Assembly: GCF_013315695.1 (NCBI RefSeq)
Contig: NZ_CP054353.1
Length of the DNA: 64,000 bases
DNA from: Escherichia coli
Lineage (GTDB): Bacteria > Pseudomonadota > Gammaproteobacteria > Enterobacterales > Enterobacteriaceae
Strand: one strand, 5' to 3'
Part shown: piece after piece, positions 1 to 64,000 of the stretch
How the letters are laid out: the number at the start of each line of letters is the position of its first letter
How positions within the stretch are numbered: position 1 is the stretch's first letter
Program-made: the position numbers and the translations under genes
The notes under the pieces: model-generated
The model's input: only the letters and a program-made list of their open reading frames with translations
What the model was told of the DNA's origin: nothing
The model's database searches: none

Positions 1-63
1 TATCCCTGCGGCCTGATCCGGGCGCAAATTGCCATTACGGCAGCCTGACGCCCGCATGACATG

Positions 64-171
64 TTACTTCCGCTTGTTCAGCCAGTTCACGATCATACTG
101 GCAAGAATGCCAGCAATGACCGGAGCCGCTAAATCATGCCAGAAGGCCATGCCCAGCTCTGCGAGCGTCAT
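64..171 (-). CDS. ldr: Type I toxin Ldr, 35-aa membrane peptide (copy 1)
   Basis: C-terminal 35 codons of ORF 64..339 read MTLAELGMAFWHDLAAPVIAGILASMIVNWLNKRK, matching the Ldr toxin family of the K-12 LDR loci. Confidence 0.85.
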   Translation of the reverse strand: MTLAELGMAFWHDLAAPVIAGILASMIVNWLNKRK

Positions 172-219
172 ATAGCCGCCTGTGTTGTAATGACAACGTT
201 TCGCGGCTATTATTGAGTT

Positions 220-288
220 GTTTGGGTTCAAGATTAGCCCCCGTGATGTTGTCAGGTGCATACCTGCAACGTGCGGGGGTTTTCTCTC
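220..288 (+). ncRNA. rdl: Putative Rdl antisense RNA (copy 1), antitoxin of the ldr/rdl pair
   Basis: Plus-strand promoter-like hexamers TTGTAA (185-190) and TATTAT (208-213) with 17-bp spacing; GC hairpin 237-279 followed by TTTT at 280-284. Position is inferred; ends not verified. Confidence 0.45.
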
Positions 289-546
289 TCCAGCAACCAA
301 TGCCACCAGGGATAAAGCCCCCGCAACATTGCGCCTCACCGGAACCCTTCCGGCTTGCCGCTGATTCTACGACTGTTTTTCTGTTCCGGAATCCATCACT
401 TCTTCACTCTGTGCTGCGCATTCAGCAGAATATTATCCGCTTGCAACCGTTGCATTTTTCTTACGAAAAAGGCCGCAGAGTTTTATCCCTGCGGCCTGGT
501 CCGGGCGCAAATTGCCATTACCGCAGCCTGACGCCCGTCTGACACG

Positions 547-654
547 TTACTTCCGCTTGTTCAGCCAGTTCACGATCATGCTGGCAAGAATGCCAGCAAT
601 GACCGGAGCCGCTAAATCATGCCAGAAGGCCATGCCCAGCTCTGCGAGCGTCAT
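547..654 (-). CDS. ldr: Type I toxin Ldr (copy 2)
   Basis: Same 35-aa peptide as copy 1, 483 bp downstream. Confidence 0.85.
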   Translation of the reverse strand: MTLAELGMAFWHDLAAPVIAGILASMIVNWLNKRK

Positions 655-702
655 ATAGCCGCCTGTGTTGTAATGACAACGTTTCGCGGCTATTATTGAG
701 TT

Positions 703-771
703 GTTTGGGTTCAAGATTAGCCCCCGTGATGTTGTCAGGTGCATACCTGCAACGTGCGGGGGTTTTCTCTC
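703..771 (+). ncRNA. rdl: Putative Rdl antisense RNA (copy 2)
   Basis: Same promoter/hairpin/T-tract arrangement as copy 1 at +483 bp. Confidence 0.45.
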
Positions 772-1029
772 TCCAGCAACCAATGCCACCAGGGATAAAG
801 CCCCCGCAACATTGCGCCTCACCGGAACCCTTCCGGCTTGCCGCTGATTCTACGACTGTTTTTCTGTTCCGGAATCCATCACTTCTTCACTCTGTGCTGC
901 GCATTCAGCAGAATATTATCCGCTTGCAACCGTTGCATTTTTCTTACGAAAAAGGCCGCAGAGTTTTATCCCTGCGGCCTGGTCCGGGCGCAAATTGCCA
1001 TTACCGCAGCCTGACGCCCGTCTGACACG

Positions 1030-1137
1030 TTACTTCCGCTTGTTCAGCCAGTTCACGATCATGCTGGCAAGAATGCCAGCAATGACCGGAGCCGCTAAAT
1101 CATGCCAGAAGGCCATGCCCAGTTCTGCGAGCGTCAT
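1030..1137 (-). CDS. ldr: Type I toxin Ldr (copy 3)
   Basis: Same 35-aa peptide; the surrounding unit has a few substitutions relative to copies 1-2. Confidence 0.8.
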   Translation of the reverse strand: MTLAELGMAFWHDLAAPVIAGILASMIVNWLNKRK

Positions 1138-1185
1138 ATAGCCGCCTGTGTTGTAATGACAACGTTTCGCGGCTATTCTTGAGTG

Positions 1186-1254
1186 GTCTAGGTTCAAGAT
1201 TAGCCCCCGTGATGTTGTCAGGTGCATACCTGCAACGTGCGGGGGTTTTCTCTC
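1186..1254 (+). ncRNA. rdl: Putative Rdl antisense RNA (copy 3); its -10 region differs (tattct instead of tattat)
   Basis: Positional equivalence with copies 1-2; hairpin plus T-tract retained. Confidence 0.35.
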
Positions 1255-1612
1255 TCCAGCAACCAATGCCACCAGGGATTAAGCCCCCGCAACATTGCGC
1301 CTCACCGGAACCTTTCCGGCTTGCCGCTGATTCTACGATTGCTTTTTACCGTCAGCACCCGGCAATCTTCCTCATTGCGTGATGCATTCCAGCTTAATTT
1401 CTTTATTTGCAATAGTTGCAGTTCATATCCGGGCTGACTCCAGACTGGTAGTGAAATGCGCAATTTTGTAGAATTGCGCCTCCTCGCGACCTCCCCAGTG
1501 AATCTGTTGCCTCATTTTTTACATACTGCGTATTCGACTTCTCCACCTGTTGCGCAAGAGAAACTGGGTTTATTCATTTTTGCGAGGCCGACTTCTTTCT
1601 GGACAGGACTTT

Positions 1613-2884
1613 ATGCAGCACAACACACTACCGAAACACGATCAGAAATTGCCGTTTACACGCTACGACTTCGGCTGGGTTTTATTATGCATAGGCATGG
1701 CGATTGGTGCCGGAACCGTGCTGATGCCAGTACAAATTGGCTTGAAGGGAATTTGGGTATTTATTACCGCAGCGATCATTGCTTATCCTGCCACCTGGGT
1801 AGTGCAGGACATTTATTTAAAAACCCTTTCTGAAAGCGATTCCTGTAATGACTACACCGATATTATCAGTCATTACCTGGGGAAGAACTGGGGAATTTTC
1901 CTCGGGGTTATCTACTTTTTGATGATTATCCACGGGATTTTCATCTACTCTCTCTCCGTGGTTTTCGACAGCGCCTCGTACCTGAAAACCTTCGGTTTAA
2001 CCGATGCCGATCTTTCTCAATCTCTATTTTATAAAGTCGCCATTTTCGCCGTACTGGTGGCAATTGCGTCTGGTGGTGAACGATTACTGTTTAAGATTTC
2101 CGGGCCAATGGTGGTGGTCAAAGTAGGGATTATCGTCGTGTTCGGTTTTGCGATGATCCCGCACTGGAATTTCGCCAATATAACCGCCTTCCCGCAAGCC
2201 TCCGTCTTTTTCCGCGATGTCCTGCTTACCATTCCCTTTTGCTTCTTTTCTGCGGTATTTATTCAGGTACTTAACCCAATGAATATTGCCTATCGTAAAC
2301 GGGAAGCGGATAAAGTACTGGCAACCCGGCTCGCGCTGCGTACCCACCGAATTAGTTATGTCACGCTCATCGCGGTGATCCTGTTTTTTGCCTTTTCGTT
2401 TACCTTCTCAATTAGCCACGAAGAAGCCGTTTCTGCCTTTGAACAAAATATCTCGGCACTGGCACTGGCCGCGCAGGTGATCCCTGGGCATATCATTCAT
2501 ATCACCTCTACGGTGCTGAATATCTTTGCCGTACTGACCGCATTCTTTGGCATTTATCTCGGTTTCCACGAGGCCATTAAAGGCATTATTCTCAATCTGT
2601 TAAGCCGAATTATTGATACCAGGAAAATTAATTCACGCGTGCTGACTCTGGCGATTTGCGCTTTTATCGTCATTACGTTGACGATTTGGGTTTCGTTTCG
2701 TGTATCGGTGCTGGTGTTCTTTCAGTTGGGAAGCCCGTTATATGGCATTGTGTCGTGCCTCATTCCGTTTTTCCTGATCTATAAAGTCGCACAACTGGAA
2801 AAACTTCGCGGATTTAAAGCCTGGCTGATTCTGCTTTACGGCATTTTGCTATGCTTGTCGCCACTGTTGAAGCTGATTGAGTAA
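1613..2884 (+). CDS. yhjV: Inner-membrane amino-acid transporter family protein YhjV (423 aa)
   Basis: ORF 1550..2884; the internal Met at 1613 ([15 protein letters not shown]...) gives the 423-aa length I recall for YhjV; many predicted transmembrane segments. Confidence 0.9.
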
Positions 2885-2913
2885 ACCGGAGCGCACGGCC
2901 CCGGTTTTGTGAG

Positions 2914-3918
2914 TTAACGCTGCGGATTTTCATCCTGATCAACAGCAAAACAAGCTACCAGTTGACCGCCGTAGTCTTTTAGCTGCGGCTGCAACTGGGT
3001 GCAGGGGCCGAAGCGCCGACGACAGCGGGCGTTGAAGGCACAGCCTGGCGGTGGATTGAGCGGGCTTGGCAGTTCACCGGTGAGCTTGATGCGCTCGCGG
3101 CGATCGTCCGGGTTCAGGCGCGGCGTCGCGGAGAGTAGCGCCTGAGTGTACGGATGACGCGGGTTATTGAAGATTTGGTCCTTCGTTCCCTTCTCCACGC
3201 AGCGGCCCAGGTACATCACCATCACTTCATCGGCAATGTGCTCCACAACCGACAGGTCGTGGGAGATAAAGACATAAGAAAGCCCCAACTCCTGCTGCAA
3301 ATCCATCATCAGGTTGAGCACCTGCGCACGCACTGAGACGTCCAGCGCAGAAACCGGCTCATCGGCAATCACCACATCCGGGTCGAGCATCAGACCTCGG
3401 GCAATGGCGATACGCTGACGCTGACCGCCGGAGAACATGTGCGGATAGCGGTCGTAATGCTCGGTTTTCAGGCCGACTTTCGCCATCATCGACAGGGCTT
3501 TTTCCCGACGCTGATCTTTGCTTAAGCTGGTATTAATAAGCAGCGGCTCTTCAAGAATTTGCCCAACTTTTTTACGCGGATTTAGCGAACCATAGGGATT
3601 CTGAAAGACGATCTGGATTTTCTGCCGACGCAACTTCTGCGCCTGCGGATCGTGCTTGAGCAGATCCTGCCCCTGGTAATACAGCTCACCACCGGTGGGC
3701 GTTTCGATCATCGTAAGCAACCGACCGAGGGTCGATTTACCGCAGCCGGATTCACCTACTACCGCCAGCGTTTTGCCACGTTCAAGGTTAAACGAAACGC
3801 CATCCAGCGCCTTCACCAGACGTTCCGGCGCGAACATGCCTTTCTTCACCGGATAATGTTTTTTCAGGTCGATAGCCTGCAACAGCGGTTGTTGCGAGGT
3901 GGCCTCATGCGTACTCAT
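2914..3918 (-). CDS. dppF: Dipeptide ABC transporter ATP-binding protein DppF
   Basis: 334 aa with Walker [13 protein letters not shown] signature and C-terminal oligopeptide-transporter domain; last gene of the dppABCDF order. Confidence 0.95.
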
Positions 3919-4898
3919 AGTGTCGGCCTCCCGGCATCATCAAGTGGGTAATGGCATTTGGACTGACGCCCGTCAGCGAGCATATTCAGCGCCGGTTCTT
4001 CAGCGCGGCATTTGTCAGTGGCGTAGGGGCAGCGCGGGTTAAGCAGGCAGCCGTTCGGACGGTCGTACTTGCCGGGAACAACACCTGGCAACGACGCCAG
4101 ACGTTCTTTATCCTGAGCAAATTCCGGCAGCGCACGCAGCAATGCCTGAGTATACGGGTGACGCGGCGCATGGAAGATGGCGTGCGCATCGCCCGTTTCC
4201 ACCACCTGACCTGCATACATCACGATGATTTTATGTGCCGCTTCCGCCACCAGCGCCAGGTCATGGGTAATTAACACCAGCGCCATGTTCTCTTTCTGCT
4301 GTAGCTCCAGCAGCAGTTCGATAATTTGCGCCTGAATGGTCACGTCCAGCGCAGTGGTTGGTTCATCGGCAATCAGCAGCTTTGGCCGACAGGCAATCGC
4401 CATGGCGATCATCACGCGCTGGCTCATGCCGCCGGAAAGCTGATGCGGGTAAACATCCAGACGCGATGCCGGATCGGGAATACCGACCAGATTCAGCAGG
4501 TCAATCGCTCGCTGACGGCGGGTACTTTTGTTGCCGCCCTGATGCACCTTAATCGCTTCCATAATCTGGAAACCCACGGTGTAGCACGGGTTGAGGCTGG
4601 TCATCGGGTCCTGGAAGATCATCGCCACTTCGGCACCCACCAGGTTGCGGCGCTCTTTTTCCGAGATACGCTGCAAATCCTGACCGTTAAACTCCAGCTT
4701 TTCCGCCATCACGCGGCCCGGATAATCAATCAGCCCCATAATCGCCAGTGAACTGACCGACTTACCAGAGCCGGACTCACCCACAATCCCGACCACTTCG
4801 CCCTGTTTTACGCTGTAGCTGATGCGGTCTACGGCGCGGAACGGTGCGCTTTCGTCGCCGAAATGCACCGATAATTTATCTATATTTAATAACGCCAT
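3915..4898 (-). CDS. dppD: Dipeptide ABC transporter ATP-binding protein DppD
   Basis: 327 aa, Walker A GESGSGKS; 4-bp overlap with dppF. Confidence 0.95.
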
Positions 4899-4908
4899 CT
4901 CGAACCTC

Positions 4909-5811
4909 TTACTGCTTCAGTTTGGGATCGAGCGCGTCACGCAGACCGTCACCCATCAGGTTAAATGCCAGCACCGTCAGCAGGATCGCCAGACCCGGGA
5001 AGGTCACGACCCACCAGGCGCTTTGCGCGAACTGCAACACGTCAGAGAGCATGGTGCCCCACTCCGGCGTTGGCGGCTGCGCCCCCATGCCGAGGAAGCC
5101 AAGGGCGGCCATATCGAGAATAGCGTTAGAGAAACCGAGCGACGCCTGAACAATCAGCGGCGCAAGGCAGTTCGGGAAGATGTTAATAAACATCTGGCGC
5201 ATTGCCCCGGCACCCGCCACGCGAGACGCGGTGACGTAATCGCGGTTAACTTCCACCAGCACGGCGGCGCGGGTTAAGCGCACATAATGCGGCAGCGCAA
5301 CGAAGGTTAGCGCCAGCGCGGCGTTACCAATCGACGGGCCGAAAATCGCCACCAGCACCAGTGCCAGCAGTAGACTTGGCAGCGCCAGCATGATATCGAC
5401 CACGCGCATGATGATGTTATCGACCAGACCGCCAAAGTAACCAGCGATCAGGCCGAGAATAACGCCCATAATCAGCGATAACACCACTACCAGACAGCCA
5501 ACCAGCAGCGACAAGCGCGCGCCGTACATCAGCCGCGACAGCACATCACGCCCCACGTCATCAGTGCCCAGCAAGTGCGCCATGCTGCCGCCTTCCTGCC
5601 AGGCTGGCGGGGCGAGCAGTGCATCGCGGAACTGTTCCGCTGGGTTATAGGGTGCAATCCAGTTGGCAAAGATCGCGATAAACAGCACGATGACGACGTA
5701 AACCAGCCCGACAACCGCGCCTTTGTTGCGTTTAAAATAGTGCCAGAACTCCTGTAACGGGGTCATCGGCACCGGTGCGCTAATCACTTTATTTTCAGTA
5801 ACCTGTGACAT
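4909..5811 (-). CDS. dppC: Dipeptide ABC transporter permease DppC
   Basis: 300-aa polytopic permease in operon position. Confidence 0.95.
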
Positions 5812-5820
5812 GATGTCCCC

Positions 5821-6840
5821 TTACTTCTTATGACGAATACGCGGGTTCACCACGCCGTACAGCAAATCGACCAGCAGGTTGACGAGGATAATCATCGTCG
5901 CCACCAGCAATACGCCGCCCTGCACTACCGGATAATCGCGGCGTTGCAGTGCGTCAATCAACCAGCGCCCCAGACCGGGCCACGAGAAGATGGTTTCAGT
6001 CAGAATCGCCCCCGCCAGCAATGTTCCCACCTGCAGGCCGATAACGGTCACCACCGGCAGCATCGCGTTACGCAGCGCATGGACGATAATCACCCGCATC
6101 CGGGTAAGACCTTTGGCACGCGCGGTGCGGATATAATCTTCGCCCAGCACTTCCAGCATCGAGGAGCGCGTCATACGCACAATGACCGCCAGCGGGATGG
6201 TACCCAGCACAATGGCGGGTAGGATCATATGGGCGACGGCATCGATAAAGTTACCGTCTTCACCCCAGATGGCGGTGTCGATCAGCATAAAACCGGTTAA
6301 CGGATTGGAATCATCGAGGAACACCATGTCGCTCACACGACCGGAGACAGGCGTCAGGTTCCAGTGCACCGAAACCAGCATGATCAGCATCATGCCCCAC
6401 CAGAAAATTGGCATCGAGTAGCCGGTCAGCGCCAGGCCAACCGCTGTGTGATCGAAAATGGAACCACGTTTAACCGCAGCCAGCACACCAACCGGAATAC
6501 CGACTGCCGTCGCAAAAATCATCGCGCAGACGCCAAGTTCCAGCGTGGCCTGAAAGCGCGGCACGAACTCTTCCCATACCGGAATTCGGCTTTTCATGGA
6601 AATGCCTAAATCACCGTGCATTACGCCCCAAATGTAATGGAGATACTGCTGCCACATCGGTTTATCTAAGCCGAGTTCAGCCAGCAATTGTGCGTGACGC
6701 TCTGGGGAGATCCCACGCTCGCCCGCCATGATCATCACCGGATCGCCCGGGATCATGTGGACAAAGGCAAATGTGAGAAGGGTAATACCGATAAACGTGG
6801 GGATGACGAGTCCCAAACGTCGGAGAATAAACTGCAACAT
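5821..6840 (-). CDS. dppB: Dipeptide ABC transporter permease DppB
   Basis: 339-aa permease in operon position. Confidence 0.95.
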   Translation of the reverse strand: MLQFILRRLGLVIPTFIGITLLTFAFVHMIPGDPVMIMAGERGISPERHAQLLAELGLDKPMWQQYLHYIWGVMHGDLGISMKSRIPVWEEFVPRFQATLELGVCAMIFATAVGIPVGVLAAVKRGSIFDHTAVGLALTGYSMPIFWWGMMLIMLVSVHWNLTPVSGRVSDMVFLDDSNPLTGFMLIDTAIWGEDGNFIDAVAHMILPAIVLGTIPLAVIVRMTRSSMLEVLGEDYIRTARAKGLTRMRVIIVHALRNAMLPVVTVIGLQVGTLLAGAILTETIFSWPGLGRWLIDALQRRDYPVVQGGVLLVATMIILVNLLVDLLYGVVNPRIRHKK

Positions 6841-6899
6841 AACCCGGATTCTCTATAATGACCCGCAGCCTGGAACTGCGTGTCTGTATTGCTCACAAA

Positions 6900-6985
6900 T
6901 CAATTCCCGCCCTTGTGGGACAGGGAATGAAGTATTGCTGCCGGATGGCGCTGCACGCAGAGGCACAGCGCCACCGGGTATGGCT
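6900..6985. repeat. REP-like palindromic element in the dppA-dppB intergenic region
   Basis: GCCGGATGGCGCTGCACGC... REP-type GC-rich palindrome immediately 3' of dppA. Confidence 0.6.
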
Positions 6986-6990
6986 TTTAA

Positions 6991-8598
6991 TTATTCGATA
7001 GAGACATTTTCGAAGTGATGTTTGCCTAATGGATCAACCACATAGCCTTTAACTTCTTTGCGTACCGGTTCAAACACGGTGGAGTGAGCGATGATCAGTG
7101 CCGGAGCCTGATCGTGCATCACGACCTGTGCTTGTTTGTACAGTTCAACACGTTTATTGTGGTCGTCGGTAGCACGCGCCGGTTGAATCAGATCTTCAAA
7201 CGGTTTGTAGCACCATTTTGAGTAGTTGGAGCCTTGTTCAGAGGCGGCGCAGCTGAACAGGGTGGCGAAGAAGTTATCCGGATCCCCGTTATCGCCAGTC
7301 CAGCCCATCATTACCGTCTGATGCTCGCCATCTTTCGCACGCTTGAGGTACTCACCCCATTCGTAGGTGACGATTTTGGCCTGCACGCCGACTTTCGCCC
7401 AGTCTGCCTGAATCATCTCCGCCATGCGGCGAGCGTTCGGGTTATACGGACGTTGTACCGGCATTGCCCACAAGTCGATGGAGAAACCTTTTTCCAGACC
7501 CGCTTCTTTCAGCAAGGCTTTCGCTTTTTCAGGATCGTAAGTGTAGTCCTGAACATCGTCGTTATAGCCCCACATGGTTGGCGGGATCAGGTTTTTCGCT
7601 GATACGCCCGCGCCCTGATAAACCGCTTTGATGATCGCGTCTTTGTTCACCGCGTAGGTCAGAGCCTGGCGAACTTTCACGTCATCGAGTGGTTTTTTCT
7701 GCACGTTATACGAGAGATAACCGACGTTCAGCCCCGGCATTTCCATCAGGTTGATGGATTTATCCTGCTTCATGCGGGCGATATCTGCCGGGTTCGGGTA
7801 CGGCATCACCTGGCATTCGTTCTTCTGCAATTTCGCATAACGCACGGAAGCGTCAGGAGTAATAGAGAAGACCAGCGTATCGATCTTCGGTTTGGTGCCC
7901 CAGTAGCCATCAAACGCTTTATAGCGAATACGGGAATCTTTCTGGTACTGCTGTAACTGGAACGGGCCGGTACCGATTGGGTTGAGGTCCAGTTTTTCCG
8001 GTGTACCGGCTTTCATCATCGCGTCAGCATATTCTTTTGACAGAATAGAGGCGAAGTCCATTGCCAGGTCAGCAAGGAACGGCGCTTCCGGGCGAGTCAG
8101 CACGAACTGAACGGTGTTATCGTCCACCTTTTTCACTTCGCTGATCAGCTCCGGTAAGCCCATGCCTTCGAAGTATTCGTAGCTGCCGCCAGAAACTTTA
8201 TGGTACGGGTTTTGCGCGTTTTTCTGACGATCGAACGAGAACACTACATCATCGGCATTCAGTTCGCGCGTCGGTTTGAATTCTTTATTGTCGTGCCACT
8301 TCACACCTTTACGCAGATGGAAGGTATAGGTTTTACCGTCTTCGCTGACTTCCCACTTTTCAGCGAGGCCCGGAATCACTTCAGTGGTGCCGATTTTAAA
8401 TTCAACCAGGCGGTTATAAAGCGGTACGGAAGAGGCGTCATAGGTGGTGCCGGAGGTAAACAGCTGCGGGTTAAACCCTTCCGGAGATCCTTCTGAGCAA
8501 TAAACCAGAGTTTTAGCCTGAACACTTGCTGCGACGGTCATAGCCACCAGGCTGAGACCAAGCTTCAGCATCCCTGACTTTTTCAAGGAAATACGCAT
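6991..8598 (-). CDS. dppA: Periplasmic dipeptide-binding protein DppA
   Basis: 535 aa with N-terminal signal peptide; family 5 solute-binding protein at the head of the dpp operon. Confidence 0.95.
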   Translation of the reverse strand: MRISLKKSGMLKLGLSLVAMTVAASVQAKTLVYCSEGSPEGFNPQLFTSGTTYDASSVPLYNRLVEFKIGTTEVIPGLAEKWEVSEDGKTYTFHLRKGVKWHDNKEFKPTRELNADDVVFSFDRQKNAQNPYHKVSGGSYEYFEGMGLPELISEVKKVDDNTVQFVLTRPEAPFLADLAMDFASILSKEYADAMMKAGTPEKLDLNPIGTGPFQLQQYQKDSRIRYKAFDGYWGTKPKIDTLVFSITPDASVRYAKLQKNECQVMPYPNPADIARMKQDKSINLMEMPGLNVGYLSYNVQKKPLDDVKVRQALTYAVNKDAIIKAVYQGAGVSAKNLIPPTMWGYNDDVQDYTYDPEKAKALLKEAGLEKGFSIDLWAMPVQRPYNPNARRMAEMIQADWAKVGVQAKIVTYEWGEYLKRAKDGEHQTVMMGWTGDNGDPDNFFATLFSCAASEQGSNYSKWCYKPFEDLIQPARATDDHNKRVELYKQAQVVMHDQAPALIIAHSTVFEPVRKEVKGYVVDPLGKHHFENVSIE

Positions 8599-8601
8599 TA
8601 T

Positions 8602-8632
8602 TCTGCTCCAATTGTGATGTTTGTTGTTTTAA
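8602..8632 (-). promoter_or_regulatory. dppA 5' leader CA-rich segment, probable GcvB sRNA pairing site overlapping the ribosome-binding site
   Basis: mRNA-sense sequence AAACAACAAACAUCACAAUUGGAGCAG directly upstream of the dppA AUG; GcvB repression of dppA is established knowledge. Confidence 0.55.
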
Positions 8633-9169
8633 CCCTTTGCAGTGGGTTGTCGCTGCCTGACCTTTTTTGTTTTTTGCCCGGTCGGGTCAACGTTATGAGG
8701 TGGGGATGCCGTACTAATTAACATCAGTGTAACAGTGCGGATCCTCCATAAAATGCCCCTCGTGACCTACAATCTGTCAACAGAATGTGAAAACGTCAAT
8801 ACAGCCAACCGGGATTTACACCAACGGTGAGAATCCACAAACAAAGATTAAAAAAACTTCAAACAGCTATTTGCAGCAGAGAAATTTGTGCTACGCCAAC
8901 ACAACCAGAACAATCAGCTTAATATTTAGCAACATTTGGTGATTAAGTTTTATGCATTTAATGAAAAAATCTGAGGTAAAGGTGGATATCTGAGCGATTA
9001 ATACCATGAACGCTAAAACGCACAGCGGAAAATGCCAGCGCCAGCCATAAGTAACGCAAAAAAAGATTTAAGCAAATATAAAAAAAGACAATGGTTTCTG
9101 TCACAAATCCGTTAATGGATAGTGAGATATGGGGCGCAAATTTGGCAGGGAAATGTGTGGTGTGTAGAT

Positions 9170-9270
9170 CGGATAAGGCGGTCGCGCCGCATCCGACAAT
9201 GGGCCGGTACATTTGCCTGATGCGACGCTGGCGCGTCTTATCAGGCCTACGTCGAATCGAACCTCCCCGC
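9170..9270. repeat. REP/BIME-type palindromic repeats
   Basis: Inverted pair of REP-like sequences (cggataaggcggtcgcgccgcatccgac / gcctgatgcgacgctggcgcgtcttatcaggcctac). Confidence 0.7.
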
Positions 9271-9305
9271 CCCCGGGGGTTCTCTTCCTCATGAGCTACA
9301 GATGC

Positions 9306-9331
9306 AAAAAAGCCTGCTCGTTGAGCAGGCT
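9306..9331 (-). terminator. Rho-independent terminator downstream of proK
   Basis: Perfect hairpin agcctgctc-N4-gagcaggct followed on the minus strand by a run of U. Confidence 0.8.
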
Positions 9332-9340
9332 TTTCGAATT

Positions 9341-9417
<77 letters not shown>

Positions 9418-9508
9418 AATGCGGGGCGCATCTTACTGCGCAGATACGCCCTCGTCAATCCCTTAATAGCAAAATGCCTTTTGATCGGCGAGAAAGTCAG
9501 CAGGCTTC

Positions 9509-11200
9509 TTAGTTAGCCGCTGCCTCTTTTGCCTGCGGGATGTGGCACCAGTTGTTGTTTTCGTTAATTCCACCATCCGGTGAAGTATAGCCAAGACACC
9601 CCATGATGGTGTCGTACAGCTCTACATGACGGCGTGGCACTTTCATGTCGGCTTCTTTTTTCAGCTGCGCAAATGCCTGCGCATTGACCGGATTTTCCAG
9701 ATATTTATCCGACATCCAGACCATCATCGGCACACGGAACTGTTCCGGCGGTGCCAGTTCACGCGGCGTGCCGTGCAGGTGCTCGCGTTCATTAATTGAC
9801 TCACCGTGGTCAGCTGCATAGAACACAATCGCTTTCTTATTGCGAACCTGATCAATCACGCTGGAAATAAAGTGATCCACATAGGTCACCGAGTTGTCGT
9901 ATGAGTTGATCATCTGCGCTTTGGTACAGCCGCTATCAACACCAATACATTCCGGCTTCCACTGCGCAAAGCTGCGCGGGTAACGCTGGGTGTAGTTAAA
10001 GTGTGAGCCTTTGGTATGCAGAATGATCAGATGCTTACCATCCGGGTTGCGCCCCAGCGACTGCTGCATTTCGTCTACCAGCAACATATCATCTACCGGT
10101 TTGCCACGGTTACGTGGCTCCGCACCAATCTGCTCACGATAAGCAATGTTGTCCGCCATCGTATTGCTGTAGAACCACATTTCGCTTTGCATAGCGTAGA
10201 GATCAGAACTGAATCCTAACTGCTTCAATACCGCGAAAATGTTCTGTTCTTTTAATGTGCGCTGCGGATTATCTTCTGCTCCACCCTGACGTACAAACAT
10301 GCAACGCAGTGAGAGTTTGGTTGCAGTATCACAGGAGTAACCACGGAACGCCGCCAGATTTTTCTCCTGAGCCAGTTTCGGTGTGGTATTGCGTTCATAG
10401 CCGAAAATGCCCATATGATCCCAGCGCGTGGTTTCACCAATAATGAAAACGACATATGTATCATCAACGTTTTGTGGAGCCTGGTACGTAAACTTCTTCG
10501 CAGGGTTAAGGAGAGAATTGTTATCGGAAGATTCATCGACCCGCGCCCAGGCATAAAGACCTAATGCCGAAAGCCAGTTTGATGGCAGATAAGAGTTCGC
10601 GACGACGCCGCCATAACTCGGCAAATCAACACCTGTCGCCCTCTCCACTTTCTTCTGCTGGATATCCAGCAAACGAATCGGTGCCCAAACCATAATACCT
10701 GCCAGTACGACGACCGCCAGGCTGCGAATACGCTGCCCTGGGGTTCGCAGTTGTCGGAGCAAGGTGTAACGACAGCGGTTATTCCAGATAAGGATAAGAG
10801 GCAACGCGCTTACGGCGATTAACCAGAGAATAAAGTTCAGACCAACAACTTCTTTTGACAGGTCGATATCGGTGGTCATGACGGATGCGATGATGCCATA
10901 ACCAATGACTACATTAAGGAAGGTCATGTAATAGCTGGCACCGGCGGAAAAGAGCACCACCAGCGATGCCAGAATACGCCAGCTGCGGCGGCCAAACAGC
11001 GAAAGAAGACGCAGTAAAAAGAAGGTCACCAGTACGGTGGCGGCCAGTTCAACAACAGCAGAAATACCTTTCCAGACGGTAAAATCGTGCGCATAGCTGC
11101 CGAAGCGGCGGTAAAAAACCGCGCCATTCATAAAAAGGCCAATATAGATTGCAAGCAAAAAGCTCAGCTTCTGCTGTGTAATCGATTTGATGTATCTCAT
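9509..11200 (-). CDS. eptB: Kdo2-lipid A phosphoethanolamine transferase EptB
   Basis: ORF 9509..11233; Met at [10 protein letters not shown] gives 563 aa; N-terminal membrane segments plus sulfatase-type catalytic domain. Confidence 0.9.
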
Positions 11201-11523
11201 GCAAACAAACCCTGGACAAACAGGTGATAACACCCTGCTTAGCGGCTTTTCAGGCCCGGCAGGGGAAAAGTGCGGAGGTAGTCAGATAAGTAAAATCTAC
11301 ACGCGCGAATAAGTAGACCACAGCAAAGGGAAAAAGTGTGGGGAAAGAGTGTGCATGAAGCACAAATTTACAAAAATGCAAGTTTGAAAAGAGACTTTAG
11401 CGTTACAAAAAGCAGTAAAAAGGGCCAGTTAACTGGCCCAAATTTTACGCGTCATTGTTTATACATTGCGTTGAAGCGTTTGATTCACACTAAGGCTAAA
11501 GCCCAGTAGCTCGCGGCAGATGA

Positions 11524-12732
11524 TTAAAGGGAGCCATGCGCCTCACGCAACATTTTCTGCTCTGGCTGACGAATCGTCGTAGAGAGCGCCAGTGACAGAA
11601 TCAGCAGGGCGAAAATCACGTAGAAGGTCACATAGAAGCCGCCAAACAGTGAGGCGATAATCGACCCACAAATGCTGCCGATACCGAAACCGAGATAAAT
11701 CACACCGTAGTTTTTCGCCAGGTTATTGAGGCCGAAGAACTCACTGACCAGTGACGGGAACACCGTGATAGTGCCGCCAAAGTTAAATGCCACGCAGGCA
11801 ATCGCTGCAAAGAACGTCACTGCATTCAATGGTGCAAACAGCAGGGCCGCCATACCCACCAGCGATATCACCTGACCAATGGTGATAACACGGATACGGG
11901 CGATTTTGTCAGACAGAATGCCCAGCACCAGACGACCAGAAAGGTTGGCGATGGAAATAACCGTCACAGCATTGGCTGCGGAAATTGCATCAAGATGCGC
12001 CAGACTTTGAGCGATATCTTTCGCTACACCAATCACATACAGACCACTCATGCACGCAGTCAGGAACATAACCGCTAACATCCAGTACTGCGGTTTACGC
12101 ATCGACTCTGCCAGGGTGTAGTCCTTCTCCACCACACCATTGCTGGTTTTCACTTCCTGCTTCGGCGCATCTTTCATTAACGTTGCGCCAAAGACAATCA
12201 TCACCAGTACAATCGCGCCCCAAATAACAAAGGTTTTTTCCAGACCCACCGTTTCGAGCAGGTGCGTGTCGATAAATTTAAAACCCAGGCTGCCCAGACC
12301 ATAAGAACCGATAGCAAAAGCAGAGATAAGTCCCTTACGCTCCGGAAACCACTTCACGCAGTTAGAGAGCGTCAACAGGTAACCCGCACCATCCGCCAGA
12401 CCAACCAACACACCGGCGCTTAACCACAGCATCATCAGGTTGTTGGAATGTGCTGTCAGGAAGAAACCTAATCCCAGCAAAATGCCGGAAGCCATAGTGA
12501 CGCGTTTAACACCAAAACGTTCCTGCAATTTGCCCGCAACAGAAGATGAAATTGCCAGCCCCAGACTTAACAAGCCGAAAGAGAAAGCAACCTGGCTTAC
12601 AGGAGCCCCCAGCTTGGCAGAAAGCGCACCGTTAAACAGACTCCAGGTATAAACCGACCCCAGAGCAAACTGGGTAATGATAGTACCGATGAGTGTCAGC
12701 CAGCGAGTACGCTGATAATTTGAAGGTGTCAT
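11524..12732 (-). CDS. yhjX: MFS transporter YhjX (oxalate/formate antiporter family)
   Basis: ORF 11524..12777; Met at MTPSNYQRTRW gives 402 aa; 12-TM MFS topology. Confidence 0.9.
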   Translation of the reverse strand: MTPSNYQRTRWLTLIGTIITQFALGSVYTWSLFNGALSAKLGAPVSQVAFSFGLLSLGLAISSSVAGKLQERFGVKRVTMASGILLGLGFFLTAHSNNLMMLWLSAGVLVGLADGAGYLLTLSNCVKWFPERKGLISAFAIGSYGLGSLGFKFIDTHLLETVGLEKTFVIWGAIVLVMIVFGATLMKDAPKQEVKTSNGVVEKDYTLAESMRKPQYWMLAVMFLTACMSGLYVIGVAKDIAQSLAHLDAISAANAVTVISIANLSGRLVLGILSDKIARIRVITIGQVISLVGMAALLFAPLNAVTFFAAIACVAFNFGGTITVFPSLVSEFFGLNNLAKNYGVIYLGFGIGSICGSIIASLFGGFYVTFYVIFALLILSLALSTTIRQPEQKMLREAHGSL

Positions 12733-12815
12733 GGCAGTATTCCTGCAGTAATAAAAAGGAAAAATCTCTGCTGACAACCATAACGAAGTGCGCTTTATGC
12801 CTGGGGAAAAACGGC

Positions 12816-12846
12816 ATGAAATGCCATCAGAACGGAATGAAATGCA
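12816..12846 (-). promoter_or_regulatory. Probable YpdB (LytTR-type response regulator) binding site in the yhjX promoter
   Basis: Minus strand reads TGCATTTCAT-N11-GGCATTTCAT, a direct repeat matching the GGCATTTCAT-N11-GGCATTTCAT motif I recall for YpdB at yhjX. Confidence 0.6.
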
Positions 12847-12960
12847 TTAGTTCAGGAATGAATGACTCGACAATTATTCGCCAAATTTATTATTTAGTAA
12901 GTTAGTCCCCACTATCGCCACATTAGTTGTTATTTATGGGTTTCAATTGTATCTATAACG

Positions 12961-13659
12961 TTAAAATCTGGCACTAACCCCCATCGTATACAGATAGTCG
13001 CTATTGTTAGTGGTATTTTCTGCCTGAGATAGCGCCGCATAGGCAGCAATATTTTGATTGAGCAACATATCAGCGCCTACGGTGACATCCAGCCAGTTGC
13101 CGTTCTGGTTTGTCGCCGTCATCCGGCTCAGGCCTGATTGCGCCTTCCAGATATTCTCGCCAAATTGCTGGTTATAGCTGATTTGCGCCCAGGGTCGGAG
13201 ATCGCCAAGCCGGGAGTCAACACGCCAGCCTAAAGTACTCACGCTGGCATGCCATAACGGATCGGTCAGCGTGGTAGTACTGTCGCCAAACTCGTTATAC
13301 ATCGAGGTGGTTGTGCCATCGTAATGTAATGCCGCGACCGGACCGGTTGTAACCTGTTGATATAAAGGAAAATTCCACCCCATACTCATACTACTGGTGA
13401 CATCCACAGGGGTTTCTTCCGCCAGATTGACTTCCAGTCCCAGCGCCCTTTGGCTACTTTGAATACGTTGCGACAAAATATCGTTGTAATCAGGTTGATG
13501 ATCGCTATCCCAGGTGTAACGCTCTGTGGAATGTCCGGGTTGCGTATCAACGATATATTCTTGTTGCCAGGCGTAAGCTGTGTTGAGAAAAAAGGCACTG
13601 ATTACCACGCTCACCAGCAGGCTTAGCTGCCAGCGACCACCGCTTTTTTTTATGATCAT
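12961..13659 (-). CDS. yhjY: YhjY, predicted outer-membrane beta-barrel (autotransporter-like) protein
   Basis: Signal peptide and C-terminal aromatic residue typical of beta-barrel proteins; synteny. Start codon chosen at the MIIKK Met. Confidence 0.8.
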   Translation of the reverse strand: MIIKKSGGRWQLSLLVSVVISAFFLNTAYAWQQEYIVDTQPGHSTERYTWDSDHQPDYNDILSQRIQSSQRALGLEVNLAEETPVDVTSSMSMGWNFPLYQQVTTGPVAALHYDGTTTSMYNEFGDSTTTLTDPLWHASVSTLGWRVDSRLGDLRPWAQISYNQQFGENIWKAQSGLSRMTATNQNGNWLDVTVGADMLLNQNIAAYAALSQAENTTNNSDYLYTMGVSARF

Positions 13660-13816
13660 TAACACGACTCCAGGGAAGAGCCGAATTCGGCAATATTATT
13701 GTCATTGTATGAAGGATATCGGGCATAGTAGCCCTGTATTAAATATTGACTTTTTCACCGATGCGTCAAGAAAAGCGGCTGAAATTTTTACGATCGGGTA
13801 CATAGCGAGGGAAAGT

Positions 13817-14380
13817 ATGGAACGTTGCGGCTGGGTGAGTCAGGATCCGCTTTATATTGCCTACCATGATAATGAATGGGGCGTGCCTGAAACTGACAGT
13901 AAAAAACTGTTCGAAATGATCTGCCTTGAAGGGCAGCAGGCTGGATTATCGTGGATCACCGTCCTCAAAAAACGCGAAAACTATCGCGCCTGCTTTCATC
14001 AGTTCGATCCGGTGAAGGTGGCAGCAATGCAGGAAGAGGATGTCGAAAGACTGGTACAGGACGCCGGGATTATCCGCCATCGCGGGAAAATTCAGGCAAT
14101 TATTGGTAATGCGCGGGCGTACCTGCAAATGGAACAGAACGGCGAACCGTTTGCCGACTTTGTCTGGTCGTTTGTCAATCATCAACCACAGGTGACACAA
14201 GCCACAACGTTGAGCGAAATCCCTACATCTACGCCCGCCTCCGACGCTCTATCTAAAGCCCTGAAAAAGCGTGGTTTTAAGTTTGTTGGTACCACAATCT
14301 GTTACTCCTTTATGCAGGCATGTGGGCTGGTGAATGATCATGTGGTTGGCTGCTGTTGCTATCCGGGAAATAAACCATGA
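13817..14380 (+). CDS. tag: DNA-3-methyladenine glycosylase I (Tag)
   Basis: Internal Met of ORF 13580..14380 (MERCGWVSQDPLYIAYHDNEWG...) gives 187 aa with Tag-family motifs. Confidence 0.9.
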   Translation: MERCGWVSQDPLYIAYHDNEWGVPETDSKKLFEMICLEGQQAGLSWITVLKKRENYRACFHQFDPVKVAAMQEEDVERLVQDAGIIRHRGKIQAIIGNARAYLQMEQNGEPFADFVWSFVNHQPQVTQATTLSEIPTSTPASDALSKALKKRGFKFVGTTICYSFMQACGLVNDHVVGCCCYPGNKP

Positions 14381-14817
14381 TTCGGGAAGCGCAACGTTCA
14401 GAACTCCCCGCGATCCTCGAACTGTGGCTGGAAAGTACAACCTGGGGGCATCCCTTTATAAAAGCGAATTACTGGCGTGATTGCATTCCGCTGGTGCGGG
14501 ATGCGTATCTTGCCAACGCGCAAAACTGGGTCTGGGAAGAAGACGGTAAGCTTCTCGGTTTTGTCAGCATTATGGAAGGCCGATTCCTCGCAGCAATGTT
14601 TGTCGCACCGAAGGCCGTCAGACGCGGTATTGGTAAGGCGCTAATGCAGTATGTGCAGCAGCGCCATCCCCATCTGATGCTGGAGGTTTATCAAAAAAAT
14701 CAACCGGCGATAGATTTCTACCATGCGCAGGGTTTTCACATTGTCGACTGCGCATGGCAAGATGAAACCCAACTGCCCACCTGGATTATGAGCTGGCCGG
14801 TGGTTCAAACGCTGTAA
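14377..14817 (+). CDS. yiaC: GNAT-family N-acetyltransferase YiaC
   Basis: 146 aa; start overlaps the tag stop (ATGA). Confidence 0.9.
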
Positions 14818-17114
14818 GTGTCAGTTCCGGACCGTTGTATTTTTCCAGCCATGCCAGCGCCGTATTACCCGCACAGCCATTCCCCAGCCGCGAGCTGGGG
14901 AGATCTTTGGTCAGCACGTTCACTGCGCCGTTTTTACAAATGCCGTCAGCGGTTAAATCCAGATCTGGCCATGCGCCTTCGTGAATACAAATCACGCCAG
15001 GTTTAATTCCCTCGCTAATGACCGCGCCGGCAAGAATTTGCCCGCGTGAGTTCCACAGCCGAACAGTATCGCCATCTTGTATGCCGCGCGTCTGGGCATC
15101 GTCAGGATGAATGGTGACAGGCTCACGGTTTGCCACCGCGTACAATTCGCGCAGAGAACTGTAATTCAGCTGGCTGTGCAGACGATGTGCCGGATGAGCA
15201 GAAAGTACCTGCAACTGTTCCGGTTCGGCATTGCCCTGCCATTCGTCCGGCTCCAGCCACATTGGATGCCCCGGGCAATCCGGATAAGCGTAATCAGCAA
15301 TACGCTGCGAGAAGATTTCAATCTTGCCGCTGGCGGTTTTTAATGGATGCGCCTGCGGATCGCGGCGAAAATCGGCGAAGCGAATAAACCGCTCGCTGTC
15401 CGGGTTTTCCGGCATCTCAATTAACTGGTTGGCTTCCCATAACTCAGCAAATGGCGGCAATTCAACCTGCTGGCTTGCCCCGCGCTGCCGGGCAACGTTA
15501 TAAAACGTTTCCAGCCATTGCAGCTCACTTTTTCCTTCCGTAAACCGCGCATAGCCGCCCTTCTCCCAACGTTCACTCAACTCGGCAAAGACATCAAAAT
15601 CATTACGCGCTTCATAACGTGGAGGCACCACTTGCTTCATCGGCACCAGATGCTGATTACTGTAATCGCCGGTCATGGTGAGATCATTACGCTCAAACGA
15701 AGTGGTCGCAGGCAGAACGATATCCGCGTGTTTCGCCGCAGCCGTCCAGAAGCATTCAGAGATCACCACCAGCTCCGGTTTTTGCCAGGCACGGATCAGG
15801 CGATTGGTATCCTGATGATGAGTAAAGTTGGCACCGCCCGCCCACCAGATAAAACGAATATCCGGGAAATGTCGGTCCATACCGTTATGTTGATATGCGC
15901 CACCAGGGTTTTCCAGTGCTTCAACAATGCGGGCGACAGGGATTTTATCTACCGCATCGGTGCCACCCGGCAAGCTGCCCTGCATGGAAGAGAGCACCGC
16001 AGCGCGTGGGGTTACCACCATTGGCAAAATGGTAAGAAAGACCAAAACCGCCGCCGGGTGTGCCGATTTGCCCCAACATTGCCGCCAGCGTGACGATCAT
16101 CCAGTGCTTTTGCTCGCCAAACTGTTGACGTTGCATTCCCCAGCCAGCCATCAGCATGGTGGTATTTTGATGGAAAAGAGCCGCCAGTTCGCGGATTTTC
16201 GCTGCGCCAACACCACAAATCTCTGCCGCCCATTCGGCGTTTTTCGCTATACCGTCACTCTCGCCCAGCAAATAAGAGGCGAAGACGGCATAACCTGTGG
16301 TGCAACGCGCCAGAAACGCTTCGTCGTGCCAACCATTTTCCACCAGCGTATGGGCGATCCCCAGCATCAACGCAACATCGGTGCCCATGTGCGGAGCCAC
16401 CCATTCCATTTTATCGCCAAAGAAATCGACGGTTTCCGATCGCATTGGATCAATGCAGATCAGCTTTTTCCCGCTGTCACGCAGTGCGGAAAAGTAAGAA
16501 AGCCCCTGCTCATCGGATGCATTCCACGCAATTTTCAGCGTATTGAGTGGGTTAGCACTCCACAGCACCACGACATCGCTATGTTCCAGCACCAGCGGCC
16601 AACTGGTTTGCTGTTGATAAACTTCGCTGCCCCCCACGACATACGGCATGATCGCCTGTGCCGCGCCGGTCGAATAATCCCCCAGATGCCCAGTATAACC
16701 GCCTGCCAGCGCCATATAGCGTTGTAATAATGTCGAGGCCTTATGCAGCACGCCGTTTGAACGCCAGCCGTAGGAACCCGCAAAAATCGATGCCGGACCA
16801 TAAGCCTCACGAATGCGTTTATGTTGATGGTGAATAAGCTCCAGCACCTCATCCCAACTCACGCGAACAAATTCATCCTGCCCACGAATGCCTTGCGGAT
16901 TTTCCGGTGACGCAAGAAAGCCTTTGCGCACCATTGGAAATCGCACCCGCGTATTGCTGTGAACCTGGTCGCGAACCGCGCTCTGCAAGGAGTTTTCCAT
17001 TCCTGTGGCTAACGCGCCACGCGAGCTAAACACGGTTTCGCCGTCGGTTTCAACCAGCATAGGCCCCCAGTGGGCGGCAGTCAGAACGGAATATCGTGAG
17101 GATGAGTTGGCCAA
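14786..17114 (-). pseudogene. bisC: Biotin sulfoxide reductase BisC, reading frame disrupted near 16001-16008
   Basis: Two overlapping ORFs (15945..17114 N-terminal part, 14786..16045 C-terminal part) together cover a molybdopterin oxidoreductase; total span 2329 nt is not a multiple of 3. Confidence 0.7.
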
Positions 17115-17266
17115 ACCGAAGACTCCTGAAAGGTTAGATGTATTGAGCAGTTAAATATTACTTACAAATTTCCGAGTATTCCCAGGAATAATCTTCATGT
17201 TCACGCGGCATAATCTCCCGCCACGGAACCCGTGGCAAAGAATAAAAAGGTTATTAAGGATTAACA

Positions 17267-17926
17267 ATGAAGAAACGTGTTTATCTTATTGCCGCCGTAG
17301 TGAGTGGCGCTCTGGCGGTATCTGGCTGTACAACTAACCCTTACACCGGCGAACGCGAAGCAGGTAAATCTGCTATCGGCGCAGGTCTGGGCTCTCTCGT
17401 TGGCGCGGGTATTGGTGCGCTCTCTTCTTCGAAGAAAGATCGCGGTAAAGGCGCGCTCATTGGCGCAGCAGCAGGCGCAGCTCTGGGCGGCGGCGTTGGT
17501 TATTACATGGATGTGCAGGAAGCGAAGCTGCGTGACAAAATGCGCGGCACTGGTGTTAGCGTAACCCGCAGCGGGGATAACATTATCCTCAATATGCCGA
17601 ACAATGTGACCTTCGACAGCAGCAGCGCAACCCTGAAACCGGCGGGCGCTAACACCCTGACCGGCGTGGCAATGGTACTGAAAGAGTATCCGAAAACGGC
17701 GGTTAACGTGATTGGTTATACCGACAGCACGGGGGGGCACGACCTGAACATGCGTCTCTCCCAGCAGCGTGCGGATTCCGTTGCCAGCGCGTTGATCACC
17801 CAGGGCGTGGACGCCAGCCGCATCCGTACTCAAGGCCTTGGCCCGGCTAACCCAATCGCCAGCAACAGCACCGCAGAAGGTAAGGCGCAAAACCGCCGTG
17901 TAGAAATTACCTTAAGCCCACTGTAA
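17267..17926 (+). CDS. yiaD: OmpA-family lipoprotein YiaD
   Basis: 219 aa, lipobox LAVSGC, glycine-zipper region and OmpA C-terminal domain. Confidence 0.95.
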   Translation: MKKRVYLIAAVVSGALAVSGCTTNPYTGEREAGKSAIGAGLGSLVGAGIGALSSSKKDRGKGALIGAAAGAALGGGVGYYMDVQEAKLRDKMRGTGVSVTRSGDNIILNMPNNVTFDSSSATLKPAGANTLTGVAMVLKEYPKTAVNVIGYTDSTGGHDLNMRLSQQRADSVASALITQGVDASRIRTQGLGPANPIASNSTAEGKAQNRRVEITLSPL

Positions 17927-18029
17927 TCCCTTTCATGTCAGGTGATACAGAAATCACCTGGCATTCTTCAGTTTTCCTTCATCATATTTCAGGCTAAGGT
18001 GATCGCCTTATCAGTGAATGGAGAGAAGC

Positions 18030-19004
18030 ATGAAGCCGTCCGTTATCCTCTACAAAGCCTTACCTGATGATTTACTGCAACGCCTGCAAGAACATTTCAC
18101 CGTTCACCAGGTGGCAAACCTCAGCCCACAAACCGTCGAACAAAATGCAGCAATTTTTGCCGAAGCTGAAGGCTTGCTGGGTTCAAATGAGAATGTTGAT
18201 GCCGCATTGCTGGAAAAAATGCCGAAACTGCGTGCCACATCAACGATCTCCGTCGGCTATGACAATTTTGATGTCGATGCGCTTACCGCCCGAAAAATTC
18301 TGCTGATGCACACACCAACCGTATTAACAGAAACCGTCGCCGATACGCTGATGGCGCTGGTGTTGTCTACCGCTCGTCGGGTTGTGGAGGTAGCAGAACG
18401 GGTAAAAGCAGGCGAATGGACCGCGAGCATAGGCCCGGACTGGTACGGCACTGACGTTCACCATAAAACACTGGGCATTGTCGGGATGGGACGGATCGGC
18501 ATGGCGCTGGCACAACGTGCGCACTTTGGCTTCAACATGCCCATCCTCTATAACGCACGTCGCCACCATAAAGAAGCAGAAGAACGCTTCAACGCCCGCT
18601 ACTGCGATTTGGATACACTGTTACAAGAGTCAGATTTCGTTTGCCTGATCCTGCCGTTAACTGATGAAACGCATCATCTGTTTGGCGCAGAACAATTCGC
18701 CAAAATGAAATCCTCCGCTATTTTCATTAATGCCGGACGTGGCCCGGTGGTTGATGAAAATGCACTGATTGCTGCATTGCAGAAAGGGGAAATTCACGCC
18801 GCCGGGCTGGATGTCTTCGAACAAGAGCCACTGTCTGTAGATTCGCCGTTGCTCTCAATGGCCAACGTCGTCGCAGTACCGCATATTGGATCTGCCACCC
18901 ATGAGACGCGTTATGGCATGGCCGCCTGTGCCGTGGATAATTTGATTGATGCGTTACAAGGAAAGGTTGAGAAGAACTGTGTGAATCCGCACGTCGCGGA
19001 CTAA
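18030..19004 (+). CDS. ghrB: Glyoxylate/hydroxypyruvate reductase B (2-ketoaldonate reductase)
   Basis: D-isomer 2-hydroxyacid dehydrogenase with GxGxxG NAD motif; 324 aa from MKPSVILYK. Confidence 0.9.
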
Positions 19005-19022
19005 GCCGCGACTGCGTGGAGT

Positions 19023-19050
19023 AAAGCCCGATAATCGCTCGGGCTTTTAC
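19023..19050. terminator. Bidirectional terminator between convergent ghrB and yiaF
   Basis: Hairpin aaagcccg-N9-cgggcttt flanked by T-rich (plus) and A-rich (minus) tracts. Confidence 0.6.
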
Positions 19051-19053
19051 TCT

Positions 19054-19764
19054 TTATTGGGTTGCAGTAACTGCTGTAGTCCAGGCCTGATTAAACGCCT
19101 GATGCTGTGCCGGTAATGGCGCAATCAGTTTGTTATATTCACTTGCCTGCTGTGACGTCGGGAACTGGATGCCATTTGCGACAAAGCTCACCTGAGTACC
19201 TTGCTGAGCAATGTAGTCTCCAACCATCACCAGTTGTTGCGTGAAAGTTTGTGCCGCCGGAATCAACGGTTGCAATGCATCAGCTGGCGTCGTTACCACT
19301 TTGGTGAATGCCTGATCGAAAACCGGTTTCAGGTCATCGCTCTGTTTTAGCGCAGAGTGTGCAGCATCGGCCTGCAACTTCGCATTTTGCAGCTGTTGCG
19401 CCAGCACACCCAGAGAACCGTTCATTTCACGCAGTGGGCCGCTTTGCGTAACGTAATCCTGCGGTACGCGAATTGCGTTAACGCTGTCTACAACCGGGCG
19501 CAGACCGGAATCCATCGCCTGATTCACCTGCTGAGAATAACCATACAGAATCGCGTAATCAGAGACAAAAGGACCAAACTGTTTTTTCTGATCGGCAGTC
19601 AGGGTTGGTAGACGTTCACCGCTACGCATCACTGTATTCTGCAGGAAGTCGATAAACGCTTTACGCTGATCGCCTTCTTTATCAAAACACCCACTCAGGC
19701 TAACTACCATTAATAACGCCGCAAGAGGCGCAAACCAGCGAGAGCAGGACTTTCCTGTCGCCAT
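19054..19764 (-). CDS. yiaF: Lipoprotein YiaF (DUF3053)
   Basis: 236 aa from MATGKSCSRW; lipobox LSGC. Confidence 0.9.
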   Translation of the reverse strand: MATGKSCSRWFAPLAALLMVVSLSGCFDKEGDQRKAFIDFLQNTVMRSGERLPTLTADQKKQFGPFVSDYAILYGYSQQVNQAMDSGLRPVVDSVNAIRVPQDYVTQSGPLREMNGSLGVLAQQLQNAKLQADAAHSALKQSDDLKPVFDQAFTKVVTTPADALQPLIPAAQTFTQQLVMVGDYIAQQGTQVSFVANGIQFPTSQQASEYNKLIAPLPAQHQAFNQAWTTAVTATQ

Positions 19765-20197
19765 TTTCTTACTCCTTTCACCCAAAAAAAGCGCACAACG
19801 ACACACGCGTGTCTGACGTGACAAGGATAGTCCAGGACAGGCTTGCAGGATACCCTTTCTACGTAATCTTCCTGGTAAAATCATGGAGAAAATGAAACAA
19901 GGTTAATTTGTTGTTTCATTGTTAAAAAATGATAGTGCCGTTGCTTTTTTTGTAGCCAGAGATTTACGCCTTCTCAGAACGTTAGATTTTCGAAATCTTT
20001 ACAAACCGGGAGTGGTAAGAGATATATCGGCATTTATCAGATCGTTAGGTGGCTATAAGTCACGCTAAATGACTGGCTGAATCGAATCATAGCCAGAGCA
20101 TGCCCTGACTACACCCCGCTGTGTCTGTTTTTCCCGACTATTCTTAATGAGCTTCGATGCAATTCACGATCCCGCAGTGTGATTTGAGGAGTTTTCA

Positions 20198-20488
20198 ATG
20201 GAATATAAAGATCCAATGCATGAGCTGTTGAGCAGCCTGGAACAGATTGTTTTTAAAGATGAAACGCAGAAAATTACCCTGACGCACAGAACAACGTCCT
20301 GTACCGAAATTGAGCAGTTACGAAAAGAGACAGGGTTAAAAATCGATGATTTCGCCCGGGTTTTGGGCGTATCAGTCGCCATGGTAAAGGAATGGGAATC
20401 CAGACGCGTGAAGCCTTCAAGTGCCGAACTAAAATTGATGCGTTTGATTCAAGCCAACCCGGCATTAAGTAAGCAGTTGATGGAATAG
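20198..20488 (+). CDS. yiaG: HTH-type (XRE-like) transcriptional regulator YiaG
   Basis: 96 aa with helix-turn-helix region; synteny. Confidence 0.9.
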   Translation: MEYKDPMHELLSSLEQIVFKDETQKITLTHRTTSCTEIEQLRKETGLKIDDFARVLGVSVAMVKEWESRRVKPSSAELKLMRLIQANPALSKQLME

Positions 20489-20572
20489 ACTTTTATCCAC
20501 TTTATTGCTGTTTACGGTCCTGATGACAGGACCGTTTTCCAACCGATTAATCATAAATATGAAAAATAATTG

Positions 20573-20768
20573 TTGCATCACCCGCCAATGCGTGGCTTAA
20601 TGCACATCAACGGTTTGACGTACAGACCATTAAAGCAGTGTAGTAAGGCAAGTCCCTTCAAGAGTTATCGTTGATACCCCTCGTAGTGCACATTCCTTTA
20701 ACGCTTCAAAATCTGTAAAGCACGCCATATCGCCGAAAGGCACACTTAATTATTAAAGGTAATACACT
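20573..20768 (+). promoter_or_regulatory. cspA promoter (-35 TTGCAT 20573-20578, -10 CTTAAT 20596-20601) and 159-nt 5' UTR with cold-box region
   Basis: Hexamers with 17-bp spacing; predicted TSS near 20610 gives a 159-nt leader, matching the known long cspA leader; AT-rich UP-like element upstream. Confidence 0.75.
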
Positions 20769-20981
20769 ATGTCCGGTAAAATGACTGGTATCGTAAAATG
20801 GTTCAACGCTGACAAAGGCTTCGGCTTCATCACTCCTGACGATGGCTCTAAAGACGTGTTCGTACACTTCTCTGCTATCCAGAACGATGGTTACAAATCT
20901 CTGGACGAAGGTCAGAAAGTGTCCTTCACCATCGAAAGCGGCGCTAAAGGCCCGGCAGCTGGTAACGTAACCAGCCTGTAA
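20769..20981 (+). CDS. cspA: Major cold-shock protein CspA
   Basis: 70 aa, [21 protein letters not shown]..., with RNP1/RNP2 motifs. Confidence 0.98.
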
Positions 20982-21009
20982 TCTCTGCTTAAAAGCACAG
21001 AATCTAAGA

Positions 21010-21038
21010 TCCCTGCCAAATGGCGGGGATTTTTTTAT
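21010..21038 (+). terminator. cspA rho-independent terminator
   Basis: Hairpin ccctgcc-aaat-ggcgggg followed by a T7 run. Confidence 0.85.
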
Positions 21039-21169
21039 TTGTTTATTCAGGAAATAAATAATCGTTCGCGTAATAAAATCTATTATTATTTTTGTGAAGA
21101 ATAAATTTGGGTGCAATGAGAATGCGCAACGCCGTAAGAAAGGCGGGAATAACTTCCCGCCGAAGACGC

Positions 21170-21322
21170 TTACTCTTTCAATTTGCAGGCTAAAAACGCC
21201 GCCAGCTCATAACTCCCCTGTTTAATATGCAATTCACACAGTGAATCTCTTATCATCCAGGTGAAAAATAAAAGCGTGAAACAAATCACTATTAAAGAAA
21301 GTAATCTATATTTCTGCGGCAT
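21170..21322 (-). CDS. hokA: Hok-family type I toxin HokA (50 aa)
   Basis: MPQKYRLLSLIVICFTLLFFTWMIRDSLCELHIKQGSYELAAFLACKLKE, a Hok/Gef family membrane peptide. Confidence 0.85.
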   Translation of the reverse strand: MPQKYRLLSLIVICFTLLFFTWMIRDSLCELHIKQGSYELAAFLACKLKE

Positions 21323-21382
21323 TCCCAGCCTCCTGTGTTGATTTCCAACGAGTAAGAGGCTAACCTTATGGTGTTCAGGCAT
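21170..21382 (-). CDS. mokA: Mok-like in-frame N-terminally extended reading frame overlapping hokA
   Basis: 70-codon ORF in frame with hokA, as in mok/hok pairs; its upstream region is interrupted by IS150 within about 16 bp. Confidence 0.45.
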   Translation of the reverse strand: MPEHHKVSLLLVGNQHRRLGMPQKYRLLSLIVICFTLLFFTWMIRDSLCELHIKQGSYELAAFLACKLKE

Positions 21383-21423
21383 AGGGTAGCCTCACTTTGT
21401 ACTGACCCCAGAAAGTTGGACAG

Positions 21424-22275
21424 TTAAACACGAGGCATATAGGTCTGATTCCGATATTCAATTGGAGTCAGACCTTTTAATTTCAGGCTAATTCTTCTGC
21501 TGTTGTAGTATTCAATATATTCCGTAACAGCATCCTTCAGCTCGCTTATATTACTGAACTCATCAAGATAAAAACACTCCGACTTTAAGGTTCCAAAGAA
21601 ACACTCCACCACAGCATTATCCAGACAATTGCCTTTTCTGGACATGCTTTGTTTAATACCATGTTCTTTAAGGATATTTTGATATCTTCTCATACGATAC
21701 TGCCATCCCTGGTCAGAGTGCAGAACAGGATGCTCGTGAGGATTAAGCTTTTTGAATGCCTGATCGAGCATATTCTCGACCATGTTCATCACTGGTCTTT
21801 CCGAAAGGCTGTAAGAAATAACTTCGTTGTTGAAGAGATCTATTACTGGAGACAAATACAGCTTGCGCCCATTGACTGCAAATTCAGTAACATCGGTAAC
21901 CCACTTCTCGTTTGGCCGCGTAGCCTTGAAATCTCTTTGGAGAACATTGGGGGCGGTTTGCCCTACCTCTCCTCTGTAAGAGCGGTATCGCTTGACCTTA
22001 ATCGCTGCCTTCAGTGAGAGGATTCCCATCAGGCGCTGAACAGCTTTATGGTTAATCTGTTTCCCTTCTCGATGAAGAGACAGCGTTACCCTACGGTATC
22101 CGTATCGGCCTCTATTCTCATGATAAATCTCACCAATACGCTTTTTAACGTCCGCATACTTGTCAGGCTTGCTGAGAGCCTTTAGATGGTAATAAAACGT
22201 ACTGCGCGGTATCTCCGCAGCCCTGAGAAGCTCATCAAGAGGATAAAACTGCCTTAGCTCGTTGAGTACTTTCAC
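21424..22275 (-). CDS. insK: IS150 OrfB (InsK), DDE transposase catalytic domain
   Basis: 283 aa rve-type integrase core; expected to be expressed as an OrfAB fusion by -1 frameshifting. Confidence 0.95.
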
Positions 22276-33088: not shown

Positions 33089-34268
33089 ATGTTTACTAAA
33101 CGTCACCGCATCACATTACTGTTCAATGCCAATAAAGCCTATGACCGGCAGGTAGTAGAAGGCGTAGGGGGAATATTTACAGGCGTCACAATCGGAATGG
33201 GATATTTTCATTGAAGAAGATTTCCGCGCCCGCATTGATAAAATCAAGGACTGGTTAGGAGATGGCGTCATTGCCGACTTCGACAACAAACAAATCGAGC
33301 AAGCGCTAGCTGATGTCGACGTCCCCATTGTTGGGGTTGGTGGCTCGTATCACCTTGCCGAAAGTTACCCACCCGTTCATTACATTGCCACCGATAACTA
33401 TGCGCTGGTTGAAAGCGCGTTTTTGCATTTAAAAGAGAAAGGCGTTAACCGCTTTGCTTTTTATGGTCTTCCGGAATCAAGCGGTAAACGTTGGGCCACT
33501 GAACGCGAATATGCATTTCGTCAGCTTGTCGCCGAAGAAAAGTATCGCGGAGTGGTTTATCAGGGATTAGAAACCGCGCCAGAGAACTGGCAACACGCGC
33601 AAAATCGGCTGGCAGACTGGCTACAAACGCTGCCACCGCAAACCGGGATTATTGCCGTTACTGACGCCCGGGCGCGGCATATTCTGCAAGTATGTGAACA
33701 TCTACACATTCCCGTACCGGAAAAATTATGCGTGATTGGCATCGATAACGAAGAACTGACCCGCTATCTGTCGCGTGTCGCCCTTTCTTCGGTCGCTCAG
33801 GGCGCGCGGCAAATGGGCTATCAGGCGGCAAAACTGTTGCATCGATTATTAGATAAAGAAGAAATGCCGCTACAGCGGATTTTGGTCCCACCAGTTCGCG
33901 TCATTGAACGGCGCTCAACAGATTACCGCTCGCTGACCGATCCCGCCGTTATTCAGGCCATGCATTACATTCGTAATCACGCCTGTAAAGGGATTAAAGT
34001 GGATCAGGTACTGGATGCGGTGGGCATATCACGCTCCAATCTTGAGAAGCGTTTTAAAGAAGAGGTGGGTGAAACCATCCATGCCATGATTCATGCCGAG
34101 AAGCTGGAGAAAGCGCGCAGTCTGCTGATTTCAACCACCTTGTCGATCAATGAGATATCGCAAATGTGCGGTTATCCATCGCTGCAATATTTCTACTCTG
34201 TTTTTAAAAAAGCATATGACACGACGCCAAAAGAGTATCGCGATGTAAATAGCGAGGTCATGTTGTAG
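33089..34268 (+). pseudogene. xylR: xylR (AraC-family xylose operon activator) with +1 frameshift in a G-run at 33167-33171
   Basis: ATG at 33089 reads MFTKRHRITLLFNANKAYDRQVVEGVG then a stop after 42 codons; the rest of XylR (ORF 33423..34268 plus upstream codons) is in the +1 frame. Confidence 0.75.
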
Positions 34269-34287
34269 CGATGATGAGAATTGTCGG

Positions 34288-34362
34288 CGTCGCATCAGGT
34301 AACTCAGTACAATCACCTGATGCGAGCAAAAGCCTTATCCGACCGACAAGTCGGATAAGGCT
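34288..34362. repeat. Pair of REP-like perfect palindromes between xylR and bax; likely transcription terminator/mRNA stabiliser
   Basis: cgcatcaggt-N13-cacctgatgcg and gccttatccgac-N6-gtcggataaggc. Confidence 0.65.
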
Positions 34363-34375
34363 CGAGGAAATGCAA

Positions 34376-35200
34376 TTACATATGTGCCGCGATTAACCGT
34401 TGGTTATCCTGGTACATTGCGAACAGGTAGTTGTTATAACTCTTCCCTTTGGTCGAGTAGCCCTTCAGCTTGTGAATCATCGCTGTGGCAGTCACTTCCT
34501 GATCCGCTTTACGCAGCTGTGCACGCGATTTACGGAACGAAGAGTAAGCCGGATGCGTATTCAGGTTAGTAACATAGGCGCTCACCGATTCTTTGACAGA
34601 ACTAAACTGTGAGTACCCTTTCACTTTACCCGGCGCATTGGTACAACGTCCTTTCATGCATTTCATGCCGAACAGGTTGTTGTTGTTGCGCGCCAGCTTC
34701 GACGTTCCCCAACCGCTTTCTGCTGCAGCCATCGTCGCCACCATACTGGTAGGGATAATGTCTACGCGTTCAAGCAAAGTATTCCACGGGATTTTTCGCG
34801 TATTACCAGACCACTTCACCTTGTAGCGTTTGGCGATGTCTTTCAGACGCGCACGCTCAGCAGGTGACCATTGGCCCTGATACTGTTTTGAAATCAGCCA
34901 GTTACGTTCCGCAGTAATGGCCGCATTTTGGCTGGTAATGTAAGGCATTACGGTCCGGAGAAACGCCTTTTTCCTTGGTGTTCCGGAAGGGTATTTTCGC
35001 AAATCAGGAAGTGAACTACTCTTTGCACTATTGCGAGAATACTCTTGTTTACTGCTTACCTGTTTATTACTAGCTTTAGTTAAGTGGGACTTTTGACTCG
35101 CTGTTGTTGTGTGCGTCTTCGCTAACACCTCACTCGAAAACACCAGAGTGAGTAACATAAGAATCATCGCCCCATATCGTCGTATGGGAGTCAAAATCAT
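34376..35200 (-). CDS. bax: Bax protein (putative glucosaminidase-domain protein)
   Basis: 274 aa with signal peptide; synteny. Confidence 0.9.
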   Translation of the reverse strand: MILTPIRRYGAMILMLLTLVFSSEVLAKTHTTTASQKSHLTKASNKQVSSKQEYSRNSAKSSSLPDLRKYPSGTPRKKAFLRTVMPYITSQNAAITAERNWLISKQYQGQWSPAERARLKDIAKRYKVKWSGNTRKIPWNTLLERVDIIPTSMVATMAAAESGWGTSKLARNNNNLFGMKCMKGRCTNAPGKVKGYSQFSSVKESVSAYVTNLNTHPAYSSFRKSRAQLRKADQEVTATAMIHKLKGYSTKGKSYNNYLFAMYQDNQRLIAAHM

Positions 35201-35429
35201 CAGGTCTCCTGGTCGGATTTAATCATTCCAACACCTTATATTTTTCACAAATTTGAGAGTTGAATCTCAAATCATATCAAAAATAGCTGTCAAGAGCACC
35301 CCAAGGAATAGTCCAAATCTGAAACTATGTCACGAGTTAACGATTCAGATTGGCGCTAAATCGCAGAAAATGTGGGGTTTATCGCAAAATTCAGCCGTTT
35401 TTTGCGCGCGATCGCTCACCCTTGCTTCT

Positions 35430-35460
35430 CATCCTGTGGACTTACCGCTCAGGGATGAGT
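35430..35460 (+). promoter_or_regulatory. Candidate MalT box(es) in the malS promoter region
   Basis: GGGATGAG at 35452-35459 and an inverted GGATG at 35430-35439, about 60-90 bp upstream of the malS start; malS is a known MalT-dependent gene. Confidence 0.4.
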
Positions 35461-35519
35461 TTTGTCTGGCTTATCGCTGGCAAACTGTCTGAAATCGCAG
35501 CAATAAGGACTCATTCGCC

Positions 35520-37550
35520 ATGAAACTCGCCGCCTGTTTTCTGACACTCCTTCCTGGCTTCGCCGTTGCCGCCAGCTGGACTTCTCCGGGGTTTCCCACC
35601 TTTAGCGAACAGGGGACGGGAACATTTGTCAGCCACGCGCAGTTGCCCAAAGGTACGCGTCCACTAACGCTAAATTTTGACCAACAGTGCTGGCAGCCTG
35701 CGGATGCGATAAAACTCAATCAGATGCTTTCCCTGCAACCTTGTGGCAACACGCCGCCTCAATGGCGATTGTTCAGGGACGGCGAATATACGCTGCAACT
35801 AGACACCCGCTCCGGTACACCAACATTGATGATTTCCATCCAGAACGCCGTCGAACCGGTAGCAAGCCTGGTCCGTGAATGCCCGAAATGGGATGGATTA
35901 CCGCTCACACTGGATGTCAGCGCCACTTTTCCGGAGGGAGCCGCCGTCCGGGATTATTACAGCCAGCAAATTGCGATAGTGAAGAACGGTCAAATAACGT
36001 TACAACCCGCTGCCACCAGCAACGGTTTACTCCTGCTGGAACGGGCAGAAACTGACGCCTCTGCCCCTTTCGACTGGCATAACGCCACGGTTTACTTTGT
36101 GCTGACAGATCGTTTCGAAAACGGAGATCCCAGTAATGACCAGAGTTACGGACGTCATAAAGACGGTATGGCAGAAATTGGCACTTTTCACGGCGGCGAT
36201 TTACGCGGCCTGACCAACAAACTGGATTACCTCCAGCAGCTGGGCGTCAATGCTTTATGGATAAGTGCCCCATTTGAGCAAATTCACGGCTGGGTCGGCG
36301 GCGGTACAAAAGGCGATTTCCCGCATTATGCCTACCACGGTTATTACACACAGGACTGGACGAATCTTGATGCCAATATGGGCCGCGAAGCCGATCTACG
36401 GACGCTGGTTGATAGCGCGCATCAGCGCGGTATTCGTATTCTCTTTGATGTCGTGATGAACCACACCGGTTATGCCACACTGGCGGATATGCAGGAGTTT
36501 CAGTTTGGCGCGTTATATCTTTCTGGTGACGAAGTGAAAAAAACGCTGGGTGAACGCTGGAGCGACTGGAAACCTGCCGCCGGGCAAACCTGGCATAGCT
36601 TTAACGATTACATTAATTTCAGCGACAAAACAGGCTGGGATAAATGGTGGGGAAAAAACTGGATCAGAACCGATATCGGCGATTACGACAATCCTGGATT
36701 CGACGATCTCACTATGTCGCTGGCCTTTTTGCCGGATATCAAAACCGAATCAACGACCGCTTCTGGTCTGCCGGTGTTCTATAAAAACAAAACGGATACC
36801 CACGCTAAAGTCATCGACGGCTTTACCCCTCGCGATTACTTAACCCACTGGTTAAGTCAGTGGGTCCGCGACTATGGGATTGATGGTTTTCGGGTCGATA
36901 CCGCCAAACATGTTGAGTTGCCCGCCTGGCAACAACTGAAAACCGAAGCCAGCGCCGCGCTTCGCGAATGGAAAAAAGCGAATCCCGACAAAGCATTAGA
37001 TGATAAACCGTTCTGGATGACCGGTGAAGCCTGGGGCCACGGCGTGATGCAAAGTGACTACTATCGCCACGGCTTCGATGCGATGATCAATTTCGATTAT
37101 CAGGAGCAGGCGGCGAAAGCAGTCGATTGTCTGGCGCAGATGGATACGACCTGGCAGCAAATGGCGGAGAAATTGCAGGATTTCAACGTGTTGAGCTACC
37201 TCTCATCGCATGATACCCGCCTGTTCCGCGAAGGTGGTAATAAAGCAGCAGAGTTATTGTTATTAGCGCCAGGCGCGGTACAAATCTTTTATGGTGATGA
37301 ATCCTCGCGTCCGTTCGGCCCCACCGGTTCGGATCCGCTGCAAGGTACGCGTTCGGATATGAACTGGCAGGATGTTAGCGGTAAATCTGCCGCCAGCGTC
37401 GCGCACTGGCAGAAAATCAGCCAGTTCCGTGCCCGCCATCCCGCAATTGGCGCGGGCAAACAAACGACACTTTCGATGAAGCAGGGCTACGGCTTTGTTC
37501 GTGAGCATGGCGACGATAAAGTGCTGGTCATCTGGGCTGGGCAACAGTGA
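35520..37550 (+). CDS. malS: Periplasmic alpha-amylase MalS
   Basis: 676 aa, signal peptide, GH13 motifs (DVVMNH, GFRVDTAKH). Confidence 0.95.
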   Translation: MKLAACFLTLLPGFAVAASWTSPGFPTFSEQGTGTFVSHAQLPKGTRPLTLNFDQQCWQPADAIKLNQMLSLQPCGNTPPQWRLFRDGEYTLQLDTRSGTPTLMISIQNAVEPVASLVRECPKWDGLPLTLDVSATFPEGAAVRDYYSQQIAIVKNGQITLQPAATSNGLLLLERAETDASAPFDWHNATVYFVLTDRFENGDPSNDQSYGRHKDGMAEIGTFHGGDLRGLTNKLDYLQQLGVNALWISAPFEQIHGWVGGGTKGDFPHYAYHGYYTQDWTNLDANMGREADLRTLVDSAHQRGIRILFDVVMNHTGYATLADMQEFQFGALYLSGDEVKKTLGERWSDWKPAAGQTWHSFNDYINFSDKTGWDKWWGKNWIRTDIGDYDNPGFDDLTMSLAFLPDIKTESTTASGLPVFYKNKTDTHAKVIDGFTPRDYLTHWLSQWVRDYGIDGFRVDTAKHVELPAWQQLKTEASAALREWKKANPDKALDDKPFWMTGEAWGHGVMQSDYYRHGFDAMINFDYQEQAAKAVDCLAQMDTTWQQMAEKLQDFNVLSYLSSHDTRLFREGGNKAAELLLLAPGAVQIFYGDESSRPFGPTGSDPLQGTRSDMNWQDVSGKSAASVAHWQKISQFRARHPAIGAGKQTTLSMKQGYGFVREHGDDKVLVIWAGQQ

Positions 37551-37727
37551 CTTTTCCGGCTTCCCGTTCGTCAGTACCTCGGGAAGCCGCCAACCAGGAT
37601 AAAATGTCAGCTCTAATCAGCGTTGCAGGATAAAGCACCGCTCCCTCTTCAACAGAGCGATTTGCACCCCAGCAAATGTAGCGTTATTGTTACCTTCCTT
37701 GCTACAGAGTTCGACAGATATCCCGCT

Positions 37728-38981
37728 ATGACATTCTCCCTTTTTGGTGACAAATTTACCCGCCACTCCGGCATTACGCTGCTGATGGAAGATCTGAACG
37801 ACGGTTTATGCACGCCTGGCGCGATTATGCTCGGCGGCGGTAATCCAGCGCAGATCCCGGAAATGCAGGACTACTTCCAGACGCTACTGACCGACATGCT
37901 GGAAAGTGGCAAAGCGACTGATGCACTGTGCAATTACGACGGTCCACAGGGGAAAACGGAGCTCCTCACACTGCTTGCCGGAATGCTGCGCGAGAAGTTG
38001 GGTTGGGATATCGAACCACAGAATATTGCACTAACAAACGGCAGCCAGAGCGCGTTTTTCTACTTATTTAATCTGTTTGCCGGACGCCGTGCCGATGGTC
38101 GGATCAAAAAAGTGCTGTTTCCGCTGGCACCGGAATACATTGGCTACGCTGACGCCGGACTGGAAGAAGATCTGTTTGTCTCTGCGCGTCCGAATATTGA
38201 ACTGCTGCCGGAAGGCCAGTTTAAATACCACGTCGATTTTGAGCATCTACATATTGGCGAAGAAACCGGGATGATTTGCGTCTCCCGGCCGACGAATCCA
38301 ACAGGCAATGTGATTACTGACGAAGAGTTGCTGAAGCTTGACGCGCTGGCGAATCAACACGGCATTCCGCTGGTGATTGATAACGCTTATGGCGTCCCGT
38401 TCCCGGGTATCATCTTCAGCGAAGCGCGCCCGCTGTGGAATCCGAATATTGTACTGTGCATGAGTCTTTCCAAGCTGGGACTACCGGGTTCGCGCTGCGG
38501 CATTATCATCGCCAATGAAAAAATCATCACCGCAATCACCAACATGAACGGCATTATCAGCCTGGCGCCTGGCGGTATTGGTCCGGCGATAATGTGTGAA
38601 ATGATTAAGCGTAACGATCTGCTGCGCCTGTCTGAAACAGTCATCAAACCGTTTTATTACCAGCGTGTTCAGGAAACTATCGCCATCATTCGCCGCTATT
38701 TACCGGAAGATCGCTGCCTGATTCATAAACCGGAAGGAGCCATTTTCCTCTGGCTATGGTTTAAGGATTTGCCGATCACTACCGAGCAGCTTTACCAGCG
38801 CCTGAAAGCACGCGGCGTGCTGATGGTACCGGGGCACAACTTCTTCCCAGGGCTGGATAAACCGTGGCCACATACACATCAATGTATGCGCATGAACTAC
38901 GTGCCGGAGCCGGATAAAATTGAGGCGGGTGTGAAGATTCTGGCGGAAGAGATAGAAAGAGCCTGGGCTGAAAGCCATTAA
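37728..38981 (+). CDS. avtA: Valine-pyruvate aminotransferase AvtA
   Basis: Internal Met (MTFSLFGDKFTRHSGITLLMEDL...) gives 417 aa; PLP aminotransferase fold. Confidence 0.9.
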   Translation: MTFSLFGDKFTRHSGITLLMEDLNDGLCTPGAIMLGGGNPAQIPEMQDYFQTLLTDMLESGKATDALCNYDGPQGKTELLTLLAGMLREKLGWDIEPQNIALTNGSQSAFFYLFNLFAGRRADGRIKKVLFPLAPEYIGYADAGLEEDLFVSARPNIELLPEGQFKYHVDFEHLHIGEETGMICVSRPTNPTGNVITDEELLKLDALANQHGIPLVIDNAYGVPFPGIIFSEARPLWNPNIVLCMSLSKLGLPGSRCGIIIANEKIITAITNMNGIISLAPGGIGPAIMCEMIKRNDLLRLSETVIKPFYYQRVQETIAIIRRYLPEDRCLIHKPEGAIFLWLWFKDLPITTEQLYQRLKARGVLMVPGHNFFPGLDKPWPHTHQCMRMNYVPEPDKIEAGVKILAEEIERAWAESH

Positions 38982-39019
38982 TACGCTATTCCGGCGTTGA
39001 GAAACGCCGGAAAAACGTT

Positions 39020-39499
39020 TCAAACAGGCTGCTGCCGTAGCCGATGCCGCTGCACTTTCTCGACATCCATGCACTGCAACGCCTTTGTCGGGCAGGCTTC
39101 AACACAGGCCGGTCCCGTCGCCCGATGCCAGCACAGATCGCACTTAATCGCCCTCGCCTTTTTGCGCGAAGAAACGACCTCCATCGCACCAAACGGGCAA
39201 GCCAGCATACAGCTTTTACAGCCAATGCAACGTGATTGTTCAACGAAAATATGCCCATGTTCGCGGCTTATCGCGTCAACAGGGCACACATTTGCGCACG
39301 GTGCATCTTCACACTGATGACAGGCTACTGCCGTGGTGTAAGTATGATCTTTAATGACACGAATACGCGAAATAAACTCACCGTGTGACAACGCAGCGCA
39401 ATCCTGATTCTCCTGATGCGACACTGCGCAAGCCACTTCACAGGTACGGCAACCGATACATTTCGTCGCATCCGCAATAATAAACCAGTTCATGATCAC
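39020..39499 (-). CDS. ysaA: 4Fe-4S ferredoxin-type protein YsaA
   Basis: 159 aa with four CxxCxxCxxxCP clusters. Confidence 0.9.
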   Translation of the reverse strand: MIMNWFIIADATKCIGCRTCEVACAVSHQENQDCAALSHGEFISRIRVIKDHTYTTAVACHQCEDAPCANVCPVDAISREHGHIFVEQSRCIGCKSCMLACPFGAMEVVSSRKKARAIKCDLCWHRATGPACVEACPTKALQCMDVEKVQRHRLRQQPV

Positions 39500-39594
39500 T
39501 CCTTTGCACTAAAACAGCAGAGTGCCAGAGAGCGCGTCTCTACTGCTTTGATCCAACGAAGGAAATGTTAAAGTTTTGGCACTTGTCCAAAGCG

Positions 39595-40443
39595 TTATGT
39601 GATCGCGCCCTGGTCGTCCCTGACAGTAAATCCCAGTTCATTAGAAATAGCCTGCGCGGTTTCACGCAGTGGTTTCAGGAGATTTTTCTCCCCCACCTGT
39701 TTCAGACGTGATGTCGAAAGCGAAATCGACACGGCGTACGGCACCCGCCCATGAATATCAAACACCGGAACAGCAATACAGGAGACGCCGAGTTCGTTTT
39801 CTTCTCTGTCCATCGCCGCTCCGCTTTCACGAATGTGCGCCAGTTCGTCGAACATCGCGGGCAGCTCGGTAATGGTATTGTGGGTTAACGGCTGGATCTC
39901 ATGCTGATGGCTTTCCCAGTATGACTTCACGTAGTCCGGGTGACCAAACGCCATGTAGATCTTGCCCATTGCGGAACAGTAGAGCGGCATATGCTGGCCA
40001 ATATAGGCACGGGTTCGCAGCATCCCGGTTGTGGGTTCCAGCTTATAAATCAAAATAGCGTGATCGTCTTCGCGGCTGGAGAAGTTAATAGTTTCACCAG
40101 TGGCGATGTTCAGTGCCTCAAGATGCGGAGCGGCGATATGAATGATATTCAGCGAAGACAGCGCCTTCTGCCCGACGGCAATAAATTTGGTGGTCAGGCG
40201 GTAACTCCCTGCGGCGGGCGCGGTGGTCACATAGCCGCAGGACTGTAATCCCTGCAATAAGCGATGGACGGTACTCTTATTTAAACCAGCCAGTTCCGAA
40301 AGATGCGCCAACGGACAACCGTTTGGATAGTTGCTCAAAATCTCAATCAGCATCAACCCGCGAAACAGACTCTGGCTTCCGGCTGGACGCTCTTTTTCCT
40401 GCGCCATCTCGTTCTCTTTTTTTCCCATCACTTCTTTCCCCAT
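39595..40443 (-). CDS. yiaJ: IclR-family transcriptional repressor YiaJ
   Basis: 282 aa, N-terminal HTH and IclR effector domain; divergent from yiaK. Confidence 0.9.
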   Translation of the reverse strand: MGKEVMGKKENEMAQEKERPAGSQSLFRGLMLIEILSNYPNGCPLAHLSELAGLNKSTVHRLLQGLQSCGYVTTAPAAGSYRLTTKFIAVGQKALSSLNIIHIAAPHLEALNIATGETINFSSREDDHAILIYKLEPTTGMLRTRAYIGQHMPLYCSAMGKIYMAFGHPDYVKSYWESHQHEIQPLTHNTITELPAMFDELAHIRESGAAMDREENELGVSCIAVPVFDIHGRVPYAVSISLSTSRLKQVGEKNLLKPLRETAQAISNELGFTVRDDQGAIT

Positions 40444-40519
40444 TTTGTCGCGTCCTGATGGTAGCGCAAAGTGTGCCGTAGTTCACGATCTCGACAGATA
40501 ATTTATAACCACTTGATTT

Positions 40520-40610
40520 TTAAGTTTTTTGAAATTCATCAATCAGATTGCTTTGTTAAAAAGTGATCGATATATTTGAAATCAAGTTTCGTATATTGAA
40601 ATTTTAAGCC
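40520..40610. promoter_or_regulatory. yiaJ-yiaK divergent control region with repeated ATAT(T)TGAAAT motifs (candidate YiaJ operator / promoter elements)
   Basis: TGAAAT at 40530, 40577 and 40597; the latter two lie within ATATTTGAAAT / ATATTGAAAT direct repeats 20 bp apart. Confidence 0.35.
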
Positions 40611-40643
40611 AAAAAAGCGATCAAAAAAACAAGGAAGCCTGGG

Positions 40644-41642
40644 ATGAAAGTGACATTTGAGCAGTTAAAAGCAGCCTTTAATCGGGTCTTAATTTCACGC
40701 GGCGTTGACAGCGAAACGGCTGACGCCTGTGCAGAGATGTTCGCCCGCACCACCGAATCCGGCGTTTATTCTCACGGCGTTAATCGTTTCCCTCGTTTCA
40801 TTCAACAACTGGAAAACGGCGATATCATTCCTGATGCCCAACCCAAACGTATAACCAGCCTCGGCGCAATTGAACAGTGGGACGCTCAGCGTTCGATCGG
40901 TAACCTGACAGCGAAAAAGATGATGGATCGCGCCATTGAACTGGCTGCCGATCACGGTATTGGTCTGGTGGCACTACGTAATGCCAACCACTGGATGCGC
41001 GGCGGCAGCTACGGCTGGCAGGCGGCGGAAAAAGGCTATATTGGCATTTGCTGGACCAACTCCATCGCCGTAATGCCGCCGTGGGGCGCAAAAGAGTGTC
41101 GCATCGGCACCAACCCGCTGATCGTCGCCATTCCTTCTACCCCAATCACCATGGTCGATATGTCGATGTCGATGTTCTCTTACGGCATGTTAGAAGTTAA
41201 CCGTCTGGCAGGCCGTCAGCTCCCGGTCGATGGTGGCTTTGATGATGAGGGCAATTTGACCAAAGAACCTGGCGTTATCGAGAAGAATCGCCGCATTTTG
41301 CCGATGGGCTACTGGAAAGGTTCTGGCATGTCGATTGTGCTGGATATGATCGCCACTCTCCTTTCCGACGGCGCATCGGTTGCCGAAGTCACCCAGGACA
41401 ACAGCGACGAATACGGCGTTTCGCAAATCTTTATCGCCATCGAAGTGGATAAATTGATCGACGGCCCCACCCGCGATGCCAAGCTGCAACGCATCATGGA
41501 TTACGTTACTACCGCTGAACGCGCTGACGAAAACCAGGCCATCCGCTTACCCGGCCACGAATTTACTACCCTGCTGGCCGAAAACCGCCGTAACGGCATC
41601 ACCGTTGATGACAGCGTGTGGGCCAAAATCCAGGCGTTATGA
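40644..41642 (+). CDS. yiaK: 2,3-diketo-L-gulonate reductase
   Basis: 332 aa Ldh_2 family oxidoreductase. Confidence 0.93.
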
Positions 41643-41650
41643 GGAGATAA

Positions 41651-42121
<471 letters not shown>

Positions 42122-42238
42122 TCGAATAATCGTCTACGCCAGAACGCCTGGGTAATGTTATTGCTCTAACTATATTAATAATTTAGGTTGCTGCACATGC
42201 AACTTGAATTATGACAGACATAGCCTCAAGGAATAGCT

Positions 42239-42712
42239 ATGAAAAAAATACTTGAAGCAATACTGGCGATTAATCTCGCCGTACTTTCCTGTATTGTGTT
42301 TATAAACATTATTTTAAGATATGGTTTTCAGACAAGCATTTTATCTGTAGATGAATTGTCACGTTATTTATTTGTCTGGTTAACATTTATTGGCGCGATT
42401 GTGGCTTTTATGGATAACGCCCACGTTCAGGTCACCTTTCTGGTGGAGAAACTCTCCTCCGCATGGCAGCGACGAGTCGCTCTGGTTACCCATTCCTTAA
42501 TCTTATTTATTTGTGGCGCACTGGCCTGGGGCGCAACGCTAAAAACAATTCAGGACTGGAGCGATTATTCACCGATCCTCGGTTTGCCCATCGGCCTGAT
42601 GTATGCCGCTTGTCTGCCCACCAGCCTCGTTATCGCATTCTTTGAACTGCGTCATTTATATCAACTCATCACGCGTAGCAATTCTCTAACGTCGCCACCG
42701 CAAGGAGCTTAA
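42239..42712 (+). CDS. yiaM: TRAP transporter small permease YiaM
   Basis: 157 aa, four TM segments. Confidence 0.9.
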
Positions 42713-42714
42713 TC

Positions 42715-43992
42715 ATGGCTGTGCTGATTTTTCTGGGCTGTCTGTTGGGTGGTATTGCTATCGGTTTGCCTATTGCCTGGGCACTGTTGTTGTGCGGGGC
42801 GGCGTTAATGTTCTGGCTGGGCATGTTTGATGTCCAGATCATGGCACAAACGCTGGTGAACGGAGCCGACAGCTTCTCCCTGCTGGCGATTCCGTTCTTT
42901 GTGCTGGCGGGTGAAATCATGAATGCGGGCGGCTTGTCAAAACGCATTGTTGACCTGCCGATGAAACTGGTGGGGCATAAACCAGGCGGGCTGGGCTACG
43001 TCGGCGTGCTGGCGGCTATGATTATGGCAAGCCTTTCTGGTTCTGCCGTTGCGGATACCGCCGCCGTTGCCGCGCTATTAGTGCCGATGATGCGCAGCGC
43101 TAACTACCCGGTCAACCGTGCTGCGGGGCTGATTGCCTCTGGCGGGATTATCGCGCCAATTATTCCCCCTTCCATTCCGTTTATTATCTTCGGCGTTTCC
43201 AGCGGATTATCCATCAGCAAGCTGTTTATGGCGGGTATTGCCCCAGGCATTATGATGGGCGCAACGCTGATGCTTACCTGGTGGTGGCAGGCCAGTCGCC
43301 TTAATTTACCCCGCCAGCAAAAAGCAACGATGCAGGAAATCTGGCACTCTTTTATCTCCGGTATCTGGGCGCTGTTTCTTCCAGTCATCATTATTGGCGG
43401 GTTTCGCTCCGGTCTGTTTACCCCTACCGAAGCCGGGGCCGTTGCTGCTTTCTATGCGCTGTTTGTCGCCACAGTTATTTACCGTGAAATGACCTTCGCC
43501 ACACTTTGGCATGTGCTCATTGGCGCAGCGAAAACGACCTCAGTGGTGATGTTTCTGGTGGCCTCGGCACAAGTTTCCGCCTGGCTGATCACCATTGCTG
43601 AACTGCCGATGATGGTTTCTGATTTACTGCAACCGCTGGTCGATTCACCGCGTCTGCTGTTTATCGTCATTATGGTGGCTATCCTGATTGTCGGCATGGT
43701 CATGGATTTAACGCCGACGGTATTAATTCTTACCCCGGTATTAATGCCTTTAGTTAAAGAGGCAGGAATCGATCCGATTTATTTCGGTGTCATGTTTATC
43801 ATTAACTGCTCAATCGGCTTAATTACACCGCCTATCGGTAATGTGCTTAACGTTATTTCAGGGGTGGCAAAACTCAAATTCGATGATGCAGTCAGAGGCG
43901 TTTTCCCTTACGTCCTGGTTTTATATTCATTATTAGTCGTATTTGTTTTTATTCCCGATCTCATCATCCTCCCTTTGAAATGGATTAATTAA
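42715..43992 (+). CDS. yiaN: TRAP transporter large permease YiaN
   Basis: 425 aa DctM-like permease. Confidence 0.93.
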   Translation: MAVLIFLGCLLGGIAIGLPIAWALLLCGAALMFWLGMFDVQIMAQTLVNGADSFSLLAIPFFVLAGEIMNAGGLSKRIVDLPMKLVGHKPGGLGYVGVLAAMIMASLSGSAVADTAAVAALLVPMMRSANYPVNRAAGLIASGGIIAPIIPPSIPFIIFGVSSGLSISKLFMAGIAPGIMMGATLMLTWWWQASRLNLPRQQKATMQEIWHSFISGIWALFLPVIIIGGFRSGLFTPTEAGAVAAFYALFVATVIYREMTFATLWHVLIGAAKTTSVVMFLVASAQVSAWLITIAELPMMVSDLLQPLVDSPRLLFIVIMVAILIVGMVMDLTPTVLILTPVLMPLVKEAGIDPIYFGVMFIINCSIGLITPPIGNVLNVISGVAKLKFDDAVRGVFPYVLVLYSLLVVFVFIPDLIILPLKWIN

Positions 43993-44004
43993 AAGGAAAA
44001 TATT

Positions 44005-44991
44005 ATGAAATTACGCTCTGTAACCTACGCATTATTCATTGCTGGCCTGGCTGCATTTAGTACATCTTCAATGGCGGCGCAATCTTTACGTTTCGGTTAT
44101 GAAACCTCACAAACCGACTCGCAACATATTGCGGCGAAAAAATTCAATGATTTATTGCAGGAGAGAACCAAAGGCGAGCTGAAATTAAAACTGTTCCCGG
44201 ACAGCACTCTCGGTAACGCGCAGGCGATGATCAGCGGCGTACGTGGCGGCACCATCGATATGGAAATGTCCGGCTCGAATAACTTTGCCGGGTTATCACC
44301 AGTGATGAACTTGCTTGATGTCCCTTTCCTGTTCCGCGATACCGCTCACGCGCATAAAACGCTCGACGGCAAAGTCGGTGATGATCTGAAAGCCTCACTT
44401 GAAGGTAAAGGACTAAAAGTACTGGCCTACTGGGAAAACGGCTGGCGCGATGTCACCAACTCGCGCGCACCGGTTAAAACCCCCGCCGACCTGAAAGGGC
44501 TGAAAATCCGCACCAACAATAGTCCGATGAATATCGCAGCATTCAAAGTCTTTGGCGCTAACCCGATCCCGATGCCGTTTGCCGAAGTCTATACCGGGCT
44601 GGAAACGCGCACTATCGACGCTCAGGAACACCCGATCAACGTCGTCTGGTCAGCAAAATTTTTCGAAGTACAGAAGTACCTTTCTCTGACGCACCACGCC
44701 TATTCGCCACTTTTGGTGGTGATCAACAAAGCGAAGTTTGATGGCTTAAGCCCGGAATTCCAGCAGGCGCTGATCTCATCTGCGCAGGAAGCGGGTAACT
44801 ACCAGCGCAAACTGGTTGCTGAAGATCAGCAAAAAATCATCGATGGCATGAAAGAAGCGGGCGTGGAAGTCATCACCGATCTCGACCGCAAAGCCTTTAG
44901 CGACGCGCTGGGTAATCAGGTTCGCGACATGTTTGTTAAAGATGTTCCGCAGGGTGCTGATCTGCTGAAAGCCGTGGATGAGGTGCAATAA
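44005..44991 (+). CDS. yiaO: TRAP transporter periplasmic solute-binding protein YiaO
   Basis: 328 aa with signal peptide, DctP family. Confidence 0.93.
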   Translation: MKLRSVTYALFIAGLAAFSTSSMAAQSLRFGYETSQTDSQHIAAKKFNDLLQERTKGELKLKLFPDSTLGNAQAMISGVRGGTIDMEMSGSNNFAGLSPVMNLLDVPFLFRDTAHAHKTLDGKVGDDLKASLEGKGLKVLAYWENGWRDVTNSRAPVKTPADLKGLKIRTNNSPMNIAAFKVFGANPIPMPFAEVYTGLETRTIDAQEHPINVVWSAKFFEVQKYLSLTHHAYSPLLVVINKAKFDGLSPEFQQALISSAQEAGNYQRKLVAEDQQKIIDGMKEAGVEVITDLDRKAFSDALGNQVRDMFVKDVPQGADLLKAVDEVQ

Positions 44992-44994
44992 ACC

Positions 44995-46491
44995 ATGACG
45001 CAATACTGGCTGGGGTTAGATTGTGGCGGTAGCTGGCTGAAAGCCGGGCTGTATGACCGCGAAGGCCGGGAGGCAAGCGTGCAGCGCCTGCCGCTGTGCG
45101 CATTAAGCCCGCAGCCAGGCTGGGCAGAGCGCGATATGGCAGAACTGTGGCAATGCTGCATGGCTGTCATTCGCACCCTGCTTACTCATTCTGGTGTCAG
45201 CGGGGAGCAAATAGTGGGTATCGGTATCTCCGCACAGGGAAAGGGCTTGTTTTTGCTGGATAAAAACGACAAGCCGCTCGGGAATGCTATTTTGTCCTCG
45301 GACCGCCGGGCGATGGAAATCGTTCGTCGCTGGCAGGAAGATGGCATCCCGGAAAAACTCTACCCGCTGGCCCGACAAACCTTGTGGACCGGGCATCCGG
45401 TGTCGCTGTTACGCTGGCTGAAAGAGCACGAACCAGAACGCTACGCGCAAATTGGCTGCGTGATGATGACGCACGACTACCTGCGCTGGTGTTTAACTGG
45501 CGTCAAAGGCTGTGAAGAGAGCAATATTTCTGAGTCCAATCTCTACAACATGAGTCTTGAGGAATATGACCCGTGCCTCACCGACTGGCTGGGGATCGCT
45601 GAAATCAACCACGCCCTGCCGCCTGTTGTCGGATCTGCCGAAATTTGCGGGGAAATCACCGCTCAGACAGCCGCACTGACCGGTCTGAAAGCGGGCACCC
45701 CCGTTGTCGGCGGCCTGTTTGATGTGGTTTCCACCGCACTCTGTGCCGGGATCGAAGACGAATTTACCCTCAATGCGGTGATGGGCACCTGGGCGGTGAC
45801 CAGCGGCATAACCCGTGGTTTACGTGACGGTGAAGCGCATCCGTATGTCTATGGTCGCTACGTTAACGATGGTCAATTTATCGTTCACGAAGCCAGCCCC
45901 ACCTCTTCCGGCAACCTCGAATGGTTTACCGCACAGTGGGGAGAAATCTCGTTTGATGAGATTAACCAGGCCGTTGCCAGCTTGCCGAAGGCCGGGGGCG
46001 ATCTCTTTTTCCTGCCGTTCCTGTACGGCAGCAACGCCGGATTGGAGATGACCAGCGGTTTCTACGGGATGCAGGCCATTCATACCCGCGCACACCTGTT
46101 GCAGGCCATTTATGAAGGGGTGGTATTCAGCCATATGACCCATCTCAACCGGATGCGCGAACGTTTTACTGATGTGCACACCCTGCGCGTCACTGGCGGC
46201 CCGGCGCATTCCGATGTCTGGATGCAAATGCTGGCGGACGTCAGCGGGCTGCGTATCGAACTGCCGCAGGTGGAAGAAACCGGCTGCTTTGGTGCGGCAC
46301 TTGCCGCCCGCGTCGGCACCGGAGTTTATCGCGATTTCAGCGAAGCCCAACGTGACTTACAGCACCCGGTACGCACCCTGCTGCCGGATATGACCGCACA
46401 TCAGCTTTACCAACAAAAATACCAACGCTATCAGCATCTCATTGCCGCACTTCAGGGCTTTCACGCCCGCATCAAGGAGCACACATTATGA
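44995..46491 (+). CDS. lyxK: L-xylulose/3-keto-L-gulonate kinase
   Basis: 498 aa FGGY-family carbohydrate kinase. Confidence 0.93.
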   Translation: MTQYWLGLDCGGSWLKAGLYDREGREASVQRLPLCALSPQPGWAERDMAELWQCCMAVIRTLLTHSGVSGEQIVGIGISAQGKGLFLLDKNDKPLGNAILSSDRRAMEIVRRWQEDGIPEKLYPLARQTLWTGHPVSLLRWLKEHEPERYAQIGCVMMTHDYLRWCLTGVKGCEESNISESNLYNMSLEEYDPCLTDWLGIAEINHALPPVVGSAEICGEITAQTAALTGLKAGTPVVGGLFDVVSTALCAGIEDEFTLNAVMGTWAVTSGITRGLRDGEAHPYVYGRYVNDGQFIVHEASPTSSGNLEWFTAQWGEISFDEINQAVASLPKAGGDLFFLPFLYGSNAGLEMTSGFYGMQAIHTRAHLLQAIYEGVVFSHMTHLNRMRERFTDVHTLRVTGGPAHSDVWMQMLADVSGLRIELPQVEETGCFGAALAARVGTGVYRDFSEAQRDLQHPVRTLLPDMTAHQLYQQKYQRYQHLIAALQGFHARIKEHTL

Positions 46492-47150
46492 GCCGACCAC
46501 TTCTGCAACTGGCCCTCGACCACTCATCACTTGAAGACGCACAGCGCGACGTGATGCTGTTAAAAGGCAGCGTCGATATCGTCGAAGCGGGCACCATTCT
46601 CTGTTTAAACGAAGGGCTTGGCGCGGTGAAAGCCTTGCGCGAACAGTGCCCGGATAAAATCATCGTTGCTGACTGGAAGGTCGCCGACGCGGGTGAAACG
46701 CTCGCACAACAGGCGTTTGGCGCGGGTGCCAACTGGATGACCATCATCTGCGCTGCGCCGCTCGCGACGGTGGAAAAAGGCCACGCCATGGCGCAACGCT
46801 GCGGTGGTGAAATTCAGATAGAGCTGTTCGGTAACTGGACGCTGGACGACGCCCGCGACTGGCATCGTATTGGCGTGCGGCAGGCCATTTATCATCGTGG
46901 TCGTGATGCACAGGCCAGCGGGCAACAGTGGGGCGAAGCCGATCTGGCACGCATGAAGGCACTTTCCGATATCGGCCTTGAGCTTTCCATTACCGGCGGG
47001 ATTACCCCTGCTGACCTGCCGCTGTTTAAAGATATCCGCGTGAAAGCCTTTATTGCCGGGCGGGCGCTGGCAGGCGCAGCAAATCCGGCGCAGGTGGCTG
47101 GCGATTTCCATGCACAAATTGATGCCATCTGGGGAGGTGCGCGTGCGTAA
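46488..47150 (+). CDS. sgbH: 3-keto-L-gulonate-6-phosphate decarboxylase
   Basis: 220 aa, OMP decarboxylase-like. Confidence 0.93.
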
Positions 47151-48003
47151 TCATCCGTTAGGGATTTATGAAAAAGCGCTGGCGAAAGATCTCTCCTGGC
47201 CGGAGCGGCTGGTGCTGGCAAAAAGCTGTGGCTTTGATTTTGTCGAAATGTCGGTGGATGAAACCGACGAACGGCTCTCACGTCTTGACTGGAGCGCCGC
47301 ACAACGTGCTTCGCTGGTCACTGCGATGATCGAAACGGGTGTTGCCATTCCGTCAATGTGCCTGTCTGCCCATCGTCGTTTTCCCTTTGGCAGCCGGGAC
47401 GAGGCAGTGCGCGAACGGGCGCGGGAAATCATGAGTAAAGCGATTCGCCTGGCGCGCGATCTCGGCATTCGCACCATCCAGCTGGCAGGTTATGACGTCT
47501 ATTACGAAGACCACGACGAAGGCACCCAACAACGTTTTGCTGAAGGGCTGGCGTGGGCAGTCGAACAGGCGGCGGCATCACAAGTCATGCTGGCGGTGGA
47601 GATTATGGATACCGCGTTTATGAACTCCATCAGCAAATGGAAAAAATGGGACGAGATGCTCGCCTCGCCGTGGTTCACCGTCTACCCGGACGTCGGCAAC
47701 CTCAGCGCCTGGGGCAATGATGTTCCCGCCGAACTGAAACTGGGCATTGACCGTATCGCCGCGATCCACCTGAAAGACACCCTGCCAGTCACCGGGCAAA
47801 GCCCCGGACAGTTCCGTGATGTGCCGTTTGGCGAAGGCTGCGTCGATTTCGTTGGCATCTTCAAAACGCTGCATGAACTGAACTATCGCGGATCATTTCT
47901 GATTGAGATGTGGACCGAAAAAGCCAAAGAGCCGGTGCTGGAGATTATTCAGGCGCGGCGCTGGATTGAAGCGCGTATGCAGGAGGCCGGATTTATATGT
48001 TAG
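47143..48003 (+). CDS. sgbU: L-xylulose-5-phosphate 3-epimerase
   Basis: ORF 47053..48003; GTG start at 47143 ([15 protein letters not shown]...) gives 286 aa; overlaps the sgbH stop. Confidence 0.85.
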
Positions 48004-48692
48004 AGCAACTAAAAGCCGACGTGCTGGCGGCGAATCTGGCGCTTCCCGTTCATCATCTGGTGACGTTCACCTGGGGCAATGTCAGCGCGGTAGACGAAAC
48101 GCGGCAATGGATGGTAATCAAACCTTCCGGCGTCGAGTACAACGTGATGACCGCCGACGATATGGTAGTGGTTGAGATAGCCACCGGTAAGGTGGTGGAA
48201 GGCAGAAAAAAACCCTCGTCCGACACGCCAACGCATCTGGCGCTTTACCGTCGCTATGCCGAAATTGGCGGTATTGTGCATACCCACTCGCGCCACGCCA
48301 CCATCTGGTCGCAGGCCGGGCTGGATCTCCCCGCCTGGGGCACCACGCACGCTGATTACTTCTATGGTGCCATCCCCTGCACGCGACAGATGACCGCAGA
48401 GGAGATCAACGGCGAGTATGAATACCAGACCGGCGAAGTGATCATTAAAACCTTCGAAGAACGTGGGTTGAACCCGGCACAAATCCCGGCTGTACTGGTG
48501 CATTCTCACGGCCCGTTCGCCTGGGGAAAAAACGCCGCCGATGCGGTGCATAACGCCGTGGTGCTGGAAGAGTGCGCCTATATGGGCCTGTTCTCGCACC
48601 AGCTTGCGCCGCAGCTCCCTGCGATGCAAAACGAACTGCTGGATAAGCACTACCTGCGTAAACATGGGACCAATGCCTATTACGGGCAGTAA
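47997..48692 (+). CDS. sgbE: L-ribulose-5-phosphate 4-epimerase
   Basis: 231 aa class II aldolase/adducin-fold epimerase. Confidence 0.93.
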
Positions 48693-48696
48693 TCCC

Positions 48697-48720
48697 TCAC
48701 GCCGGGGCTTCATCGCCCCG
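48697..48720. terminator. Hairpin between convergent sgbE and the AraC-family gene
   Basis: gccgggg-cttcatcg-ccccggc stem-loop in the 31-bp gap between the two stop codons. Confidence 0.5.
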
Positions 48721-48723
48721 GCA

Positions 48724-49539
48724 CTACGAATTGATATGTTCCTTGCTGTAACGCCGCTTCCACGCTGCTGGCGTTAAACCAGTGTGTTTGCGAAAAATCT
48801 GCCGGAAATAGCCAACGTCATTAAACCCGCACAACGCCGCCACTTCAGTGAGCGATCGCGCTTCGCTAATTAACAGCTTTTCGGCTTCGCGCACTCGCTG
48901 GCGATGAATTGCTTCTGTTAACGTCAGATGAAACACCCGCCGATAGACGCGCCCAAGATAATCGGCATTGCAGTACAGCTCGCGGGCTAAAAGCGCCGTG
49001 GAAAGCGGGCGGTGATATTGCGTGCGAATCAGTTTCTGTGCTTTCCAGGCAAGGGTGGTGCCTGCACCATCGGCCTGTTCATCAAGACGCGCGTCACGGG
49101 TGAGCTGCTGCAAAATCAGCAGCACAATAAACTCCAGCGCCGGAGTGCGTTGATGCTTTTCCTGTTCGCTTAAGAACTGGCGAAACAAGGCCACCAGCAC
49201 CTGCGGATCGGCAACCTTAGTTTGTTGCGGCACGCTAAGATGAGTGAGCCAGCGCGGATCGTTGTCCGGCGCTTTAACCTCAAAATGCAGCCAGTAAAAT
49301 TTGAGATCGGCGGGAAAATCCTCCACCCCAACATGCTGTCGGTTCGGCCAGAGTAATAAACTCTCTCCCGCATCGACCAGAAATATCCGCTCTTCTTCCT
49401 GAATCGCTAATCGACCTTTTTCGACAAAGATAATTTCCCATGACTCCAGCCGCCTTGCCGGATGCCTCCCTACGCCACGGGAAATAAATAATCCACCATT
49501 TTGCACTTTAATCGGTAACGTCATGGATAATTCGAGCAT
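48724..49539 (-). CDS. AraC/XylS-family transcriptional regulator (N-terminal cupin-type sensing domain plus C-terminal HTH); accessory relative to K-12
   Basis: 271 aa; C-terminal AraC HTH signature (..TLTEVAALCGFNDVGYFRQIFRKHTGLTPAAWKRR); divergent from the transporter gene. Confidence 0.85.
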   Translation of the reverse strand: MLELSMTLPIKVQNGGLFISRGVGRHPARRLESWEIIFVEKGRLAIQEEERIFLVDAGESLLLWPNRQHVGVEDFPADLKFYWLHFEVKAPDNDPRWLTHLSVPQQTKVADPQVLVALFRQFLSEQEKHQRTPALEFIVLLILQQLTRDARLDEQADGAGTTLAWKAQKLIRTQYHRPLSTALLARELYCNADYLGRVYRRVFHLTLTEAIHRQRVREAEKLLISEARSLTEVAALCGFNDVGYFRQIFRKHTGLTPAAWKRRYSKEHINS

Positions 49540-49764
49540 TGATATGTAATTTCCCGCTTATTCATTAATGATTAAACACATTACCTTTTGATTATTAATC
49601 AAAAACATTAATTTCACCTGATCCAATTCACACTTTTAAATTCAGGTCGGAATCGTCACCTTTTTTTACTCTTTTCTCGCCTTGTTGATATTCCCGTTCA
49701 CGGCAGAATTAATCATGTCATTGCAATAAAACTAAAAATTGCTCCCTATTCACGAGGAATATCT

Positions 49765-51165
49765 ATGACCTCTACACCGATTACTACCGCTGATATCGCT
49801 AAAGGTAAAATTGACGATGCGTTATCTGTACGGGAAAAAATAGGCTACGGCCTGGGTGACGCAGGCGGCACCGTAATAACTTGCCTGATCATGAACTTTC
49901 TCACCTTTTTCTACACCGACGTTTTTGGCTTAACTCCGGCGCTGGTCGGCACGCTGTTTATTGCACTGCGCGTGTTTGATGCCATCTCCGACCCGGTGAT
50001 GGGCGTCATTGCCGACCGGACGCAAAGTCGCTGGGGGCGCTTTCGTCCGTGGCAGTTATGGATTGCCATTCCCATCGGCATTATCGGCATCCTGACGTTC
50101 ACCGTGCCAGATGCCAGCATGGGAGTAAAAATCGCCTGGGCGTTCGGTACTTACCTGCTCCTTTCAGTCGGTTATACCGCCATCAACGTACCGTACTGCG
50201 CGCTGATCAACACCATGACCACCCGCCACAATGAAGTGATCTCCTGCCAGTCCTGGCGATTCGTTCTCTGCGGCGTAGCGGGATTTCTGGTTTCGGTAGG
50301 CTTACCGTGGATGGTAGATCTCTTCGGGCAGGGTAATGCCGCGCGCGGCTATCAACTGGGCGTCGGCGTATTGTGCGCCATTGCCGTGGTGATGTTCCTG
50401 TGCTGTTTCTTCTGGGTTCGTGAACGGGTGCCGCTCTCCACAATGGGGAAATTTACCCTGCGCGAACATCTTGCCGGGCTGCGGAACAACGACCAACTGC
50501 TGCTGATGCTGGTCATGTCTTTCCTGCTGATTAACGTCTTTAATATTCGCGGCGGTGGGTATATGTACTTCATTACCTACGTCTTACAAGGCAGTACGGG
50601 CTACACGTCGCTGTTCTTCACCATGGTCACCTTCGCCTCCATTATCGGCTCGGTGATTGTCAGCCCATTAACGCGGCGTTTCGATACCGTCAAAATTTAT
50701 TACTACACCAACCTGCTCCTCGCTTCACTGGCGGTGTTGATGTGGTTCCTGCCCTCCGGCCCGGCTTATCAAACGCTGTGGCTGGCGGTGATCCTCGGTA
50801 ATGGCGTGATTCTTGGCTTCACATTGCCACTGCACTTCTCATTGATGGCCTTTGCCGATGACTACGGCGAGTGGAAAACCCGCGTACGTTCTTCCGGCAT
50901 GAACTTCGCCTTCAATCTGTTTTTCATCAAGCTGGCCTGGGCCTCCAGCGCCGGGATCATCAGCCTGCTGTTTATTTTTGTCGCCTACCAGCCAGGCGTG
51001 GAAAACCAGACCACCAGTTCGCTTGGCGGGATCGCGGCGATGGAAACATTGCTGCCTGCGCTGTTCCACCTGCTGCTGGCGATGGCGATCCGCTTTTGCA
51101 AACTCAATAACCCTATGATGTCACGCATTGCTAGCGACCTGCGTCAGCGTCATGTACAGCCTTAA
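49765..51165 (+). CDS. Glycoside-pentoside-hexuronide (GPH) family cation:sugar symporter; accessory
   Basis: 466 aa, 12 TM, MelB/YicJ-like N-terminal motif GYGLGDAGG and DxxxD...R pattern. Confidence 0.85.
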
Positions 51166-51175
51166 GGAGCACAAG

Positions 51176-53155
51176 ATGAACATTTCGGAAGTCGATCTGC
51201 ATAAACTGACGGTCAGCGATCCGTTCCTCGGTCAGTACCAACAACTGGTCCGCGATGTGGTGATTCCTTATCAGTGGGACGCCTTGAACGATCGTATCCC
51301 AGAAGCGGAACCCAGCCATGCGATTGAAAACTTTCGCATTGCCGCAGGACTGCAAGACGGTGAATTTTACGGGATGGTGTTTCAGGACAGCGACGTCGCC
51401 AAATGGCTGGAAGCGGTAGCCTGGTCGCTGTGCCAGAAGCCGGACGCCGAACTGGAAAAAACCGCCGACGAGGTGATTGAACTGATCGCTTCCGCCCAGT
51501 GCGAAGATGGCTATCTCAATACTTACTTTACGGTAAAAGCGCCCGAAGAACGCTGGAGCAATCTGGCGGAGTGTCATGAACTTTACTGCGCCGGTCATCT
51601 GATTGAAGCCGGAGTCGCCTTCTTCCAGGCTACGGGCAAGCGGCGCTTGCTGGAAGTAGTTTGCCGTCTGACCGATCATATCGACAGCGTATTTGGTCCA
51701 GATGAAAGTAAGTTACACGGTTATCCTGGTCACCCGGAAATTGAACTGGCACTAATGCGCCTGTATGAAGTGACCGAAGAGCCGCGCTACCTGGCGTTGA
51801 CGAACTATTTTGTCGAACAGCGTGGTGCGCAACCGCACTATTACGACCAGGAATATGAAAAGCGCGGGCAGACCTCGCACTGGCACACCTACGGCCCGGC
51901 GTGGATGGTGAAAGATAAAGCCTACAGCCAGGCGCATTTGCCCATCGCACAGCAACAAACCGCCATCGGACATGCAGTACGCTTTGTATATCTGATGACT
52001 GGCGTCGCACATCTGGCGCGTTTAAGTCACGATGAAAGCAAGCGTCAGGATTGCCTGCGGCTGTGGAACAATATGGCCCAGCGTCAGTTATATATTACCG
52101 GCGGCATTGGCTCACAAAGCAGCGGCGAAGCGTTCAGCAGCGATTACGATCTGCCGAATGACACGGTTTACGCCGAAAGCTGTGCTTCCATCGGCCTGAT
52201 GATGTTCGCCCGGCGAATGCTGGAAATGGAAGGCGACAGTCAATATGCCGATGTGATGGAGCGCGCACTGTACAACACCGTGCTCGGCGGCATGGCGCTG
52301 GATGGCAAACATTTCTTCTATGTGAATCCGCTGGAAGTACATCCAAAATCGCTGAAATTCAACCATATCTACGATCACGTTAAGCCGATCCGCCAGCGTT
52401 GGTTTGGTTGCGCTTGTTGTCCGCCAAATATCGCCCGCGTGCTAACCTCGATTGGTCATTATCTCTACACGCCGCGTGAAGATGCGTTGTATATCAACAT
52501 CTACGCAGGAAACAGCATGGAAGTGCCGGTAGAAAATGGCACGTTGCGTCTGCGGGTTAGCGGAAACTATCCGTGGCAGGAACAGGTGACAATTGCGGTT
52601 GAATCGCCCCAGCCGGTGCGTCATACGCTGGCTTTACGTCTGCCGGACTGGTGCACACAGCCGCAGATCATATTGAATGGGGAAGAGGTCGAGCAGGATA
52701 TTCGTAAAGGGTATTTGCACATTACCCGCGAATGGCAGGAGGGCGACACGCTGAATCTAACTTTGCCAATGCCAGTACGTCGCGTTTACGGTAACCCGCT
52801 GGTGCGTCACGTCGCCGGAAAAGTGGCGATTCAGCGCGGCCCGCTGGTTTATTGCCTGGAACAGGCCGACAACGGCGAGTCACTGCATAACCTGTGGCTG
52901 CCCGCCGATGCGCCATTTACGACATTTGAAGGTAATGGATTGTTCCGCCATAAGATCTTAATCCAGGCACCGGGTTACCGGTATGAACAGAGCAATCCAG
53001 AGCAGCAACCGCTGTGGCATTACGACAGTGCGCCAGCCAAACGCCAGCCGCAAACTCTGACGTTTATCCCGTGGTTTAGCTGGGCTAACCGGGGTGAAGG
53101 CGAAATGCGGATCTGGGTGAATGAGGAAAAGCATTGCCATCCGGAGGTTGGATAA
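51176..53155 (+). CDS. Glycoside hydrolase family 127 (DUF1680) protein, putative beta-L-arabinofuranosidase; accessory
   Basis: 659 aa from MNISEV (AAGGAG ribosome-binding site 8 bp upstream); contains ESC...WFGCACCPPN, consistent with the Glu/Cys3 zinc site and catalytic Cys of GH127 enzymes; 10 bp downstream of the symporter gene. Confidence 0.8.
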   Translation: MNISEVDLHKLTVSDPFLGQYQQLVRDVVIPYQWDALNDRIPEAEPSHAIENFRIAAGLQDGEFYGMVFQDSDVAKWLEAVAWSLCQKPDAELEKTADEVIELIASAQCEDGYLNTYFTVKAPEERWSNLAECHELYCAGHLIEAGVAFFQATGKRRLLEVVCRLTDHIDSVFGPDESKLHGYPGHPEIELALMRLYEVTEEPRYLALTNYFVEQRGAQPHYYDQEYEKRGQTSHWHTYGPAWMVKDKAYSQAHLPIAQQQTAIGHAVRFVYLMTGVAHLARLSHDESKRQDCLRLWNNMAQRQLYITGGIGSQSSGEAFSSDYDLPNDTVYAESCASIGLMMFARRMLEMEGDSQYADVMERALYNTVLGGMALDGKHFFYVNPLEVHPKSLKFNHIYDHVKPIRQRWFGCACCPPNIARVLTSIGHYLYTPREDALYINIYAGNSMEVPVENGTLRLRVSGNYPWQEQVTIAVESPQPVRHTLALRLPDWCTQPQIILNGEEVEQDIRKGYLHITREWQEGDTLNLTLPMPVRRVYGNPLVRHVAGKVAIQRGPLVYCLEQADNGESLHNLWLPADAPFTTFEGNGLFRHKILIQAPGYRYEQSNPEQQPLWHYDSAPAKRQPQTLTFIPWFSWANRGEGEMRIWVNEEKHCHPEVG

Positions 53156-53159
53156 GGCG

Positions 53160-53270
53160 CTCGCGCCGCATCCAACGTAGGGTGCACATTGCCTGATGCG
53201 ACGCTTAACACGTCTTATCAGGCCTACAAGTCGGTGCGAGAGCGTAGGCCAGCCGCACCGACATCCACCG
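53160..53270. repeat. REP-type palindromic elements between the GH127 gene and yiaT
   Basis: gcgccgcatccaacgtaggg... / gcctgatgcgacgcttaacacgtcttatcaggcctac... REP-like units. Confidence 0.7.
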
Positions 53271-53275
53271 GTGAA

Positions 53276-54016
53276 TTAAAAACGCCAGCTCACGCCGGTG
53301 ACAAAGGTAAAACTCTCATTACGATCAACCATCGGGCTGTCGGTAATCTCTTCCGGCAGCTCGCTGTATCCGGCGCTCGCCATCAATACGACGTGCTCTC
53401 CTATCGGGTATTTTGCCGTCAGGCTGACATAGGGCACCCAGGCATCCTGCGCGGAATAACTTGCCAGACCGCTACGACGGGACTCACTCTCTGAAATGCC
53501 ATAGTAATAGTCACTGAAATTCTCGTCATAATAGAGAACGCCCAGCGCAGGTGTCAGCGACAGGCGACCTATCTGCATTTTGTGGAATACCGATAGCTCC
53601 CCCACCCAGCCGTTGCTGTTATCCAGAACGTCCGCAGCCGCAGAGGCTTTCACGGTTCCCCAACGCTCGTGGTGATACCAGGCAACCCCCGCCATAGCCG
53701 TACTATCACGCTTATCAAGCTGTTGCATGGCATAATCGTCATTATCGGCAGGGTCAAATTCCAGCGGCATCCAGGATGCGGTCAGGCTAAGTTCATTTTT
53801 TTCACTTTGCGACAGAATAAAACCTAACGTGGTCTGACGAACATAAAAAGTATCACCTTCATAACTAATCAGCGGAATTGCCTTTGTATTTTCATTATAA
53901 CCGCGATAAGGCGATTCATTATAAGCCGCACCAGCACCAATGGATAATTCAGAAGCAGTTGCACTTGCCATAAAAGGCAACGCAAATAACACCACAATAT
54001 TGCGGTTAATTAACAT
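53276..54016 (-). CDS. yiaT: MipA/OmpV-family outer membrane protein YiaT
   Basis: 246 aa with signal peptide and C-terminal aromatic residue. Confidence 0.9.
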   Translation of the reverse strand: MLINRNIVVLFALPFMASATASELSIGAGAAYNESPYRGYNENTKAIPLISYEGDTFYVRQTTLGFILSQSEKNELSLTASWMPLEFDPADNDDYAMQQLDKRDSTAMAGVAWYHHERWGTVKASAAADVLDNSNGWVGELSVFHKMQIGRLSLTPALGVLYYDENFSDYYYGISESESRRSGLASYSAQDAWVPYVSLTAKYPIGEHVVLMASAGYSELPEEITDSPMVDRNESFTFVTGVSWRF

Positions 54017-54139
54017 GTCCGGTATTCCATTTTAAAATAAGATAAAAAAGAGTCGGCATAGTAATGCTTACAATTTCTCCGGTGCAAGATTCATATTTAT
54101 ATAGTAATATATAAAATTATATATAATTGGACTGTTGCG

Positions 54140-55114
54140 ATGACAAAATTACAACTTAAGTACCGGGAGTTAAAAATTATCTCGGTAATCGCTGCCAGTG
54201 AAAATATCAGCCATGCCGCGACTGTACTTGGCATCGCACAGGCCAACGTCAGCAAATATCTTGCTGATTTTGAATCAAAAGTGGGTTTAAAAGTCTTTGA
54301 CCGAACCACCCGACAGCTGATGCTCACACCTTTTGGCACCGTGCTGTTACCGTACATCAACGACATGCTGGACAGAAACGAGCAGCTTAATAATTTTATT
54401 GCAGATTATAAGCATGAGAAACGTGGTCGGGTCACTATCTATGCACCAACCGGCATAATTACCTATTTATCCAAACATGTAATCGATAAAATTAAAGATA
54501 TCGGTGATATCACCTTATCGCTAAAAACCTGCAATCTTGAGCGTAATGCCTTTTATGAAGGCGTCGAATTTCCCGATGATTGTGATGTTTTAATCAGCTA
54601 CGCCCAACCAAAAGATGAATCGCTGGTTGCCAGTTTTATTACCCAATATGCCGTAACCGCTTATGCCAGCCAGCGCTATCTTGGGAAACATCCCATTAGC
54701 CGTCCTGACGAACTCGAACATCACTCCTGTATTTTGATCGACTCGATGATGATCGACGACGCGAATATCTGGCGCTTCAACGTCGCCGGGAGTAAAGAGG
54801 TGCGGGATTATCGCGTGAAGGGAAATTACGTTTGCGACAACACGCAATCTGCGCTGGAGCTGGCACGAAATCACCTGGGGATTGTGTTTGCGCCAGACAA
54901 AAGTGTGCAGAGCGACCTGCAAGACGGCACGCTGGTGCCCTGCTTTCAGCACCCGTATGAATGGTGGCTGGATCTGGTGGCTATCTTCCGTAAACGGGAA
55001 TACCAGCCCTGGCGGGTCCAGTATGTGCTGGATGAAATGCTGCGTGAAATTCGCCACCAGCTTGCTCAGTCGCAGCAACTGCGGCCTGAACAAGCGGCGG
55101 AAAGCGAAGATTAA
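54140..55114 (+). CDS. yiaU: LysR-family transcriptional regulator YiaU
   Basis: 324 aa, N-terminal HTH and LysR substrate domain. Confidence 0.9.

Positions 55115-64000: not shown

Follow-up and report, generated by a model that had tools for sequence, protein, structure and literature searches.

The window analysed here is a stretch of 64,000 nt of Escherichia coli DNA, and its left end holds a head-to-tail array of ldr/rdl toxin–antitoxin units immediately upstream of the gene yhjV, as the preliminary description had said. Tandem Repeats Finder reported a repeat over positions 1–1346/1347 with a period of 483, 2.8 copies, 98% matches, no indels and a score of 2587, a signal far above chance expectation. 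The placement of the array between bcsG and yhjV was seen on the yhjV side in the window itself and on the bcsG side in three genomes with a 99.9–100% identical flank. The features of the locus are given below, with the evidence for each in parentheses.

1–1346, no strand: LDR-D tandem array (Tandem Repeats Finder, register alignment, blastn of unit 2 against the window)
1–14, minus: partial ldr mRNA terminator hairpin of unit 1, distal half, cut by the window edge (sequence identical to 484–497)
64–171, minus: unit 1 ldr toxin ORF, 35 aa, LdrD with F3L (ORF call, Pfam, PDB match)
185–213, plus: rdl promoter of unit 1, TTGTAA-17-TATTAT, rare -10 variant (promoter scan)
220–285, plus: rdl antisense RNA of unit 1 (Rfam RF01813, 90.4 bits, model positions 1–66 of 66)
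252–329, also 735–812 and 1218–1295, minus: candidate leader ORF, 25 aa, MLRGLYPWWHWLLERENPRTLQVCT, in the ldr 5' UTR (conservation)
364–369 (unit 1), 847–852 (unit 2) and 1330–1335 (unit 3), minus: putative ldr -10 hexamer TAGAAT (conservation)
374–470 and again 857–953, no strand: internal junction spacer, 97 nt (blastn)
470–497, minus: intrinsic terminator of the unit 2 ldr mRNA, spanning the nominal unit boundary (11-bp stem with 8 GC pairs, then TTTTT)
547–654, minus: unit 2 ldr toxin ORF, peptide identical to unit 1 (ORF call)
668–696, plus: rdl promoter of unit 2, TTGTAA-17-TATTAT, the rare -10 variant again, inside the putatively converted patch (promoter scan)
695–930, no strand: switched patch in unit 2, 12 informative sites with the sequence of the preceding unit (comparison with the three closest genomes)
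703–768, plus: rdl antisense RNA of unit 2 (Rfam RF01813, 90.4 bits, terminator scan)
953–980, minus: intrinsic terminator of the unit 3 ldr mRNA (terminator scan)
1030–1137, minus: unit 3 ldr toxin ORF, peptide identical to unit 1 (ORF call)
1151–1179, plus: rdl promoter of unit 3, TTGTAA-17-TATTCT, canonical (identity to K-12 rdlA–D)
1186–1251, plus: rdl antisense RNA of unit 3 (Rfam RF01813, 90.4 bits, terminator scan, fold)
1613–2884, plus: yhjV, the gene flanking the array on the right (ORF list, synteny)

Alignment of the three 483-base registers showed 6 differing positions between units 1 and 2, while unit 3 followed units 1 and 2 to about column 373–403 and then passed into unique yhjV-proximal sequence. 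The earlier claim of at least three consecutive 483-bp units therefore holds for the three ldr/rdl modules but not for their full length, as the visible content is two full units and about 0.8 of a third. The array is truncated at the left window edge, as previously noted, with position 1 falling within the terminator hairpin of the unit 1 ldr transcript. The 97-nt junction spacer between units was missing from the fetched K-12 LDR-D and LDR-A/B/C loci by blastn, and it was used as a diagnostic marker for at least two tandem D-type units.

The three toxin ORFs encode one and the same peptide, MTLAELGMAFWHDLAAPVIAGILASMIVNWLNKRK, which bears out the 35-aa Ldr toxin that had been proposed for each unit. 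It matched the Pfam family PF13940 (Ldr_toxin) over its full length (residues 1–35 on model positions 1–35 of 35, E = 1e-26, 93.1 bits), and it is the same protein as WP_001295224.1, annotated in the relatives. A NCBIfam search with the 35-aa peptide matched no model, which is uninformative beside the full-length Pfam match. The toxin was 34/35 identical (97%) to K-12 LdrD and to PDB entry 5LBJ, 'Small toxic polypeptide LdrD', residue 3 being Leu in the window and Phe in K-12 LdrD; its identity to K-12 LdrA/B/C was 60%, which places it in the D-group and not the B-group. The Ldr/Fst superfamily signature comprises a hydrophobic helix with PxxxG, followed by a conserved Trp and a charged C-terminus (PMC7472228, PMC2887945), and it could be read directly in AAPVIAGILASMIVNWLNKRK as P17-x3-G21, W30 and the KRK tail. 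K-12 LdrD is toxic on overexpression according to Kawano 2002, as cited in two later papers (PMC4147584, PMC8309996), and by analogy the F3L variant would be expected to be toxic as well.

On the opposite strand, each unit gave a full-length match to the rdlD family (RF01813; 90.4 bits in every case, the gathering threshold being 50; E = 3e-19). The matches folded at -31.7 kcal/mol with a z of about -5 (-5.0 in unit 1), and all three ended in a hairpin and T-run, located by the terminator scan at 263–277 in unit 1. The promoter–hairpin–T-tract arrangement described earlier for an Rdl RNA was thus recovered, although the unit 3 promoter scored 8/12, just under the scan cut-off. The rdl of unit 1 is complementary to the ldr 5' UTR, 49–114 nt upstream of the ldr start codon; a gap of 48 nt separates rdl from the ldr ORF in all three units, with no overlap with the toxin ORF or the ribosome-binding site. 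The K-12 annotation has the same rdl/ldr geometry. The Rdl sequences of the three units differed at only 2/66 positions, and the differences lay at Rdl positions 3 and 5, in the 5' end, which reads GTCTAGG in unit 3 (K-12-like; GTCTAGA in K-12) versus GTTTGGG in units 1 and 2.

The preliminary description had singled out the rdl -10 of copy 3 as divergent. The difference is real, but it is copy 3 that has the canonical TATTCT; the rare derived form, TATTAT, is in copies 1 and 2. The -10 hexamer TATTCT was common to K-12 rdlA, rdlB, rdlC and rdlD and to all other units sampled, and K-12 rdlA–D, with the same promoter as unit 3, are expressed (PMC7373196). TATTAT was found in 3/5,426 complete genomes, once in each. 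TATTAT is nearer to the sigma-70 consensus than TATTCT, so more rather than less antitoxin is predicted.

The signals of the ldr transcript on the minus strand were less complete. The hexamer TAGAAT was invariant across all D-type units, with TAGTAT at the same place in K-12 LDR-A/B/C, and unit homology stopped just upstream of it; its position and conservation suggest that it may act as the ldr -10. The ldr transcript would then be predicted to start ~7 nt downstream of TAGAAT, close to window positions 357, 840 and 1323. The consensus scan found no full sigma-70 ldr promoter on this strand, and a search by eye for a -35 hexamer at 16–18 nt in both unit types found none that was convincing. 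The 25-aa ORF in the 5' UTR was conserved in K-12 LDR-A, -B and -D and frameshifted in K-12 LDR-C and in the relatives' first unit, and an in-frame ATG upstream of it occurred only in D-type units. We regard it as a candidate leader ORF, which may correspond to the proposed ldrX.

The window unit was then compared with the K-12 loci, in which a single ldrD/rdlD lies between bcsG and yhjV and an ldrABC/rdlABC triplet lies between kdsA and chaA; the preliminary description was correct in giving K-12 one copy here and a triplet elsewhere. K-12 MG1655 LDR-D occupies the same locus in the same orientation, and window unit 3 with its flank aligned end to end with the bcsG–yhjV intergenic region. The two were ~95% identical within the unit and shared the rdl promoter, the ldr -10 TAGAAT and the terminator; K-12 has one unit, whereas the window has at least three, plus the junction spacers. 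The LDR-A/B/C triplet has the same module architecture, tandem arrangement and rdl -35/-10 hexamers, and its DNA identity to the window unit was ~81% over ~395 bp. It differs in its locus, in its period (535 bp vs 483), in an unrelated inter-unit spacer and in its LdrB-group toxins.

Copy number at this locus varies between strains, as had been proposed, from one in K-12 to two to five elsewhere. An initial figure of 5,199 genomes with 80% or more of window 1–1700 covered was rejected as a count of triplets at yhjV because it joined separate pieces and LDR-A/B/C cross-match at ~81%; the junction-specific 97-nt probe was used in its place. Of 5,426 complete E. coli genomes, 3,270 contained the probe; the median in these was 2 junctions, which corresponds to 3 copies, and none had more than 4 junctions. 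From the probe counts and a 60-genome sample, we estimated that between two and five copies lie at bcsG–yhjV in ~60% of complete E. coli genomes, arrays of three being the commonest. A D-type rdl promoter 28-mer with TATTCT occurred at 12,023 places in 5,371 of the 5,426 genomes (median 2, maximum 6). Five units were present in MS 21-1, AF3, MSB1_4I and 2017-02-2CC, four in IAI39 and strain 10153, and two in APEC IMT5155, all annotated by RefSeq as Ldr-family toxins, and the chromosomal arrays examined were all at the same bcsG–yhjV site. The term 'amplified' is therefore apt relative to K-12 but not for the species, in which two or more LDR-D copies are the majority state and the single copy of K-12 is a minority arrangement. 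Ldr loci are known to evolve by lineage-specific tandem duplication, with 2–10 per genome (PMC2887945). The multi-copy LDR-D array is thus ordinary, the locus being already known and its multi-copy form already present in RefSeq annotation of thousands of genomes.

Taken together, window 1–1346 is almost certainly the right part of the chromosomal LDR-D locus (bcsG–yhjV), in which complete ldrD/rdlD type I units follow one another head to tail. The repeat structure, the intact ORFs, the membership of the toxin and RNA families, the synteny and the population frequency were all established directly. Since the three genomes with a 99.9–100% identical flank each have five units, the source genome probably has five as well, with the bcsG junction of these relatives.

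Transcription, toxicity and the pairing mechanism can be modelled on the K-12 literature. The minus strand of each 483-bp unit would give an mRNA of ~380 nt, with the putative TAGAAT -10, a 5' UTR of ~185 nt, the 35-aa LdrD membrane toxin and an intrinsic terminator, and the plus strand would give the 66-nt antisense RdlD from its own promoter to its terminator hairpin. RdlD would block toxin synthesis by pairing with the part of the ldr 5' UTR that precedes the ribosome-binding site; the literature holds this block to be indirect, as in hok/sok, and the duplex would be cut by RNase III. In K-12, northern and p19-capture evidence supports an Rdl RNA of ~60 nt that represses LdrD synthesis (PMC7373196, PMC4147584), and the ldrD/rdlD double-stranded RNA captured by p19 is RNase III-dependent (PMC7373196). 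RdlD represses the toxic LdrD while overlapping the 5' UTR rather than the ribosome-binding site, for which an ldrX leader model was proposed (PMC4147584), and the route by which it stops translation is not settled in the literature (PMC8309996). By analogy, rdl would be transcribed and LdrD repressed in the window units too. With no more than 2 of 66 positions varying among the Rdl copies, any one antitoxin RNA should be able to act on all ldr copies, and toxin and antitoxin dosage would therefore rise together. Homologous recombination between units, by unequal exchange and gene conversion, would account for the origin of the array and for changes in its size.

This organisation resembles that of hok/sok (mok), with a small membrane toxin, a stable mRNA, a long 5' UTR and a short cis-antisense RNA that pairs upstream of the toxin ribosome-binding site. 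A leader-ORF coupling model was put forward for both systems, although for ldr it is a proposal only (PMC4147584). The likeness is in organisation only, as the toxin families Hok and Ldr/Fst are unrelated; the Rfam sok model (RF01794) scored 24.5–26.5 bits on the ldr mRNA strand, below its gathering score of 59, and the toxin matched Ldr_toxin and not Hok. The ibs/sib and zor/orz systems are likewise chromosomal type I modules in tandem within one intergenic region, with strain-variable copy number (PMC2887945). They differ in belonging to other toxin and RNA families. The ibs/sib antisense RNA spans the entire toxin ORF.

The closest relatives revealed a peculiarity of unit 2. Over 22.6 kb, the flank is 99.9–100% identical to AF3 (NZ_OZ547117.1), MSB1_4I (NZ_LR898874.1) and MS 21-1 (NZ_CP146670.1), and window units 1 and 3 equal units 3 and 5 of these genomes with 0 differences. 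Window unit 2, compared with their unit 4, showed 12 differences, all within 695–930 and all copying their unit 3, so that TATTAT is found twice in the window and once in each of the three relatives. The switched patch is at least 236 bp long (range 236–541 bp). The hybrid nature of unit 2 points to either gene conversion or an assembly/polishing artefact. A single unequal crossover was also considered and rejected: a unit with the left part of unit 4 and the right part of unit 3 would precede another unit 4, and the window goes straight to unit 5 and yhjV. Gene conversion or an artefact fits better. We tentatively suggest that a rare rdl promoter-up mutation (TATTCT to TATTAT) may have been copied between neighbouring units in this clone while the flank stayed 100% identical over 22.6 kb, a possibility to which we give well under even weight.

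An assembly artefact behind the array, or behind its fine structure at least, with the repeat number expanded or unit 2 mis-phased or mis-polished, appears unlikely, at perhaps one chance in four. Units that differ by only 6–14 sites are hard to phase with short reads, and a RefSeq 1,449-bp circular 'plasmid', pVE-V11-M_7, is exactly 3 x 483 bp of LDR-D units, which demonstrates that assemblers mishandle this repeat; an AIEC study likewise suspected that ldr copies were missing through an error of assembly (PMC7232551). The hybrid unit 2 occurred in 0/5,426 complete genomes, and TATTAT was confined to the three relatives, once per genome. However, arrays of 2–5 units at the exact locus in thousands of independent complete assemblies argue that multiple copies are real, window units 1 and 3 recur as units 3 and 5 in three independent assemblies, and the 12 switched sites lie together in an unbroken tract, which is what one conversion event should leave behind. 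The same 1,449-bp record might suggest a mobile or excisable element that can form a small circle, instead of a locus fixed in the chromosome, since it was deposited as a plasmid and 3/6,863 junction matches fell on 'plasmids'. We consider this extremely improbable: all three plasmid matches came from that single record, the unit has no replication, integrase or transposase gene, the chromosomal arrays examined share one site, and no horizontal transfer of Ldr loci was found (PMC2887945).

Another question is whether every copy is functional. The extra copies could be decaying, non-functional duplicates, with the K-12-like unit adjoining yhjV as the only active module; deletion of Ldr loci has no reported phenotype (PMC7472228), and the sequence upstream of the ldr -10 hexamer differs in the internal units. 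In the relatives, the bcsG-proximal unit was much more diverged, with ~50 mismatches over 373 gap-free positions, although an inserted nucleotide in the leader region raises this count, and its toxin carries W30S and M26L. We nevertheless find decay of the extra copies quite improbable, as the toxin ORF is intact and identical in all three window units, and each also has a full-score rdl, promoter motifs and terminators. Internal-unit sequences are moreover 94–100% conserved species-wide, and units 1 and 2 have an rdl -10 nearer to consensus than the canonical one.

The locus, a textbook chromosomal type I toxin–antitoxin system, has little importance beyond its correct annotation. As ~60% of genomes carry 2–5 D-type units, the natural gene dose is higher than K-12 deletion and dosage experiments suggest. 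Assemblies are also at risk from the 483-bp repeat; given that a RefSeq 'plasmid' consists of three circularised units, copy number and unit SNPs should be trusted only with long reads that span the array. If rdl variants are indeed copied from unit to unit, concerted evolution of a toxin–antitoxin array would be under way, and selection favouring more antitoxin relative to toxin in an array of five copies may also have played a part. The rdl promoter variant, possibly spread by conversion, would provide a small, testable example of concerted evolution.

Tandem Repeats Finder resolved window positions 1-1347 into one array with a period of 483 bp, 2.8 copies, 98% matches and no indels, confirming that the tandem repeat array of the preliminary description is real. 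Alignment of the three 483-base registers showed that six positions separate unit 1 from unit 2, and that unit 3 tracks both to approximately column 373-403 before passing into unique sequence toward yhjV. Window base 1 falls within the terminator hairpin of the unit 1 ldr transcript; the array is therefore cut by the window edge, as had been stated. The features of units 1, 2 and 3 are as follows.

64-171, 547-654 and 1030-1137, minus strand: ldr ORFs, 35 codons each
220-285, 703-768 and 1186-1251, plus strand: rdl RNAs, each matching the whole of Rfam RF01813 (rdlD) at 90.4 bits (gathering threshold, 50)
208-213 and 691-696, plus strand: rdl -10 of units 1 and 2, TATTAT
1174-1179, plus strand: rdl -10 of unit 3, TATTCT
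364-369, 847-852 and 1330-1335, minus strand: putative ldr -10, TAGAAT
497..470 and 980..953, minus strand: ldr intrinsic terminators of units 2 and 3, from a terminator scan
252-329, 735-812 and 1218-1295, minus strand: 25-aa ORF MLRGLYPWWHWLLERENPRTLQVCT within the ldr 5' UTR
169-322, 652-805 and 1135-1288, minus strand: sub-threshold sok matches over the ldr 5' UTR and start region, E = 0.003-0.01

The preliminary description had proposed a 35-aa Ldr ORF in every unit and an Rdl RNA on the opposite strand, and both were recovered. The three minus-strand ORFs encode the same peptide, MTLAELGMAFWHDLAAPVIAGILASMIVNWLNKRK, which is spanned by Pfam Ldr_toxin over 35/35 residues (E = 1e-26); profile and motif both place it in the Ldr family. 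The predicted rdl RNAs exceed the Rfam rdlD threshold and have the defining geometry, the promoter and the terminator, a hairpin with a T-run at the 3' end. Their predicted fold is the family's long hairpin (-31.7 kcal/mol, z ~ -5). On the plus strand they face the ldr 5' UTR, at 49-114 nt upstream of its start codon, and overlap neither the ldr ORF nor the RBS.

The units also carry the D-group identity. Since the peptide is identical to K-12 LdrD (NMR structure, PDB 5LBJ) at 34/35 residues and only 60% identical to LdrA/B/C, and since the synteny is that of K-12 ldrD, we assign them, on sequence, to the D-type LDR modules. The yhjV side of this synteny was found in the window and the bcsG side was seen in relatives. 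The K-12 arrangement given in the preliminary description, a single copy here and a triplet elsewhere, agrees with the K-12 annotation: the bcsG-yhjV intergenic region, annotated with ldrD and rdlD, aligned end to end with unit 3 plus its right-hand flank, whereas ldrABC/rdlABC lies between kdsA and chaA, with a period of 535 bp and ∼81% DNA identity to the window units. The organisational resemblance of ldr/rdl to hok/sok is real; however, Rfam sok (RF01794) scored 24.5-26.5 bits on the ldr mRNA strand, failing the gathering score of 59, and the window units are not assigned to hok/sok. The matches may reflect the similar organisation or chance.

Read on the minus strand, a functional unit (for example, window 461-943) comprises a ∼105 bp upstream spacer, TAGAAT, a ∼185-nt 5' UTR, the toxin ORF and a strong intrinsic terminator. 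This layout predicts an ldr mRNA of ∼380 nt from a putative promoter and start site. Every D-type unit has TAGAAT at this place, and K-12 LDR-A/B/C have TAGTAT. The 25-aa ORF is kept in K-12 LDR-A, -B and -D; LDR-C and the relatives' first unit have it frameshifted. It may be the leader ORF (ldrX) proposed in the literature, a candidate beside the ldr frame itself, which in D-type units is also open further upstream and offers an ATG in frame at 261, within the Rdl target. A small conserved island, TTGCAAnnGTTGCA (window 441-457 and 1407-1423), is common to internal units and the yhjV-proximal unit within otherwise unrelated sequences upstream of the ldr -10; it could be left over from ancestral homology that once extended further along the unit, or it could bind a protein.

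A multi-copy array is not unusual in E. coli. We used a 97-nt marker (window 374-470) exclusive to internal junctions between D-type units and absent from the K-12 LDR-D and LDR-A/B/C loci compared. It occurred at 6,863 places in 3,270 of 5,426 complete genomes (median 2 and maximum 4 junctions per marker-positive genome). Among 60 marker-positive genomes sampled at even intervals, 13 had one junction (two copies), 32 two (three copies), 14 three (four copies) and one four (five copies). Roughly 47% of all complete genomes have at least three copies, and ∼40%, like K-12, have no marker. These junction-based figures are lower bounds: in MS 21-1, megablast found three junctions and blastn four. 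The D-type rdl promoter 28-mer, used as a second and independent probe, matched 12,023 places in 5,371 genomes (median 2, maximum 6). All inspected junction matches lay between bcsG and yhjV, where RefSeq annotates Ldr-family toxin genes: five units in MS 21-1, AF3, MSB1_4I and 2017-02-2CC, four in IAI39 and strain 10153, and two in APEC IMT5155. This is in line with reports of lineage-specific tandem duplication, with 2-10 Ldr genes per enterobacterial genome (PMC2887945), and of ldr copy number varying between strains (PMC7232551).

The rdl -10 of copy 3 had been described as diverged. The hexamers do differ, but copy 3 is canonical, because TATTCT is common to K-12 rdlA, B, C and D and all other tabulated units, while a probe able to match only TATTAT found it in 3 of the 5,426 genomes, at one place (one unit) each. 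These three are the close relatives AF3, MSB1_4I and MS 21-1. By sequence comparison, then, copies 1 and 2 are the variants, with a clone-specific C-to-A change. As TATTAT is closer to TATAAT, antitoxin transcription is predicted to rise rather than fall.

Over window 1341-24000, identity is 100.0% with AF3 and MSB1_4I and 99.9% with MS 21-1. These three relatives have five units each, and their units 3 and 5 are exact counterparts of window units 1 and 3, so an array of five, with two units left of the window, is most probable for the source genome. Comparison of unit 2 with unit 4 of the relatives gave 12 differences, all in 695-930, a tract over which unit 2 equals the preceding unit exactly, TATTAT included. 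Unit 2 is a mosaic, its left part matching the relatives' unit 4 and its right part their unit 3, with the 12 sites switched in a single tract of 236 bp or more, up to about 541 bp, next to 22.6 kb of 100% identical flank. This hybrid occurred in none of the 5,426 complete genomes. A single unequal crossover was rejected because another unit 4 would have to follow the hybrid. The pattern points to gene conversion or to an assembly or polishing error, and both fit. That this repeat misleads assemblers is evident from a circular RefSeq 'plasmid', pVE-V11-M_7 (NZ_AP027985.1, 1-1449), which consists of exactly three 483-bp LDR-D units with one Ldr toxin gene each and no other content, and is almost certainly a tandem repeat closed to a circle by the assembler rather than a replicon.

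The bcsG-proximal unit of the five-copy arrays (MS 21-1, L001, 4097-4204; the close relative L004, 2097-2204) is far more divergent than the others, with ∼50 mismatches over 373 gap-free compared positions, a count inflated by a 1-nt insertion. Its toxin carries M26L and W30S, plus A24V in MS 21-1; the loss of W30, a tryptophan conserved across the superfamily, may have weakened this copy. The flanking genes are repeatedly damaged in the lineage: in MS 21-1, bcsG contains an internal stop and yhjV an IS1 (L001, 2331-4010 and 6613-8661), bcsG of IAI39 is truncated by IS4 (L006, 1-2493), and AF3 and MSB1_4I have a partial bcsE (L004/L005, 1-146). In the window, yhjV is intact.

Overall, the preliminary description was accurate and correctly interpreted, but the arrangement is common and has been both described and annotated before. 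Only the doubling of the rare rdl promoter variant within a hybrid unit is mildly new, and it stems either from a recent conversion or from faulty assembly.

The mode of action can be described from published K-12 work. LdrD, a membrane-active peptide, arrests growth and causes nucleoid condensation when overexpressed, and RdlD blocks this; because RdlD pairs with the ldr 5' UTR rather than the RBS, its action is considered indirect, as for Sok via mok (PMC4147584, PMC8309996). In vivo capture has yielded an ldrD/rdlD duplex whose turnover requires RNase III (PMC7373196). The window units would most probably likewise produce LdrD, together with an RdlD expected to pair with the ldr 5' UTR and to repress indirectly. 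As Rdl differs between the units at only 2/66 positions, the Rdl of one unit would be expected to repress the ldr of the others, and the gene doses of toxin and antitoxin would increase jointly with copy number.

Follow-up and report, generated by a model that had tools for sequence, protein, structure and literature searches.

The direct repeat upstream of yhjX in the window (the complete 64-kb stretch of E. coli DNA which was analysed here) is very probably the already published YpdB operator of this gene, present in a common natural one-base variant, a reading based on alignment with the K-12 promoter. On the minus strand the site reads TGCATTTCAT-TCCGTTCTGAT-GGCATTTCAT from 12846 to 12816, which is the reverse complement of window positions 12816-12846 (ATGAAATGCC ATCAGAACGGA ATGAAATGCA on the plus strand). 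The parts of the site and the gene downstream of it are:

12837-12846, minus strand: box A, the upstream repeat (TGCATTTCAT), the published high-affinity, nucleating YpdB site (assignment of A and B from Table 1 of Behr 2016)
12826-12836, minus strand: spacer of 11 nt (TCCGTTCTGAT) between the two 10-nt repeats
12816-12825, minus strand: box B, the promoter-proximal repeat (GGCATTTCAT), the published low-affinity YpdB site, identical to K-12
11524-12732, minus strand: yhjX coding sequence (402 aa, 1,209 nt, ATG at 12732), from the RefSeq annotation of genomes which are 100% identical over window positions 11400-13700

Counted from the A of the yhjX ATG, the repeat pair occupies positions -114 to -84, within the 228 bp which separate yhjY from yhjX; it is on the coding strand of yhjX and so lies upstream of an intact orthologue of this gene on the same strand; yhjY is also encoded on the minus strand and ends at 12961 (RefSeq annotation). 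The initial annotation, made from the sequence alone, had placed the repeat TGCATTTCAT-N11-GGCATTTCAT on the yhjX coding strand at about 85-115 bp upstream of the start codon, and both details agree with our analysis, as the letters are exactly those of the window and the computed distance is 84-114 nt. The region from 11400 to 13700 is 100% identical in five complete genomes, and at least 80% of it is present in 5,416 of the 5,426 complete E. coli genomes.

Correspondence with the K-12 YpdB site

In E. coli K-12 the YpdB operator of the yhjX promoter has been described as a direct repeat of GGCATTTCAT with an 11-bp spacer, and an oligonucleotide used in that study covers all DNase I-protected nucleotides of the promoter (Behr 2016, PMC4847170). 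The native 58 nt of this protected fragment align with window positions 12812-12869 on the minus strand, with 56/58 bases identical. Gene, strand and position are the same as for the K-12 YpdB (PyrR) site described by Behr 2016 (PMC4847170), as are all 11 spacer bases, the whole of box B and 19/20 of the repeat bases, whereas two bases of the window differ, namely a T at 12846 (K-12: G), the first position of box A, and an A at 12867 (K-12: C), in the flank upstream and within the third box described below. The match to the YpdB recognition motif, which the initial annotation had proposed, is borne out by these 56 bases, and the published footprint, with which it had suggested comparing the repeat, maps to 12812-12869 and thus not to a different sequence. 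It had also transcribed the initial T of the upstream repeat correctly, but without flagging the T/G difference from K-12. The original footprint and mutagenesis of the YpdB site at yhjX are reportedly those of Fried et al. 2013.

The layout of two 10-nt repeats with an 11-nt spacer and a 21-bp period fits the generic definition of an operator for LytTR response regulators, i.e. two direct repeats of 9-11 nt which are 11-13 nt apart (Behr 2016, PMC4847170). When both strands were searched, the pattern KGCATTTCAT-N11-KGCATTTCAT occurred only once in the 64 kb, and it was found in 0/100 dinucleotide-preserving shuffles of the window. An independent repeat search returned the same pair as a 15-nt direct repeat (93% identical), with a start-to-start distance of 21 bp.

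For the K-12 allele, the literature evidence consists of YpdB binding in vitro and of pyruvate- and YpdB-dependent induction (Behr 2016, PMC4847170). Phospho-YpdB binds the high-affinity site A first (KD 1.2 nM, slow on and off) and then cooperatively site B (KD 21 nM, fast on and off), which is occupied only after A; inactivation of A abolishes all binding, binding at A remains when B is inactivated, and flanking bases are reported to affect expression in vivo (Behr 2016, PMC4847170). Occupied B was proposed to recruit RNA polymerase, with fast release from B resulting in pulsed yhjX expression (PMC4847170). The site in the window is expected to work like the K-12 allele, and the same mechanism can be proposed here because the regulator is identical in the closest genome examined, 56/58 footprint bases are shared, position 1 is naturally G or T, and the identical promoter of UTI89 is induced in vivo (see below). 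Phosphorylated YpdB would thus first occupy the distal box A, from there it would enable binding of another monomer at the proximal box B, which with the 21-bp period is on the same helix face, and occupation of box B would recruit RNA polymerase, with fast release from B giving expression of the YhjX transporter in pulses at high external pyruvate.

Box structure and promoter elements in the Enterobacteriaceae

One genome per species was searched for the pattern GCATTTCAT-N12-GCATTTCAT, with position 1 of the boxes left free, and this gave at least 120 loci. As the exact 9-bp core was demanded in both boxes, this core is fixed by the pattern, the scan is biased towards perfect sites and the species count is a lower bound. 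Among the matches listed (at least 120), a YhjX homologue directly follows on the same strand at 33 loci or more, of which at least 27 are from other Enterobacteriaceae. For about 80 of the 120 matches listed, no yhjX or LytS/LytTR genes are in the vicinity, and these appear to be chance occurrences. That yhjX promoters of gamma-proteobacteria share the YpdB motif has been reported previously, together with targets adjacent to the two-component system in some genera (Behr 2017, PMC5552118).

Within the matches listed from the 27 or more other Enterobacteriaceae, conservation extends beyond the repeats, since the TCC behind box A and the GCC behind box B are invariant or nearly so; in the spacer, the first three bases (TCC) alone are conserved across genera, and the other eight vary. 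Counting the conserved TCC/GCC, each box comprises 13 nt (KGCATTTCATKCC), and the two copies are separated by a variable gap of 8 nt. For box A this conserved unit reaches 12834, whereas the conserved extension of box B (GCC-GTTTT) reaches 12808, with KTTTT following box B across species in the matches listed.

These comparisons also bear on the possibility that the duplication arose by chance or lacks a function, or that an unrelated factor binds the repeat. Short repeats are generally frequent in AT-rich intergenic DNA, but the pattern was absent from all 100 shuffled windows, and the TCC/GCC and KTTTT flanks conserved in at least 27 other Enterobacteriaceae lie outside the search pattern. 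Furthermore, in the same species the distance from box B to the ATG is nearly constant (73-88 nt among the matches listed), and the repeat coincides with the published footprint. A chance repeat was rejected on the basis of the shuffles, the conserved flanks and the overlap with the footprint, and we consider such an origin extremely improbable.

Upstream of box A and between box B and the start codon, conservation and phasing point to further candidate elements of the promoter:

12855-12867, minus strand: third, degenerate box (AGTCATTCATTCC), exactly 21 bp upstream of box A and inside the DNase I-protected fragment
12777-12782, minus strand: candidate -10 hexamer TATGGT (TAnnnT), proposed from conservation
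12768-12771, minus strand: conserved GCAG, 6-9 nt downstream of the candidate -10, the putative transcription start region
12741-12746, minus strand: conserved Shine-Dalgarno region GCAGGA, 9-14 nt upstream of the ATG

The third box matches KGCATTTCATKCC at 9/13 positions and is conserved as G[T/C]CATTCAT[T/A]CC in 29 enterobacterial yhjX promoters from the matches listed. It may represent a third YpdB contact, in which case the number of phased YpdB-type boxes at yhjX would be three and not two. The Paenibacillus loci described below also have a 9/13 match at the phase of the third box.

With regard to the candidate -10 box, the first two bases (TA) do not vary, and at least 90% of the 29 enterobacterial promoters (matches listed) have the final T. 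We infer a -10 box at 12782-12777 and a transcription start at approximately 12770, which would put the box centres near -49, -70 and -91. A consensus σ70 scan of 12600-13100 detected neither a promoter from the site down to the ATG nor a recognisable -35, which fits an activator-dependent promoter, and a scan of the same region for terminators gave none after yhjY. A search of the yhjX literature for a mapped transcription start site or CsrA data gave nothing useful. The spacer also contains a 14-nt inverted repeat (12739-12752 and 12846-12859, 86% complementary), in which the 5'-UTR/Shine-Dalgarno region pairs with the sequence just upstream of box A, and which is probably due to chance. A palindrome around CTGCAG is present at 12738-12753, and other two-copy short repeats in the yhjY-yhjX spacer look like chance as well.

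Alleles of box A and signal input to the operator

Of about 5,420 complete E. coli genomes, 1,626 carry the exact 70 bp of the window around the site and 3,570 carry the K-12 version; the T allele of the window and the G allele of K-12 are the two major alleles of E. coli. The whole 228-bp yhjY-yhjX spacer of the window is identical to that of UTI89 (ST95) and of one ST131 strain. According to the UTI89 study (PMC9765748), the native yhjX transcript shows an acid- and pyruvate-induced surge which is absent in a btsS ypdB double mutant; of the assays in that study, RT-qPCR alone addresses the native yhjX allele, as the lux reporter may carry the K-12 promoter. The T allele therefore appears functional, with the double mutant as the in vivo basis. 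At position 1 there is a G in 19 and a T in 8 of the box A sequences, and a G in 8 and a T in 19 of the box B sequences, from the 27 or more other Enterobacteriaceae yhjX promoters among the matches listed; this natural G/T variation in both boxes leads us to expect that the T-allele site functions alike. A natural disruption of the operator is seen in E. coli DX6, where IS1 has inserted into box B of the yhjX promoter (NZ_CP126345, 179140-179592).

The genes ypdA and ypdB are outside the 64-kb window, and are more than 1 Mb away from yhjX in E. coli. Conservation of the YpdA/YpdB to yhjX circuit, as proposed by the initial annotation, thus cannot be read from the window, but indirect evidence makes it probable: among 5,426 complete E. 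coli genomes, 5,414 have ypdAB at a coverage of 80% or more, and both genes are intact in strain MS 21-1. The latter and MSB1_4I gave the best matches over 25 kb (99.9% identical). In MS 21-1, ypdA and ypdB have 565 and 244 codons, respectively, and its YpdB is 100% identical to that of K-12. A Mu-like prophage, itself containing ISEc10, splits fryA directly beside ypdC-ypdB-ypdA in this strain (NZ_CP146670, approximately 1573.4-1613.6 kb), and an ISEc10 element (IS21-like) is also present between its yhjY and tag genes (5431-7682 of its locus, corresponding to window position ~13830), whereas the window lacks the 500-aa istA open reading frame there. In the current K-12 record ypdA and ypdB are named pyrS and pyrR, while genomes annotated with PGAP keep the names ypdA and ypdB.

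Two readings in which the circuit of this lineage differs from that of K-12 were considered. One is that YpdB binds box A, the nucleating site, with a measurably different affinity when position 1 is T rather than G. Strains with the T allele, which make up about 30% of the E. coli sequenced and include ST131 and ST95/UTI89, would then differ in the pyruvate threshold or pulse shape of yhjX expression. We regard this as unlikely. Box A is the high-affinity site which is occupied first and without which all binding is lost, both alleles are frequent and appear to be associated with lineages, and flanking bases are reported to affect expression in vivo. Against this, position 1 is either G or T across the 27 or more genera and species next to a (near-)invariant TCC/GCC, which suggests tolerance of K; box B starts with an A (AGCATTTCAT) in E. 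coli CU37RT-2, showing that position 1 varies within E. coli at both boxes; and yhjX was strongly induced from the identical promoter in UTI89, according to the study of this strain.

The other reading concerns the sensor, and holds that the non-cognate kinase BtsS, acting via YpdB, is the main input to the operator in this lineage instead of YpdA. This would leave the cis element unchanged and make the label 'YpdA/YpdB circuit' incomplete. The UTI89 study attributes yhjX induction to BtsS with the non-cognate regulator YpdB (PMC9765748), from a promoter identical to that of the window. The 'YpdA to YpdB' part of the initial annotation may therefore be an oversimplification for this lineage, as BtsS is the sensor reported to feed YpdB in UTI89. 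Conversely, the work in K-12 assigned yhjX induction to YpdA/YpdB (PMC4847170, PMC5552118), ypdA is intact beside ypdB in MS 21-1, the closest genome examined, and the promoter is without the ACCRCTYA repeats of the BtsR type. On balance a main role of BtsS is possible although doubtful, and with no BtsR-type motif in the promoter any cross-talk would take place at the level of the kinases, with the identity of the DNA element as a YpdB operator unchanged.

An operator of the BtsR type itself was excluded, since ACCRCTYA is absent from the intergenic region 12733-12960. The nearest occurrence is a single copy inside the yhjX coding sequence at 12043, and the nine occurrences in the window are not above chance (5.9 expected). 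The BtsR (YehT) operator of btsT/yjiY resembles the site described here in that it is bound by a paralogous LytTR regulator of the same pyruvate-sensing network and consists of a direct repeat with a spacer of approximately 13 nt, but its motif, ACC[G/A]CT[C/T]A, is absent as a repeat from the yhjX promoter.

Related operators and occurrence beyond the enterics

YhjX is an MFS transporter of the oxalate/formate antiporter family (Pfam MFS_1; TIGR00890, 472 bits), and scores 345 bits with the NF049980 SfMCT 'L-lactate MFS transporter' equivalog model (cutoff 320). There is a mismatch in its naming, as RefSeq uses 'L-lactate MFS transporter' and the literature refers to a putative pyruvate transporter.

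The LytT site of the B. subtilis pftAB operon consists of two 13-nt boxes which are 8 nt apart, and was described as 'similar' to the YpdB site (Charbonnier 2017, PMC5626966). When compared by description, it has the same 13+8 layout (21-bp period) as the KGCATTTCATKCC boxes of the window, and is likewise located upstream of a pyruvate transporter operon with a LytS/LytTR pair in control; both of its boxes are required (PMC5626966). The two systems differ in that the B. subtilis target is the LrgAB-type PftAB, adjoining lytST, whereas the target in E. coli is an MFS transporter which is more than 1 Mb from ypdAB. Operators of the AgrA type (P2/P3 of S. aureus) share the LytTR architecture of two 9-11-nt direct repeats, 11-13 nt apart, just upstream of a weak -35 (PMC4847170), but their sequence motif, regulator and physiology are all unrelated.

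Outside the enterics, a contiguous cassette of ypdA-ypdB, a GCATTTCAT pair and yhjX is present in at least five Paenibacillus species and in Chromobacterium subtsugae (loci L032, at 2214-6074, L030, L036, L082, L120 and L114), although the YhjX-like MFS gene of C. subtsugae is cut by the end of the locus. In these cassettes YpdA and YpdB are 56-63% identical to the E. coli proteins, and YhjX is 46-48% identical. The contiguous arrangement in Paenibacillus and Chromobacterium, as opposed to the distance of more than 1 Mb in E. coli, suggests that the ypdA-ypdB-site-yhjX module has moved between phyla as a unit. With Romboutsia and Clostridium arbusti included, the YpdA/YpdB homologues beside the pair are 52-63% identical to those of E. 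coli. In Romboutsia (L071) the pair is downstream of the ypdA-ypdB homologues and upstream of a CstA-family gene, and in C. arbusti (L021, 5298-5327) it is downstream of a ypdB homologue (5384-6112, minus strand) without a same-strand gene beyond it; the next open reading frame past the pair is convergent and without an assigned function, and the pair may be an orphaned site. Pairs beside LytS/LytTR genes with only 32-35% identity are present in a Spirochaeta metagenome-assembled genome (L055), upstream of a CstA-family gene, and in at least two Limosilactobacillus species (L024, L091), upstream of LrgA and LrgB. Taken together, the CstA-family, LrgA+LrgB and YhjX-like targets indicate that one type of operator serves three kinds of putative pyruvate transporters. 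We dropped the occurrence of the operator across phyla as a new result, since its conservation and its likeness to the LytT site have already been reported (Behr 2017, PMC5552118; Charbonnier 2017, PMC5626966).

The feature is thus already known, and its earlier interpretation is correct but ordinary. What is new, and only of modest use, is that KGCATTTCAT-KCC describes the box better than the textbook motif GGCATTTCAT, with 13 nt per box and a gap of 8 nt, comparable to B. subtilis LytT; T is the first base of the nucleating site in approximately one-third of sequenced E. coli. It may be speculated, although we attach a low probability to this, that three phased boxes together with the lineage-specific G/T polymorphism make the threshold or the pulse dynamics of yhjX induction by pyruvate differ between lineages. 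The main value of the finding is in correct annotation: the cis element found in this genome is the characterised one of the YpdB-to-yhjX pathway for pyruvate sensing, a pathway with reported links to nutrient scavenging, to acid and serine responses in UPEC, and to adaptive gentamicin tolerance.

Follow-up and report, generated by a model that had tools for sequence, protein, structure and literature searches.

The question raised by this locus is whether bisC, the gene for the biotin sulfoxide / free Met-S-sulfoxide reductase, is truly broken in this Escherichia coli, and if so by what change, whether an active enzyme could still be made from it, and what its loss means. The DNA analyzed, here called the window, is a single stretch of 64,000 nucleotides, and the features discussed are collected in Table 1. 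Patterns detected lead us to hold with high confidence that bisC is a true pseudogene, passed down in a single clone, that arose by loss of one CGCGC unit and leaves a truncated product. Relatives carry the gene intact in a single frame, the indel is not a multiple of three, and the lesion is real.

The window contains no single continuous bisC open reading frame (ORF) of about 777 amino acids; the ORF listing gives instead two ORFs in separate frames, which share 101 nt at 15945-16045. Searched against the NCBIfam profile TIGR00509 (bisC_fam, 772 positions), the N-terminal ORF matched positions 1-363 with 523 bits and the C-terminal ORF positions 362-768 with 553 bits, and the two are therefore halves of one bisC. 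Each fragment scores only about half of the curated cut-off of 1017.55 bits, but homology across both fragments together spans the whole profile of roughly 772 positions. The original prediction had placed the two halves of the gene in different frames overlapping around 15945-16045, over a span not divisible by three, and both points were confirmed, the span of 2329 nt leaving a remainder of 1. The gene order yiaD-bisC-yiaC-tag is kept, which confirms the orthologous position. The window gene is like that of E. coli BisC (TIGR00509, DMSO reductase family) in its yiaD-bisC-yiaC locus, its TTG start and its Shine-Dalgarno sequence, and is unlike it in that the frame is broken after codon 371 and translation begun at the bisC start does not include the MGD-binding domain.

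Table 1. Features of the bisC locus and of the xyl region, in window coordinates
Feature	Position	Strand	Remark
bisC pseudogene, biotin sulfoxide / free Met-S-sulfoxide reductase	14786..17114	-	2329 nt, intact 2334 nt
Shine-Dalgarno AGGAG, 8 nt upstream of bisC TTG	17123-17127	-
bisC start codon TTG	17112..17114	-	PGAP start is the same in intact orthologues
N-terminal bisC ORF, 389 aa	15945..17114	-	ORF listing
C269T (Ala90Val) in bisC	16846..16846	-	sole other derived change in the window's lineage
Surviving single CGCGC unit, the deletion junction	16002..16006	-	alignments
Out-of-frame tail, 18 codons and premature TAA (15945-15947)	15945..16001	-
C-terminal bisC ORF, 419 aa	14786..16045	-	ORF listing
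Native C-terminal bisC coding part, shifted to frame +1 with respect to the start	14786..16001	-
xyl destruction region	28180-31852		stepwise
IS1 in xylG	28488-29255
ISEc45 splitting xylG	29823-31264
xylR	33089-34268	+	+1 G in a G4 run at ~33163-33167, frameshift after codon 27

With 5 nt missing, translation from the TTG start would give 371 native residues followed by 18 wrong ones and a stop at 15945. In intact BisC, Pfam places Molybdopterin_N (PF18364) at 12-52, Molybdopterin (PF00384) at 56-517 and Molydop_binding (PF01568) at 636-741. All three domains are still encoded in the window's bisC DNA, but not on one polypeptide: the N-terminal product retains PF18364 and positions 1-234 of the 353 of PF00384 and has no PF01568, while 14786..16001 encodes the last third of PF00384 and the whole of the MGD-binding domain (PF01568). 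The break falls inside the Molybdopterin domain and not between domains. BisC itself is without a solved structure, and the closest solved structures are Haemophilus influenzae MtsZ (7L5I) and the Rhodobacter DMSO reductases (PMC8166771); these are single-chain enzymes and were aligned over essentially their full length. With the MGD-binding domain and the last third of the Molybdopterin domain lost, the truncated product would not be expected, judging by how domains are arranged in the DMSO reductase family, to bind Mo-bisMGD or to act on either biotin sulfoxide or free Met-S-sulfoxide as a reductase.

An active enzyme might still be made if ribosomes shifted to the +1 frame at 15945-16006 or if the two halves assembled as a split enzyme. 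The extent of the frame overlap gives room for this, as a +1 shift within it would yield a near-native protein two residues short, and gene callers do give a 399-aa C-terminal ORF from an ATG at 15985. We nevertheless regard such rescue as very improbable. Between 15973 and 16045 the downstream frame offers ATG, GTG and TTG codons, none of them preceded by a Shine-Dalgarno sequence, so that the C-terminal half has no ribosome-binding site of its own; inspection of the useful part of the overlap found no known +1 slippery or stimulator motif; and the position of the split within a domain also speaks against it. A programmed recoding site would moreover be conserved, but this arrangement occurs in 2 of 5,426 complete genomes, and every relative whose bisC was read here or carries an annotation has it in a single frame. 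The evidence is better explained by a pseudogene whose product ends at the premature stop.

A second concern, attached as a caveat to the original prediction, is that the frameshift could be a sequencing or assembly error in a gene that is really intact. When the bisC region was compared by megablast with 5,426 complete E. coli genomes, 5,422 proved to contain bisC; two records match over 2551 bases at 100%, and the next-best over 2556 bases. A 91-mer across the junction was matched over its full length at 100% by two complete genomes only, MSB1_4I from a rectal swab in Australia and AF3 from a blood culture in the UK, and the junction was absent in 5,418 of the 5,420 matching complete genomes. 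There were three records with at least 99% identity to the 91-mer, two of them with full coverage; the third presumably comes from a genome whose bisC is damaged in another way and matches only in part. PGAP annotates bisC as 'frameshifted', with the same ends, in NZ_LR898874.1 (JMX41_RS00920) and NZ_OZ547117.1 (AC9VVF_RS17010), and these RefSeq pseudogenes are identical to the window's bisC including the junction and the 2329-nt span. Outside bisC the window is unlike both records in its SNPs at 695-930 and 20328, its xylFAB deletion and its extra G in xylR, and it represents a third distinct sequence, with 12 substitutions in the ldr region and one at 20328.

The allele also extends well beyond complete genomes. 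Exact look-up in NCBI, ENA and Logan found 509 contigs with the 389-aa product, out-of-frame tail included, and 585 with the C-terminal fragment of 399 aa; the former is indexed in 908 blocks, metagenome assemblies included, and E. coli KTE143 is among its carriers. Two metagenome contigs (L008 and L009) share the junction, L009 with three further bisC substitutions, and cluster variants P0011-P0013 of the truncated product show extra amino-acid changes, from which it follows that the allele has diversified since its origin. The GC-rich character of the repeat would favor an error, but the loss is a clean 5-nt unit with no homopolymer miscount, the identical junction occurs in two independently sequenced genomes from different countries and in a window that differs from both, and the truncated product is found on contigs of many submitters and in metagenomes. 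An error in place of an intact gene is scarcely credible on this evidence, and for the allele as such the independent genomes and contigs exclude it; the earlier caveat was not borne out. Because only 2 of 5,426 complete genomes carry it, the allele marks one clone. It is already annotated in public records and is not new, and our search of the literature found no described bisC frameshift in E. coli and nothing relevant on MSB1_4I or KTE143.

The nature of the lesion is given by comparison with intact relatives. Aligned with the intact bisC of MS 21-1 and IAI39, the window shows one contiguous 5-nt gap and zero other indels; bisC of AF14 is likewise intact, and the window shows the 5-nt gap against it also. 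In all three strains the gene is 2334 nt in a single frame, coding for 777 aa plus the stop, and the window's bisC DNA is 99.7-99.9% identical to that of the nearest relatives. MS 21-1 reads CCCA-CGCGC-CGCGC-TGCGG where the window reads CCCA-CGCGC-TGCGG, and the nearest relatives, MS 21-1 and AF14, both carry the perfect CGCGC-CGCGC repeat. The window has a single CGCGC unit rather than CGCGCCGCGC, and which 5 nt of the repeat were lost is ambiguous. When CGCGC was put back in silico, a 2334-nt ORF was recovered that runs without interruption for 777 aa, and this repaired BisC differs from that of MS 21-1 only by A90V and G121D and from that of AF14 at A90V and L144Q. The A90V change is missing from all three intact relatives compared (MS 21-1, IAI39 and AF14).

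This alignment is the check that had been proposed with the original prediction, and together with the PGAP 'frameshifted' flags it supports the view that the interruption is a loss-of-function change. The predicted location, a GC repeat near 16001-16008, also stands; the predicted size of the loss, 2 nt, does not, since 5 nt are missing, and neither does the predicted length of 777 codons, as the restored gene codes for 777 aa plus the stop and has 2334 nt and not 2331 nt. A 2-nt loss is permitted by frame arithmetic alone (-2 and -5 are equal modulo 3, which is why the earlier frame logic worked), but it has next to no chance of being correct when intact orthologues are all 2334 nt against 2329 nt in the window and the alignment opens a single 5-nt gap.

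Loss of a whole repeat unit suggests how the deletion may have come about. The ancestral allele would have read CCCA CGCGC CGCGC TGCGG, a two-unit repeat over the Thr370-Arg371-Arg372-Ala373 codons, and one CGCGC unit would have been lost from it, most simply through slipped-strand mispairing in replication. Judged from the repeat structure this is the simplest mechanism, and another route to a 5-nt deletion is possible. The change is like a Streisinger-type slipped-strand deletion in that two perfect units became exactly one with the site otherwise unchanged, and unlike it in that the tract is minimal, with 2 units of 5 nt and no long microsatellite; the event is therefore rare and in practice one-way, and with one unit left, simple slippage is unable to reverse it.

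The repeat is itself restricted within the species. Approximately 1,062 of 5,420 genomes contain the identical intact 96-mer around CGCGC-CGCGC; the perfect repeat is missing from about 80% of E. coli. Among sampled genomes, IAI39 and O157:H7 read CGCGG-CGCGC at this site, and RM9387, A11 and PEC165 read CGCGG-CGTTC. A synonymous change of CGG to CGC at Arg371 thus made the tandem repeat perfect in a subset of E. coli, and this in turn made the 5-nt deletion possible. The idea that the repeat is a phase-variable (contingency) switch of bisC, prompted by a change in unit number within a coding region, can be given practically no weight, as the ON state would have two units and the OFF state one that is unable to slip back, no alleles with three units or other numbers were seen in the relatives examined, the OFF allele is fixed over hundreds of assemblies of the clone and has gained further substitutions, the perfect repeat is missing in most of the species, and the locus has neither a long tract nor reversible unit-number variation. 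What the repeat records is more plausibly a single unit loss that was then inherited.

There were several other, independent inactivating lesions of bisC in other lineages of E. coli. We read 40 of the 114 members of the 90% BisC cluster for other truncations. Two (P0002 and P0014) have frameshifts 15-30 codons upstream of the window's site, one (P0008) has a frameshift about 30 codons downstream, and two (P0009 and P0010) end at a stop codon directly behind Met379; the frameshifts among these proteins follow ...GQIGTP, ...MIVT and ...EALE. These alleles are unlike that of the window in site and mechanism, and none of those examined is a change in CGCGC units. A mutational hotspot at the CGCGC repeat was considered and rejected, as the other truncated alleles break elsewhere and no recurrence was found in the 40 of 114 cluster members read. 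In strain 2013C-3264 (locus L014) a deletion of about 1.2 kb fuses the 3' end of yiaD to bisC. The deletion endpoint is the 12-nt TTCTGCGGTGCT, which is found in yiaD antisense at window 17867-17878, and ten nucleotides of the endpoint, CTGCGGTGCT, lie directly 3' of the bisC CGCGC site at window 15993-16002. This looks like a microhomology-mediated deletion, and it may share its end spot with the window's lesion by chance. Taken across E. coli, bisC appears to have been lost repeatedly, and independent losses are consistent with weak selection on the gene.

The original prediction had set the bisC lesion beside damage to the xyl genes as a sign of ongoing pseudogenisation. The xyl damage is confirmed, but decay beyond the ordinary sense of the term is not, since in the near-identical strain MSB1_4I the only pseudogenes that PGAP flags in the 64-kb stretch are bisC and xylG. 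The xyl locus of the window is thoroughly inactivated, with xylG split by both ISEc45 and IS1. Compared with MSB1_4I, about 4.7 kb is gone from the window, comprising xylF, xylA and xylB together with the 5' fragment of xylG and 34 nt from the beginning of yiaB. The deletion junction, at 28487/28488, coincides exactly with one end of this IS1, and we therefore read it as an IS1-adjacent deletion. Recombination between two IS1 copies was rejected as its source: the IS1 in yiaB of AF3 is absent in the window and has the opposite orientation. The extra G in xylR is not present in MSB1_4I or MS 21-1, and could mean either that a regulator no longer of use is truly decaying or that a homopolymer was misread in sequencing. 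The closest relatives with bisC intact also have xyl intact and carry private lesions of their own: AF14 has wecH::ISKpn26 and a frameshifted yiaB, while in MS 21-1 the lesions are yhjV::IS1A and a stop in bcsG. What the window displays is ordinary lineage-specific decay by insertion sequences and small indels, unlike the genome-wide decay of the Shigella-like type.

Two further observations concern the same stretch. An IS150 copy adjoins hokA at window 21359-22909 and is common to MSB1_4I, AF3, AF14 and MS 21-1; its insertion therefore predates the lesions in bisC and xyl. Within the first 28 kb of the window, 12 of the 13 substitutions relative to MSB1_4I are clustered in about 235 bp at 695-930, and most likely the same clustering applies relative to AF3. 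This segment is a tandem array of ldr (type I toxin) repeats, and the cluster points to gene conversion among the copies or to a difference in how the repeats were assembled.

As to why bisC can be lost, published work describes BisC as a cytoplasmic Mo-bisMGD enzyme that reduces free Met-S-sulfoxide beside MsrA, MsrB and MsrC in methionine sulfoxide homeostasis, and that also reduces biotin sulfoxide (PMC7402097, PMC10083560, PMC8166771, each citing Ezraty et al. 2005). Its loss is probably tolerated through redundancy with the Msr enzymes, because these cytoplasmic enzymes, to judge from the literature, also reduce methionine sulfoxide, and because salvage of biotin sulfoxide is needed only in special conditions. 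Loss could instead be adaptive and not neutral, with convergent selection against a cytoplasmic Mo-bisMGD enzyme. Fixation of the deletion in a widely sampled, human-associated clone of more than 500 assemblies could reflect such selection, as could the independent truncations of bisC at other sites and in other lineages; the clone's assemblies include blood and gut isolates from several countries. We consider an adaptive loss improbable, and if it were so the benefit might be, for example, molybdenum cofactor saved or an unwanted reduction avoided.

The case is of little importance beyond annotation. It also illustrates that a synonymous change set up the repeat that enabled the deletion. As the junction CCCACGCGCTGCGG occurs in only 2 of 5,426 complete genomes, it can conveniently serve to mark the clone. 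For strains of the clone, neither salvage of biotin sulfoxide nor reduction of free Met-S-sulfoxide via BisC is predicted to be possible, and this predicted loss could matter for oxidative-stress phenotypes.

Follow-up and report, generated by a model that had tools for sequence, protein, structure and literature searches.

The hokA locus between cspA and glyS poses a simple question. An intact toxin gene is found there with a copy of IS150 lying directly upstream of it; can what is left still be considered a toxin-antitoxin module? The locus was examined in a window of 64,000 nucleotides from E. coli (contig NZ_CP054353.1), and all positions given below refer to this whole stretch. A sequence-only reading had described a hokA/mokA locus with IS150 inserted upstream of the mok start and proposed that the insertion probably inactivates or deregulates the module. 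The reading we arrived at, with a probability of roughly 0.85, is that this is the chromosomal hokA/mokA/sokA locus, interrupted by a simple insertion of IS150, and that the module has been dismantled and is most likely silent.

The locus is bounded by cspA (20769-20981, + strand), which carries the full cspA thermoregulator RNA (Rfam, 500.9 bits), and by glyS, which runs from 23092 on the - strand according to the list of open reading frames (ORFs). This cspA gene bears the automatic label 'cspE' in many RefSeq genomes. Over 2.6 kb, the identity to E. coli MS 21-1 is 100% and that to IAI39 and CE10 is 99.5%; all three genomes annotate this stretch as hokA followed by 'IS3-like element IS150 family transposase, programmed frameshift'. 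The hokA coding sequence (21170-21322, - strand) is intact and encodes 50 amino acids, as seen from the ORF list, a Pfam match and the MS 21-1 annotation. It is extended in frame at its N-terminus by a mokA-like ORF of 70 amino acids (21170-21382, - strand), also intact, which reads MPEHHKVSLLLVGNQHRRLG and then the 50 residues of HokA. The 70-residue ORF matched HOK_GEF (PF01848) over the full model, positions 1-42, with an E-value of 2.3e-23, and hokA thus belongs to the Hok/Gef family of membrane toxins. The mok frame has a Shine-Dalgarno (SD) sequence of its own: its ATG is at 21382 and the SD, GAGG, is the complement of 21390-21393, 8 nt upstream. The SD and AUG were set by the Rfam alignment, and the position of the frame agrees with the annotation of K-12 mokA, which shares the 3′ end of hokA. 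By analogy with known systems, hok would be translated through mok.

Three observations concern sequences beside these frames or the same frames in other alleles. A small ORF antisense to the 3′ end of hokA (21122-21193, + strand) is the equivalent of K-12 ysaE (b4793) and is annotated as a hypothetical protein in an identical genome. A sub-threshold Rfam match to STnc370 was found at 23018-23084 on the + strand (46.3 bits, where the gathering score is 54); it is a hairpin between the 3′ end of glyS and the hokA promoter region and probably represents merely the glyS terminator. Finally, mok is out of register with hok in some hokA alleles (L008 and L014) owing to a deletion of 1 nt, GGCAT-CCCAGCC, between the mok and hok ATGs and, therefore, the in-frame Mok-Hok arrangement is not universal.

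The insertion itself is a complete IS150 of exactly 1443 bp (21398-22840, - strand) with its IRR end toward mok and hok, as judged by its ends, ORFs, Pfam domains and the MS 21-1 annotation. It starts with TGTACTG at 21398 (TGTACTGACCCC) and finishes with CAGTACA at 22840 (GGGTGCAGTACA), so that it has the TG...CA termini and the imperfect terminal inverted repeats of this element. Both transposase genes are intact and have the organization of the IS3 family. orfA (22793-22272, - strand; 173 amino acids) encodes a helix-turn-helix domain (HTH_28) and overlaps orfB (22275-21424, - strand; 283 amino acids), which encodes the DDE integrase core (rve), and a motif for -1 frameshifting, A AAA AAG, is found at 22311-22305 on the same strand. 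The copy is 98.9% identical to K-12 IS150, which corresponds to 16 differences, and its genes are co-directional with hokA. There are 15 bases (21383-21397) between the mok ATG and the element, which consequently begins 16 nt upstream of the A of that ATG.

The sequence CACTT is present on both sides of the element, at 21393-21397 and at 22841-22845. For an empty-site comparison, the flanks were joined with one CACTT and the rebuilt site was searched in 5426 complete E. coli genomes. Uninterrupted alleles, such as those of E. coli C and strain 2012C-4221, contain a single CACTT and read ...GTAGCCTCACTTTGATTT... / ...GGGTAGCCTCACTTTGATTTAT..., which demonstrates that the repeat is a true target duplication rather than a chance one and that the insertion was simple. 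An exact 44-mer across the right junction occurs in 233 complete genomes, and this excludes an assembly artefact. The duplication in the window is 5 bp long compared to the 3 bp typical of IS150, and 3-bp duplications were seen in seven other alleles at hok loci; a parse into a 3-bp CTT with an additional CA is also possible. Real as it is, a duplication of 5 bp is atypical. On all of these points the sequence-only reading was accurate: it had called Hok and its in-frame Mok extension intact, had placed the start of IS150 at 21398, about 16 bp upstream of the mok start, which is right to the base, and had taken CACTT on both flanks as the sign of a simple insertion. The comparison with uninterrupted hokA/sokA loci of other strains that it proposed is the one provided by E. 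coli C and 2012C-4221.

What the element has separated was examined with the Rfam model RF01794 ('sok'), which spans 157 nt on the hok-sense strand from the 5′ end of the hok mRNA to the hok AUG. This model is named 'sok antitoxin' and matches the strand of the hok leader, opposite to the annotation of sokA and sokE, and strand calls made with it need care. In uninterrupted alleles it aligns as one piece of 152 nt with 124.9 bits (L003 and L004, both at 771-922). In the window, the alignment falls into two pieces of 80.6 and 41.7 bits that are 1443 bp apart and are cut at about model position 83. The stretch 22919-22841 corresponds to model positions 1-83 and 21397-21320 to positions 80-157; both alignments as reported (22764-22919 and 21320-21475) run on meaninglessly into IS150. 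The parts of the leader and of the Sok gene, encoded in cis and antisense to the mok start, are therefore present, but they are not contiguous and the gene is interrupted. This bears out the earlier claim that IS150 sits inside the DNA for the hok leader and Sok. It also means that the hok promoter and sok are not both contained within 21323-21397, an arrangement that would have spoken against that claim, since the leader and the 3′ part of sokA lie beyond the element.

The detached 5′ leader of the hokA mRNA (22841-22919, - strand; model positions 1 to about 83) contains the tac/ucb region. The mRNA begins with GGGUGCUUGAG..., its tac region, which together with the rest of the first 75-80 nt of the leader lies between IS150 and glyS. 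This segment folds alone with -26.5 kcal/mol (z -3.6), and the hokA promoter is presumed to lie just upstream of it, at about 22920-22960. On the other side of the element, a fbi-like 3′ element of the hokA mRNA was found at 21108-21134 on the - strand. It is complementary to the 5′ end of the mRNA and is predicted to form a duplex with 22898-22919 at a ΔG of -22.8 kcal/mol; 10 of 500 shuffled sequences paired as well. We take this pairing to correspond to the fbi-tac pairing of the R1 hok mRNA. The tac and fbi segments stand on opposite sides of IS150 and, thus, the pairing cannot form in any normal transcript of this allele.

The sokA gene is divided in a similar manner. The presumed sokA promoter (TTGATT, a 17-nt spacer and TAACCT, at 21338-21366) and the first 23-31 nt or so of SokA occupy 21338-21397 on the + strand. 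They were placed by homology with the flanks of a plasmid hok/sok locus (L006) and with sokE, which is annotated in MG1655 antisense to the hokE leader. This 5′ part of SokA is antisense to the mok SD and AUG. A scan for consensus promoters called neither the hok nor the sok promoter, the sok site being below threshold, so that both positions are given by homology only. The 3′ fragment of sokA, with the loop, the 3′ arm of the stem and the U-rich tail, is at 22842-22876 on the + strand and equals the K-12 'sokA pseudogene' at 3722077-3722111. When SokA is reconstructed across the element, it folds into a stem in which GCCUCACUU pairs with AGGUGGGGC, followed by UUUUCUCU, and IS150 lies inside the 5′ arm of this stem.

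These data suggest how the insertion would act. IS150 entered at the base of the SokA stem-loop, 4 nt beyond the complement of the mok SD. This has left the presumed hokA promoter, the 3′ half of sokA and the first 75-80 nt of the hokA mRNA, tac/ucb included, on the glyS side. The cspA side has kept both ORFs, mok and hok, with the SD and AUG of mok, and also the fbi-like element, the presumed sokA promoter and the first 25-30 nt of SokA. A locus split in this way should produce neither a normal hokA mRNA nor a normal SokA RNA, and the module is therefore most likely silent. The regulatory architecture is physically dismantled, as seen in the anatomy of the locus, the target duplication and the split RNA model. 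Functional silencing is what we consider most likely by parallel with the IS-interrupted hok loci of K-12. Inactivation of the latter by IS elements is the accepted view (PMC7232551 and PMC11551753, both citing Pedersen and Gerdes, 1999), and in MG1655 IS150 disrupts sokA (PMC11551753).

The locus resembles hok/sok of plasmid R1 in having a Hok-family toxin, an overlapping mok, an antisense Sok over the mok start and segments that could correspond to tac and fbi in the mRNA. It differs in being chromosomal and split by an IS, and the frame of mok is that of hok in the window but not in the plasmid annotation. Another difference is that R1 hok/sok is a post-segregational killing system, whereas in E. 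coli C the uninterrupted hokA is reported to lack this activity, according to the summary of Pedersen and Gerdes (1999) given in a preprint (bioRxiv 10.1101/2025.08.07.668861). If even the uninterrupted locus does not kill, the insertion may matter little; with a system that may be weak from the start, inactivation by the IS may change little, and its effect on fitness may be small.

The orientation of the element raises the possibility that the module was rewired rather than silenced. The transposase genes are aimed at mok and hok with no terminator detected in between and, therefore, read-through expression of the toxin is possible. In such a scheme, read-through from IS150 would give a mok-hok mRNA without tac/ucb in which the mok start is open. 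The presumed sok promoter, which is intact, would give rise to a chimeric antisense RNA (Sok'-IS150, about 110 nt) that still covers the mok SD and AUG and represses the toxin. Several features fit. Both transposase ORFs share the strand of hokA, and the scan gave no terminator-like site on the - strand from the orfB stop to mok. On the + strand, a hairpin scan and folding identified a strong terminator-like hairpin inside IS150 (21441-21475; a 15-bp stem followed by a T-run, TTTTAATTT) that faces the sok promoter. From its position we infer that it could stop transcripts entering from the sokA promoter, and the chimeric RNA would end there. Also, the mok SD, the mok ATG and hokA were intact in every IS-bearing allele examined. 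The scheme is nevertheless wholly inferential, and IS transposase promoters are generally weak, which counts against it. We consider rewiring unlikely.

The sequence-only reading had compared the insertion with those described for K-12. This comparison holds as an analogy but not if the two are taken to be the same allele. In MG1655, as in the window, the cspA-glyS locus contains IS150, hokA is intact, the leader and sokA are interrupted and a 3′ remnant of sokA is found beyond the element. However, the K-12 element is inverted, with insJ and insK on the + strand and pointing away from hokA. Its IRL end is beside hokA at a left junction where GAGTA is followed directly by TGTACTGCACCC. This junction is 43 bp nearer hokA; the mok start and SD are deleted and mokA is a pseudogene. 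There is no target duplication in K-12, and the right flank reads AACTTTG. In the window, by contrast, IRR is beside an intact mok, with CACTT followed directly by TGTACTGACCCC. Identity by descent of the window allele with the classical K-12 hokA::IS150 could be argued from the location of both elements between hokA and glyS and from right junctions that are only 0-1 nt apart. We regard it as ruled out by the inverted element, the left junction, the missing duplication and the 16 differences within the IS, and give it next to no credence.

An allele of strain UID2309220009 (L017, 270-1712) combines features of both forms. Its left junction is GAGTA joined to IRL with 43 bp missing, as in K-12, yet it carries the IS150 variant of the window with 1 difference and has the right flank CACTTTG. 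The two forms are thus perhaps linked, although the alleles are still distinct. This suggests an IS-mediated adjacent deletion or flip that joins the window and K-12 types. The AACTTTG of K-12, as opposed to the CACTTTG of L017, could be due to a point mutation or a separate event. NCTC 86 (L005, around 795-800) has no IS but a deletion of 49 bp that has taken away the mok start together with the 5′ part of Sok. There are K-12-like SNPs in its flanks, and it resembles the imprecise loss of a K-12-type IS150.

To place the window allele among the others, junctions were counted in the 5426 complete E. coli genomes. About 2816 have an uninterrupted locus. The arrangement of the window, with the same orientation and site, was found in 873-901 genomes and comprises two forms. 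Class A is the window allele, with the 5-bp CACTT and the window's IS variant (233 genomes), and class B has a 3-bp CTT and a canonical IS150 that differs from the window copy at 16 sites (635 genomes). Class D has the same site and CTT with the element in the opposite orientation (96 genomes). The K-12-type left junction, with an inverted element and truncated mok, occurs in about 1654 genomes. This count includes the L017 form with the window IS variant and the flank CACTTTG, which explains some 75 genomes with partial matches, a figure that is approximate and comes from inspection of one locus. Examples of the class B and D alleles, with IS150 at the same nucleotide as in the window, are L008, L010, L011, L012 (IS at about 2000-3443) and L014 (769-2211). 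Altogether, IS150 is found at this one spot, in several configurations, in about 48% of complete E. coli genomes. O145:H28 strains, among them RM13514 (L013, around 2195-2215), have lost IS150 and carry a footprint, ...AGAGGGG-CAGTACA-CACTTTG..., made up of the last 7 nt of IS150 and the 5-bp duplicate; it replaces CCT and destroys the mok SD. The footprint was found as an exact 46-mer in 29 genomes.

A single ancient insertion spread by recombination was rejected as the source of these classes, since gene conversion could alter the sequence of the IS but not the length of the duplication (5 as opposed to 3 bp) or the orientation. The differing duplication lengths and orientations indicate at least three independent insertions at the same hokA nucleotide. 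The window allele, with its 5-bp duplication, IRR toward mok and a 1.1%-divergent IS150, is one of several independent hits at this position.

Repeated use of one nucleotide suggests a strong preference of the element for this site, and other hok loci are consistent with this. A search with the left junction identified IS150 in a plasmid hok/mok locus near psiA (L006, 2047-3489) and in hokC (L007, 2047-3489), and a search with the hokE leader identified it in hokE (L016, 460-1902). In each, the element occupies the homologous position, 4 nt beyond the complement of the mok SD, and the hokE leader is split at one point in about 450 genomes. On the Sok-sense strand, the sequence preceding the IS is GCCTCACTT in hokA (duplication CACTT or CTT), GCCTCGTGG in the plasmid hok (TGG), GCCTCGGGT in hokC (GGT) and GCCCCAGGG in hokE (GGG). 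IRR is toward mok in all four. Read in the hok sense, all junctions consist of the IRR of the element, the duplication, one nucleotide N and then G(A/G)GGC, which is the mok SD at the base of the Sok stem. This motif is also matched by GTA^A-GAGGCTA, the left junction of K-12, on the other arm of the inverted repeat at the mok start site. Such a common motif points to target-site preference rather than selection alone. Similarity of the target to the terminal repeats of IS150 was considered as a cause of targeting, and inspection by eye gave only scattered short matches (CTGAC, GGGG), on which we make no claim.

The insertions in sokE, hokC and the plasmid hok thus share with the window allele the homologous position, IRR toward mok and transposase genes co-directional with hok. 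They differ in affecting paralogous loci, in their 3-bp duplications and in the canonical, K-12-like sequence of their IS150. sokE::IS150 has been reported in XL1-Blue and in more than 400 natural isolates (PMC11551753). Recurrent IS150 insertions at hokC, hokE and mokB have been seen in experimental evolution (PMC5419217), and an IS150 insertion lying between trg and mokB was termed a hot spot in mutation-accumulation lines (PMC5289635). In these E. coli B studies, as here, IS150 repeatedly entered the control regions of hok loci in intergenic DNA; their insertions arose in the laboratory, in REL606 derivatives, and hit hokB, hokC and hokE, whereas the window carries a natural hokA allele known from diverse isolates. 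Our literature search, of limited reach, found no paper on hokB with IS150 and none stating the shared junction motif. IS150 insertions at hokB/sokB have reportedly arisen in the LTEE.

We see an even chance that IS150 is near site-specific for the mok-SD/Sok-stem site of hok loci and that the module is possibly left rewired. As part of this reading, the junctions of hokA alone would amount to at least three to four independent hits: the window allele with its 5-bp duplication and IS variant W, the 3-bp duplication with IS variant K, the inverted element with a 3-bp duplication and the K-12 type. The same survey bears on rewiring in two ways. The orientation common to five classes (hokA classes A and B, hokC, hokE and the plasmid hok) is what rewiring would lead one to expect. 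However, the opposite orientation persists in about 1750 genomes, so that the co-directional one is not required, and an asymmetric target motif can account for the bias.

Another possible explanation is that the insertion has no functional meaning, hokA being already inert, the site merely a preferred target of IS150 and the spread of the alleles neutral. The use of the same nucleotide again and again, whichever way the element faces and across four hok paralogs, agrees with this, as do the roughly half of genomes that keep an uninterrupted locus. The trg/mokB hot spot also arose under minimal selection (PMC5289635), and the absence of killing by the uninterrupted hokA of E. coli C, as summarized in the preprint mentioned above, would fit an inert locus. 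On the other hand, HokA is toxic when overexpressed (bioRxiv 10.1101/2025.08.07.668861) and, therefore, the locus is not intrinsically harmless. IS150 at hok loci also rises in evolving populations, possibly through selection (PMC5419217). We hold neutrality to be a tentative possibility. It is compatible with our main explanation, a dismantled and most likely silent module, as it speaks to the cause of the insertion and not to its structure.

Lesions of this kind, and the locus itself, were already known, and hundreds of public genomes contain the insertion in annotated form. It agrees with the textbook view that insertion sequences often break the hok/sok loci on the E. coli chromosome. Three consequences follow for annotation: this hokA should not be taken as half of a working toxin-antitoxin pair, the two sok fragments should be joined across the element and the allele should not be equated with that of K-12. 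The hot spot of IS150 at hok loci had already been noticed in evolution experiments, and the wider pattern is of modest interest for the target choice of insertion sequences and the decay of type I toxin loci. If near site-specificity is true, hok/sok loci would be preferred landing pads of IS150, and the element would systematically disarm, or be harbored by, type I modules. The common orientation could then leave the module under the control of a chimeric Sok'-IS150 antisense RNA.

What the first reader, a model, noticed from the sequence alone, without database searches (positions are those of the whole stretch)
33160..33175. xylR frameshift lies in a homopolymeric G-run
The sequence reads GTAGGGGGAATATTT with five G. 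One G fewer would give a continuous frame ..VEGVGEYLQ.. running into the rest of XylR. A homopolymer is both a natural slippage hotspot and a classic sequencing-error site, so whether the regulator is truly inactive matters for interpreting the locus.
Basis: seen in the sequence. Interest (0 to 1): 0.3.

Follow-up and report, generated by a model that had tools for sequence, protein, structure and literature searches.

The report
Extra G breaks orphaned xylR gene
One extra G truncates the xylose regulator gene xylR in this E. coli, but insertion sequences had already deleted or broken the genes it controls, so this is ordinary gene decay or a sequencing slip of no consequence for xylose use.

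Summary
Window 33167-33171 is GGGGG inside xylR. Removing one G gives a 392-aa XylR identical to that of the nearest complete genome, E. coli MSB1_4I.

All 5,408 complete E. coli genomes that match this 61-mer lack the extra G. Every xylR locus read directly has four G.

An IS1-anchored deletion at 28487|28488 removed the yiaB 5' end, xylB, xylA, the shared xylA/xylF promoter region, xylF and the xylG 5' end. The rest of xylG is split by IS1 and ISEc45. XylR therefore has no local targets, and its state barely changes how the locus reads.

Real mutation versus assembly error cannot be settled without reads; I put it near 50:50.
- For real: this is the only indel in 64 kb against a near-identical genome, and all runs of six or more bases agree.
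- For error: the only two point changes not corroborated by other data (+G, and A>G at 33419) lie 249 bp apart in xylR. Neither was found in any other dataset.

It is not a hotspot or a phase switch. Ordinary; low interest.

The parts
33167..33171 (+). Run of five G (four in all other E. coli examined); the frameshifting extra base
   Evidence: 0 of 5,408 complete genomes match exactly
33089..33214 (+). Truncated xylR reading frame: 27 native residues, 14 out-of-frame residues, then TGA (41 aa)
33089..34268 (+). xylR pseudogene (1,180 nt). With one G removed it encodes a 392-aa XylR identical to that of MSB1_4I
33423..34268 (+). Residual 281-aa ORF in the native XylR frame, opening at TTG. It lacks residues 1-111, which include the PBP1_XylR N-terminal domain
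   Evidence: the same ORF is on record in 422 blocks of the assembly collection, behind many different upstream lesions
33419..33419 (+). Second uncorroborated change, A>G, synonymous (Ala110 GCA>GCG), 249 bp from the G run
28487..28488 (.). Deletion junction: the yiaB remnant is fused directly to the IS1 terminal inverted repeat. 4,721 bp are missing relative to MSB1_4I and 4,875 bp relative to the intact locus of MS 21-1. Lost: yiaB 5' end, xylB, xylA, xylA/xylF promoter region, xylF, xylG 5' end
   Evidence: the same junction is in independent contigs L018, L020, L021, L060 and L062
28180..28487 (-). yiaB remnant (3' part only)
28488..29255 (-). IS1 (768 bp) inserted in xylG; its end at 28488 anchors the deletion
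29256..29822 (+). Middle fragment of xylG (about nt 390-957 of the intact gene)
29823..31264 (-). ISEc45 (IS110 family) inserted in xylG; transposase at 30074-31207
31265..31852 (+). 3' fragment of xylG
31830..33011 (+). xylH, intact ORF (393 aa), but separated from the deleted xylF promoter
33028..33059 (+). Terminator-like hairpin (14-pair stem plus T run) between xylH and xylR
   Evidence: a consensus match only

Best explanation
A single G was added to a four-G run at codons 27-28 of xylR by replication slippage. The product is a 41-residue peptide lacking the ligand-binding and DNA-binding domains, so XylR is null. The change persists because the gene had already lost its purpose. In this subclade xylG was first hit by ISEc45 and IS1. 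In this sublineage an IS1-promoted adjacent deletion then removed xylB, xylA, the divergent xylA/xylF promoter region with its XylR sites, xylF and the start of xylG. The frameshift is therefore a late, selectively neutral step in the decay of an orphaned activator. It has no effect on xylose catabolism, which was already lost.

Shown: the sequence change, the truncation, the deletion and insertion-sequence architecture, and the order 'IS insertions, then deletion'. Inferred: that the extra G is a true mutation rather than an assembly error, that it came after the deletion, and that it is neutral.
For: The extra G is the only indel across the 64-kb window against MSB1_4I. All runs of six or more bases (75) agree. 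Assemblies that really suffer homopolymer error show 2-5 further indels in xylR alone.

The rest of the window is reproduced exactly by independent data. AF3 is perfect over 39001-64000. Logan and ENA contigs are perfect over 10198-28514 and 14814-28517. The ldr segment is perfect in three genomes.

The affected gene is the one gene in the window made redundant by the deletion. XylR activates xylAB and xylFGHR from their shared promoter region (PMC8534289), and that region is gone.

The deletion is real: the identical junction is in five independent contigs.

The same +G occurs as the only difference in a clean, unrelated phylogroup-A contig. xylR is also disrupted in other assemblies by nonsense codons, IS insertions and other frameshifts.
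Against: The 5G allele was found in no other dataset of this lineage. All other xylR loci fetched have four G. The 41-aa product is on record for only 7 contigs, none from the samples that share the deletion junction.

The only two point changes in 64 kb that nothing else corroborates (+G and 33419 A>G) both lie in xylR, 249 bp apart. Independent neutral mutations do not predict this; a local low-quality patch would.

A four-base run is a weak slippage site (PMC8510543). Reads were not available.
Confidence: 0.5

Rival explanations
1. The extra G is an assembly or base-calling error, probably together with the A>G at 33419. The strain would then carry an intact xylR that is still functionally orphaned.
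For: Both uncorroborated point changes in the window lie 249 bp apart in one gene, as a local low-coverage or low-quality patch would give. The 5G allele is absent from 5,408 complete genomes and from every other locus of the same subclade. The 41-aa product is not on record from samples that share the deletion and the yiaG marker. The same +G is produced as an obvious error in six noisy assemblies. The window runs through IS1, ISEc45, IS150 and ldr repeats, which suggests long-read or finished data, where residual homopolymer errors occur.
Against: The window otherwise shows no error in about 60 kb checked against independent assemblies. None of the 75 runs of six or more bases differs, although those are where homopolymer errors concentrate. 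An error falling by chance in the one gene made dispensable by the deletion has a chance of about 1.8%.
Confidence: 0.43
2. The frameshift is real and was selected. Once xylAB was deleted, xylose could no longer be used but could still load XylR. Xylose-bound XylR weakly represses araBAD and drives useless expression, so losing XylR would be advantageous. This is a sub-case of the best explanation, so its probability is contained in that figure.
For: [quoted passage not shown] Independent xylR knock-outs of many kinds exist in other assemblies. The lesion sits in a strain whose xylAB is deleted.
Against: Other carriers of the same deletion show no sign of the frameshift. Most xylR-disrupted assemblies seen here keep xylAB. 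No phenotype data exist. The repression reported is weak.
Confidence: 0.08
3. The G run is a reversible switch (phase variation), or is read through by a +1 ribosomal slip on GGG-G that would give wild-type XylR.
For: A P-site tRNA-Gly could re-pair perfectly one base downstream on GGGGG, and the product would be exactly wild type (inference from the sequence).
Against: The run is only five bases. No exact match to the 5G 61-mer exists among 5,408 genomes, and the frameshift is not conserved in any homologue. No in-frame stop or properly spaced stimulatory element was found. XylR is a low-copy protein, reported at up to 57 molecules per cell when induced (PMC8534289), so a slip of about 1% would yield almost none. 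Its targets are deleted and cannot revert.
Confidence: 0.02

Closest known systems
E. coli XylR (AraC-type activator with a LacI/GalR-type ligand domain; PDB 4FE4 and 4FE7)
   Same: It sits downstream of xylH.
   Different: As written in the window it stops after 41 codons. Its operon partners and promoter targets are deleted.
Secondary decay of sugar-utilisation loci by insertion sequences, deletions and frameshifts, as in Shigella and other host-restricted E. coli lineages (my own knowledge)
   Same: IS insertions came first, then an IS-anchored deletion, then a point lesion in the leftover regulator.
   Different: This is a commensal/extra-intestinal phylogroup-F-like E. coli clade (nearest relatives IAI39 and SMS-3-5). 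The point lesion is seen in only one assembly.
IS1-promoted adjacent deletions (classical intramolecular transposition; my own knowledge)
   Same: One endpoint is exactly the IS1 terminal repeat. Relatives carry nested deletions from the same IS1 end, reaching MS 21-1 coordinates 8546, 7890 and 3825.
   Different: Nothing unusual.
Homopolymer over-calls in error-rich assemblies (GCA_019430985 and its series, GCA_009741655)
   Same: The identical +G at the identical site, giving the same 41-aa product.
   Different: Those assemblies carry 2-5 further indels within xylR alone. The window has none in 64 kb.

Membership tests
XylR, xylose-responsive AraC-family activator | Full-length similarity to the solved E. 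coli XylR and its three-domain architecture | tested here: met
XylR, xylose-responsive AraC-family activator | Uninterrupted reading frame | tested here: not met
   Frameshift at codon 28, stop at 33212-33214. It is a pseudogene as written.
XylR, xylose-responsive AraC-family activator | Presence of its target promoters (the xylA/xylF divergent region) | tested here: not met
   The region lies inside the 4,721-bp deletion
Phase-variable homopolymer (contingency) locus | Long tract, usually seven or more bases, with length polymorphism among strains | tested here: not met
   Five G. No exact match to the 5G 61-mer among 5,408 complete genomes, and four G in all loci read directly
Programmed +1 ribosomal frameshift (prfB type) | Frameshift conserved in homologues, with a slippery codon before an in-frame stop and a properly spaced Shine-Dalgarno-like stimulator | tested here: not met
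   No homologue is frameshifted here. The first in-frame stop is 14 codons downstream.
IS1-mediated adjacent deletion | Deletion endpoint exactly at the IS1 terminal inverted repeat, with nested variants from the same end in relatives | tested here: met
   Junction ...CGACAACAA|GGTAATGACTCC.... Nested endpoints in L063, L066 and the window.
Homopolymer sequencing error | Accompanied by other homopolymer indels, mostly in the longest runs | tested here: not met
   One indel in 64 kb; all 75 runs of six or more bases agree with MSB1_4I
Homopolymer sequencing error | Not reproduced in independent data from the same lineage | tested here: inconclusive
   The 41-aa product is not on record from samples sharing the deletion and the yiaG marker, but their xylR contigs could not be retrieved
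Homopolymer sequencing error | Read-level support for four G | not testable with these tools
   No reads are available

The most novel reading that the evidence does not exclude
The extra G is real and adaptive. After IS1 deleted xylAB, xylose became a gratuitous ligand. Xylose-bound XylR still dampens araBAD, so knocking out the orphaned activator improved growth on mixed pentoses in the gut. That would be an example of selection, not just drift, removing a regulator after its regulon is lost.
Probability: 0.08. Interest if true: 0.35.

Novelty: already known. Interest (0 to 1): 0.1.

Why it matters
It matters little. Annotators should mark xylR here as a pseudogene or possible sequencing error. 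The strain should be predicted xylose-negative because of the IS1-anchored deletion of xylAB and xylF, not because of xylR.

The useful lesson is methodological. A lone frameshift should be read against its neighbourhood and against near-identical genomes. Here the neighbourhood shows the regulator was already orphaned. The comparison also shows that the only two uncorroborated changes in 64 kb sit side by side, a flag for read-level checking.

Tried and rejected
- **Finding the source assembly or a sister with 5G.** The exact product look-up of the 41-aa peptide gave 7 contigs: six noisy and one unrelated. The cluster look-up gave 6 members. The JGI metagenome scan gave one hit, a noisy contig already seen. 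The GTDB representative scan gave none.
- **Retrieving xylR contigs from samples that share the deletion** (ERZ27238783, ERZ27238820, ERZ918033, ERZ28637816, ERR8574652). I used look-ups of the 281-aa ORF, XylR D66N, and the XylG C-terminal and middle fragments. Each protein is in 166-2,062 blocks and only 24 are read, so those samples' xylR contigs were not reached.
- **My first guess of Shigella.** Rejected: the window is 99.99% identical to E. coli MSB1_4I.
- **Recombination between two IS1 copies as the cause of the deletion.** AF3 has a second IS1 near yiaB, but it is at another site and in inverted orientation. Rejected.
- **The twelve apparent SNPs at 695-930.** These are an ldr repeat-register effect, not point changes.
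- **An effect of 33419 A>G on a local hairpin next to the TTG start.** The fold energies are -9.9 versus -10.3 kcal/mol, and neither differs from shuffled sequence. Rejected.
- **An sigma-70-type promoter just upstream of xylR.** The consensus scan found none.

Full report
**1. Observation**

The window reads ...GTAGAAGGCGTAGGGGGAATATTTACAGGC... with a run of five G at 33167-33171.
- An ORF opens at ATG 33089 and encodes MFTKRHRITLLFNANKAYDRQVVEGVG.
- It then runs out of frame for 14 codons to TGA at 33212-33214, giving 41 aa.
- The native frame resumes as an ORF only at TTG 33423 (281 aa).
- Deleting one G gives a 392-aa protein.
- That protein matches solved E. coli XylR (PDB 4FE4/4FE7) at E=3.7e-266 over its whole length.
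- It has Pfam PBP1_XylR 7-104, Peripla_BP_3 113-277 and AraC-type HTH 309-384.

Five-G runs are common in the window (15 G5 and 24 C5), so the run itself is not remarkable. The departure from the conserved four-G allele is.

**2. How rare the allele is**
- A 61-mer across the run matches 5,408 complete E. coli genomes, none exactly. The listed best hits differ only by the one-base gap.
- The 41-aa product is on record for only seven contigs among about 15 billion proteins.
- Six of those contigs are assemblies riddled with insertion errors: 2-5 further indels within xylR alone, nearly all one-base homopolymer insertions.
- The seventh, Logan SRR24416294, is a clean phylogroup-A contig. It matches UMNK88-like genomes at 11,253 of 11,254 positions and has an otherwise intact xyl locus.
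- The 28-mer with five G occurs once in 241 million JGI metagenome records, in one of the same noisy contigs.
- It does not occur in the GTDB representative genomes.

It is not a hotspot. Indel rates rise exponentially with run length (PMC8510543), and this is a 4-mer among 75 runs of six or more bases in the window.

**3.

The window is an E. coli of a small clade near IAI39 and SMS-3-5. Its nearest complete genome is MSB1_4I (NZ_LR898874.1).

Across all 64 kb the two genomes differ by:
- one indel, the extra G;
- three isolated SNPs;
- a cluster of twelve apparent SNPs at 695-930;
- a 4,721-bp deletion in the window.

The deletion joins yiaB at 28487 directly to the terminal inverted repeat of IS1 at 28488 (...CGACAACAA|GGTAATGACTCC...). 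It removes:
- the yiaB 5' end;
- xylB and xylA;
- the divergent xylA/xylF promoter region;
- xylF;
- the xylG 5' fragment.

What remains of xylG is split by IS1 (28488-29255) and ISEc45 (29823-31264). xylH is intact but has lost the xylF promoter.

XylR activates xylAB and xylFGHR from their shared promoter region (PMC8534289). That region is gone. Xylose catabolism is therefore lost regardless of xylR, and XylR is an orphaned activator.

**4. Order of events**
- MS 21-1, AF10, AF14 and AR_0077 have an intact xylFGHR.
- ISEc45 alone occurs in xylG in some assemblies (L050, L051).
- MSB1_4I, AF3 and many drafts carry ISEc45 plus IS1.

The same IS1 end anchors nested deletions of different extent. 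In MS 21-1 coordinates the left flank stops at:
- 8546 in MSB1_4I and L063 (154 bp of xylG lost);
- 7890 in L066 (xylF 3' end lost);
- 3825 in the window.

This is the classical signature of IS1-promoted adjacent deletion (my own knowledge).

The window's exact junction is reproduced in independent gut-metagenome and Logan contigs:
- L018 and L020 at 100% identity, and L021;
- L060 and L062, identical to the window over 18.3 and 13.7 kb.

These contigs also carry the yiaG G44E change at 20328. The deletion sublineage is therefore real and circulating.

**5. Real mutation or error?**

For a real mutation:
- The window is otherwise error-free where it can be checked. AF3 is a perfect match over 39001-64000. 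L060 and L062 are perfect over their lengths. The ldr segment is perfect in three genomes, which shows the 695-930 cluster is a repeat-register effect.
- No run of six or more bases differs from MSB1_4I. Error-prone assemblies look quite different.
- The gene hit is the one gene that the deletion made dispensable.

For an error:
- After all cross-checks, only two point changes in 64 kb remain uncorroborated by any other dataset. They are the extra G and an A>G at 33419 (Ala110 GCA>GCG, synonymous).
- Both lie in xylR, 249 bp apart.
- All other xylR loci examined have four G and A.
- The 41-aa product is not on record from any sample sharing the deletion.

Two independent neutral mutations, or two independent random errors, landing together in 1.8% of the window is unlikely. 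A local low-quality patch would explain it most simply.

I could not retrieve the xylR contigs of the sister samples. I therefore rate real against error at roughly 50:43. The rest goes to minor readings.

**6. Mechanism and consequences**

If real, the mechanism is replication slippage adding one G. The result is a null allele of 27 native residues, tolerated because the regulon is gone.
- The residual 281-aa ORF lacks the N-terminal domain, and I saw no evident ribosome-binding site. The 33419 change does not alter local RNA folding.
- Phase variation and programmed frameshifting fail their defining tests: the tract is short, there is no polymorphism, and there is no conservation.
- One reading not excluded is that loss of XylR is advantageous. 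Xylose-bound XylR weakly represses araBAD (PMC5766520), and xylose cannot be used in this strain. There is no supporting evidence here.
- xylR is also disrupted in other assemblies by nonsense codons, IS insertions, a 5' deletion and other frameshifts. Loss of xylR is therefore recurrent and unremarkable.

**7. Verdict**

The feature is an ordinary late step in IS-driven decay of the xyl locus, or a local assembly error with no biological consequence. Interest is low.

Noticed in passing
window 28487-28488 (with IS1 at 28488-29255): An IS1-anchored deletion of 4.7-4.9 kb removes the yiaB 5' end, xylB, xylA, the xyl promoters, xylF and the xylG 5' end. The identical junction is present in independent gut-metagenome and Logan contigs (L018, L020, L021, L060, L062).
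   Followed up: yes
L063, L066 and window 28488: Nested deletions of three different extents share the same IS1 end in related strains. The left flank stops at MS 21-1 coordinates 8546, 7890 and 3825.
   Followed up: partly
window 33419: A>G synonymous change in xylR (Ala110), found in no other locus or complete genome. Together with the extra G it is the only uncorroborated point change in 64 kb, and the two lie 249 bp apart.
   Followed up: partly
window 29823-31264: ISEc45 (IS110 family) is inserted in xylG with a 3-bp overlap at its ends. The same insertion occurs without IS1 in other assemblies (L050, L051). The xylG C-terminal 173-aa ORF it leaves is on record in 2,062 blocks, although some of those come from other frameshifted xylG genes in noisy assemblies.
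   Followed up: partly
window 20328 (yiaG 20198-20488): yiaG G44E (GGG>GAG) is absent from complete genomes of this clade but shared with the Logan and ENA contigs that carry the deletion. It marks the sublineage. The same protein variant also occurs in unrelated lineages.
   Followed up: partly
window 14786-17114, minus strand, near 16002: bisC carries a 5-bp deletion in a GCGCG repeat that splits it into two ORFs. The deletion is shared with MSB1_4I (annotated as frameshifted) and with L060-L062. bisC is intact in L053-L059. This is a lineage-wide pseudogene corroborated by independent data, in contrast to xylR.
   Followed up: partly
window 21400-22840: IS150 lies between hokA and glyS. The same site holds IS150 in the opposite orientation in L053, L057 and L058, and is empty in L054-L056.
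   Followed up: no
window 640-990: In the ldr toxin tandem repeats, twelve apparent SNPs against MSB1_4I are a repeat-register shift. The segment is 100% identical elsewhere in MSB1_4I, AF3 and MS 21-1.
   Followed up: yes
L012 722-1489 (AF3), equivalent to window ~28207-28219: Isolate AF3 has an additional IS1 between yiaA and yiaB, inverted relative to the xylG copy. It is independent of the window's deletion.
   Followed up: partly
window 33028-33059: A 14-pair hairpin followed by a T run lies between xylH and xylR and looks like a terminator. The consensus scan found no promoter in 32800-33500.
   Followed up: no
L061 around 2232-2237, equivalent to window 11993-12428: The metagenome contig from ERZ27238783 lacks 436 bp of the window here, and the MFS-transporter gene at that position is called as two split ORFs. 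Otherwise the contig is identical to the window.
   Followed up: no

Follow-up and report, generated by a model that had tools for sequence, protein, structure and literature searches.

The closest described system is PlaR (YiaJ) of E. coli K-12, the same protein at the same locus. In the gSELEX screen of Shimada et al. (2019; PMC6958661) the plaR-yiaK spacer gave one of the strongest peaks, and in gel shifts the plaR-yiaK probe (~500 bp) showed the highest affinity of the targets tested. Deletion of plaR raised yiaK mRNA and yiaK-lacZ expression, and ascorbate and galacturonate released PlaR in vitro (PMC6958661). A 21-bp palindromic PlaR box, ATnTGAAACnnnGTT(T)CAnTT, was derived by a motif search on gSELEX targets and was stated to overlap the yiaK promoter (PMC6958661). 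By ChIP-exo, Gao et al. (2018; PMC6237786) detected two YiaJ peaks in the spacer, one of them at the position of RNA polymerase. Binding of YiaJ to the spacer and repression of yiaK are known from these studies at the level of DNA fragments (PMC6958661, PMC6237786).

Suvorova and Gelfand (2021; PMC8222616) distinguished two motif geometries in the IclR family. They counted 32 orthologous groups with three-box sites of alternating direction and 94 with tandem sites spaced by 18-22 nt, took both arrangements as typical of IclR-family tetramers, and related the tandem sites to tetramer binding. Sites for b3575 stand in both of their site lists; all three TGAAAT hexamers treated below were flagged there, and the three-box reading is already published (PMC8222616). 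The operator of the paralogous IclR-family repressor KdgR in Dickeya and other gamma-proteobacteria, typically overlapping a promoter, is likewise an AT-rich GAAA-N5-TTTC palindrome (PMC8222616). PcaU and PobR operators carry a third half-site, an external direct repeat, beside the palindrome, as the present locus has its third box, and PcaU needs it in order to bind, as cited in PMC8222616; their half-sites differ, being of the GTNCG type, and the proteins are activators of aromatic catabolism. In the TtgV-operator complex (PDB 2XRO; Lu et al. 2010, as cited in PMC8222616), an IclR-family tetramer sits on one face of an extended operator, both dimers being bound from the same side. The TtgV and YiaJ proteins are detectably related in sequence (E=2e-16), and the operator of TtgV differs in sequence from that of YiaJ. 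Four grooves are reportedly contacted in the TtgV-operator complex.

In the window (the whole 64-kb stretch of E. coli DNA that was analysed), positions 40444-40643 were the yiaJ(plaR)-yiaK intergenic region, 200 nt long with 34% G+C. Open reading frames, Pfam and RefSeq concurred in making this a divergent control region with the gene of an IclR-family regulator adjoining (Table 1). Residues 91-282 of YiaJ matched PDB 1YSQ, deposited as YiaJ (E=2e-123). A 501-bp query from the locus was 100% identical to E. coli chromosomes and was found in 4991 of 5426 complete genomes, with the flanking genes annotated as yiaJ and yiaK.

Two side observations concerned the locus itself. The yiaJ start codon given by the longest open reading frame and by RefSeq (ATG at 40443-40441, 282 aa) was absent in E. 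coli L001 and in other genera, whereas an alternative ATG five codons downstream (40428-40426, MGKKENEM...) was aligned in most genera, so the downstream ATG may be the true start. In L081, a derivative of E. coli K-12 MG1655 (NZ_CP025268.1, 3742055-3747311), galK lay within the yiaJ-yiaK spacer and interrupted it near window position 40544, ahead of the -35; natural variation was rejected as an explanation of this split match, since galK between yiaJ and yiaK looked engineered.

Table 1. Features of the yiaJ-yiaK control region, and sites predicted earlier for b3575
Feature	Position	Strand	Remarks
yiaJ (plaR), IclR-family repressor gene	39595-40443	minus	ORF; Pfam HTH_IclR and IclR_C; RefSeq yiaJ
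CRP-like site TGTGCcgtagtTCACG	40472-40487	.	CRP core with 2 mismatches; inside block 40456-40492 conserved at 90% or more
Putative IHF site, consensus match AATCAAGTGGTTA (WATCAANNNNTTR)	40506-40518	-	exact consensus match; TTGATTT core conserved
Upstream TGAAAT	40530-40535	+	not conserved outside a few Escherichia sequences; no inverted partner
Putative yiaK -35, TTGCTT	40548-40553	+	TTG start in nearly all orthologous rows; TTGATC, TTGACA, TTGACT elsewhere
Putative yiaK -10, TATATT	40571-40576	+	17 bp downstream of TTGCTT; TATATT or TATTAT across genera; overlaps ATAT flank of box A
Three-box block TATTTGAAATCAAGTTTCGTATATTGAAATTT	40573-40604	.	strongest phylogenetic footprint of the intergenic region
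Box A, TGAAAT, forward (extended ATATTTGAAAT)	40577-40582	+	left arm of the A-B palindrome; 1.7-2.0 bits per column
Candidate yiaK transcription start, approximate	~40584 (40583-40585)	+	8 bp downstream of the putative -10; 60 bp upstream of ATG
Box B, inverted, GTTTCG on + / CGAAAC on -	40586-40591	-	belongs to both the A-B and B-C palindromes; overlooked in the original prediction
Box C, TGAAAT, forward (extended ATATTGAAAT)	40597-40602	+	20 bp from A, 10 bp from B; TG(A/G)AAT in 52/52 distinct cores
yiaK, first gene of the regulated operon, 3-dehydro-L-gulonate 2-dehydrogenase	40644-41642	plus	ORF; Pfam Ldh_2; RefSeq yiaK
b3575 predicted site TtTTatgTcTtTTGAAATT	-127		score 4.02; weak, upstream hexamer (PMC8222616 supplement)
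b3575 predicted site ataTTTGAAATCAagTTTCgCAtaT	-73		score 5.90; A-B site (PMC8222616 supplement)
b3575 predicted site AgTTTCgcATATTGAAATT	-60		score 5.86; B-C site (PMC8222616 supplement)
b3575 predicted site cATaTTGAAATttTAagcCAaAAaa	-53		score 4.40; tandem partner, 20 nt away (PMC8222616 supplement)

Three TGAAAT hexamers had been predicted upstream of yiaK, two of them 20 bp apart, and both the positions (starts at 40530, 40577 and 40597) and the spacing were exact. The two downstream hexamers began 67 and 47 bp before the ATG of yiaK (40644) and lay in the extended repeats ATATTTGAAAT (40572-40582) and ATATTGAAAT (40593-40602). TGAAAT was not enriched in the 64-kb window (57 observed, 49 expected). 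When the 200-nt intergenic region was dinucleotide-shuffled 5000 times, 7.8% of the shuffles had at least three copies of some hexamer within 90 nt, 0.2% had three copies of TGAAAT itself (a post hoc test), and 35% contained an ungapped direct repeat matching at 8/10 positions with a spacing of 18-22 bp. Judged on the single sequence, the repeat hardly exceeded chance. Because none of the three single-sequence tests (hexamer count, shuffles, direct repeat) gave more than weak evidence, significance was argued from conservation across species.

Eighty loci encoding relatives of YiaJ (73-99% identity) were collected from GTDB species genomes; the divergent yiaJ-yiaK arrangement with a comparable spacer was found in 59 of the 80, and these were aligned with MAFFT. 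The best-conserved stretch of the spacer was 40570-40604, where most genera read TATATTTGAAATCAGATTTCGCATAGTGAAATTT. A search with the A-B pattern gave a match in 76 of the 80 loci, including those of Yersinia, Serratia, Pectobacterium, Brenneria, Hafnia and Rahnella, and in 74 yiaJ loci from many Enterobacterales genera the 32-bp block 40573-40604 was almost invariant. Across 52 distinct orthologous cores both downstream hexamers varied little or not at all, and the complete conservation of the one at 40597-40602 (Table 1) was not imposed by the pattern used for locus selection. A position weight matrix built from non-E. coli loci only gave 40573-40604 a score of 48.4 bits, against -3.1 bits for the next unrelated hit in 64 kb.

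That the repeats arose by chance in AT-rich intergenic DNA, as the single-sequence shuffles would allow, is hardly credible: the invariance across genera, the unique matrix hit and the published binding data (PMC6958661, PMC6237786) all stand against it. For boxes A and C the conservation effectively refuted chance; for the hexamer at 40530 chance was the best reading. The latter read TGAAAA or TAAAAA in other genera, and in a 60-sequence alignment its G was common to about 3/10 of the sequences and its last T to about 1/10. On this alignment, the upstream hexamer is probably incidental and not a functional YiaJ half-site. The original prediction, in which the TGAAAT motifs were a candidate YiaJ (IclR-type) operator for yiaK-sgbE, gained support for the downstream pair from the published PlaR box match, from the sites predicted for b3575 and from its place in the best-conserved part of the spacer, but lost the upstream hexamer.

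In seven loci (L022, L024, L029, L039, L044, L047 and L050) the block was unchanged and the divergent gene encoded an ABC-transporter ATPase, not YiaK, indicating that the first gene of the operon or the type of transporter differed there and that the block travels with the regulator and its divergent promoter. These loci came from Phytobacter, Kosakonia, Raoultella, Enterobacter sp. and Affinibrenneria, and their divergent gene product began MAEAAVLSPLLSMRHI(V/I)KRFGG.... Longer spacers occurred in L038 (Enterobacteriaceae MAG UBA3516) and L049 (Phytobacter massiliensis), with a second three-part block nearer yiaK (at ~2140-2190 and ~2185-2235, respectively). In these second copies the A-B palindrome was perfect (TAGTGGAATGCGATTCCACTA and TAATGAAATGTAATTTCACTA) while the third box was degenerate, reading GTAAAAC, which suggests a duplicated operator or promoter.

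The predicted layout, a simple direct repeat, was not upheld: the inverted half-site GTTTCG (box B) lay exactly between the two repeats. Half-sites A, B and C (starts 40577, 40586 and 40597) followed one another in 10-bp steps with alternating orientation, placing all three on one face of the helix. A and B formed the canonical 21-bp palindrome of the PlaR/KdgR type, GAAA-N5-TTTC, centred on 40584, of which the core GAAAYNNNRTTTC had a single match in the 64-kb window (40578-40590). B and C formed a second palindrome, TTTC-N7-GAAA, centred on 40594. Box B columns 40587-40590 were nearly invariant, other genera reading ATTTCGC or ATTTCAC, and in Hafnia the B-C palindrome was perfect (ATTTCAC-ATA-GTGAAAT). 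It is likely that 40573-40604 is the YiaJ/PlaR operator, with three alternating half-sites over the putative -10/+1 region, a feature that earlier predictions and fragment-binding experiments had already brought to light.

A polymorphism was noted at the dyad in E. coli. The window and K-12 had CAAG (GTTTCG arm), and E. coli L001 and nearly all other genera had CAGA (ATTTCG arm, the better palindrome); position 40592 was T in the window versus C in K-12 and in 45 of the 52 cores. Outside the three boxes, G40608 was kept in 51 of the 52 cores though its neighbours varied, and within the Escherichia-Citrobacter-Klebsiella-Enterobacter group an A-run followed by GC (40611-40618) was conserved. 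In Enterobacter, Klebsiella and Citrobacter loci the operator was bracketed by an outer inverted repeat, ATCGCTA...TAGCGAT, in columns 40566-40572 and 40604-40610. It was perfect in Enterobacter and one Klebsiella sequence (nine sequences of the Enterobacter type) and read ATCGTTA...TAACGAT in K. pneumoniae; it was rejected as a general feature, as only 2 of 7 positions matched in the window and it was absent in distant genera.

The only match in 64 kb to the PlaR box ATnTGAAACnnnGTT(T)CAnTT was at 40574-40594, on both strands, with 14 of the 17 specified positions agreeing (3 mismatches). Box A lay within this match and within the b3575 site ataTTTGAAATCAagTTTCgCAtaT (PMC8222616), whereas the published box covered A-B alone and left the conserved box C outside. 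Both palindromes fitted the three-box motif of the IclR family, likewise made of boxes in alternating direction: A-B (TGAAAT-CAA-GTTTCG) had the geometry of group 2 (TGRAACAN1-2TGTTYCA), and B-C (40586-40602) matched group 1 (GKTYCRYW3-4RYGRAMC, WTT-11-AAW type) with 2 mismatches. Box C fell within this match and within the group-1 site AgTTTCgcATATTGAAATT listed for b3575 (PMC8222616). There was no substantive difference from the assignment in PMC8222616, both being computational; the present sample of genera was independent and added the loci with a divergent gene other than yiaK.

The 20-bp spacing of A and C could also reflect two tandem operators, as the original prediction implied, with each ATAT(T)TGAAAT as the left half of its own site: A-B centred on 40584 and C-D centred on ~40604, two helical turns apart and each taken by one dimer of a YiaJ tetramer; box B would then be merely the right arm of the first site. 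We regard this as possible though doubtful. A tandem pair 20 nt apart is listed for b3575 (-73, score 5.90, and -53, score 4.40), and the 20-bp spacing confirmed here falls in the 18-22 nt range of the tandem sites of 94 IclR orthologous groups (PMC8222616). The score of the second site is low, however, and its right arm at 40606-40612 (AAGCCA in the window, AGAGAT or AGCGAT elsewhere) was unlike ATTTCR and poorly conserved except for G40608. Box C paired much better with box B, as ATTTC(G/A)C-ATA-GTGAAAT, the arrangement that was perfect in Hafnia and matched the group-1 consensus. In the alignment of 52 distinct cores no conserved fourth half-site D was found downstream of C (40606-40612), and D was rejected as a half-site. 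Tandem operators would overlap the three-box operator rather than exclude it.

The block adjoined the putative yiaK promoter. A simple sigma-70 scan did not call this promoter because its -35 matched the consensus at only 3 of 6 positions; it was assigned by spacing and conservation, a poor -35 being expected of a CRP-dependent promoter. The 17-bp spacer between -35 and -10 was held in position across genera, and the two hexamers predict a start at ~40583-40585. In agreement with this, Ibanez and co-workers reportedly placed, in 2000, the 5' end of yiaK 60 bp upstream of its ATG, which for the ATG at 40644 we take to be position 40584, and YiaJ is said to have bound, in the same work, to a fragment from -50 to +121. 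With this start, box A would come directly after the -10, the A-B dyad (its centre 60 bp upstream of the ATG) would fall on +1, and box C would lie at ~+14 to +19. The ATAT of the first repeat doubles as the putative -10, so that part of the similarity between the repeats is promoter sequence; likewise, conservation of the 5' flank of box A is partly explained by the -10 hexamer.

Farther upstream, the CRP-like site (Table 1) fits CRP site 1, which in 2000 Ibanez and co-workers reportedly put at about -106 of yiaK, and the putative IHF site fits the modulation of yiaK-S by IHF that the same work is said to describe. CRP control of both yiaK and yiaJ appears in a RegulonDB-derived table (PMC6121374). 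The surrounding sequence, GATGGTAGCGCAAAGTGTG-N6-TCACGATCT (40456-40492), was conserved more strongly and widely than the CRP core alone would need. From its sequence, TACCAT on the minus strand (40464-40459) could be the -10 of yiaJ; the CRP site would then overlap the yiaJ -35, which would fit the reported repression of yiaJ by CRP. A 9-nt perfect inverted repeat (40511-40519 / 40579-40587) was considered as a second operator and rejected, its upstream arm being the conserved TTGATTT of the IHF-consensus site and its complementarity falling to 6 nt in other genera.

Conservation of the block could also come from promoter or leader function, with the flank of box A as the -10 and B-C as a 5'-terminal stem-loop of yiaK mRNA. 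TATATT does overlap the flank of box A, and B-C could pair over 5-7 bp at ~+3 to +19 of the transcript, 92.9% of the alignment cells being pairable. No pair showed a compensatory change, though, and covariation (0.075) was lower than in shuffles (0.090); the seventh pair was broken in 20 of 50 sequences. Both arms were conserved as sequence, as a protein site predicts, the core of box A lay upstream of the start and beyond the -10, and the three-part block recurred as the second copy in L038 and L049. This origin of the conservation is thus very improbable, and B-C as an RNA or DNA hairpin was rejected for want of covariation.

A paralogous IclR-family repressor might also use the block: it could be additionally, or mainly, a site of KdgR acting, for example, on yiaJ expression, which we consider unlikely. 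The KdgR consensus RWWGAAACGNCGTTTCAKKA has the same GAAA-N5-TTTC geometry (PMC8222616, Table 1), and the available text of PMC6958661 reports that plaR mRNA rose in a kdgR mutant, its authors proposing an interplay of PlaR and KdgR. In that same text, however, the genes named as de-repressed in the kdgR mutant are others than yiaK, and deletion of plaR alone strongly de-repressed yiaK (PMC6958661). The block co-occurred with yiaJ in every genus examined, and its central bases were T-CAG-A rather than the C-GNC-G preferred by KdgR, which has another regulon and effector. We know of no conserved third box at KdgR sites.

A separate, canonical KdgR-like palindrome (TGGAACGCCGTTTCA, or CGAAACAGTGTTTCG in Yersinia) was found nearer the yiaJ-like gene in Serratia, Pectobacterium, Brenneria and Yersinia loci (L067-L069, L072-L076, L078 and L080), ~100-130 bp upstream of that gene and at the position of the CRP site in Escherichia-type loci. 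This palindrome counts in favour of the KdgR reading and may relate to the reported KdgR effect on plaR mRNA. The PlaR box, having been derived computationally from targets that also carry KdgR boxes, may in part describe KdgR specificity.

Most probably, the IclR-family repressor YiaJ (PlaR) acts on the yiaK promoter through an operator made up of the two downstream motifs and the inverted half-site between them. Observed directly here were the anatomy of this operator, the degree to which it is conserved, its single occurrence in the window and its linkage to yiaJ. In the proposed mechanism, one YiaJ dimer would bind A-B, and box C would be contacted either by the other dimer of a tetramer or by a dimer in the alternative B-C register. 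YiaJ would then cover ~-10 to +20 and block binding of RNA polymerase or open-complex formation at yiaKp, until an effector on the IclR_C domain releases it. Promoter occlusion is the most likely mode of repression by YiaJ, given that the block abuts the putative -10 and extends across the candidate start site. For the contacted bases, the stoichiometry and the occlusion step, this is what we infer.

The invariance of box C argues for a function of this box and might be accounted for by YiaJ binding in two alternative dimer registers (A-B of group 2 and B-C of group 1), or by a tetramer on three boxes with one DNA-binding domain left free; we hold either to be rather improbable. A free domain could reach the yiaJ promoter region, ~130 bp away, across a spacer bent by IHF. 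If true, alternative registers would give graded or switch-like control of yiaK, and the free domain could account for the autoregulation reported for yiaJ with no need of a second operator. Suvorova and Gelfand put forward alternative dimerization within the IclR family on computational grounds only (PMC8222616), and the E. coli yiaJ-yiaK locus would be a convenient place to test it.

These results fix the YiaJ/PlaR operator of the yiaK-sgbE operon (2,3-diketo-L-gulonate / L-ascorbate-related) at 40573-40604, as probable as stated above and of little import beyond annotation. Their wider interest lies in how an IclR-family repressor reads a three-box site, a question already raised in the literature.

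Follow-up and report, generated by a model that had tools for sequence, protein, structure and literature searches.

The three genes that lie between sgbE and yiaT in this Escherichia coli chromosome are an old, vertically inherited enterobacterial gene set, lost by deletion from K-12 and some other E. coli lineages, and they probably constitute a catabolic unit for the inducible import of β-L-arabinofuranosides and their cytoplasmic cleavage to L-arabinose. The presumed substrate is a small β-L-arabinofuranoside, and the identity of the inducer is likewise presumed. The interval (positions 48693-53275 of the window, by which we mean the whole 64,000-nucleotide stretch analysed) measures 4,583 bp, starting just past the sgbE stop codon and ending just short of that of yiaT. 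The open reading frame list gives the order from sgbE to yiaT as AraC-type regulator, GPH symporter and GH127 hydrolase:

48698..48723, no strand: GC-rich hairpin GCCGGGGC-TTCATC-GCCCCGGC, in the gap where sgbE and the regulator gene converge
48724..49539, minus: AraC/XylS-family regulator, 271 aa (open reading frame and Pfam domains)
49540..49764, no strand: divergent regulatory region, ~41% GC
49588-49602: palindrome TTGATTATTAATCAA, read from the sequence
49617-49632: putative CRP-like site CCTGATCCAATTCACA, matching 8/10 consensus positions
49644-49687: conserved block AGGTCGGAAT..TTTTTATACT..CCTTGTTG, proposed regulator site overlapping a weak -35
49704-49709: putative -10-like element CAGAAT
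49765..51165, plus: GPH-family (glycoside-pentoside-hexuronide) cation symporter, 466 aa (TIGR00792 and MelB alignment)
51176..53155, plus: GH127 cysteine glycosidase, 659 aa (three GH127 Pfam domains)
53146..53250, plus: REP-type repeats clustered between the stop codons of GH127 and yiaT

The regulator gene, on the minus strand, is divergent from the GPH gene on the plus strand, and the GH127 start, an ATG at 51176 preceded by AAGGAG, follows the GPH stop after exactly 10 bp; this short gap together with the Shine-Dalgarno site implies that the two genes are co-transcribed. RefSeq already annotates all three genes of the module. A preliminary description of this DNA had named the same three gene products and the same 10-bp spacing, and both stand: the former on the open reading frames and on Pfam and NCBIfam profile matches, with the GH127, GPH and AraC-type assignments all holding, and the latter on the coordinates.

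The hydrolase is predicted to be a cytoplasmic retaining β-L-arabinofuranosidase, and shows no signal-peptide-like N-terminus. Its Pfam matches (PF07944, E=1.2e-111; PF20736, E=1.3e-23; PF20737, E=3.6e-25) span residues 12-649 and comprise the catalytic (α/α)6, middle and C-terminal domains of the family. The closest solved relative is 4QJY (E=1.7e-234, 54% identity over 630 aligned positions), and HypBA1 of Bifidobacterium longum (3WKW) aligns over the full length (E=7e-153); GH127 chains under other PDB names (6EX6, 5MQO) give poorer, partial matches. In the HypBA1 alignment, E334 and C336 of an ESC motif correspond to E338 and C340, and C412, C414 and C415 of a CACC motif to C415, C417 and C418. 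The catalytic and zinc roles of E338, C340, C417 and C418 in HypBA1 have been described (PMC8106489), and the identity of E334, C336, C414 and C415 with these residues gives the (Cys)3-Glu zinc site and the cysteine nucleophile. The acid/base residue is also present, E318 within GGIGSQSSGEAF aligning to HypBA1 E322. The zinc/cysteine centre that had been read from the ESC...CACC arrangement is thus confirmed, every catalytic and zinc residue of HypBA1 being present; the alignment, which could have exposed a loss of these residues, shows the catalytic Cys and Glu conserved. The 54% identity to 4QJY and the full-length similarity to HypBA1 point to β-L-arabinofuranosidase activity (EC 3.2.1.185).

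The transporter matches the TIGR00792 gph model over residues 25-462 at 333 bits (cutoff 231.35), placing it in the GPH family, and aligns over its full length with MelB (4M64; E=1.2e-37). On helix II, R69, D72 and D76 correspond to MelB R52, D55 and D59, which we take, following the MelB literature, to be cation-site residues; MelB N58 is replaced by S75. Its best NCBIfam model is YagG-like, at 356 bits against a cutoff of 610, a score that marks it as a distinct subfamily.

Could the layout and regulation be as we propose, with the hydrolase nevertheless releasing something other than L-arabinose? GH127 is polyspecific and also includes aceric-acid hydrolase and 3,6-anhydro-D-galactosidases, so that family alone does not fix the substrate; candidates would be glycosides of the aceric-acid or anhydro-sugar type, glycosides of plant secondary metabolites, or fragments of microbial glycans. 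The transporter falls under the cutoffs of all named NCBIfam equivalogs and the hydrolase lacks the HypBA1 N-terminal insertion, both of which would fit such a substrate, as would the fact that aceric acid hydrolase (NF049879) is the sole NCBIfam model to match the hydrolase. However, that match reaches 456.4 bits against a cutoff of 950, its best stretch covering only residues 252-649, and we reject this identity. Chains named β-L-arabinofuranosidase, on the other hand, match over the full length and far more strongly than GH127 chains with other names, and HypBA1 H142, H194 and H270, which we take to be pocket histidines, are identical along with all of the catalytic and zinc residues. A different furanoside therefore seems unlikely to us, and we continue with a β-L-arabinofuranoside as the substrate.

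The regulator combines an N-terminal cupin-type ligand-binding domain (AraC_binding, residues 26-132) with a C-terminal double helix-turn-helix (HTH_18, residues 184-263, E=4e-19; also HTH_AraC), the latter placing it in the AraC/XylS family. AraC is its best NCBIfam match (NF007860), at 60.6 bits far below the cutoff of 208, and we rejected its identity as AraC proper, the arabinose operon equivalog. The regulator gave no match to the solved ligand-binding domain of AraC, and its own ligand domain has no close relative among solved structures.

Upstream of the GPH gene, the CRP-like site and the ~45-bp block are kept across genera in a footprint of 22 sequences from many enterobacterial genera. 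A consensus sigma-70 promoter was searched for in the regulatory region and not found, as would suit an activator-dependent operon; the putative promoter elements match only weakly and are positioned by conservation alone. A CRP site followed by a regulator site overlapping a weak -35 is the layout of the araBAD promoter. The module would resemble it in having a CRP-like site centred ~92 bp upstream of the inferred start, followed by the ~45-bp block to the weak -35, and in being controlled by a cupin plus double helix-turn-helix regulator; it differs in that the conserved block has no match to the araI half-site consensus and the regulator is no more than a distant relative of AraC. This arrangement suggests both where transcription of the GPH-GH127 operon may start and that it may depend on CRP.

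We propose that a small β-L-arabinofuranoside, likeliest β-1,2-arabinobiose or Araf-β-hydroxyproline-type fragments, would enter the periplasm after other microbes, or the plant, had set it free from plant hydroxyproline-rich glycoproteins, arabinans or arabinogalactan proteins. The GPH cation symporter would import it, the cytoplasmic GH127 would cleave it via the zinc-held cysteine nucleophile C414 with E318 as acid/base, and the freed L-arabinose would join the standard araBAD pathway. The operon would be catabolite-repressed, being turned on by the inducer-bound AraC-type activator together with cAMP-CRP. No extracellular enzyme releasing such fragments was found in E. coli, so that other organisms would have to supply them. 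That the genes form a self-contained, inducible unit for uptake and hydrolysis, as the preliminary description already proposed, is supported by the gene identities, the operon-like layout and the intact Cys/Glu/Zn centre, with the substrate presumed. Its statement that no such capability has been described in E. coli agrees with the literature searched, which gave no experimental account, nor any enzyme assay, growth test or induction data for an enterobacterial member.

The pairing of a transporter with an intracellular GH127 acting on β-Ara2 has a bifidobacterial model (PMC8106489). The B. longum system consists of the GH121 enzyme HypBA2, a β-Ara2 ABC transporter and intracellular HypBA1, and the E. 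coli module is like it in having a GH127 (predicted to be intracellular) with an identical Cys-nucleophile, Glu acid-base and Zn(Cys3-Glu) centre, alongside a dedicated importer of what is presumably a small β-arabino-oligosaccharide. It differs in that the importer consists of one protein, a GPH cation symporter, in place of an ABC system, the regulator is AraC-type, there is no extracellular GH121, and the hydrolase matches HypBA1 more weakly than 4QJY. The latter, the Geobacillus stearothermophilus GH127 β-L-arabinofuranosidase (4QJY/4QK0), has the same length and domain ends, and comes from a Gram-positive thermophile. Its gene belongs to a large cluster for arabinan utilisation that also encodes ABC transporters and α-arabinofuranosidases, and is not part of a three-gene GPH unit. 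Within E. coli, yicJ-yicI and yagG-yagH are pairs of a GPH symporter and a cytoplasmic glycosidase, and share with the module the order of transporter gene, then cytoplasmic glycoside hydrolase gene; their hydrolases, however, are GH31 and GH43, and the module has its own AraC-type regulator and is missing from K-12.

How did this unit come to lie where it does? The preliminary description had sgbE followed directly by yiaT in K-12 and the module as an addition relative to that strain, and neither holds. The K-12 sgbE-yiaT spacing is 346 bp and contains the last 102 bp of the regulator gene and 189 bp of the GH127 gene, so that two of the three genes survive there as decayed remnants, which reveal a double-deletion scar. 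The second deletion corresponds to 53039-53248 in the window, is bounded by a CCAGCC repeat, and removed the REP cluster. Of 5,426 complete E. coli genomes, 2,461 share this scar and 2,324 (about 43%) retain the module, which is chromosomal and single-copy in every carrier; ~57% are without it. The K-12-type remnant is just 88-90.5% identical to any intact allele.

Of 80 related loci in other species, 67 have all three genes; sgbE is the immediate upstream neighbour in 24 of these, yiaT the immediate downstream neighbour in 19, and 9 have both. The same sgbE/yiaT slot is occupied in Citrobacter, Enterobacter, Lelliottia and Huaxiibacter, and the module directly follows sgbE in Salmonella diarizonae and other genera. 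Between species, identities of the module genes are similar to those of flanking core genes, and their coding GC (53-58%) is like that of the flanks. The K-12 remnants and the shared slot in other genera together indicate that the module is the ancestral state. An ancestral module with a characterised hydrolase function was what the preliminary description had named as fatal to its account; synteny in other genera establishes the first half of this, and the second does not hold.

Horizontal gain of an island by the source E. coli lineage, with REP elements and a hairpin at the junctions, was the view taken there, and the variable presence in E. coli is consistent with it, as is the REP cluster at the right end (Rfam naRNA4, RF02564, at 53146-53224; 68.3 bits, gathering score 59.5). 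A 72%-identical GH127 in Bradyrhizobium also makes some long-range transfer in the history of the family possible. Nonetheless, K-12-type genomes offer remnants and not a clean empty site, several related genera carry the same genes in the same slot, composition is normal, and no integrase or transposase ORFs were found at the module in the ORF list. As for the junctions, a hairpin on the left and REP on the right are indeed present, but REP is at the right only, and the left hairpin, which separates convergent genes, also occurs in K-12 and is probably a shared bidirectional terminator rather than an insertion junction, nor does the REP element mark one. Acquisition as an island is, in our judgement, very improbable, and vertical inheritance with loss from K-12 is the reading we retain. 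Part of the REP cluster also matches an unrelated chromosomal site in another genome.

A tie to the neighbouring yiaK-sgbE operon, whereby the module would feed it a glycoside-derived L-sugar, would explain the conserved adjacency seen in those 24 loci from several genera. Yet the two units run towards each other and are separated by a terminator-like hairpin; O157:H7 has deleted yiaK-sgbE and retains an intact, selected module, so that the module works independently of that operon; K-12 presents the converse; and the three-gene loci of Pantoea, Kluyvera and Buttiauxella have no lyxK-sgbE within the up to 8 kb fetched either side. We hold such a tie to be quite unlikely. That the adjacency is functional, the GH127 substrate being another L-configured furanoside which feeds the long-orphan Yia/Sgb pathway, is similarly a long shot; were it true, the pathway would gain a natural substrate, and the failure of K-12 studies to find one would be explained.

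Whatever the substrate, all three genes are under purifying selection, with dN/dS of 0.06-0.07 for the regulator, 0.07-0.12 for the GPH symporter and 0.04-0.05 for GH127. These values contradict the notion that the module is a decaying relic that no longer functions in E. coli, a notion to which frequent loss and one strain annotated as frameshifted, M45, might lend some appeal. The M45 frameshift, however, affects only the last ~9 codons, past the end of the conserved domain; the window, E. coli B and O157:H7 all have unbroken reading frames; and transcription of the allele carried by E. coli B has been observed. We give the relic explanation hardly any credence.

The enzyme and transporter families are both well known, as is the operon logic, and the gain, if our functional reading is true, would be a new strain-variable phenotype and not a new mechanism. 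A large minority of E. coli strains, among them O157:H7, the B lineage used in laboratories and many clinical isolates, would be able to use β-L-arabinofuranosides, which derive from plant hydroxyproline-rich glycoproteins and pectic arabinans. Knowledge built on K-12 would miss this trait, since the module genes are deleted there. Perhaps these strains (~43%) cross-feed on β-arabino-oligosaccharides released by other gut or plant-associated microbes, a strain-variable niche trait for which we see an even chance. The GH127 gene has been discussed in a genomics study of AIEC, in which co-segregation with AIEC invasiveness was reported (PMC11879602). If true, the proposed function would bear on that co-segregation, and on diet-dependent gut colonisation, cross-feeding with bifidobacteria and persistence on edible plants.

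Three intact open reading frames lie between the stop codons of sgbE (48692) and yiaT (53276), which bears out the three-gene module of the preliminary description, with the GH127 start exactly 10 bp past the symporter stop; RefSeq labels the genes as AraC family regulator, MFS transporter and GH127 protein. The features of the interval, on window coordinates, are as follows:

48724-49539, minus strand: AraC-like regulator gene, ORF of 271 aa
49765-51165, plus strand: GPH symporter gene, ORF of 466 aa
51176 (ATG) to 53155, plus strand: GH127 gene, ORF of 659 aa, with an AAGGAG Shine-Dalgarno site ahead of its start
53146-53224, plus strand: naRNA4 match (nucleoid-associated ncRNA 4, Rfam RF02564, 68.3 bits) on the REP cluster in the GH127-yiaT gap

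The coding parts of the module have a GC content of 53-58%, similar to that of the flanks, the divergent intergenic region is AT-rich (225 bp, ~41% GC), and no mobility genes are present in the module. The hairpin and REP elements had been taken to mark the junctions of an insertion; we hold that they do not, and take naRNA4 to be a REP-derived family.

The idea that sgbE is directly followed by yiaT in K-12 does not hold either. In a K-12 derivative, 346 bp separate the two genes, and on this stretch RefSeq annotates two fragments, 102 bp from the C-terminal end of an AraC-family gene and 189 bp of a hypothetical protein, presumably the pseudogenes named ysaC and ysaD. As these remnants match two separate stretches of the window (48724-48827 and 52850-53038), K-12 differs by two deletions: one of ~4.0 kb (48828-52849), and one of ~210 bp (53039-53248) that takes out the REP cluster and has a direct repeat, CCAGCC(GCA), at its borders. 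K-12 has thus lost its naRNA4/REP element via CCAGCC microhomology. Whichever intact E. coli allele it is compared with, the 189-bp GH127 remnant reaches only 88-90.5% identity, with flanks at 95-99%; such a level is comparable to the dS of 0.16-0.17 found from one intact allele to another, and the pattern fits an old pseudogene drifting neutrally. A literature search for ysaC/ysaD returned nothing relevant, and one for sgbE/yiaT nothing beyond one irrelevant genome announcement.

Within E. coli, the module is found in 2,324 of 5,426 complete genomes, always on the chromosome, nearly always in single copy and at 95-100% identity, and the K-12-type scar is found in one piece in a further 2,461; some match to the scar sequence occurs in 4,784 genomes, and the two groups together make up essentially all of them. 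Among the carriers are O157:H7, O145 and ETEC strains, many clinical isolates from humans, and the E. coli B lineage used in the laboratory. Within the species, selection on each of the three genes is strongly purifying (dN/dS 0.04-0.12). The neighbourhood itself varies: O157:H7 (Z910; locus L084, 3255-4212) lacks the entire yiaK-sgbE operon and retains an intact module, with a truncated remnant of the IclR-family gene yiaJ abutting the regulator gene, and the urinary tract isolate M45 (L085, 6277-9965) has neither yiaT nor the genes past it, the module being followed by aldB. PGAP flags the M45 GH127 gene as frameshifted by a 1-bp deletion at window position 53127. We set this label aside, since only the last ~9 codons, past the conserved WVNE, are changed, and the frameshift is probably harmless. 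Matches in other genomes stop near the same point.

When other species were scanned, each represented by one genome, GH127 orthologues of 78-97% identity were recovered across the Enterobacteriaceae, in genera including Citrobacter, Klebsiella, Raoultella, Enterobacter, Lelliottia, Kluyvera and Kosakonia, and further in Phytobacter, Leclercia, Buttiauxella, Mangrovibacter, Pantoea and Salmonella enterica subsp. diarizonae. The regulator gene on the minus strand and the GPH and GH127 genes on the plus strand are all present in 67 of the 80 fetched loci; sgbE lies directly upstream in 24 and yiaT directly downstream in 19, and nine loci, from Citrobacter, Enterobacter, Lelliottia and Huaxiibacter, have both neighbours as in the window. 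Module protein identities run parallel to those of the core genes on either side, as in a Citrobacter example (GH127 87%, GPH 90%, SgbE 90%, YiaV 87%). Shared synteny, core-like identities, normal composition and the lack of mobility genes together argue that this part of the chromosome carried the module ancestrally, and that the variable presence of the module in E. coli results from loss. The direction first proposed, a module added relative to K-12, is thus reversed: an insertion or island is rejected in view of the K-12 remnants, the cross-genus synteny and the normal composition.

Several outlying loci deserve mention. In Bradyrhizobium spp. (L073-L078, L082), a GH127 protein occurs without GPH or AraC partners at 71-72% identity to the E. 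coli protein, which is unusually high across proteobacterial classes; in one of these loci (L078), the GH127 gene is directly preceded by a gene for an S9 (oligopeptidase B-like) peptidase, a neighbour which hints at glycopeptide substrates. A second GPH and GH127 pair, lacking an AraC-type gene and sharing ~70% identity with the window proteins, is found in Enterobacteriaceae bacterium MGYG-HGUT-00110 (L081, 6578-9950), whose genome also has the standard module (L030), suggesting a paralogous system of possibly different specificity. The enterobacterial regulator-GPH-GH127 layout in an assembly labelled Chryseobacterium sp. 18061 (L025) is almost identical in coordinates and identity to that of Citrobacter sp. 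18056 (L024) from the same project, and the former is probably mislabelled or contaminated.

The family assignments stood up to closer inspection. The hydrolase carries all three GH127 Pfam domains, and aligns over approximately its full length with both the β-L-arabinofuranosidase of Geobacillus stearothermophilus (4QJY; E=1.7e-234, 54% identity) and HypBA1 of Bifidobacterium (E=7e-153). In HypBA1, Cys417 is the nucleophile and Glu322 the acid/base, and zinc is bound by a (Cys)3-Glu site (PMC8106489). Residues E318, E334, C336, C412, C414 and C415 of the hydrolase are identical to their aligned HypBA1 counterparts, so that the nucleophile, acid/base and zinc-site positions are all retained; the preliminary description had noted this for the zinc/cysteine centre. 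HypBA1 H142, H194 and H270, which we take to be the histidines lining the sugar pocket, are identical too. Enzymes acting on aceric acid and 3,6-anhydro-D-galactose belong to GH127 as well; an aceric-acid hydrolase was rejected, the curated model scoring 456 bits, well under its cutoff of 950. As the N-terminus (MNISEVDLHKLTVSDPF...) has no signal-peptide character, the hydrolase should be cytoplasmic, like HypBA1.

The transporter scores 333 bits against the GPH:cation symporter model TIGR00792, above its curated cutoff of 231, confirming its family; with no named GPH model, whether YagG, MelB, the glucuronide transporter or another, does it reach the cutoff, and it therefore belongs to an unassigned GPH subfamily. 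It aligns with MelB over the full length, R69/D72/D76 occupying the positions of MelB R52/D55/D59. The regulator combines an AraC-type cupin ligand domain with a double helix-turn-helix domain, and is distant from AraC proper (60.6 bits vs a cutoff of 208). Its ligand domain found no close solved relative, the solved AraC-family matches being limited to DNA-binding domains, and we dropped any deduction of the inducer from them.

A scan of the intergenic region detected no consensus sigma-70 promoter, and we relied instead on phylogenetic footprinting of 22 sequences from many genera, in which most of the region is free to vary and four elements are conserved:

49588-49602: perfect palindrome TTGATTATTAATCAA, near the regulator gene and ~50 bp upstream of its start codon, its core conserved across genera
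49617-49632: CRP-like site, conserved as GATC-N4-TCACA-TTT and reading CCTGATCCAATTCACA in the window, 8/10 CRP consensus positions
49644-49687: ~45-bp conserved block, AGGTCGGAAT..GTCA.C.TTTTTATACT..CCTTGTTG
49704-49709: conserved CA.AAT (CAGAAT in the window), 16 nt past the ~45-bp block

The palindrome may serve as a -10/operator for the regulator gene itself, or may bind another factor. From their conservation, we would read the other elements as a CRP site, an activator site overlapping a weak -35, and a -10, which we take to be an araBAD-type layout; the proposed CRP centre would lie roughly 92 bp upstream of the putative start. The ~45-bp block matches an araI half-site at ~9-10 of 17 positions, and because the contact boxes do not match, we made no use of this resemblance.

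We propose that the symporter would import a small β-L-arabinofuranoside, which the cysteine glycosidase would hydrolyse in the cytoplasm, the freed L-arabinose being catabolised by araBAD, and that expression would require both the inducer-bound AraC-type activator and cAMP-CRP. Uptake and hydrolysis of this kind, as first guessed, remains reasonable; for the substrate itself, a β-L-arabinofuranoside seems to us somewhat better than an even bet. The flanking genes in Klebsiella (selB, selA and a glutathione S-transferase) gave no clue to it, and a link to yiaK-sgbE was rejected as the main reading, since either unit occurs alone, the module in O157:H7 and yiaK-sgbE in K-12. In the bifidobacterial precedent (PMC8106489), β-Ara2 is freed from hydroxyproline-rich glycoproteins by an extracellular GH121, taken up through a transporter and cleaved inside the cell by HypBA1. 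We found no enzyme equivalent to this GH121 in the module, and E. coli would therefore need fragments made by other organisms or plants.

Earlier work has brushed against these genes. A genomic study of AIEC lists the GH127 gene among accessory genes co-segregating with epithelial invasion, its function assigned by citing HypBA1 (PMC11879602), whilst a transcriptome under ZnO-nanorod stress has WP_001026900.1 among four up-regulated genes (4-5 fold), alongside β-galactosidase (PMC6561948). This is the accession under which the E. coli B allele (L083, 4849-6828) is annotated, and the induction may reflect relief of catabolite repression, or an effect of zinc on a zinc enzyme. According to a paper on how O157:H7 uses L-arabinose on plants, which leaves the GH127 gene unmentioned, E. 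coli has no direct access to L-Araf (PMC8489885); an ileal metagenome paper was set aside, as it concerns Bacteroides. In our search, which reached few subscription journals, no study turned up that characterises an enterobacterial member biochemically or genetically.

The module is thus an uncharacterised member of well-known families, a familiar transporter-plus-cytoplasmic-glycosidase operon that is conserved across the Enterobacteriaceae and that K-12 has lost. Its value lies in offering a cheap, testable and strain-variable phenotype, not in any new mechanism.

Follow-up and report, generated by a model that had tools for sequence, protein, structure and literature searches.

Do the REP palindromes that lie beside variable DNA in Escherichia coli mark the breakpoints at which that DNA is gained or lost? 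The question is raised by the window, a stretch of 64,000 nucleotides of the E. coli chromosome with the order dpp–xyl–yia–aldB–selAB. In it a sequence-only reading had placed REP-type palindromes at the distal edge of a GH127 module, beside the xylR–bax junction and downstream of aldB next to a Fic insertion, and had tied all of them to insertion or deletion breakpoints. Strain AF3 is 100% identical to the window over 50000-60000, and the gene order of 30001-64000 matches the AF3 record, which supplies the gene coordinates (Table 1). Collinearity of the whole window with AF3 was rejected: the first half of AF3 is about 5.5 kb longer, and in place of the single IS1 of the window AF3 has a pair of IS1 copies that enclose xyl genes. 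Base-level comparison was made with six diverse E. coli genomes, and other alleles may exist; population searches covered 5426 complete genomes, and outgroups were examined too. Frequencies of allele classes are estimates from evenly spaced result rows. The indel list was drawn from chained alignments of the 64 kb to the six genomes and contains every indel of at least 12 bp. REP units were located by scanning for the consensus GCCKGATGCG..CTTATCMGGCCTAC with at most 5 mismatches.

The consensus scan returned eight hits in the window, seven intergenic and one probably spurious in aldB, against 0-1 hits per shuffle (20 shuffles). The aldB hit (57255-57290) was rejected as an eighth REP; it carries 5 mismatches and has a counterpart aldB hit in strain 98232 and in E. 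albertii, and we treated it as a chance match. REPs are paired in opposite orientation at 9164-9250 (17-nt spacer), 53143-53227 (14 nt) and 57007-57088 (12 nt), the alternation with short linkers that defines BIMEs; a long linker is found in the allele of strain S8. The pair at 57007-57088 combines y, a short linker and z1 as BIME-1 does, the linker classes being assigned by eye. The S8-type allele likewise resembles BIME-1 in having a long linker with a AATTCAATATATTG motif, which we take to be the IHF-site region. RNA folding of all four clusters is far more stable than that of shuffles, with z from -3.8 to -7.4. Two clusters also score above the gathering score (59.5) of Rfam naRNA4 (RF02564), at 9167-9247 (70.5 bits) and 53146-53224 (68.3 bits). 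This model presumably derives from the REP325 BIME. We rejected the matches as evidence of a specific small RNA, since they follow from shared REP sequence and hairpins, and no nucleoid role is implied for the window copies. As a family, REPs number hundreds per genome. Under a 28-nt word requirement, the number of places per genome matched by REP-containing queries has a median of 2-3 and a maximum of 8, and K-12, S8 and other strains have additional REP copies in other spacers. The GTGCGCTTTGTTTAT motif is found again next to the y REP in the dppB/dppA and avtA/ysaA BIMEs of K-12, which makes it part of the repeated unit.

In most respects the units match the E. coli type: imperfect palindromes of 33-37 nt with a GCCKGATGCG head and a CTTATCMGGCCTAC foot, alternating in pairs 12-17 nt apart, extragenic and at gene 3′ ends. 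A GTAG/CTAC tetranucleotide is conserved at the foot of the REP hairpin (PMC3333891). It is present in the units at 9164 (as ATCTAC), 9215, 53191, 57007 and 57053. It is missing from the window's 53143-53176, which has CCTCC where S8 and the O157 strain have CCTAC, and from the xylR–bax unit (CCGAC). Judged by their feet, these two are degenerate members of the family. Unlike typical REPs, the xylR–bax elements are rearranged REP halves without the canonical foot, and 53143-53176, with its degenerate foot, is the one unit that is not wholly in a spacer: it reaches 13 nt into the GH127 coding sequence and supplies the stop codon TAA at 53153-53155 (C-terminus ...EKHCHPEVG*). The palindromes of the window are confirmed as genuine E. 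coli REP/BIME elements. The sequence-only reading was right on this point at all three places, with coordinates good to a few bases: at 53160-53270, where pattern scan, naRNA4 match and folding agree, at 57000-57100, where two units lie, and at 34288-34362, where its wording of "REP-like" is apt because the canonical GGCCTAC foot is absent.

Table 1. Genes, REP units and other elements of the window discussed in the text
Feature	Positions	Strand	Basis or remark
REP unit, inverted, y-like	9164-9197	-	Pattern scan, Rfam naRNA4; left half of BIME between dppA and tRNA-Pro gene; unreported by the sequence-only reading
REP unit, z1 type	9215-9250	+	Pattern scan
xylR	33090-34268	+	AF3 record
REP-like palindromes, xylR/bax convergent spacer	34290-34362	+	Two strong palindromes, fold z = -7.4
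11-bp-stem palindrome made of two REP 5′ arms	34290-34325		xylR/bax spacer
Degenerate REP, foot GACCGAC in place of GGCCTAC	34315-34347	+	Pattern scan
Perfect 13-bp-stem palindrome made of REP 3′ arms	34331-34362		xylR/bax spacer
bax	34376-35200	-	AF3 record
araD	47997-48692	+	AF3 record
AraC-family gene	48724-49539	-	AF3 record
MFS transporter	49765-51165	+	AF3 record
GH127 hydrolase	51176-53155	+	AF3 record
REP unit, inverted, y-like, overlapping GH127 end	53143-53176	-	Pattern scan, Rfam naRNA4
REP unit, z1 type	53191-53227	+	Pattern scan
Non-canonical palindrome GTCGGTGCG..CGCACCGAC, internal GTAGGCC	53230-53262	+	3′ end of yiaT
yiaT-yiaW	53276-56576		AF3 record
hicB 3′ remnant	56873-56967	-	About 85-88% identical to intact gene of hicAB strains
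GTGCGCTTTGTTTAT motif	56992-57006	+	Left of y REP
REP unit, y type	57007-57040	+	Pattern scan; left half of BIME 30 nt downstream of aldB
Short linker, 12 nt	57041-57052		After y REP
REP unit, inverted z1 type	57053-57088	-	Pattern scan
aldB	57120-58658	-	AF3 record
Fic gene	58766-60061	-	AF3 record
yiaY	60191-61342	-	AF3 record

Whether breakpoints fall on these units was addressed by aligning the junctions across genomes, the check that had been proposed with the original reading; it was run on the six genomes and extended by the searches of 5426. The breakpoints of one yiaTUVW deletion lie in REPs; most others do not. The xylR–bax spacer, which had been counted among the junctions of strain-specific DNA, belongs to the conserved core: in a search with 33900-34700, xylR and bax are adjacent in 5421 of the 5426 complete genomes. 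Its only variation is a REP-containing difference in length, with two alleles. The longer, by about 88 bp, is the K-12 form and makes up about one third of sampled rows; the other is that of the window. Where the window has 27 nt, K-12 carries an extra y REP, a bona fide one, together with an inverted z1 unit that has decayed. The spacer thus shows polymorphism internal to the REPs and not a strain-specific gene junction.

The supposed tie between the Fic region and the REPs downstream of aldB also fails. Genomes without Fic align up to 58771 and resume at about 60113-60139, which places the ends of the insert. Between the insert and the nearest REPs (57007-57088) lie 1.7 kb that include aldB, and the right side of the insert carries a duplicated non-REP palindrome, TATCTCAAAAA..TTTTGAGATA. 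The Fic-bearing junctions are common to 1572 genomes, and a REP was found at neither end in any of these. We note that one Fic-less genome (NZ_CP070098.1) has an IS200C copy in its aldB–yiaY spacer, the one with the non-REP palindrome, which is the site of Fic in other strains.

The GH127 module had been viewed as an insert edged by REPs. In Citrobacter werkmanii and Citrobacter sp. FP75 the order is selB-yiaY-aldB-yiaW-V-U-T-GH127-MFS-AraC, as in the window without Fic, and in FP75 araD comes next after AraC. The same gene order in Citrobacter argues that both the GH127 module and yiaTUVW are ancestral. The K-12 state, estimated from sampled rows at about 44% of genomes, is thus to judge from gene order a loss and not an ancestral absence. 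Two deletions separate K-12 from the window. The first (4022 bp, 48827 to 52850) has both ends inside coding sequence; the second (210 bp, 53038-53249) is flanked by CCAGCC(GCA) microhomologies and takes away both REPs together with the stop codon of GH127. What remains is the 102-nt 3′ end of the AraC gene and a 189-nt internal piece of GH127. The right end of the 210-bp deletion (53248-53258) is contained in the non-canonical palindrome at 53230-53262. At the proximal edge of the module, in the araD/AraC spacer (48693-48723), no REP was found. With an ancestral module and a 4022-bp deletion that ends in genes, the description as a REP-edged insert does not hold.

Several further features of this module were noted. 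The annotated length of GH127 varies between strains (1965, 1971 and 1980 nt), and the S8 copy is frameshifted; the Citrobacter protein stops 9 residues earlier, right after WVNE. Citrobacter sp. FP75 has a REP-like unit at the GH127–yiaT junction. The yiaW–aldB spacer of Citrobacter werkmanii contains GTAAGCTCCTGGGGATTC, which we take to resemble the ERIC/IRU repeat core; if so, a different repeat family would stand where E. coli has a BIME.

The O157 strain lacks yiaJ′-araD, from 39735 to 48712, with an end in the araD terminator hairpin. The ends of this deletion and of the GH127 loss in K-12 fall in coding sequence or in a terminator hairpin and share 0-11 bp of microhomology, and of the K-12 and O157 deletion ends compared at base level none is in a REP. 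In DS566-1, other B2 strains and E. albertii, araD and aldB are only 46 bp apart and the spacer is identical; in the DS566-1-like E. coli and in E. albertii it includes the hairpin GCCCGGCAATACACGCCGGGC. E. albertii and DS566-1-type strains both carry Fic beside aldB. The identical spacer together with Fic points to a shared ancestral polymorphism or to exchange between E. coli and E. albertii. In the yiaM-araD segment (42228-53200) S8 and DS566-1 share just 88-92% identity with the window, compared with about 97% in other parts, and these two strains have an extra DUF4862 gene between yiaL and yiaM. By its divergence this segment is apparently a deeply divergent or imported operon allele.

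The proposed association is thus lost for xylR–bax, GH127 and Fic, but it is borne out for yiaTUVW, a module that had not been named. The clusters 53143-53227 and 57007-57088 flank these genes. A single composite BIME stands in place of the 3.85-kb yiaTUVW segment in 567 genomes, and both ends of the replacement lie in REPs; the population searches place the left end within 53190-53229 and the right end exactly at 57053, the outer base of a REP. The junction in S8 consists of the GH127 end, a REP orthologous to 53143-53176, the same 14-nt spacer, a y REP, a 35-nt long linker and an inverted z1 REP orthologous to 57053-57088, followed by aldB. Among the 567 genomes it is 99.5-100% identical, as would be expected of one event passed on by descent. 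The S8-type y REP differs from 57007-57040 at 3 positions, and the long linker was found in no yiaW-bearing genome in the search of the 5426 complete genomes. Simple recombination between REP 53191 and REP 57007 was rejected as the source of the scar, because the y REP and linker are unique to the S8 class. With both ends in REPs the scar may have a REP–REP origin, yet its y REP and linker correspond to neither of the parental units seen in yiaW-bearing genomes.

Alternative alleles at the same place involve hicAB. In other strains a hicAB cassette has one end inside REP 57053-57088, at about 57060. The PRO_A-type allele without yiaTUVW joins 53237, which is 10 nt past the REP ending at 53227 and within the palindrome 53230-53262, to about 56873. 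The 98232-type allele is the same with an added 60-bp loss of the first REP. Both types carry hicAB between a conserved hairpin and aldB, and one also has a type I restriction gene. About 3380 genomes keep the hicB remnant of about 95 nt, as do the window and K-12, and 506 genomes have an intact hicAB there. The remnant contains a decayed hairpin, GCCCGG..CCGGGC; in E. albertii this hairpin is the neighbour of aldB, at a place where Citrobacter has a similar one. On the strand opposite to 56873-56967, a 144-nt 'hypothetical protein' is annotated in RefSeq. In the window and K-12 the position of hicAB is taken by the y REP together with the short linker and the flanking GTGCGCTTTGTTTAT. We found no support for a cassette that moves between BIME sites, as hicAB matches a median of one place per genome and two at most.

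Over the whole 64 kb, small and large events differ in their relation to REPs. Five of the six small indels (12-300 bp) in the six-genome comparison involve a REP or BIME; the six are the dppB/dppA BIME, the avtA/ysaA BIME, the xylR/bax REP, the 210-bp deletion of K-12, the 60-bp deletion of 98232 and a 12-bp indel in the hicB remnant. The dppB/dppA BIME is found in K-12, S8 and DS566-1 and the avtA/ysaA BIME in K-12, DS566-1 and the O157 strain; both are missing from the window, in the case of dppB/dppA as the presence or absence of a BIME-1. In PRO_A-1534 and 98232, an IS3-family element of 1.43 kb, which the 98232 annotation assigns to the IS1397 family, is inserted in the loop of REP 9215-9250 at 9229-9232 with a TGGC target duplication, the junctions reading GACGCTGGC, IS, TGGCGCGTC; the window has no such insertion. 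Gene-scale breakpoints outside REPs are those of K-12 (48827/52850), O157 (39735/48712), DS566-1 (48691/57119) and Fic (58771/60113-60139). Further gene-scale events without a REP are the ldr copy number, the lpf operon, the DUF4862 gene, IS150, IS1 with its 4.9-kb xyl deletion, and ISEc45. Of the 15 gene-scale breakpoints not due to IS elements, four are at most 10 nt from a BIME; BIMEs extended by this margin account for 5.6% of the 7522 intergenic bases (P = 0.008 in a binomial test, a nominal value, since all four lie at two adjacent BIMEs that form one hotspot and the alleles are inherited by clade). The enrichment of breakpoints in BIMEs is accordingly no more than indicative.

The mobile and repeated elements of the first half were recorded as well. 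At 28487-29255 a single IS1 replaces about 4.9 kb that is present in all six genomes (3′ yiaB, xylB, xylA, xylF and 5′ xylG), and at 29822-31268 ISEc45 (IS110 family) interrupts what is left of xylG. The near-identical AF3 has two IS1 copies with those xyl genes between them, and the window thus looks like the product of an IS1–IS1 deletion. On this gene content the window strain should be unable to use xylose. Three tandem units of ldr toxin and rdlD antitoxin RNA lie at 1-1612 (Rfam 220, 703, 1186), with 1 to 4 copies in the six strains. IS150 at 21399-22841 adjoins the hokA/sok locus (Rfam sok 22764-22919); three of the genomes compared lack it, the junction having 7 bp in common, and the K-12 copy is in the opposite orientation.

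We consider it likely that these are ordinary REP pairs of 3′ spacers, found near variable DNA through the sharing of spacers and the instability of BIMEs. The REPs, paired as BIMEs, sit in spacers at the 3′ ends of transcription units, and REPs and tolerated cassette boundaries would both be confined to the same few spacers between transcription units; given this confinement, their co-location with variable DNA is expected. BIMEs are themselves shown to be unstable, by presence and absence, by varying internal make-up and by IS1397-type insertion in the REP loop. At one place two BIMEs bound a clade-specific deletion, that of yiaTUVW, with a composite BIME in its place, and REP–REP recombination, template switching at hairpins or a REP-associated transposase may have produced it. 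From the comparison of gene orders, the gene-scale differences here are mostly losses of ancestral genes that mostly end outside REPs.

The sequence-only reading implies a stronger role, in which REPs directly cause the variation of modules through recombination between REPs or through cleavage and joining, so that breakpoints should generally lie at REPs. The S8-type deletion with both its ends in REPs, the hicAB end inside 57053-57088, the PRO_A-type end close to a REP and the nominal enrichment all speak for it, as do published cases of REP–REP recombination cited in PMC1525189. However, 11 of the 15 gene-scale breakpoints are not at REPs. The losses of GH127 in K-12 and of yiaJ′-araD in O157, with their coding or terminator ends and short microhomology, and the REP-free Fic ends of 1572 genomes do not fit, and xylR–bax has REP-like palindromes without gene-scale variation in 5421 of 5426 genomes. 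As a general rule, REPs as cause are largely refuted by the mapped breakpoints, and we regard this reading as unlikely. Pure positional coincidence, in which REPs are uninvolved and merely occupy the 3′ spacers where cassette boundaries must fall, agrees with the placing of all clusters in 3′ spacers, the indifference of most large events to REPs, the origin of the statistical signal in one hotspot and the same gene order without REPs at these junctions in Citrobacter werkmanii, but is quite unlikely given an IS1397-type insertion exactly in a REP loop in two strains, small indels that are nearly all gain, loss or remodelling of a REP or BIME, two deletion ends in units of about 35 nt (improbable by chance, the right one being the outer base of a REP in 567 genomes) and the published genome-wide enrichment of BIMEs in variable loops (PMC1187871).

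We think it very unlikely that the BIMEs flanking yiaTUVW serve as joinable ends in a REP-directed process, whether by a REP-associated transposase or by copying from another BIME-1 anchored on the resident REP. Such joining would explain the S8-type scar, with a y REP, long linker and z1 BIME in place of 3.85 kb, and the replacement of hicAB by a y REP and linker beside aldB; BIMEs would then be active agents of gene-cassette loss and not passive markers.

The preferred reading, of ordinary REP pairs in shared and unstable spacers, places the window among known cases. Chiapello et al. (2005) associated 100 variable loops of K-12 with BIMEs (PMC1187871), and Bachellier et al. (1997), as cited there, reported that BIME-1, with one y and one z1 and a single copy per locus, is present or absent between isolates. 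The window resembles those loops in that its small variable segments are or contain BIMEs, at dppB/dppA, avtA/ysaA, xylR/bax and the flanks of yiaTUVW; it differs in that the published loops are mostly small loops of the BIME itself, whereas here a 3.85-kb gene segment lies between two BIMEs. Tobes and Pareja (2006) described REPs as targets of IS elements and as points of recombination in the spacers of convergent genes, and restated the association of loops with BIMEs (PMC1525189). The element in the z1 REP loop of two strains, with its 4-bp duplication, is like the REP-targeting IS1397, IS621 and ISKpn1 (PMC1525189); the window is unlike these cases, its IS150, IS1 and ISEc45 not being in REPs. 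Ton-Hoang et al. (2012) found that REP-associated transposase cleaves BIME-type substrates at inverted REPs and in linkers, that BIME numbers vary among strains, and that hicAB replaces the REPtron and its BIMEs in some strains (PMC3333891). The alternation of hicAB with a y REP beside aldB recalls these TnpA-REP/RAYT REPtrons; in contrast, the window has no tnpA-REP gene, and the hicAB cassette has here a single location in each genome, apart from a few genomes with a second match. The title of a 2026 preprint (10.64898/2026.03.23.713779) describes REPs as local 3′UTR regulators.

The association of REPs and BIMEs with variable DNA is already known (Bachellier 1997; Chiapello 2005; Tobes & Pareja 2006), and the window is an instance of it. 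The finding has little import beyond annotation: one well-studied region confirms the published instability of BIMEs and shows BIMEs marking some variable spots. It also corrects an over-reading, in that most gene-content differences here are, as far as gene order tells, lineage-specific deletions of ancestral genes with ends not at REPs. Annotation should treat the GH127 module as an ancestral one that K-12 has lost and not as inserted DNA; the short ORFs of K-12 in the araD–yiaT interval and downstream of yiaW are remnants of AraC, GH127 and hicB.
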